Shown: in pieces, positions 1 to 8,381 of the stretch
How the letters are laid out: the number at the start of each line of letters is the position of its first letter
Numbering within the stretch: the first letter of the stretch is position 1
Source: Salpingoeca rosetta
Taxonomy: Eukaryota > Protista > Choanoflagellata
NCBI GenBank assembly: GCA_033442325.1
Contig: JAWQFM010000019.1
Span: 333,703 to 342,083, forward strand
DNA: 8,381 bases
Direction of reading: 5' to 3'
Notes under the pieces: model-generated
Seen by the model: the letters and a program-made list of their open reading frames with translations, nothing else
What the model was told of the DNA's origin: nothing
Databases searched by the model: none
Program-made: the position numbers and the translations under genes

Positions 1-93
<93 letters not shown>
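1..93. repeat. (AC)n microsatellite, intronic in the ARMH3-like gene
   Basis: Near-perfect AC dinucleotide run with one interruption at ~56. Confidence 0.95.
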
Positions 94-99
<6 letters not shown>

Positions 100-232
100 C
101 CCATCGGCAAACACGTTCGTGCATGCGTGTGCAATTTTTCCTTCCCCTGTCTTTCCACCCCTGCATCCTCACCACCTTTTCAATCCCTTCCCTCCCTGTT
201 CGTCATCCCGCCCACAATTCCTTTCCCGACAG

Positions 233-849
233 GAGATGCGCCATCGCCCCGCCACGACAGTGACCGCCATGCGTGCTCCACTCGTCCTCGGCATATTCGG
301 TGATGATGATGTTGGGATTTGCCTGCAGGCATGAACGCAAACGGCTTTTGAGTAGCCCTGATGTTCTGTCGCTGGCAGCTCACTGAAACTCACGCATGCA
401 CATGCACGCGCGTGCACACACATGTACAGATCTGTGCATCGAGTACATGGTCAGCCACATGTCGCGAAGCTTTGACGTCGACGCATACACGTGAGCTGGT
501 GGCGAGCATGAATCGTTCAACGGAAAGGGGGCTGTCCGAGTCTCAATCAAGCCTGTTCACGCTCAAAACCTCCTCTGCTAATTCAAGCACACTCTGCTAC
601 AACATATACTTTCACTTACCCTCACACTCACACCCTCACACTCACACCCTTCGATGCGGGTCCCCTCCCCTCTCCTTCCTTTCACAACACACGCCCCCCC
701 GGTCCAATTGTGTGCGCCCGCGTGCCAGCCGGTGCCTGGAGGTGGTGCACCGGCTGCTGTGCTACCAGAAGACGCATCTCGTCCGCCTCAACTACGAGTG
801 GGCAAACCTCTGGTCCGCACTCTCGGCGCTCTTCAAGTTTGTCATCCAG
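233..849 (+). CDS. ARMH3: ARMH3/C10orf76-like (DUF1741, armadillo-like helical protein), partial; internal exons 233-299, 430-490, 729-849
   Basis: All three exons have cag acceptors and GT donors (gtgatg, gtgagc, gtaagc), and the two introns between them (phase 1, then phase 2) join in frame. Spliced peptide [83 protein letters not shown]. This matches, from memory, the C10orf76 motifs PMRHR...PLV..vlDL.vEf...HM...F..dlY.RC...vH.LLCYQK...vRL.Y.W.eLWsAL..l.KF. The 5' exons lie upstream of the window and the 3' exons are not seen. Confidence 0.85.
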
Positions 850-855
850 GTAAGC

Positions 856-870
856 GTGTGTGTATGTGAA

Positions 871-966
<96 letters not shown>

Positions 967-973
967 TGAGTGA

Positions 974-1014
<41 letters not shown>
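856..1014. repeat. Long (GT)n microsatellite with a (GAGT)n insert
   Basis: ~160 nt of GT repeat directly after the donor at 850. Confidence 0.95.
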
Positions 1015-1016
<2 letters not shown>

Positions 1017-1116
1017 CAATTTCGTGCATGGTTGGCCACCTTGTCACCTTGTATCATAACACATGTTCTCAAGAAGACCACACTATCAACGCCAACAACA
1101 TGTCTGATTCGCGAAG

Positions 1117-4156
<3,040 letters not shown>

Positions 4157-4448
4157 AGGAAGGAGTGGCGATTCAGTCTTACGACTGTTTGTGCTTTTGT
4201 GTCGTGTACCGCTTTTTGTTGAAGATTGCTGTTAAAGAGAGTTCTCGACAGCTTGAATGAAATTTCCACACGCGCGCGTTTCTCTGCCAGCAAAGCGAAA
4301 GAACAGGAAAAGGGAAGCCATTTTGCTCTGCACAACAACAAACTGTTGGTGTTTGAGTGTTGTGTCCTGAGGAGAAAGACTGACGTCCTGTCCTGCGGAG
4401 AGGAAAGCGAGTTGGCTACCCTCTTTGCCTGCCTCTTCGCCTGCCAGG

Positions 4449-7400
4449 ATGAGCGCACCAAAGCCGGTGCAGAAGAAGGCGTCCCAACGCAGCCGTCGCA
4501 AGAAGGTGTTCATTTCGCTGCGGTTCGGAGAGGCTGGCCATGCAGGCAAGCTGCTCAAGCGCGAGTTGGAGCAGGTGCACGGCCTGGACGTGTTCCTGTG
4601 TGATGTTGAGCCTGGTGGCAACATGGGAAAGGAAATCATCACGAACCTTGCGGCCTGTGACTTGGCTGTCATCATGGGCACCAAGACGTACGGCAAGGAG
4701 ACGCCATCCACCTTCAGCACGTTTCAAGAACTTGATTTCATCAAAAATGAGCGCAAGCCATTCTTCTTCATCAAGATGTGCGAGCGGCTTGAAGAGTCGT
4801 TTGCGCGATTCCACCTCCCCGATTCCATCTCCTACTTTCCATGGATACCTGCTTCACGCGATCCCGAGTCCATGTCCCTGCCGCCTGACCTCGCCCCCGC
4901 CATCGTAGACAAGCTCAGCCACATCAGCACCTCTAGCGGCGCGAAGGGCGGCAAAGGCGGCCCCTCCGTCATCACACGGCAGCTCCCAACCACGCTGGAC
5001 GCTGGCCTGACACAGTGGCTGCAGCGTTACAACATGTTGTCCTCCATGGGGCTGGTGCTTGAGAAACTCCACATCACAAGTCTTCACAAATTGGAGCAGG
5101 CAACAGAGGCCATGCGGAATCCGAGAAAGCGTGCACTTGCTAAGCGGCAGCAGCAGAAGCAGGGAAAGAAGGGAGGAGGGCAGGGAAGCGAACCCAAGCC
5201 AACAAAGACCGTGCGACAGTTGTATGAGGGAATACTGATGAGGGAGAAGCAGCTGCAGCCAGCAGAGATTGCCAAGTTCCGGCGAGCGTGCAAGGCGAAG
5301 ACGTGGCGCAACAAAGAGATGGGCAGTGAGCGACATGGAACGTTGGAAGGCACAGAAGAGGTGCACGAACAGGGAGATGAGAAGCAGGAAGAGGGACGTG
5401 AGGGGAGCCAAGAAGAACAGGAGGAGACACAGTCGCACCAGCATCAAGCGAGCGTTGAGTGCCCGCCTGTGCGAAAGGGTGTGGGAGACGAAACCCTGTT
5501 TCGGGAGTGCCTGCAGAGGGTGAGTGGTAAGAACGCAAGAAACAAGATCCTCAGCATTTGGAACAACACGTGTGGCTCGAAAGTTAAGTGAGTATGGACG
5601 TGTTACAAGGATATGCACCTGCAATTCATGAGTAGGGTCCTGGCGGTTTAATGTATCTGGCGTAAATAGAAGTGTGTGCACGATGCTTTGATGGATTGCC
5701 TGATGCGATGTGGCATTCACTCACATCAACACTTTGCACACACACACACATGCATGCATGTATGCGAATGAACACACATACGCACACATGATAACCACAA
5801 CACATGCACCATGCAGCCTTGCAGACAACGATCTTGGACCTGAAGGGGGAAAGGCGATTGGGGAGGCACTGAAGGTGAACACGACGCTGACATCGCTCGA
5901 GTGAGTTGTGCTGTTGTGGCTGTGGCCCTGGGTGTGCATATGTGCGGATTCGTGTGCACGTGCACGTGTGTTTGTGTGGGTGGCAGTGGGCACATTGTTG
6001 TGTTGATGTGGTGTTGATGTGTCTGGGTGAGACAGTGATGTGGTGTGTTGACAAGCGTGAGACGATACGACACACCTGTTTTGTTTTATGTGTGCGTGTG
6101 TGTATGTGAGTGTATGTGAGTGCATGTGGTCTAATTGATTTGCACTTGTGGTTCAGTGGCATGGTGATCGTGATAGTGAAAGGGGATGTGGGTGTGTGGA
6201 TGTAAGTTTTGACCTAAATAGGGGTTGGTTGATTTTCCCTGCCAAGATGTTTTCCCCTTTTGGGGGGGGGGGGGGTTGTGTGTTGTGGAGTAACATAACG
6301 TAATTTGTGGATGTGACATGGTGGTAGTTGTGTGTTTTGTGCAGGTGTGTTTTGGATAGGGATGTGGTGCACGATGCTTTGATGGATTGCCTGATGCGAT
6401 GTGGCATTCACTCACATCAACGCTTTGCACACACACACACACATGCACACACATGCATGCATGTATGCGAATGCACACACATACACACACATGATAACCA
6501 CAACACATGCACCATGCAGCCTTCGGAACAACGATCTTGGACCTGAAGGGGGAAAGGCGATTGGGGAGGCACTGAAGGTGAACACGACGCTGACATCGCT
6601 GGAGTGAGTTGTGTTGCTGTGGCCGTGGCCCTGGGTGTGCATATGTGCGGATTCGTGTGCACGTGCACGTGTGTTTGTGTGGGTGGCAGTGGGCACATTG
6701 TTGTGTTGATGTGGTGTTGATGTGTCTGGGTGAGACAGTGATGTGGTGTGTTGACAAGCGTGAGACGATACGACACACCTGTTTTGTTTTATGTGTGCGT
6801 GTGTGTATGTGAGTGTATGTGAGTGTGCATGTGGTGTAATTGATTTGCACTTGTGGTTCAGTGGCATGGTGATCATGATAGTGAAAGGGGATGTGGGTGT
6901 GTGGATGTGAGTGTTGAGCTAGATAGAGGTTGGTTGATGTTGCCTGACAAGATGTTGTCACACTATTGGGGGGGGGGGTTGTGGAGTAACGTAATTTGTG
7001 AATGTGACATGGTGGTAGTTGTGTGTTTTGTGCAGGTGAGTTTTGGACAGGGATGTGGTGCACGATGCTTTGATGGATTGCCTGATGCGATGTGGCATTC
7101 ACTCACATCAACGCTTTGCACACACACATACACACATGCACACACATGCATGCATGTATGCGAATGAACACACATACGCACACATGATAATCACAACACG
7201 TGCACCATGCAGCCTTTACAGCAACAATCTTAGACCTGAAGGGGGAAAGGCGATTGGGGAGGCACTGAAGGTGAACACGACGCTGACATCGCTGGAGTGA
7301 GTTGTGTTGCTGTGGCCGTGGCCCTGGGTGTGCATATGTGCGGATTCGTGTGCACGTGCACGTGTGTTTGTGTGGGTGGCAGTGGGCACATTGTTGTGTT

Positions 7401-7997
7401 GATGTGGTGTTGATGTGTCTGGGTGAGACAGTGATGTGGTGTGTTGACAAGCGTGAGACGATACAACACACCTGTTTTGTTTTTATATATGTGTGTGTGT
7501 ATGTGTGTGTGTGTGTGTGAGTGCATGTGGTCTCATTGATTTGCACTTGTGGTTCAGTGGCATGGTGATCATGATAGTGAAAGGGGGTGTGGGTGTGTGG
7601 ATGTGAGTGTTGAGCTAGATAGAGGTTGGTTGATGTTGGTTGACAAGATGTTGTCACACTATGGGGGTTGTGTGTTGTGGAGTAACATAACGTAATTTGT
7701 GAATGTGACATGGTGGTAGTTGTGTGTTTTGTGCAGGTGAGTTTTGGACAGGGATGTTGTGCACGATGCCTTGATGGATTGTCTGATGCGATGTGACATT
7801 CACTCACATCAACACTTTACACACACACACACACACATGCACACACATGCATGCATGTATGCGAATGAACACACATACACACACATGATAACCACAAAAC
7901 ATGCACCATGCAGCCTTGACGGCAACGATCTTGGACCTGAAGGGGGAAAGGCGATTGGGGAGGCACTGAAGGTGAACACGACGCTGACATCGCTCTC
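4449..7997 (+). CDS. TIR - SAM-like - LRR protein (candidate intracellular immune receptor), 3' partial; exons 4449-5587, 5817-5900, 6520-6603, 7213-7296, 7914-7997
   Basis: ATG at 4449 opens a 1139-nt exon ending in phase 2 at aa|gtgagt (5588). Four 84-nt phase 2-2 exons follow (atgcag|c ... |gtgagt) and splice in frame to ...NNTCGSKVNLADNDLGPEGGKAIGEALKVNTTLTSLDLRNNDLGPEGGKAIGEALKVNTTLTSLDLYSNNLRPEGGKAIGEALKVNTTLTSLDLDGNDLGPEGGKAIGEALKVNTTLTSLS. No stop is reached before the window end. Confidence 0.85.
4506..4916 (+). other. TIR domain (TIR_2-like)
   Basis: betaA KVFISLR, alphaA AGKLLKRELEQ, betaB GLDVFLCD, BB-loop EPGGN, alphaB KEIITNLAAC, betaC DLAVIMGTKTY, alphaC STFQELDF with Glu at 4728-4730, betaD KPFFFIK. 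Confidence 0.8.
4995..5291 (+). other. SAM-like helical segment with a basic low-complexity insertion
   Basis: LTQWLQRYNM.S.MGLVLEKLHITSLHKL ... LQPAEIAKFRRAC resembles the SAM pattern (W-L-x3-L, helix 3-4, terminal helix). It is interrupted by a K/Q/G-rich stretch. Recognised by pattern only. Confidence 0.4.
5817..5900 (+). CDS. LRR exon 1 (RI-like 28-aa repeat; variable codons GCA GAC = A,D)
   Basis: 84 nt, cag/gt bounded, phase 2-2. Confidence 0.9.
6520..6603 (+). CDS. LRR exon 2 (variable codons CGG AAC = R,N)
   Basis: 84 nt, cag/gt bounded, phase 2-2. Confidence 0.9.
7213..7296 (+). CDS. LRR exon 3 (variable codons TAC AGC = Y,S; also D>N and G>R)
   Basis: 84 nt, cag/gt bounded, phase 2-2. 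Confidence 0.9.
7914..7997 (+). CDS. LRR exon 4 (variable codons GAC GGC = D,G; split codon TC- = S)
   Basis: 84 nt, cag/gt bounded, phase 2-2. Confidence 0.9.
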
Positions 7998-8290
7998 GTG
8001 AGTTGTGTTGTTGTGGCCGTGACCCTGAGCGTGCATATGTGCCAATTCGTGTGCACGTGCACGTGTGTTTGTGTGGGTGGCAGTGGGCACATTGCTGTGT
8101 TGATGTGGTGTTGATGTGTCTGGGTGAGACAGTGATGTGGTGTGTTGACAAGCGTGAGACGATACGACACACCTGTTTTGTTTTATGTGTGTGTGTGTGT
8201 GTGTGTGAGTGTATGTGAGTGTGCATGTGCTGTAATTAATTTGCGCTTTTGCTTCAGTGGCTTGGCGATCTTTTTATTCAATGGTTTTCT

Positions 8291-8294
<4 letters not shown>

Positions 8295-8330
<36 letters not shown>
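8295..8330. repeat. Poly-T run, probably low-quality contig end
   Basis: Similarity to the repeat unit decays from ~8230 and is lost after 8270, followed by T/C homopolymers. Confidence 0.6.
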
Positions 8331-8381
8331 CTCTCCCCTCCTACCCGCTGTCGTTCCCCTTTTTTGTTTCCCTTCCCGCTA

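What the first reader, a model, noticed from the sequence alone, without database searches (positions are those of the whole stretch)
5817..7997. Hypervariability confined to ligand-facing LRR codons within otherwise identical exons
Seen: the 19 codons PEGGKAIGEALKVNTTLTS (57 nt) are identical in all four exons, including silent sites. The two codons after the first Leu differ in every copy: GCA GAC (AD), CGG AAC (RN), TAC AGC (YS), GAC GGC (DG), with up to 4 of 6 bases changed between neighbours. The other differences are GAT>AAT and GGA>AGA (exon 3), the intron-split codon GA->TC- (D>S, exon 4) and one silent CTC/CTG. Known: in the LxxLxLxxNxL motif these x positions line the solvent-exposed concave beta-sheet face that binds ligand. 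Inference: strong diversifying selection, or a targeted mutation or micro-conversion process near the splice junctions, acting against a homogenised background.
Basis: partly seen in the sequence, partly recalled or inferred. Interest (0 to 1): 0.85.

Follow-up and report, generated by a model that had tools for sequence, protein, structure and literature searches.

The report
Fast-evolving binding codons in repeated LRR exons
In a choanoflagellate (Salpingoeca rosetta) receptor-like gene, a 700-base exon-plus-intron unit encoding one leucine-rich repeat was copied in tandem recently, and only the few codons that face the presumed ligand have since changed, about 17 times faster than the introns; this is a clean new case of a pattern already described in brown-alga ROCO genes and plant resistance genes.

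Summary
Four 84-nt exons lie in the window and two more just beyond it. All six share an identical 57-nt core and carry six different hexamers at exon nt 5-10. Mean pairwise difference is 0.59 in the hexamer, 0.04-0.05 in the flanking introns and 0.03 in the rest of the exon. On a tree of the units, the hexamer plus the intron-split codon took 18 steps in 8 sites, where 1.1 are expected at the intron rate (P=2.5e-16).

The gene is TIR-like / RI-type LRR / Roc-COR (a ROCO protein) of Salpingoeca rosetta. The same positions (x3, x5, x7, x8, x10 of LxxLxLxxNxL) are hypervariable in 128 sampled exons of at least 147 one-LRR exons of LRR-Roc-COR genes genome-wide.

Best reading: recent tandem cassette amplification plus diversifying selection on concave-face residues. 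I found no donor templates, no synonymous excess in the variable codons and no change between culture data sets. Targeted mutation or micro-conversion is therefore unsupported.

The closest precedent is the brown-alga LRR-ROCO exon-cassette family, so this is a new member of a known kind. Two first-stage notes on this same stretch (s1-432398, s1-432485) and notes on other pieces of this genome overlap with it.

The parts
4449..5587 (+). Exon 1 of the gene: N-terminal TIR-like domain plus linker. It ends with 2 bases of a split codon, the same phase as the LRR exons.
   Evidence: It is a 379-aa open frame. Pfam TIR_2 is weak for this copy (E=0.17), but 7 of 9 aligned relatives match TIR_2 (best E=1e-6). 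Paralogs are 75-76% identical.
5817..5900 (+). LRR exon 1 (84 nt, one 28-residue RI-type LRR). Hexamer 5821-5826 is GCAGAC (AD). Split codon 5899-5900 is GA, plus C of the next exon (D).
   Evidence: Pfam LRR_6 E=7.5e-4.
5901..6519 (+). Intron of unit 1 (gtgagt...cag), part of the ~700-bp tandem unit.
   Evidence: It is 90-93% identical to the other full introns of this array, and full-length copies occur nowhere else in the genome. Unit spacing is 703, 693 and 701 nt.
6520..6603 (+). LRR exon 2. Hexamer 6524-6529 is CGGAAC (RN). Split codon is GA.
6604..7212 (+). Intron of unit 2.
7213..7296 (+). LRR exon 3. Hexamer 7217-7222 is TACAGC (YS). It also has GAT>AAT (x10, D>N) and GGA>AGA (G>R). 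Split codon is GA.
7297..7913 (+). Intron of unit 3.
7914..7997 (+). LRR exon 4. Hexamer 7918-7923 is GACGGC (DG). Split codon is TC (S).
7998..8381 (+). Start of the intron of unit 4. It is homologous to the other introns for ~270 nt, then leaves the repeat (T36 run, CT-rich) and runs into an N gap of ~1 kb beyond the window. The gene continues with 2 more LRR exons, a Roc exon, a COR exon and a C-terminal exon at G000:C19:343305-346584.
   Evidence: Roc: Pfam PF08477, E=9.7e-9. COR-A: E=0.002.

Best explanation
The window holds the 5' half of a Salpingoeca rosetta gene for a TIR-like / LRR / Roc-COR (ROCO) protein. Each 28-residue RI-type leucine-rich repeat is one 84-nt exon flanked by phase-2 introns.

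One ~700-bp exon-plus-intron cassette was amplified in tandem recently, most simply by unequal crossing-over. That is why silent sites and introns are still 95% alike.

Since then, germline substitutions have been fixed about 17 times faster than in the introns. This happened only at the codons for x5, x7 and x8, and to a lesser degree x10, of LxxLxLxxNxL. These residues lie in, or directly after, the beta-strand on the concave face. The cause I favour is positive diversifying selection for new binding specificities.

Shown here: the exon and intron anatomy, the youth of the cassettes, the rate excess, the lack of a synonymous excess, the family-wide repetition of the pattern, and the strand or loop position in a model of the paralog.

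Inferred: that selection rather than mutation bias drives the pattern, that the face binds a ligand, and that the protein is a sensor whose Roc-COR switch relays binding.
For: - Anatomy: the gtgagt and cag borders, constant phase and unbroken frame run from exon 1 through six LRR exons into the Roc exon.
- The annotated paralog PTSG_06523 is spliced at the same junctions.
- Exons are 80-92% conserved between paralogs whose introns are unalignable.
- Youth of the cassettes: introns are 88-98% alike within the array, and the only similarity elsewhere is one 73% partial match in the C17 paralog.
- Rate excess: mean pairwise difference is 0.59 in the hexamer, 0.04-0.05 in introns and 0.029 in the rest of the exon. 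Steps per site on the unit tree are 2.25, 0.136 and 0.053 respectively, P=2.5e-16.
- Proportion of non-synonymous differences at x7 and x8 is 0.68, against a synonymous proportion of 0.029 in the framework.
- Generality: amino-acid entropy peaks at x7, x8, x3, x5 and x10 in the large paralogous family.
- In 97 unit pairs with flanking introns at least 90% alike, exon nt 5-10 differ at 0.24-0.69 per site.
- In 27 mutual-nearest pairs with 4.2% intron divergence, the variable codons show 67 non-synonymous and 3 synonymous differences. The framework shows 16 and 27.
- Structure: the model of the paralog array has mean pLDDT 81 and strands at S-L-x5-L, with x7 and x8 next. Its fold matches RI, NLRP1, NOD2 and DRC5 LRRs at TM 0.7-0.84 normalised by query length.
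- Precedent: the same positions are under positive selection in brown-alga LRR-ROCO exons (PMC3341825, PMC11378527).
Against: - There are only six cassettes in this gene, and an N gap of ~1 kb probably hides at least one more.
- If gene conversion homogenises the background, the neutral yardstick is too small and the rate ratio is inflated.
- Multi-base codon differences are in excess (40 of 67 differing variable codons). Block replacement would also produce this.
- YS (TAC AGC) recurs as TAC AGT in the C17 paralog, and the first LRR of both genes starts with GCA. This hints that some hexamers may be old.
- No likelihood codon model was run (PAML and HyPhy are not on hand).
- Splicing is not confirmed by RNA, because only 6 RNA reads could be laid.
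- No ligand or function is known.
- The focal array itself could not be folded, so the structural mapping rests on the paralog.
Confidence: 0.65

Rival explanations
1. Concerted evolution with retention. The repeats and their distinct hexamers are old. Repeated gene conversion or unequal exchange has homogenised the scaffold codons and introns, while selection rejects any tract that erases the differences at the specificity codons.
For: - Tandem repeats of 95% identity are good substrates for conversion.
- YS in focal repeat 3 and in a C17 repeat (TAC AGC and TAC AGT), and GCA as the first variable codon of the first LRR in both genes, could be retained ancestral states.
- TALE repeats show the same picture of identical repeats with variable diresidues (my own knowledge).
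Against: - Identity resumes within 1-4 nt on both sides of every hexamer.
- There is no halo of linked old divergence. The 50 nt upstream vary at the ordinary intron level, and the 72 nt downstream are invariant apart from two unit-3-specific changes at exon nt 14 and 20.
- Intron variants are largely shared in nested groups of units rather than a patchwork.
- Two dipeptide resemblances among about 30 comparisons are weak evidence.
- Many youngest pairs in the family are still identical at the hexamer, as expected if duplication comes first and divergence later.
Confidence: 0.2
2. Block replacement by exon or cassette shuffling. The hexamers and split codons were imported as short blocks from other cassettes, either in other family members or in cassettes hidden in the assembly gaps, rather than built by point substitutions.
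For: - Two- and three-base codon differences are in excess between nearest-neighbour units.
- In the large paralogous family the same dipeptides recur in many units: 63 distinct hexamers in 128 exons, with YN 11 times and DN 10 times.
- Units are as alike between loci as within them.
- Exon shuffling is the published model for brown-alga ROCOs (PMC3341825).
- Unassembled gaps lie inside the focal and the C17 arrays.
Against: - None of the six focal hexamers occurs in any of 122 other sampled exons.
- The flank pattern occurs only at the six exons and one C17 exon in the whole assembly.
- Paralog exons differ in their framework, so an imported tract would have to be under about 10 nt.
Confidence: 0.07
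3. A programmed or targeted mutational process aimed at the codons next to the splice junctions: somatic hypermutation, DGR-like or VLR-like templated change.
For: - The differences are extremely local and dense, with up to 4 of 6 bases changed between neighbours.
- They abut both splice sites.
Against: - No donor templates were found.
- Changes involve all four bases, not adenines only.
- Synonymous differences in the variable codons are at the neutral level: 3 among 122 same-residue codons.
- A C17 cassette pair has 3 framework changes but identical hexamers.
- No other letters appear at the hexamers in contigs of DNA runs from 2013 and 2024. This test is weak, because contigs drop rare variants.
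Confidence: 0.05
4. Assembly artefact: reads from a collapsed or mis-joined tandem repeat, or from paralogs, were mixed so that the differences are not real.
For: - The array is flanked by N gaps.
- The intron of unit 4 leaves the repeat just before a gap.
- The C17 paralog array has a 5.2-kb gap.
Against: - Each hexamer sits in its own set of linked intron variants, and these variants are largely shared in nested groups of units.
- Contigs from independent runs of 2013 and 2024 lie on every exon bin without other letters at the hexamers.
- Paralog exons differ in the framework, so they cannot be the source.
Confidence: 0.03

Closest known systems
Brown-alga (Ectocarpus, Saccharina) LRR-ROCO genes with exon shuffling (Zambounis et al. 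2012, PMC3341825; PMC11378527)
   Same: - LRR-Roc-COR core.
- One LRR per exon, with symmetric phase-2 exons.
- Repetitive intron-exon cassettes and a multigene family.
- Positive selection at the x3, x5, x7 and x8 positions, mapped to the concave face.
- Proposed role as immune receptors.
   Different: - Here the repeat is the 28-residue RI type (84-nt exon) rather than a 24-residue repeat (72-nt exon).
- The intron cuts inside the beta-strand segment, between x5 and L6.
- This subfamily adds an N-terminal TIR-like domain, and other members carry PARP.
- The organism is a choanoflagellate (Holozoa), not a stramenopile.
- Introns of the focal array are still ~95% identical.
- I did not find intronic or antisense pseudo-LRR exons, and I could not test alternative splicing.
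Plant resistance genes and receptor-like proteins (Cf-4/9, NLR LRR domains): hypervariable solvent-exposed xxLxLxx residues
   Same: Diversifying selection is concentrated on the x residues of the LRR beta-strand, against a conserved scaffold, in families that evolve by birth and death (my own knowledge).
   Different: In plants the comparison is between paralogous genes or alleles, and LRRs are usually many to an exon. Here it is between tandem single-repeat exons of one gene whose introns give an internal neutral yardstick.
TAL effector repeats (repeat-variable diresidue)
   Same: Near-identical tandem repeats at DNA level in which two adjacent residues per repeat carry the specificity (my own knowledge).
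   Different: TALE repeats have a different fold and bind DNA. They are bacterial and have no introns. Here x5 and x10 vary as well, and no one-repeat-one-target code is known.
Lamprey and hagfish variable lymphocyte receptors
   Same: LRR cassettes with hypervariable concave residues.
   Different: VLRs are assembled somatically from hundreds of flanking donor cassettes. Here the gene is complete in the germline with ordinary introns, and no donor cassettes exist in the assembly.
Ribonuclease inhibitor and vertebrate NLR LRR domains (modular LRR exons)
   Same: The same RI-type LRR fold (fold search hits to 1a4y, 3tsr, 5y3s and 5irn). Exon boundaries are in register with the repeats, and growth is by exon duplication (my own knowledge).
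   Different: RI and NLR exons encode two repeats (about 57 residues) and are old and diverged throughout. They are not known for near-identical introns with hypervariable codons.

Membership tests
ROCO (Roc-COR) proteins | Roc (Ras of complex) GTPase domain | tested here: met
   The exon at L016:6788-7846 matches Pfam Roc PF08477 with E=9.7e-9 and 35.9 bits (cut-off 27). A P-loop GHYGIGKT and a DFAGQ motif are visible.
ROCO (Roc-COR) proteins | COR domain directly after Roc | tested here: inconclusive
   COR-A PF16095 gives E=0.0021 and 18.4 bits, below the cut-off of 35.3, for L016:7961-8569. A family member at L033 scores 34.9 bits. UniRef names the S. rosetta paralogs PTSG_12838 and PTSG_08667 as COR domain-containing.
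ROCO (Roc-COR) proteins | LRR domain N-terminal to Roc | tested here: met
   Six LRR exons lie between exon 1 and the Roc exon, in one frame.
RI-type (LRR_6) leucine-rich repeats | 28-29-residue period with LxxLxLxxN/CxL and an alpha-helical convex side | tested here: met
   - The period is 28 residues.
- Single repeats match Pfam LRR_6 at E=7.5e-4 to 0.018 (15.5-19.8 bits, below the 23.4 cut-off, as expected for one repeat).
- The model of the paralog array alternates strand and helix.
- It matches RI, NLRP1, NOD2 and DRC5 at TM 0.7-0.84 normalised by query length.
Exon-cassette LRR-ROCO receptors (brown-alga type) | Each LRR encoded by its own exon of constant length and symmetric phase | tested here: met
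   The exons are 84 nt with phase 2 on both sides, in this gene and in at least 147 matches genome-wide. The brown-alga exons are 72 nt.
Exon-cassette LRR-ROCO receptors (brown-alga type) | Positive selection confined to concave-face x positions | tested here: met
   Counting methods only. No likelihood site model was run.
Exon-cassette LRR-ROCO receptors (brown-alga type) | Alternative splicing or skipping of LRR exons; intronic or antisense LRR relics | not testable with these tools
   Only 6 RNA reads could be laid on the gene. The introns of the focal array hold no LRR-like open exon (pattern scan), but this was not searched exhaustively.
Templated or programmed diversification systems (VLR-like, DGR-like) | Donor or template copies of the variable segment | tested here: not met
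   The flank pattern with a free hexamer occurs only at the six exons and one paralog exon in 55 Mb. No focal hexamer is found in 122 other family exons.
Templated or programmed diversification systems (VLR-like, DGR-like) | Variation arising within a clonal lineage | tested here: inconclusive
   No other letters appear at the hexamers in contigs of runs from 2013 and 2024. Contigs hide rare variants, and raw DNA reads were not available.
TIR domain | Sequence match to a TIR profile | tested here: inconclusive
   The focal copy gives TIR_2 E=0.17, but 7 of 9 aligned relatives match TIR_2, best E=1e-6. Catalytic residues were not examined.

The most novel reading that the evidence does not exclude
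Salpingoeca rosetta, a close unicellular relative of animals, keeps a large LRR-Roc-COR receptor repertoire whose big subfamily is apparently subtelomeric. Each single-repeat exon would carry a short specificity code (x5, x7, x8). New specificities would arise not only by germline selection but also by programmed means: in-frame exon skipping, cassette exchange between loci, or somatic change during clonal growth. That would be an adaptive-like diversification system outside animals.
Probability: 0.07. Interest if true: 0.85.

Novelty: new member of a known kind. Interest (0 to 1): 0.5.

Why it matters
Choanoflagellates are the reference point for what the first animals inherited, and little is known about how they recognise bacteria, viruses or prey. 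This gene and its family show the genomic marks of arms-race receptors:
- cassette amplification;
- replacement changes confined to the binding face;
- copy-number differences between paralogs;
- effector-like TIR and PARP domains.

These marks sit on a Roc-COR switch rather than an NLR-type ATPase. This gives a concrete, genetically tractable set of candidate immune sensors in S. rosetta.

It also shows that the exon-cassette LRR-ROCO design described in brown algae occurs, or arose again, in the lineage next to animals. The near-identical introns give an unusually clean internal neutral control for measuring selection on single residues.

Tried and rejected
- Tandem Repeats Finder missed the ~700-bp unit because its longest period is 500. 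The repeat finder and MAFFT recovered it.
- RNA evidence for splicing failed. One raw RNA run gave 6 reads on 6 kb.
- The presumed RNA contig run X18 also covers introns.
- X18's joints have sides of 21-30 letters and CT..AC ends. The one joint in the DNA runs has AC..AC ends. I treat all of these as k-mer artefacts in repeats, not as antisense splicing.
- The search for homologous proteins with exon 1 did not return the gene's own product, which is probably too long for the length filter. It gave only TIR-like relatives.
- The spliced focal LRR array has no reference, so I did not type it in. I folded the annotated closest paralog PTSG_06523, residues 1-185, instead.
- The PDB profile search with the 27-residue repeat gave only generic RI-type LRR proteins.
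- The donor-template search was negative.
- The intron is not a dispersed repeat. Only a CA-rich microsatellite-like tail matches elsewhere.
- Rfam finds nothing in the window.
- Relaxed constraint is rejected, because the rate exceeds the intron rate 17-fold.
- Literature searches pairing Salpingoeca with ROCO or Roc-COR found no description of this family in the held library. That is absence of evidence only.
Full report
**Observation.** The 57-nt core occurs exactly four times in the window. It lies inside four 84-nt segments bounded by ...catgcag| and |gtgagt, at 5817-5900, 6520-6603, 7213-7296 and 7914-7997. The hexamers at exon nt 5-10 are GCAGAC, CGGAAC, TACAGC and GACGGC. Unit 3 has single changes at nt 14 and nt 20. 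There is a silent CTC/CTG at nt 82, and GA versus TC at nt 83-84.

**The gene.**
- The window is G000:C19:333703-342083.
- Exon 1 (4449-5587) is a 379-aa open frame that ends two bases into a codon, in the same phase as the 84-nt exons.
- Its N-terminus is TIR-like. It scores TIR_2 E=0.17 on its own, but 7 of 9 aligned relatives match TIR_2, with best E=1e-6.
- Beyond the window the gene goes on, after an N gap of ~1 kb, with two more 84-nt exons. They carry the same 57-nt core and hexamers CGCGTC and GACCGC.
- Next comes an exon that begins with a last LRR strand and holds a Roc GTPase (PF08477, E=9.7e-9, above the cut-off), then a COR-A-like exon (E=0.002, below the cut-off) and a C-terminal exon.
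- The protein is therefore TIR-like / LRR / Roc-COR, a ROCO protein.
- The repeats are RI-type (Pfam LRR_6).

**Organism.** The closest database protein (87% identity in Roc) is PTSG_06523 of Salpingoeca rosetta ATCC 50818. Two further paralogs, PTSG_12838 and PTSG_08667, have the same TIR-like / LRR / Roc-COR order but ordinary, heterogeneous LRRs. The contig length of PTSG_08667 (1,067,092) equals that of G000:C26. The genome is S. rosetta. PTSG_06523 is the annotated product of the paralog on C17, and it is spliced at exactly the junctions I infer here, with split codons read as H, N, N, N.

**How non-random is it?**
- Over the six cassettes, mean pairwise difference is 0.59 in the hexamer. 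It is 0.039 in the upstream intron, 0.051 in the downstream intron and 0.029 in the rest of the exon. Most of that last figure comes from nt 82-84.
- On a maximum-likelihood tree built from the background columns, introns took 0.136 parsimony steps per site and the 76 framework bases took 0.053.
- The eight bases of the hexamer plus the split codon took 2.25 steps per site. That is 18 steps where 1.09 are expected (Poisson P=2.5e-16).
- Seven of those 8 columns vary, against 73 of 616 intron columns (Fisher P=3e-6).
- A rate 17 times the intronic rate cannot come from relaxed constraint.

**Age of the cassettes.**
- The introns of this array are 88-98% alike among themselves.
- They are not alignable with the introns of the three close paralogs (C17:478-491k, C2:396-402k, C19:106-111k), whose other domains are 75-86% identical in protein.
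- The only similarity outside the array is one 73% partial match inside the C17 gene. All other matches are to a CA-rich, microsatellite-like part.
- The array is therefore a recent, gene-specific tandem amplification of one cassette.
- Intron variants are largely shared in nested groups of units: u2, u3, u4 and u5 group together with u4 and u5 as sisters, while u1 and u6 join at the base.

**A larger exon set.**
- A profile of the repeat finds at least 147 matches in the genome, nearly all as isolated 84-nt exons in arrays. I collected 130 exons from 24 regions, and 128 with clean flanks were used for the pair analyses.
- Most belong to a large family (consensus L-x-x-N-S-I-G-D/P-E-G-A-V-A-L-A-E-M-L-K-H-N-T-T-L-x-x-L). 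Its genes are also LRR-Roc-COR, and one has a PARP-like exon.
- In this family, amino-acid entropy is 3.0-3.6 bits at x7, x8, x3 and x5, and 1.8 bits at x10. It is at most 1.5 bits at every other position.
- The proportion of non-synonymous differences at x7 and x8 is 0.60, against a synonymous proportion of 0.20 in the framework.
- In 97 unit pairs whose 90-nt intron flanks are both at least 90% alike, exon nt 5-7 differ at 0.53-0.69 per site, nt 8-10 at 0.24-0.33 and nt 83-84 at 0.30-0.54. Most framework bases differ at 0-0.05.
- I also took 27 mutual nearest-neighbour pairs, which are roughly independent contrasts, with mean intron divergence 4.2%. The seven variable codons show 67 non-synonymous and 3 synonymous codon differences. 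The 21 framework codons show 16 and 27.
- Variation is therefore not spread evenly, and the ratio at the variable sites is well above 1.

**Structure.** The spliced focal array has no reference, so I folded residues 1-185 of the paralog PTSG_06523. The model has mean pLDDT 81 and pTM 0.74.
- It alternates short strands and helices.
- The strands cover S-L-x5-L (residues 60-63, 88-90, 116-118 and 144-146).
- The x7 and x8 residues follow the strand directly, before the conserved Asn.
- Foldseek matches RI-type LRR domains, including DRC5, tropomodulin, NLRP1, ribonuclease inhibitor complexes and NOD2, at TM 0.7-0.84 normalised by query length.
- Side-chain exposure could not be computed here. 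That x3, x5, x7 and x8 face the concave surface follows from the established LRR geometry and from the mapping published for brown-alga ROCOs.

**Selection or a targeted process?** Five results speak against a targeted mutator or templated micro-conversion.
- The hexamer flanks with a free hexamer occur at only seven places in the assembly: the six exons and the first LRR exon of the C17 paralog.
- None of the six hexamers is found in 122 other family exons.
- Among variable codons that still encode the same residue, synonymous differences are at the neutral level: 3 in 122 codons.
- Two cassettes of the C17 paralog have three framework differences yet identical hexamers and split codons. Nine of the 27 nearest pairs are identical throughout the exon. 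Duplication therefore comes first and divergence is not automatic.
- Contigs of DNA runs from 2013 and 2024 lie on all exon bins and show no other letters at the hexamers. This test is weak, because contigs drop rare variants.

One rival I cannot dismiss is that conversion keeps the scaffold uniform while selection preserves older hexamers. It is hinted at by YS recurring in the C17 gene. Against it stands the way identity resumes within a few bases of each hexamer, with no linked halo of divergence. The excess of two- and three-base codon differences leaves some room for block exchange, especially in the large family, where units are as alike between loci as within them.

**Comparison with what is known.** The closest described system is the LRR-ROCO family of Ectocarpus and kelps. 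It has one LRR per 72-nt phase-2 exon, repetitive intron-exon cassettes, and positive selection at four concave-face positions equivalent to x3, x5, x7 and x8. An immune-receptor role has been proposed for it (PMC3341825, PMC11378527). The present case shares all of that. It differs in these ways:
- the repeat class is RI-type (28 residues, 84 nt);
- the intron lies inside the strand segment;
- this subfamily has a TIR-like head;
- the lineage is Holozoa;
- the introns still serve as a clean neutral control.

Searches of the held literature found nothing that links Salpingoeca with ROCO genes. I file it as a new member of a known kind.

**Limits.**
- Only six cassettes are visible and there is a gap in the array.
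- RNA does not confirm the splicing.
- I used counting methods rather than likelihood site models.
- The structural mapping rests on a paralog.
- There are no functional data.

Noticed in passing
G000 contigs C34:13k, C15:13k, C26:15k, C32:23k, C29:24k, C4:32k, C2:33k, C35:35k, C36:35k, C25:50k, C30:54k, C13:1711k, C27:1042k, C26:1052k, C28:973k, C20:1235k (loci L023-L039): The large LRR-Roc-COR family with one LRR per 84-nt exon lies mostly 13-60 kb from contig ends, so it is apparently subtelomeric. Its exon-plus-intron units are as alike between loci as within a locus, which suggests recent spread or exchange among chromosome ends.
   Followed up: partly
L033:8264-9382 (G000:C34): An LRR-Roc-COR gene of the large family is followed by an open frame with a PARP catalytic-domain match (E=1.2e-5, just under the Pfam cut-off). 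ROCO genes of this genome carry different effector-like ends: TIR-like here, PARP there.
   Followed up: no
window 3086-3551; beyond the window G000:C19:342084-343098; G000:C17:480731-485905: There are runs of N in the upstream gene's intron region and inside both recently amplified LRR cassette arrays. The tandem cassettes are where the assembly breaks, so cassette numbers are lower bounds.
   Followed up: partly
window 8270-8381: The intron of unit 4 leaves the repeat consensus after ~270 nt and turns into a T36 run and CT-rich sequence just before the gap. This may be an insertion or a mis-join at the gap edge.
   Followed up: no
window ~720-4156 (+): The upstream neighbour is a multi-exon Gfo/Idh/MocA-type oxidoreductase gene. 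The exon at 2051-2257 matches PF01408 at E=3.6e-12. Its introns are full of long GT/AC microsatellites.
   Followed up: partly
L020:6012-6095 and 6487-6570 (G000:C17): Two cassettes of the paralog PTSG_06523 have identical hexamers (GCCCAC, AH) and split codons but three framework differences, one of them V>F. They are a duplicated pair that has not diverged at the specificity codons.
   Followed up: yes
L016:1455-2042 and 3165-6509: Contigs of run X18 show joints whose skipped parts end CT..AC, which would read GT..AG on the minus strand. Only 21-30 letters lie on the shorter side, so these are probably k-mer joins in repeats. An antisense spliced transcript was not excluded.
   Followed up: no

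What the first reader, a model, noticed from the sequence alone, without database searches (positions are those of the whole stretch)
5676..8270. One-LRR-per-exon cassette array: ~700-bp intron+exon units that can be added, deleted or skipped in frame
Seen: each LRR is its own 84-nt exon with phase 2 at both ends. The duplicated unit is the entire intron plus exon, and even the introns are nearly identical, so duplication or homogenisation is recent or ongoing. Any exon can be lost, duplicated, swapped or skipped without a frameshift. Known: brown algal (Ectocarpus) ROCO-LRR and NB-ARC-TPR genes use one-repeat-per-exon shuffling, and lamprey VLRs assemble LRR cassettes. Inference: this is an analogous modular receptor-diversification system in a unicellular eukaryote, here coupled to a TIR effector. 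The long identical introns would serve as substrates for unequal crossover or gene conversion.
Basis: partly seen in the sequence, partly recalled or inferred. Interest (0 to 1): 0.88.

Follow-up and report, generated by a model that had tools for sequence, protein, structure and literature searches.

The report
Single-repeat exon array in choanoflagellate receptor gene
A Salpingoeca rosetta gene for a TIR-LRR-GTPase (ROCO) protein encodes each leucine-rich repeat on its own 84-base exon inside near-identical 700-base units that differ almost only at the predicted ligand-facing codons, matching a design known from brown-algal candidate immune receptors.

Summary
Window 5676-8270 holds four tandem ~700-bp units, 94-97% alike. 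Each carries an 84-nt exon (5817-5900, 6520-6603, 7213-7296, 7914-7997) with AG/GT borders and the same intron phase. The window ends at a 1015-N assembly gap. Beyond it lie two more units and a large exon encoding a terminal LRR, a Roc GTPase and a weakly matched COR region. The gene is therefore TIR-LRR-Roc-COR in Salpingoeca rosetta, not TIR-LRR alone.

Three close and three distant paralogs share the plan: a big TIR exon, 84-nt single-LRR exons, then a Roc-COR exon. Annotated models of three paralogs splice exactly this way.

Within the array, eight nucleotides (the x positions of LxLxxN) differ at 57.5% per pair, against 4.7% in introns and 1.6% in the rest of the exon. Internal units cluster by locus, and their variants are mosaic.

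Best reading: germline unequal crossover and gene conversion, plus diversifying selection on ligand-facing residues. I found no evidence for exon skipping or somatic shuffling, because RNA coverage was too thin to test. Copy number is uncertain because of the gap.

The closest known system is the brown-algal LRR-ROCO genes with 72-nt exons. I rate this a new variant of a known kind. Other first-stage notes of this scan flagged the same stretch.

The parts
4449..5587 (+). Exon 1. It encodes an N-terminal TIR-fold domain (about aa 18-160, window ~4500-4930), then a ~210-aa linker ending in the family-conserved ILSIWNNT motif. It ends two bases into a codon at donor AA|GTGAGT.
   Evidence: The ORF and the stop lying on the donor are. 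TIR_2 scores only 14.9 bits for this copy, but 20 of 25 genome paralogs match TIR_2 at E<=0.01. The profile hits Roq1, RUN1 and SARM1 TIR domains. The AF2 model has pLDDT 84.8, and the top Foldseek hits are TIR domains with TM ~0.55. The exon-1/LRR boundary is conserved in the annotated paralogs.
5588..5816 (+). Intron 1 (229 nt). Its last 141 nt (from ~5676) are homologous to the 3' part of the array introns.
5817..5900 (+). LRR exon 1 (84 nt), encoding LADNDLGPEGGKAIGEALKVNTTLTSL plus a split codon (D).
5901..6519 (+). Array intron after LRR exon 1 (619 nt). It is G+T-rich on the sense strand and non-coding.
   Evidence: Indels between units are not multiples of three.
6520..6603 (+). LRR exon 2 (84 nt), encoding LRNNDLG... 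plus a split codon (D).
6604..7212 (+). Array intron after LRR exon 2 (609 nt).
7213..7296 (+). LRR exon 3 (84 nt), encoding LYSNNLR... plus a split codon (D).
7297..7913 (+). Array intron after LRR exon 3 (617 nt).
7914..7997 (+). LRR exon 4 (84 nt), encoding LDGNDLG... plus a split codon (S).
7998..8270 (+). The 5' part of the intron after LRR exon 4, still homologous to the other units.
8271..8381 (+). A unique T36 and CT-rich stretch that abuts a 1015-N assembly gap. Its status is uncertain: it may be an insertion or junk at a contig end.
   Evidence: The gap is shown. The stretch is unique in the genome. DNA contig runs X1 and X9 show no depth over it.
5821..5826 (+). Hypervariable codons 2-3 of the LRR exon (the xx of LxxN). 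The same offsets apply in the other exons: 6524-6529, 7217-7222 and 7918-7923. The last two bases of each exon (5899-5900, 6602-6603, 7295-7296, 7996-7997) form the second hypervariable patch.
   Evidence: Pairwise difference is 0.575 here, against 0.016 for the rest of the exon and 0.047 for introns. Fisher tests on counts of variable columns give p=2e-7 against the rest of the exon and p=1.4e-4 against introns. Entropy peaks at positions 2, 3, 5, 26 and 28 over 17 exons of four paralogs.

Best explanation
The stretch is the LRR-coding part of a Salpingoeca rosetta gene whose full plan is TIR - linker - RI-like LRRs - Roc GTPase - COR, that is, a TIR-LRR-ROCO protein.

Each 28-residue LRR sits on its own 84-nt exon, and all flanking introns share one phase. 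This exon design is old in the family, because distant paralogs with unrelated introns have it too.

At this locus, and separately at the C17 paralog, whole intron+exon units of ~700 bp have recently been multiplied and kept alike by unequal crossover and gene conversion in the germline. Selection keeps the predicted concave-face residues different from repeat to repeat. These are the x positions of LxxLxLxxNxL.

The likely product is a cytoplasmic sensor. In this reading the LRR surface binds a variable ligand, Roc-COR acts as the switch and the TIR domain is the output.

Shown: the anatomy, the paralog family, clustering of units by locus, mosaic variants and hypervariability confined to surface codons. 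Inferred: the recombination mechanism, selection as the cause of the hypervariability, and any sensing or immune role.
For: - Exact 84-nt exons with canonical splice signals and one shared phase.
- Frame continuity from exon 1 into the array and from the array into the Roc exon.
- Roc PF08477 scores 33.9 bits against a cut-off of 27. COR-A gives weak hits at the expected place in this gene and in two paralogs.
- TIR-like and Roc matches are collinear on the same strand at seven loci.
- NCBI models PTSG_12838, PTSG_08667 and PTSG_06523 splice their LRRs as 27 full codons plus split codons, one per exon.
- Unit identity is 94-97% within this array, 94-98% within the C17 core and 67-72% between loci. 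The tree puts internal units in locus-specific clades with support 98/100 and 100/98.
- Four-fold-site difference between the paralogs' Roc exons is 14-21%, against 4.7% between array introns.
- Variants are mosaic. The upstream parts of u1 and u6 differ at 1 of 139 sites although they sit at opposite ends of the array. Sites 98 and 282 show all four combinations.
- Hypervariable patch 0.575, introns 0.047, rest of exon 0.016. The closest unit pair, u4/u5 (3.5% in introns), differs at 5 of the 8 patch bases.
- Brown-algal precedent for the same logic (PMC3341825, PMC11378527).
Against: - No spliced read of this gene was seen. RNA runs gave 13 and 39 reads, and RNA-like contig sets hold none of exon 1's words.
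- The array contains an assembly gap, and two of the three close paralog arrays (C17, C2) also contain or abut N runs, so unit number and order are unverified.
- COR matches stay under Pfam's cut-off.
- The TIR match of this copy alone is weak (14.9 bits).
- Selection is inferred from site patterns in six short exons, not from a codon model.
- No ligand, phenotype or induction is known.
Confidence: 0.8

Rival explanations
1. The array is an active isoform generator. Because all exons share length and phase, the cell skips or combines LRR exons to make many receptor variants from one gene, as reported for some Ectocarpus ROCO genes.
For: Frame compatibility of every exon subset. Near-identical splice sites and introns, which could promote skipping. 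Alternative splicing of LRR exons reported in brown algae (PMC11378527).
Against: No joint between non-adjacent exons was seen, although coverage was far too low to judge. The annotated paralog models give single isoforms. Skipping is not needed to explain any observation here.
Confidence: 0.12
2. Somatic or clonal DNA rearrangement, as in lamprey VLR assembly, or frequent mitotic unequal crossover, makes cells of one culture differ in unit number and order.
For: Two observations hint at mosaic units that are not in the assembly. A DNA contig in run X9 joins u2-type sequence to u1-type sequence at the same unit offset ('goes back 702'). Four RNA reads continue from u4 into u3-like intron sequence.
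Against: Both observations are equally explained by one or more units hidden in the 1015-N gap. The gene is complete and spliceable in the germline, unlike an incomplete VLR gene with flanking cassettes. No cassette bank outside genes was found, since all exon hits lie inside paralogous genes.
Confidence: 0.03
3. Assembly artefact: the tandem units are stacked reads of paralogs or a mis-expanded repeat, and the real locus is much simpler.
For: The N gap lies inside the array. The pre-gap 111 nt are unsupported in two DNA runs. N runs also lie in or beside two of the three close paralog arrays.
Against: Each unit has its own hypervariable codons and private intron variants. Later DNA runs from other studies (the same organism label, probably the same cultured strain) give contigs with zero mismatches on unit-specific pieces (table 8). 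Paralog units are only 67-72% alike, so they cannot be the source. The gap-free paralog C19:106k and the distant paralogs show the same exon plan.
Confidence: 0.03
4. This is an ordinary signalling ROCO protein whose LRR binds a fixed endogenous partner. The repeat-to-repeat differences simply define one conserved binding surface, and the array's youth is neutral repeat turnover without any role in recognising variable ligands.
For: Human and Dictyostelium ROCO proteins act in cell signalling rather than recognition (PMC6337361, title and abstract only). Expression is very low and no induction data exist.
Against: Three close paralogs differ at the same surface positions while the rest of the repeat stays nearly constant. 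LRR number differs between paralogs. Fusion to a TIR domain is typical of immune or cell-death signalling. A different S. rosetta TIR was shown to make cADPR (bioRxiv 10.64898/2026.04.20.719644).
Confidence: 0.15

Closest known systems
Brown-algal (Ectocarpus, Saccharina) LRR-ROCO candidate immune receptors (Zambounis et al. 2012, PMC3341825; Teng et al. 2024, PMC11378527)
   Same: LRRs lie N-terminal to Roc-COR. Each LRR is on its own short exon, all of one length and one phase. The genes form a multigene family with variable repeat number, and excess variation maps to concave-face positions.
   Different: Exons here are 84 nt and encode 28-residue ribonuclease-inhibitor-like repeats (LRR_6), not 72-nt, 24-residue repeats. 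A TIR domain and a ~210-aa linker precede the LRRs. The host is a choanoflagellate (Holozoa), not a stramenopile. Whole introns are duplicated with the exons and are still 94-97% alike. No inter-locus shuffling, orphan intronic LRRs or alternative splicing were seen here.
Ribonuclease inhibitor and vertebrate NLR LRR exons (from my own knowledge, not checked here)
   Same: The LRR class is RI-like with a 28-29-residue period, and the LRR exons are modular and share one phase.
   Different: In RNH1 and NLRP genes, as I recall, one exon carries a pair of repeats (about 171 nt). Here one exon carries one repeat. The switch domain is Roc-COR rather than NACHT.
Plant TIR-NB-LRR receptors
   Same: A TIR domain is joined to an NTPase switch and an LRR sensor. 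Diversifying selection acts on solvent-exposed LRR residues, and tandem duplication and unequal crossover drive variation.
   Different: The domain order is TIR-LRR-GTPase rather than TIR-NB-ARC-LRR. The switch is a Ras-like GTPase, not a STAND ATPase. The modularity is exon-level, at one repeat per exon.
Lamprey and hagfish variable lymphocyte receptors
   Same: LRR modules are the unit of diversity, and variability concentrates on the concave face.
   Different: VLR genes are incomplete in the germline and are completed somatically from flanking cassettes. Here the gene is complete, the modules are ordinary exons, and no somatic process is shown.

Membership tests
ROCO proteins | Roc (Ras of complex) GTPase domain | tested here: met
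   PF08477 scores 33.9 bits against a cut-off of 27 on L031:6288-8069. The P-loop GHYGIGKTT and the DFAGQ motif are readable in the sequence.
ROCO proteins | COR domain directly after Roc | tested here: inconclusive
   COR-A scores 17.9-22.6 bits (cut-off 35.3) at the expected place in this gene and in paralogs P0002 and P0003. COR-B scores 19.1 bits (cut-off 27) in P0003. UniRef names two paralogs as COR domain-containing.
Brown-algal type LRR-ROCO exon-shuffling receptors | Each LRR on its own exon, all of equal length and the same phase | tested here: met
   Six exons of 84 nt in this array. The same holds in three close and three distant paralogs. The length is 84 nt rather than 72 nt.
Brown-algal type LRR-ROCO exon-shuffling receptors | Excess variation at concave-face LRR positions | tested here: met
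   Hypervariable patch 0.575, introns 0.047, rest of exon 0.016. Entropy peaks at positions 2, 3, 5, 26 and 28. No codon-model test was run.
Brown-algal type LRR-ROCO exon-shuffling receptors | Exon exchange between loci and orphan LRR exons in introns | tested here: not met
   Internal units cluster by locus. All 15 exon hits in the genome lie within the four close paralog genes.
Brown-algal type LRR-ROCO exon-shuffling receptors | Alternative splicing of LRR exons | tested here: inconclusive
   Only 13 and 39 RNA reads were laid, with no joints between exons.
Brown-algal type LRR-ROCO exon-shuffling receptors | Same LRR class (24-residue repeat), implying common descent of the array | tested here: not met
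   Repeats here have 28 residues. The paralog matches LRR_6, the RI-like class, at 48.7 bits. The brown-algal exons encode 24 residues (PMC3341825).
TIR domain | Sequence match to a TIR profile | tested here: inconclusive
   This copy scores TIR_2 14.9 bits against a cut-off of 28. Twenty of 25 genome paralogs match at E<=0.01, the best at 2.9e-7. The family profile hits Roq1 at 8e-4 and RUN1 and SARM1 at 0.02-0.03.
TIR domain | Flavodoxin-like TIR fold | tested here: met
   The AF2 model built with 25 sequences has pLDDT 84.8. The top Foldseek hits are TIR domains (RPPT, SARM1, IL-18Rbeta, RPP1, MyD88, AbTir) with TM 0.5-0.58, mixed with the related nucleoside 2-deoxyribosyltransferases.
TIR domain | Catalytic glutamate of NAD-cleaving TIRs | not tested
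   A Glu is conserved in most paralogs in the motif F-x-E-L after the third strand (E94 here). I did not align it residue by residue to a solved catalytic TIR.
VLR-like somatic cassette assembly | Incomplete germline gene completed from non-genic cassettes | tested here: not met
   The gene is complete and in frame in the germline assembly. No cassettes were found outside genes.

The most novel reading that the evidence does not exclude
S. rosetta, a close unicellular relative of animals, may use these TIR-LRR-ROCO arrays as a truly dynamic recognition repertoire. Unit number and order would vary between cells or lineages of one culture through frequent unequal recombination between the ~600-nt identical introns. 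Exon skipping would add isoforms, perhaps controlled by the antisense-oriented RNA hinted at over the array. That would be an anticipatory-like receptor diversity system outside animals, built on a GTPase switch and a TIR output.
Probability: 0.1. Interest if true: 0.88.

Novelty: new variant of a known kind. Interest (0 to 1): 0.62.

Why it matters
Choanoflagellates are the closest living relatives of animals, and little is known about how they recognise microbes. I found no paper in the searchable library that describes this gene family. It combines a TIR output, a Roc-COR switch and an LRR sensor whose repeats are exon-sized modules, with variation concentrated on the predicted ligand-facing residues. 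That is the signature usually taken to mark fast-evolving receptors in plants, jawless vertebrates and brown algae.

If these genes are sensors, the 'one repeat per exon plus surface hypervariability' solution has arisen independently in two distant eukaryotic lineages on a ROCO scaffold. A GTPase would then stand where NLRs use a STAND ATPase. S. rosetta is a laboratory organism, so knock-out and TIR enzyme assays should allow a direct test.

Tried and rejected
- RNA evidence for splicing: read laying on L031:1050-6950 with two raw RNA runs gave 13 and 39 reads and no exon-exon joints. A second run search with exon 1 alone found no RNA holder.
- Antisense coding rival: the minus strand of the units has long ORFs of up to 323 aa. 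They are His/Thr/Cys-rich low-complexity products of a C+A-rich strand, and the indels between units (2, 5, 9 and 14 nt) do not keep any frame. Rejected as coding.
- Structured RNA in the introns: the Rfam scan at E<=0.1 gave only far-sub-threshold hits. Rejected.
- Transposon or satellite rival: whole-unit hits exist only at this locus. The many short hits elsewhere cover only the CA/GT-rich parts. Rejected.
- Single-sequence AF2 of the TIR region gave pLDDT 51 and was discarded. It was redone with an alignment of 25 paralogs.
- The search for homologous proteins with exon 1 did not return this gene's own annotated model, probably because of the length filter. I ran no further search on it.
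- LRR_6 family search of the genome: it was too sparse to say how common single-LRR exons are in other RI-like LRR genes. Some matches lie in long open frames, so the design is not universal in this genome.
- Paper search for 84-bp single-LRR exons in NLR genes found nothing.
Full report
**1. What is in the sequence**

The window is G000:C19:333703-342083 of a 55.4-Mb genome. Protein look-ups identify it as Salpingoeca rosetta ATCC 50818.

Repeat finding and alignment confirm four head-to-tail units of about 700 bp. They start near 5676, 6373, 7066 and 7767, with spacing of 703, 693 and 701 nt.

Each unit holds an exon of exactly 84 nt: 5817-5900, 6520-6603, 7213-7296 and 7914-7997. The acceptor is ccatgcag| and the donor is |gtgagt. 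One base completes the preceding codon and two bases open the next.

The exons encode L-x-x-N-D-L-G-P-E-G-G-K-A-I-G-E-A-L-K-V-N-T-T-L-T-S-L. This is a 28-residue ribonuclease-inhibitor-like LRR.

Exon 1 (4449-5587) ends two bases into a codon at AA|GTGAGT. All introns around the LRR exons therefore share one phase, and any subset of exons is in frame.

**2.

The window stops at a 1015-N assembly gap.

After the gap come two more units, with exons at L031:5306-5389 and 5986-6069. A large exon follows from L031:6287. It encodes a terminal LRR and a Roc GTPase with GHYGIGKTT and DFAGQ motifs. Two further exons run to a stop at about L031:8583.

Pfam finds Roc above its cut-off and COR-A below it. 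In paralogs, COR-A and COR-B recur below cut-off at the expected place.

The gene is thus TIR - linker - at least six LRRs plus a terminal LRR - Roc - COR.

**3. The N-terminal domain**

This copy alone matches TIR_2 only weakly, at 14.9 bits. I collected 25 paralogous domains from the genome.

- Twenty of them match TIR_2 at E<=0.01.
- Their profile hits the TIR domains of Roq1, RUN1 and SARM1.
- An AlphaFold model built with this alignment has pLDDT 84.8.
- Its best Foldseek matches are TIR domains at TM about 0.55, mixed with the related nucleoside 2-deoxyribosyltransferases.

A TIR fold is supported. The catalytic glutamate was not checked residue by residue.

A 2026 preprint showed that a different S. 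rosetta TIR protein (F2UB80) makes cADPR. TIR enzymology therefore exists in this organism, but that result does not concern this family.

**4. A gene family with the same plan**

TIR-like and Roc matches are collinear on one strand at seven loci:
- this locus;
- C19:106233-110123;
- C2:396832-402345 (minus strand);
- C17:478324-489856;
- more distantly, C1:485289-491515, C29:21537-26765 (minus strand) and C26:763093-766933 (minus strand).

All carry 84-nt single-LRR exons in the same phase.

The NCBI models PTSG_12838, PTSG_08667 and PTSG_06523 are spliced in just this way. They have 27 full codons plus split codons per LRR, after a large TIR exon ending in I(L/F)SIWNN and before a large Roc exon.

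Gene models of the public annotation thus support both the exon plan and the single-gene reading. The plan is old, because the distant paralogs have short, unrelated introns.

**5. What is special at this locus**

Units within this array are 94-97% alike over exon plus 260 nt of flank. The C17 core units are 94-98% alike. Between loci the units are only 67-72% alike.

A maximum-likelihood tree puts internal units in locus-specific clades with support 98/100 and 100/98. Only the last units of the two arrays join, through their orthologous final intron.

Four-fold degenerate sites of the paralogs' Roc exons differ by 14-21%, against 4.7% between array introns. Homogeneity inside an array is therefore several times younger than the gene duplications.

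Variants are mosaic:
- u4 and u5, which flank the gap, share derived sites.
- The intron tails before u2, u3 and u6 group against those before u4 and u5.
- The upstream parts of u1 and u6, at opposite ends of the array, differ at 1 of 139 sites.
- Sites 98 and 282 show all four combinations.

The mechanism itself remains an inference.

**6. Hypervariability**

Ten exon columns vary among the six exons. Seven of them fall in eight nucleotides: codons 2 and 3, and the split last codon.

| Region | Mean pairwise difference |
|---|---|
| Hypervariable 8 nt | 0.575 |
| Rest of the exon | 0.016 |
| Introns | 0.047 |

Fisher tests on counts of variable columns give p=2e-7 against the rest of the exon and p=1.4e-4 against introns. 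The closest unit pair, u4/u5, differs by 3.5% in introns but at 5 of the 8 patch bases.

Over 17 LRR exons of the four close paralogs, amino-acid entropy peaks at positions 2, 3 and 5 (2.3-3.3 bits) and at positions 26 and 28. In the motif LxxLxLxxNxL these are the x positions. From established LRR structures, those side chains point out of the concave beta-sheet.

The rest of the exon is more conserved than the introns. The simplest reading is purifying selection on the scaffold, homogenisation of the whole unit, and selection for difference at the ligand-facing residues. I did not run a codon model.

**7. What is not shown**

Two raw RNA runs gave only 13 and 39 reads on 5.9 kb and no exon-exon joints. 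RNA-like contig sets hold none of exon 1's words. The gene is at most weakly expressed in the available data, and neither its splicing nor exon skipping could be tested.

Nothing indicates somatic rearrangement. Two hints of mosaic units absent from the assembly are most simply explained by one or more units hidden in the gap:
- an X9 contig joins u2-type sequence to u1-type sequence at the same offset;
- four reads run from u4 into u3-like intron sequence.

The 111 nt before the gap (T36 plus CT-rich sequence) are unique in the genome and uncovered in two DNA runs. Their status is open.

Antisense ORFs are compositional. No known RNA family matches. The unit is not a dispersed repeat.

**8. 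Comparison and verdict**

The closest known system is the brown-algal LRR-ROCO family. It has 72-nt single-LRR exons of one phase, exon shuffling, positive selection on the concave face and alternative splicing (PMC3341825, PMC11378527).

The present family shares the logic and the Roc-COR scaffold. It differs in several ways:
- the LRR class (28-residue RI-like repeats on 84-nt exons);
- an added N-terminal TIR domain;
- the lineage (Holozoa);
- the still near-identical introns;
- the lack, so far, of inter-locus shuffling or splicing evidence.

My searches of the paper library for the gene names and for this architecture in choanoflagellates found no description.

I rate it a new variant of a known kind. 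It is real and of clear interest for the evolution of recognition receptors near the animal root.

Noticed in passing
window 1-4156 (+): The upstream neighbour is a multi-exon Gfo/Idh/MocA-type oxidoreductase gene. The exon at 2051-2257 matches PF01408 at 3.6e-12. Its introns are full of (GT)n tracts on the sense strand, and a 466-N assembly gap lies at 3086-3551.
   Followed up: partly
L031:1444-3807 and 5187-5777 (window ~5741-8104 and beyond): In stranded RNA run X13 the few reads over the array lie in the opposite direction to the reads on the end of exon 1 and on the Roc exon. This could be antisense transcription across the array, or noise from 39 reads.
   Followed up: no
window 5586-5593: A TGA stop lies directly on the exon-1 donor (AAG TGA GTA). 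Retention of intron 1 would therefore give a 380-aa TIR-plus-linker protein with no LRR or GTPase.
   Followed up: no
window 8271-8381: A T36 run and CT-rich sequence, unique in the genome, abut the 1015-N gap and have no depth in two DNA contig runs. They may be an insertion in the fourth array intron or contig-end junk.
   Followed up: partly
G000 genome-wide (one search list): The same divergent TIR-like domain occurs at over 30 loci in the genome. Many sit in open frames of quite different lengths (about 210 to 2367 aa). A metagenomic relative (P0151) joins it to WD40 repeats. The TIR module appears to be combined with several kinds of repeat sensors.
   Followed up: no
C17:480732-485905 (L032+L033 8732-13905), and both ends of the fetched C2 piece L034 (C2:394000-395840 and ~403900-403999): Two of the three close paralog loci contain or abut N runs in the assembly, 5.2 kb of N inside the C17 array. 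The family's true LRR numbers are therefore underestimated genome-wide.
   Followed up: no
window 4959-5588: The ~210-aa linker between TIR and LRRs has no Pfam match. It is conserved in the paralogs, including the motifs L(T/Q)QWL and I(L/F)SIWNN just before the first LRR exon. Another first-stage note calls it SAM-like, which I did not test.
   Followed up: no

What the first reader, a model, noticed from the sequence alone, without database searches (positions are those of the whole stretch)
4449..7997. TIR-(SAM-like)-LRR architecture with no NTPase or transmembrane segment in the visible part
Seen: an N-terminal TIR, a possible SAM, an acidic linker, an NNTCG cap and then RI-like LRRs. No Walker A motif, signal peptide or hydrophobic TM stretch lies between TIR and LRR. 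Known: plant TNLs have TIR-NB-ARC-LRR, TLRs have LRR-TM-TIR and SARM1 has ARM-SAM-SAM-TIR. Inference: a cytosolic sensor in which variable LRRs detect a ligand and SAM-type oligomerisation replaces the STAND NTPase in clustering the TIR. This would be an unusual receptor class.
Basis: partly seen in the sequence, partly recalled or inferred. Interest (0 to 1): 0.75.

Follow-up and report, generated by a model that had tools for sequence, protein, structure and literature searches.

The report
TIR-headed Roco GTPase receptor gene
This is the front half of a choanoflagellate gene built like an immune receptor (TIR domain, SAM-like domain, one-repeat-per-exon leucine-rich repeats), but it does have a nucleotide switch: a Roc-COR GTPase lies just beyond an assembly gap, so it belongs to the known Roco family.

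Summary
Window 4449-5587 is one open exon. It encodes a divergent TIR fold (Z 12-13 to solved TIR domains, with an invariant Glu at the catalytic position), a tentative SAM-like bundle and an acidic linker. Four 84-base, phase-2 exons follow, each encoding one 28-residue RI-type leucine-rich repeat. No Walker A motif, signal peptide or membrane segment lies in the visible part.

The window ends at a 1,015-N gap. Beyond it lie two more LRR exons and then a Roc GTPase (Pfam 33.8 bits, cut-off 27; G1, G3 and G4 motifs intact) with a weak COR match. All splice phases fit, giving at least 1,193 codons in frame.

Five more loci in this genome have the same layout. One of them is Salpingoeca rosetta PTSG_12838, annotated only as a hypothetical protein. 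The gene is therefore a TIR-SAM-like-LRR-Roc-COR Roco protein, not an NTPase-less receptor.

The LRR exons differ almost only at the three codons that face the presumed ligand. This resembles brown-algal Roco genes.

Roco proteins carrying TIR domains are already in print for Trichoplax, sea anemones and Chondrus. This scan had also noted this gene and this family on neighbouring and other DNA. I rate it a new variant of a known kind, of moderate interest.

The parts
4449..5587 (+). Exon 1 (379 codons plus 2 nt): TIR domain, SAM-like domain, acidic linker and the first LRR strand
   Evidence: Open frame from the ATG at 4449, with a GTGAGT donor at 5588 in phase 2. Conserved in paralogs at 81-84% nt identity. 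dN/dS is 0.22-0.30 overall.
4491..4937 (+). TIR-fold domain (residues 15-163)
   Evidence: AlphaFold model with a five-fold beta-alpha pattern. VIA-align Z 12-13.1 to the TIR domains of RPV1, RPS4, SARM1 and IL-1RAcPb. TIR_2 is hit in 11 of 11 family members. dN/dS is 0.08-0.23.
4728..4730 (+). Codon for Glu94, the candidate catalytic glutamate of the TIR domain
   Evidence: One of only two invariant columns among 79 family sequences. In the profile alignment it pairs with the second Glu of CLEEL in the Roq1 TIR domain.
4998..5312 (+). SAM-like helical domain (residues about 184-288) with a K/Q-rich disordered insert
   Evidence: AlphaFold model with pLDDT 64. The best matches among 48,161 chains are SAM domains, at Z 5.2-7.0. 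No Pfam SAM hit for this sequence and no Foldseek hit. Tentative.
5349..5498 (+). Acidic linker (residues 301-350)
   Evidence: 15 D/E against 4 K/R in these 50 residues. This is the least constrained part of exon 1, with dN/dS 0.2-0.77.
5547..5576 (+).
   Evidence: Position. Conserved in the close paralogs, and reads ILSIWNNTS in PTSG_12838. A capping role was not tested.
5588..5816 (+). Intron 1, which already contains the 3' part of the repeated intron
   Evidence: Repeat family D2 starts at 5591. The acceptor ...catgcag|C matches the acceptors of the later units.
5817..5900 (+). LRR exon 1 (84 nt, phase 2 at both ends, one 28-residue RI-type repeat)
   Evidence: (LRR_6, E 7.5e-4).
6520..6603 (+). 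LRR exon 2
   Evidence: (LRR_6, E 8.7e-4).
7213..7296 (+). LRR exon 3
   Evidence: (LRR_6, E 0.018).
7914..7997 (+). LRR exon 4, the last one before the assembly gap
   Evidence: (LRR_6, E 0.004).
5591..8284 (+). Tandem array of exon-plus-intron units of about 700 bp (spacing 693-705)
   Evidence: The units are about 91-93% identical, introns included.

Best explanation
The finding is the 5' half of a Salpingoeca rosetta Roco gene. Its product reads TIR, SAM-like domain, acidic linker, at least six RI-type LRRs, Roc GTPase, COR.

Shown here:
- The exon structure and splice phases.
- The TIR fold with an invariant Glu at the catalytic position.
- A Roc domain with intact G1, G3 and G4 motifs.
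- One LRR per 84-nt phase-2 exon, carried in tandem units of about 700 bp.
- Variation between these units concentrated in the three codons that face the concave surface of the repeat.

Inferred mechanism:
- The LRR surface binds a ligand in the cytosol.
- Binding changes the nucleotide state or dimerisation of Roc-COR. Roc-COR would then play the switch role that a STAND NTPase plays in NLRs.
- The SAM-like domain helps bring TIR domains together.
- Clustered TIR domains cleave NAD+ or make a nucleotide signal.
- Unequal crossing-over between the units, which keep the reading frame, adds, removes and reshuffles repeats.

My confidence is about 0.9 for the architecture and Roco identity, and about 0.4 for the immune-type NADase mechanism.
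For: Gene structure:
- The window is G000:C19:333703-342083, and 1,015 N follow its end.
- After the gap come two more 84-nt LRR exons (L008 1806-1889 and 2486-2569).
- Next is an exon whose acceptor at L008 2787 is in phase 2, like every LRR exon.
- The visible exons sum to 3,579 nt, which is 1,193 codons in frame. The last exon matches the C-terminus of the annotated paralog.

Roc-COR:
- Pfam Roc scores 33.8 bits against a cut-off of 27.
- The motifs GHYGIGKT, DFAGQ and TKAD are present.
- The best matches among solved structures are LRRK2 Roc domains.
- COR-A is matched at E 2e-3 to 2e-5, and COR-B at E 0.05-0.16. Both are in the right order in three paralogs.

Family:
- Six loci carry the TIR exon upstream of Roc-COR.
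- The C29 locus is PTSG_12838, which has TIR_2, LRR_6 (48.7 bits), Roc and COR-A.

TIR:
- The fold matches solved TIR domains.
- Glu94 is invariant in 79 sequences and aligns with the Roq1 CLEEL glutamate.
- dN/dS is 0.08-0.23.

LRR variation:
- 7 of 9 hypervariable-codon bases vary, against 3 of 75 elsewhere in the exon (p 9e-7).
- In the exon framework 2 of 72 columns vary, against 91 of 494 in the introns (p 2.5e-4).
Against: - I examined no transcript for this particular gene.
- The LRR array is interrupted by an assembly gap, so the repeat number is unknown and the near-identical units may be misassembled.
- COR stays below Pfam's cut-off.
- The SAM-like call rests on a model with pLDDT 64 and Z no higher than 7.
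- This sequence alone does not pass TIR_2.
- No function has been tested for any member I could find. Roco proteins elsewhere (LRRK2, Dictyostelium Rocos, plant TRN1) work in trafficking, the cytoskeleton and development, not immunity.
- Close paralog P2 appears to carry a frameshift in Roc, so some copies may be decaying.
Confidence: 0.8

Rival explanations
1. One reading: a TIR-SAM-LRR sensor without any NTPase, in which SAM oligomerisation alone clusters the TIR. This could survive only as a short isoform that ends before the Roc exon.
For: No P-loop or membrane segment lies within window 4449-7997. A SAM-like fold is plausible.
Against: Roc-COR follows in the same frame and phase. The order is kept in six loci and in the annotated single product PTSG_12838. 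I saw no in-frame stop or other sign of a terminal exon after the LRR exons.
Confidence: 0.03
2. A Roco signalling protein with a non-immune role, such as the cytoskeleton, trafficking or cell-state signalling. The TIR would act as a protein-protein adaptor, not an enzyme, and the LRR variation would reflect relaxed constraint plus gene conversion.
For: Characterised Roco proteins are mostly non-immune (background in PMC4104024). No immune test exists for this family.
Against: Variation is concentrated in the three concave-face codons, while the framework is more conserved than the introns. The Glu at the catalytic position is invariant across 79 sequences. The genome holds at least 37 loci of this TIR type joined to many different partners. 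All three observations are more typical of conflict systems.
Confidence: 0.25
3. This copy is a decaying or misassembled duplicate: a pseudogene, or a collapsed or expanded repeat array next to a gap.
For: The units are near-identical and about 700 bp long, and they adjoin a 1,015-N gap. Unrelated T-rich sequence lies at 8250-8381. Paralog P2 shows an apparent frameshift.
Against: Every visible exon is open, the splice sites are canonical and the total is in frame. The TIR domain is under purifying selection.
Confidence: 0.1

Closest known systems
Brown-algal LRR-ROCO genes (Ectocarpus and others; PMC3341825, PMC11378527)
   Same: LRR-Roc-COR core. One LRR per exon, all in phase 2. Exon duplication and shuffling. 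Proposed as diversifying candidate immune receptors.
   Different: The exons there are 72 nt (24-residue repeats), against 84 nt (28-residue RI-type repeats) here. The brown-algal proteins have no TIR or SAM-like head. The lineages are unrelated (stramenopile against choanoflagellate), so the design is probably convergent.
TIR-bearing Roco proteins of animals and algae: Trichoplax Rocos (PMC4104024), sea-anemone 'NG1' LRR-Roc-COR-TIR_2 (PMC5094078), Chondrus TPR-ROCO-TIR (PMC11378527)
   Same: A TIR domain and a Roc-COR GTPase in one protein, with LRRs in NG1.
   Different: In NG1 and Chondrus the TIR is listed after Roc-COR. Here it is N-terminal and followed by a SAM-like domain. Homology of the TIR domains was not tested.
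SARM1 / TIR-1 (ARM-SAM-SAM-TIR NADase)
   Same: A TIR domain with the catalytic Glu next to a SAM-type domain. Solved SARM1 TIR and SAM domains are among the structural matches.
   Different: The order is reversed, there is a single diverged SAM-like domain and no ARM domain. LRRs and Roc-COR are present here instead.
NLRs: plant TIR-NB-ARC-LRR and animal NACHT-LRR with RI-type, exon-modular LRRs (PMC6642158)
   Same: An effector head, a nucleotide switch and RI-type LRRs with exon modularity. Variation falls on the LRR concave face.
   Different: The switch is a Roc GTPase, not a STAND ATPase. NACHT matched only at the P-loop, at E 0.098. The LRRs lie before the switch, not after it.
Salpingoeca rosetta PTSG_12838 (XP_004989891.1, UniRef100_F2UM66)
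   Same: A paralog in the same genome with the same full architecture.
   Different: About 38% identical in exon 1 and 55% in Roc-COR. Its LRR exons are diverged, not near-identical tandem copies. It is annotated only as hypothetical or COR-domain-containing.

Membership tests
ROCO proteins | Roc (Ras of complex) GTPase domain | tested here: met
   Pfam Roc 33.8 bits against a cut-off of 27. GHYGIGKT, DFAGQ and TKAD are present. LRRK2 Roc domains are the best solved matches.
ROCO proteins | COR domain directly C-terminal to Roc | tested here: inconclusive
   COR-A at E 2e-3 to 2e-5 (18-25 bits, cut-off 35.3) and COR-B at E 0.05-0.16. Both are in the right place and order in three paralogs. UniRef names the paralog as COR-domain-containing. 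No solved COR structure was matched by sequence.
TIR domain | Profile match to TIR or TIR_2 | tested here: inconclusive
   This sequence scores 12.8-14.6 bits against a cut-off of 28. All 11 relatives hit TIR_2, the best at 1.4e-6. The more distant member P0150 reaches 28.8 bits. A 79-sequence profile finds only TIR chains at E 1e-3 to 5e-2.
TIR domain | Five-stranded flavodoxin-like TIR fold | tested here: met
   Model with pLDDT 72.5 and pTM 0.70. Z 12-13.1 with rmsd about 3-3.6 A over 128-137 residues to the TIR domains of RPV1, RPS4, SARM1 and IL-1RAcPb.
Enzymatic (NADase-type) TIR | Catalytic Glu at the start of helix C | tested here: met
   Glu94 is invariant in 79 sequences and aligns with the second Glu of Roq1 CLEEL. 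That this Roq1 residue is the catalytic one rests on my own knowledge. Activity cannot be tested here.
SAM domain | Profile match to SAM_1 or SAM_2 | tested here: not met
   This sequence has no SAM hit at E up to 10. No SAM family appears among the 25 (of 63) families listed for the nine-member alignment, so a single-member SAM hit lower in that list cannot be excluded.
SAM domain | Five-helix SAM fold | tested here: inconclusive
   15 of the 16 best matches among 48,161 chains are SAM domains, with 58-74 residues aligned, but Z is only 5.2-7.0 and the model's pLDDT is 64. Foldseek found nothing.
RI-type LRR (LRR_6) | 28-29-residue repeats matching LRR_6 | tested here: met
   Each 28-residue exon hits LRR_6 at E 7.5e-4 to 0.018. 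The full-length paralog scores 48.7 bits against a cut-off of 23.4.
NLR / STAND receptors | NACHT or NB-ARC ATPase | tested here: not met
   Only a P-loop-level NACHT match at E 0.098, with no matched stretch passing.
Toll-like receptors | Signal peptide, extracellular LRRs, a membrane helix, then TIR | tested here: not met
   The TIR is N-terminal, the highest 19-residue hydropathy mean is 1.11 and the N-terminus is basic.
Exon-modular LRR-ROCO design (brown-alga type) | One LRR per exon, symmetric phase-2 exons, duplicated units | tested here: met
   84-nt phase-2 exons in all six loci. Units of about 700 bp. The design works the same way, but common descent was not tested.

The most novel reading that the evidence does not exclude
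Choanoflagellates, the closest relatives of animals, run a diversifying cytosolic immune-receptor system built on a Roco GTPase instead of a STAND ATPase. Hypervariable one-exon LRR cassettes sense ligands, and an enzymatic TIR helped by a SAM-like oligomeriser is the output. This would be a third, independent way of building an NLR-like receptor.
Probability: 0.3. Interest if true: 0.75.

Novelty: new variant of a known kind. Interest (0 to 1): 0.45.

Why it matters
If the inferred mechanism holds, the nucleotide-switch slot of NLR-type receptors can be filled by a Roc-COR GTPase. It would also mean that the sister group of animals evolved diversifying LRR receptors with an enzyme-type TIR output. 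That bears on how animal innate immunity was assembled, and it gives Roco proteins (the LRRK2 family) a testable sensor role. The gene family is already in the databases as hypothetical proteins, and this scan had already flagged it.

Tried and rejected
- Pfam on exon 1 alone gave only a sub-threshold TIR_2 hit and no SAM.
- An 11-sequence profile against solved structures gave TIR chains only at E 0.4-1.4. The 79-sequence profile improved this to about 1e-3.
- Foldseek on the SAM-like model found nothing.
- phmmer of the COR exon against solved structures gave only chance hits.
- The alternative donor at 5520 (phase 0) was rejected, because the LRR acceptors need phase 2.
- I considered a hidden exon in intron 1, such as PTSG_12838 has after its first exon. 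None is open in 5588-5816, and close paralogs P3 and P4 have the same short first intron.
- One alignment call failed because the paralog's GT-rich intron contains stops. This showed that the 'Roc-COR ORF' here reads through a 111-nt intron that happens to be open in frame.
- Literature searches for the accession numbers found nothing.
- The exons were searched one by one. The annotated paralog served as the full-length example.
Full report
**What the window is.** The window maps to G000:C19:333703-342083 in a 55.4-Mb, 68-contig genome. The sequence looks eukaryotic, with short exons, GT/AG introns and many GT/CA microsatellites. A paralogous locus on C29 translates with 100% identity over 449 residues to NCBI XP_004989891.1, PTSG_12838 of Salpingoeca rosetta. 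The organism is therefore this choanoflagellate, and earlier notes of the scan say the same.

**Exon 1 and the absences.**
- The ATG at 4449 opens a 379-codon frame.
- Of the two GTGAGT donors, at 5520 and 5588, only 5588 (phase 2) fits the LRR acceptors.
- Exon 1 has no Walker A motif.
- No 19-residue window has a mean hydropathy above 1.11.
- The N-terminus is basic.
- Residues 301-350 hold 15 acidic residues.

**TIR.**
- On its own the sequence fails Pfam TIR_2, at 12.8-14.6 bits against a cut-off of 28.
- The word search found four relatives. One of them already carries a precomputed TIR_2 hit.
- All 11 aligned members hit TIR_2, the best at 1.4e-6, and 10 hit DUF4062.
- The AlphaFold model of residues 1-180 (pLDDT 72.5, pTM 0.70) has five beta-alpha units.
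- Foldseek's best hits are TIR domains and the related nucleoside-processing fold (NDT, MilB) at E about 1e-4.
- VIA-align gives Z 12-13.1 over residues 16-163 to the TIR domains of RPV1, RPS4, SARM1/TIR-1, IL-1RAcPb, RUN1, Hydra TRR-2, SPARTA and MyD88.
- The exhaustive profile search found 1,048 representative clusters of this TIR type.
- In a 79-sequence alignment only Gly82 and Glu94 are invariant.
- In the profile alignment to the Roq1 TIR, Glu94 pairs with the second Glu of CLEEL. By my own knowledge of plant TIRs, that is the catalytic glutamate.
- Among the four close paralogs the TIR part has dN/dS 0.08-0.23 at dS of about 0.4-0.6.

**SAM-like part.**
- This sequence has no Pfam SAM hit, and no SAM family appears in the part of the list shown for its relatives.
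- Foldseek found no match.
- The model of residues 172-305 (pLDDT 64) has six helices with a disordered K/Q-rich insert.
- In a search of 48,161 representative chains that does not depend on Foldseek, 15 of the best 16 matches are SAM domains (p73, EphA1, EphA2, Tric1, tankyrase, SARM1).
- These alignments cover 58-74 residues, but Z is only 5.2-7.0.
- This is a coherent but weak signal, so I call the domain SAM-like and tentative.

**LRR exons.**
- Four 84-nt exons lie in the window: 5817-5900, 6520-6603, 7213-7296 and 7914-7997. Two more lie after the gap, at L008 1806-1889 and 2486-2569.
- Each has the acceptor ...catgcag| and a |GTGAGT or |GTAAGT donor. Each starts with the third base of a codon and ends with two bases.
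- Each encodes one 28-residue repeat of the form L-x-x-N-D-L-G-P-E-G-G-K-A-I-G-E-A-L-K-V-N-T-T-L-T-S-L plus a junction codon. Each hits LRR_6.
- Exon plus intron forms a unit of about 700 bp.
- Ten of the 84 exon positions vary among the six copies. Seven of these fall in the nine bases of the junction codon and the two codons before Asn (Fisher p 9e-7).
- By established LRR structure, these are the x positions of LxLxxN on the concave face.
- The rest of the exon varies less than the introns: 2 of 72 columns against 91 of 494 (p 2.5e-4).
- The framework is therefore conserved while the contact codons diversify.
- The other five loci also have 84-nt phase-2 LRR exons. The most distant locus has eight diverged exons with short introns.
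- The one-exon-per-repeat design is therefore old, and the near-identical array in this gene is recent or homogenised.

**What lies beyond the window.**
- The window ends at 1,015 N.
- After the last LRR exon, an acceptor at L008 2786/2787 (phase 2) opens an exon with GHYGIGKT, DFAGQ and TKAD.
- Pfam Roc scores 33.8 bits against a cut-off of 27. LRRK2 Roc domains are the best solved matches.
- A 111-nt GT-rich intron (L008 3849-3959), open in frame here by chance, separates this exon from a second one (L008 3960-4566). That second exon carries sub-threshold COR-A and COR-B matches in the right order. The same holds in two other paralogs.
- A last exon (L008 4817-5083) matches the C-terminus of PTSG_12838.
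- The visible exons add up to 3,579 nt, which is 1,193 codons in frame. Each exon hidden in the gap would add 28 more.
- No kinase, WD40 or other domain follows. A CCA-adding-enzyme-like gene lies on the other strand further on.
Every search was made exon by exon, by reference.

**Family.**
- Six loci share the order TIR exon, LRR exons, Roc-COR: C19 (two loci), C17, C2, C29 and C1.
- A probable seventh pair lies at C26:763108-766936.
- PTSG_12838 shows TIR_2 (27.4 bits), LRR_6 (48.7), Roc (37.0) and COR-A (E 3e-4) in one annotated product.
- The genome has at least 19 Roc loci and at least 37 loci of this TIR type.
- This TIR type also occurs fused to a SecA/helicase region, to PDZ (named Smr-domain-containing by UniRef), to WD40, to an AIG1 GTPase and to extracellular NHL/LamG modules.

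**Interpretation.**
- What remains is a cytosolic LRR sensor with a TIR head, but built on a Roco chassis.
- The likely logic is that ligand binding at the hypervariable LRR face changes the state of the Roc-COR switch. SAM-assisted clustering of the TIR would follow, and then Glu94-dependent NAD+ chemistry.
- Only the anatomy is shown. Every functional step is inferred.

**Comparison with the literature.**
- Brown-algal LRR-ROCO genes have one LRR per 72-bp phase-2 exon. They are proposed as diversifying receptors and have no TIR (PMC3341825; PMC11378527).
- PMC11378527 also notes that N-terminal TIR domains occur in some Roco proteins, and lists TPR-ROCO-TIR in Chondrus.
- Trichoplax Roco proteins include TIR-bearing forms (PMC4104024).
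- Sea anemones have LRR-Roc-COR-TIR_2 (PMC5094078).
- The choanoflagellate immune survey lists TLRs, kinase-TIRs, SARM1 and TIRs joined to Ank, Arm or SH2 domains. The word 'Roc' does not occur in it (PMC6040629).
- No paper cites PTSG_12838.
- I therefore rate this a new variant of a known kind.

**Earlier notes of this scan.**
- The same gene's last two LRR exons were described just beyond my window (s1-444836).
- A TIR-SAM-LRR-Roc-COR paralog was described as 'one of six' (s1-436004).
- A second, larger family, LRR-ankyrin-Roc-COR-TIR-SAM, was also described (s1-442056, s1-432458, s1-435939).
- I reached the architecture, the count of six and the hypervariable codons independently before reading these notes, and they agree. 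I did not test the second family.

Noticed in passing
window 1874-2668 (+): An upstream exon of a different gene encodes the NAD-binding Rossmann part of a Gfo/Idh/MocA oxidoreductase (Pfam E 4.3e-11). A 466-N gap lies at 3086-3551.
   Followed up: partly
window 8250-8381: At the edge of the N gap the repeated intron sequence breaks off. It gives way to unrelated T-rich DNA that includes a run of 36 T. This may be an insertion or an assembly join.
   Followed up: no
G000, many contigs (for example C23:384286, C35:480172, C35:355525, C4:1718135): At least 37 loci encode this TIR subtype. Annotated S. rosetta members are fused to a SecA/helicase region (PTSG_06287) and to PDZ (PTSG_06434, named Smr-domain-containing by UniRef). 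Metagenomic relatives are fused to WD40 or an AIG1 GTPase.
   Followed up: partly
G000:C26:763108-766936 (-): A probable seventh gene with a TIR head and a Roc domain. The TIR match lies 2.3 kb upstream of a Roc match that is 44% identical to this gene's.
   Followed up: no
G000:C19:106000-111000 (L010, paralog P2): The Roc-COR match splits into two frames that overlap by one base. This could be a frameshift, so a pseudogene, or a sequencing error.
   Followed up: no
L008 3849-3959: This 111-nt GT-rich intron inside Roc-COR is open in frame in this gene, so a plain ORF scan reads straight through it. The same intron in the C2 paralog holds three stops.
   Followed up: yes
L008/L009, about 13,300-16,000 in extended window coordinates, minus strand: The downstream neighbour on the opposite strand looks like a tRNA nucleotidyltransferase / poly(A) polymerase-family gene, judged from its translated motifs by eye only.
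   Followed up: no
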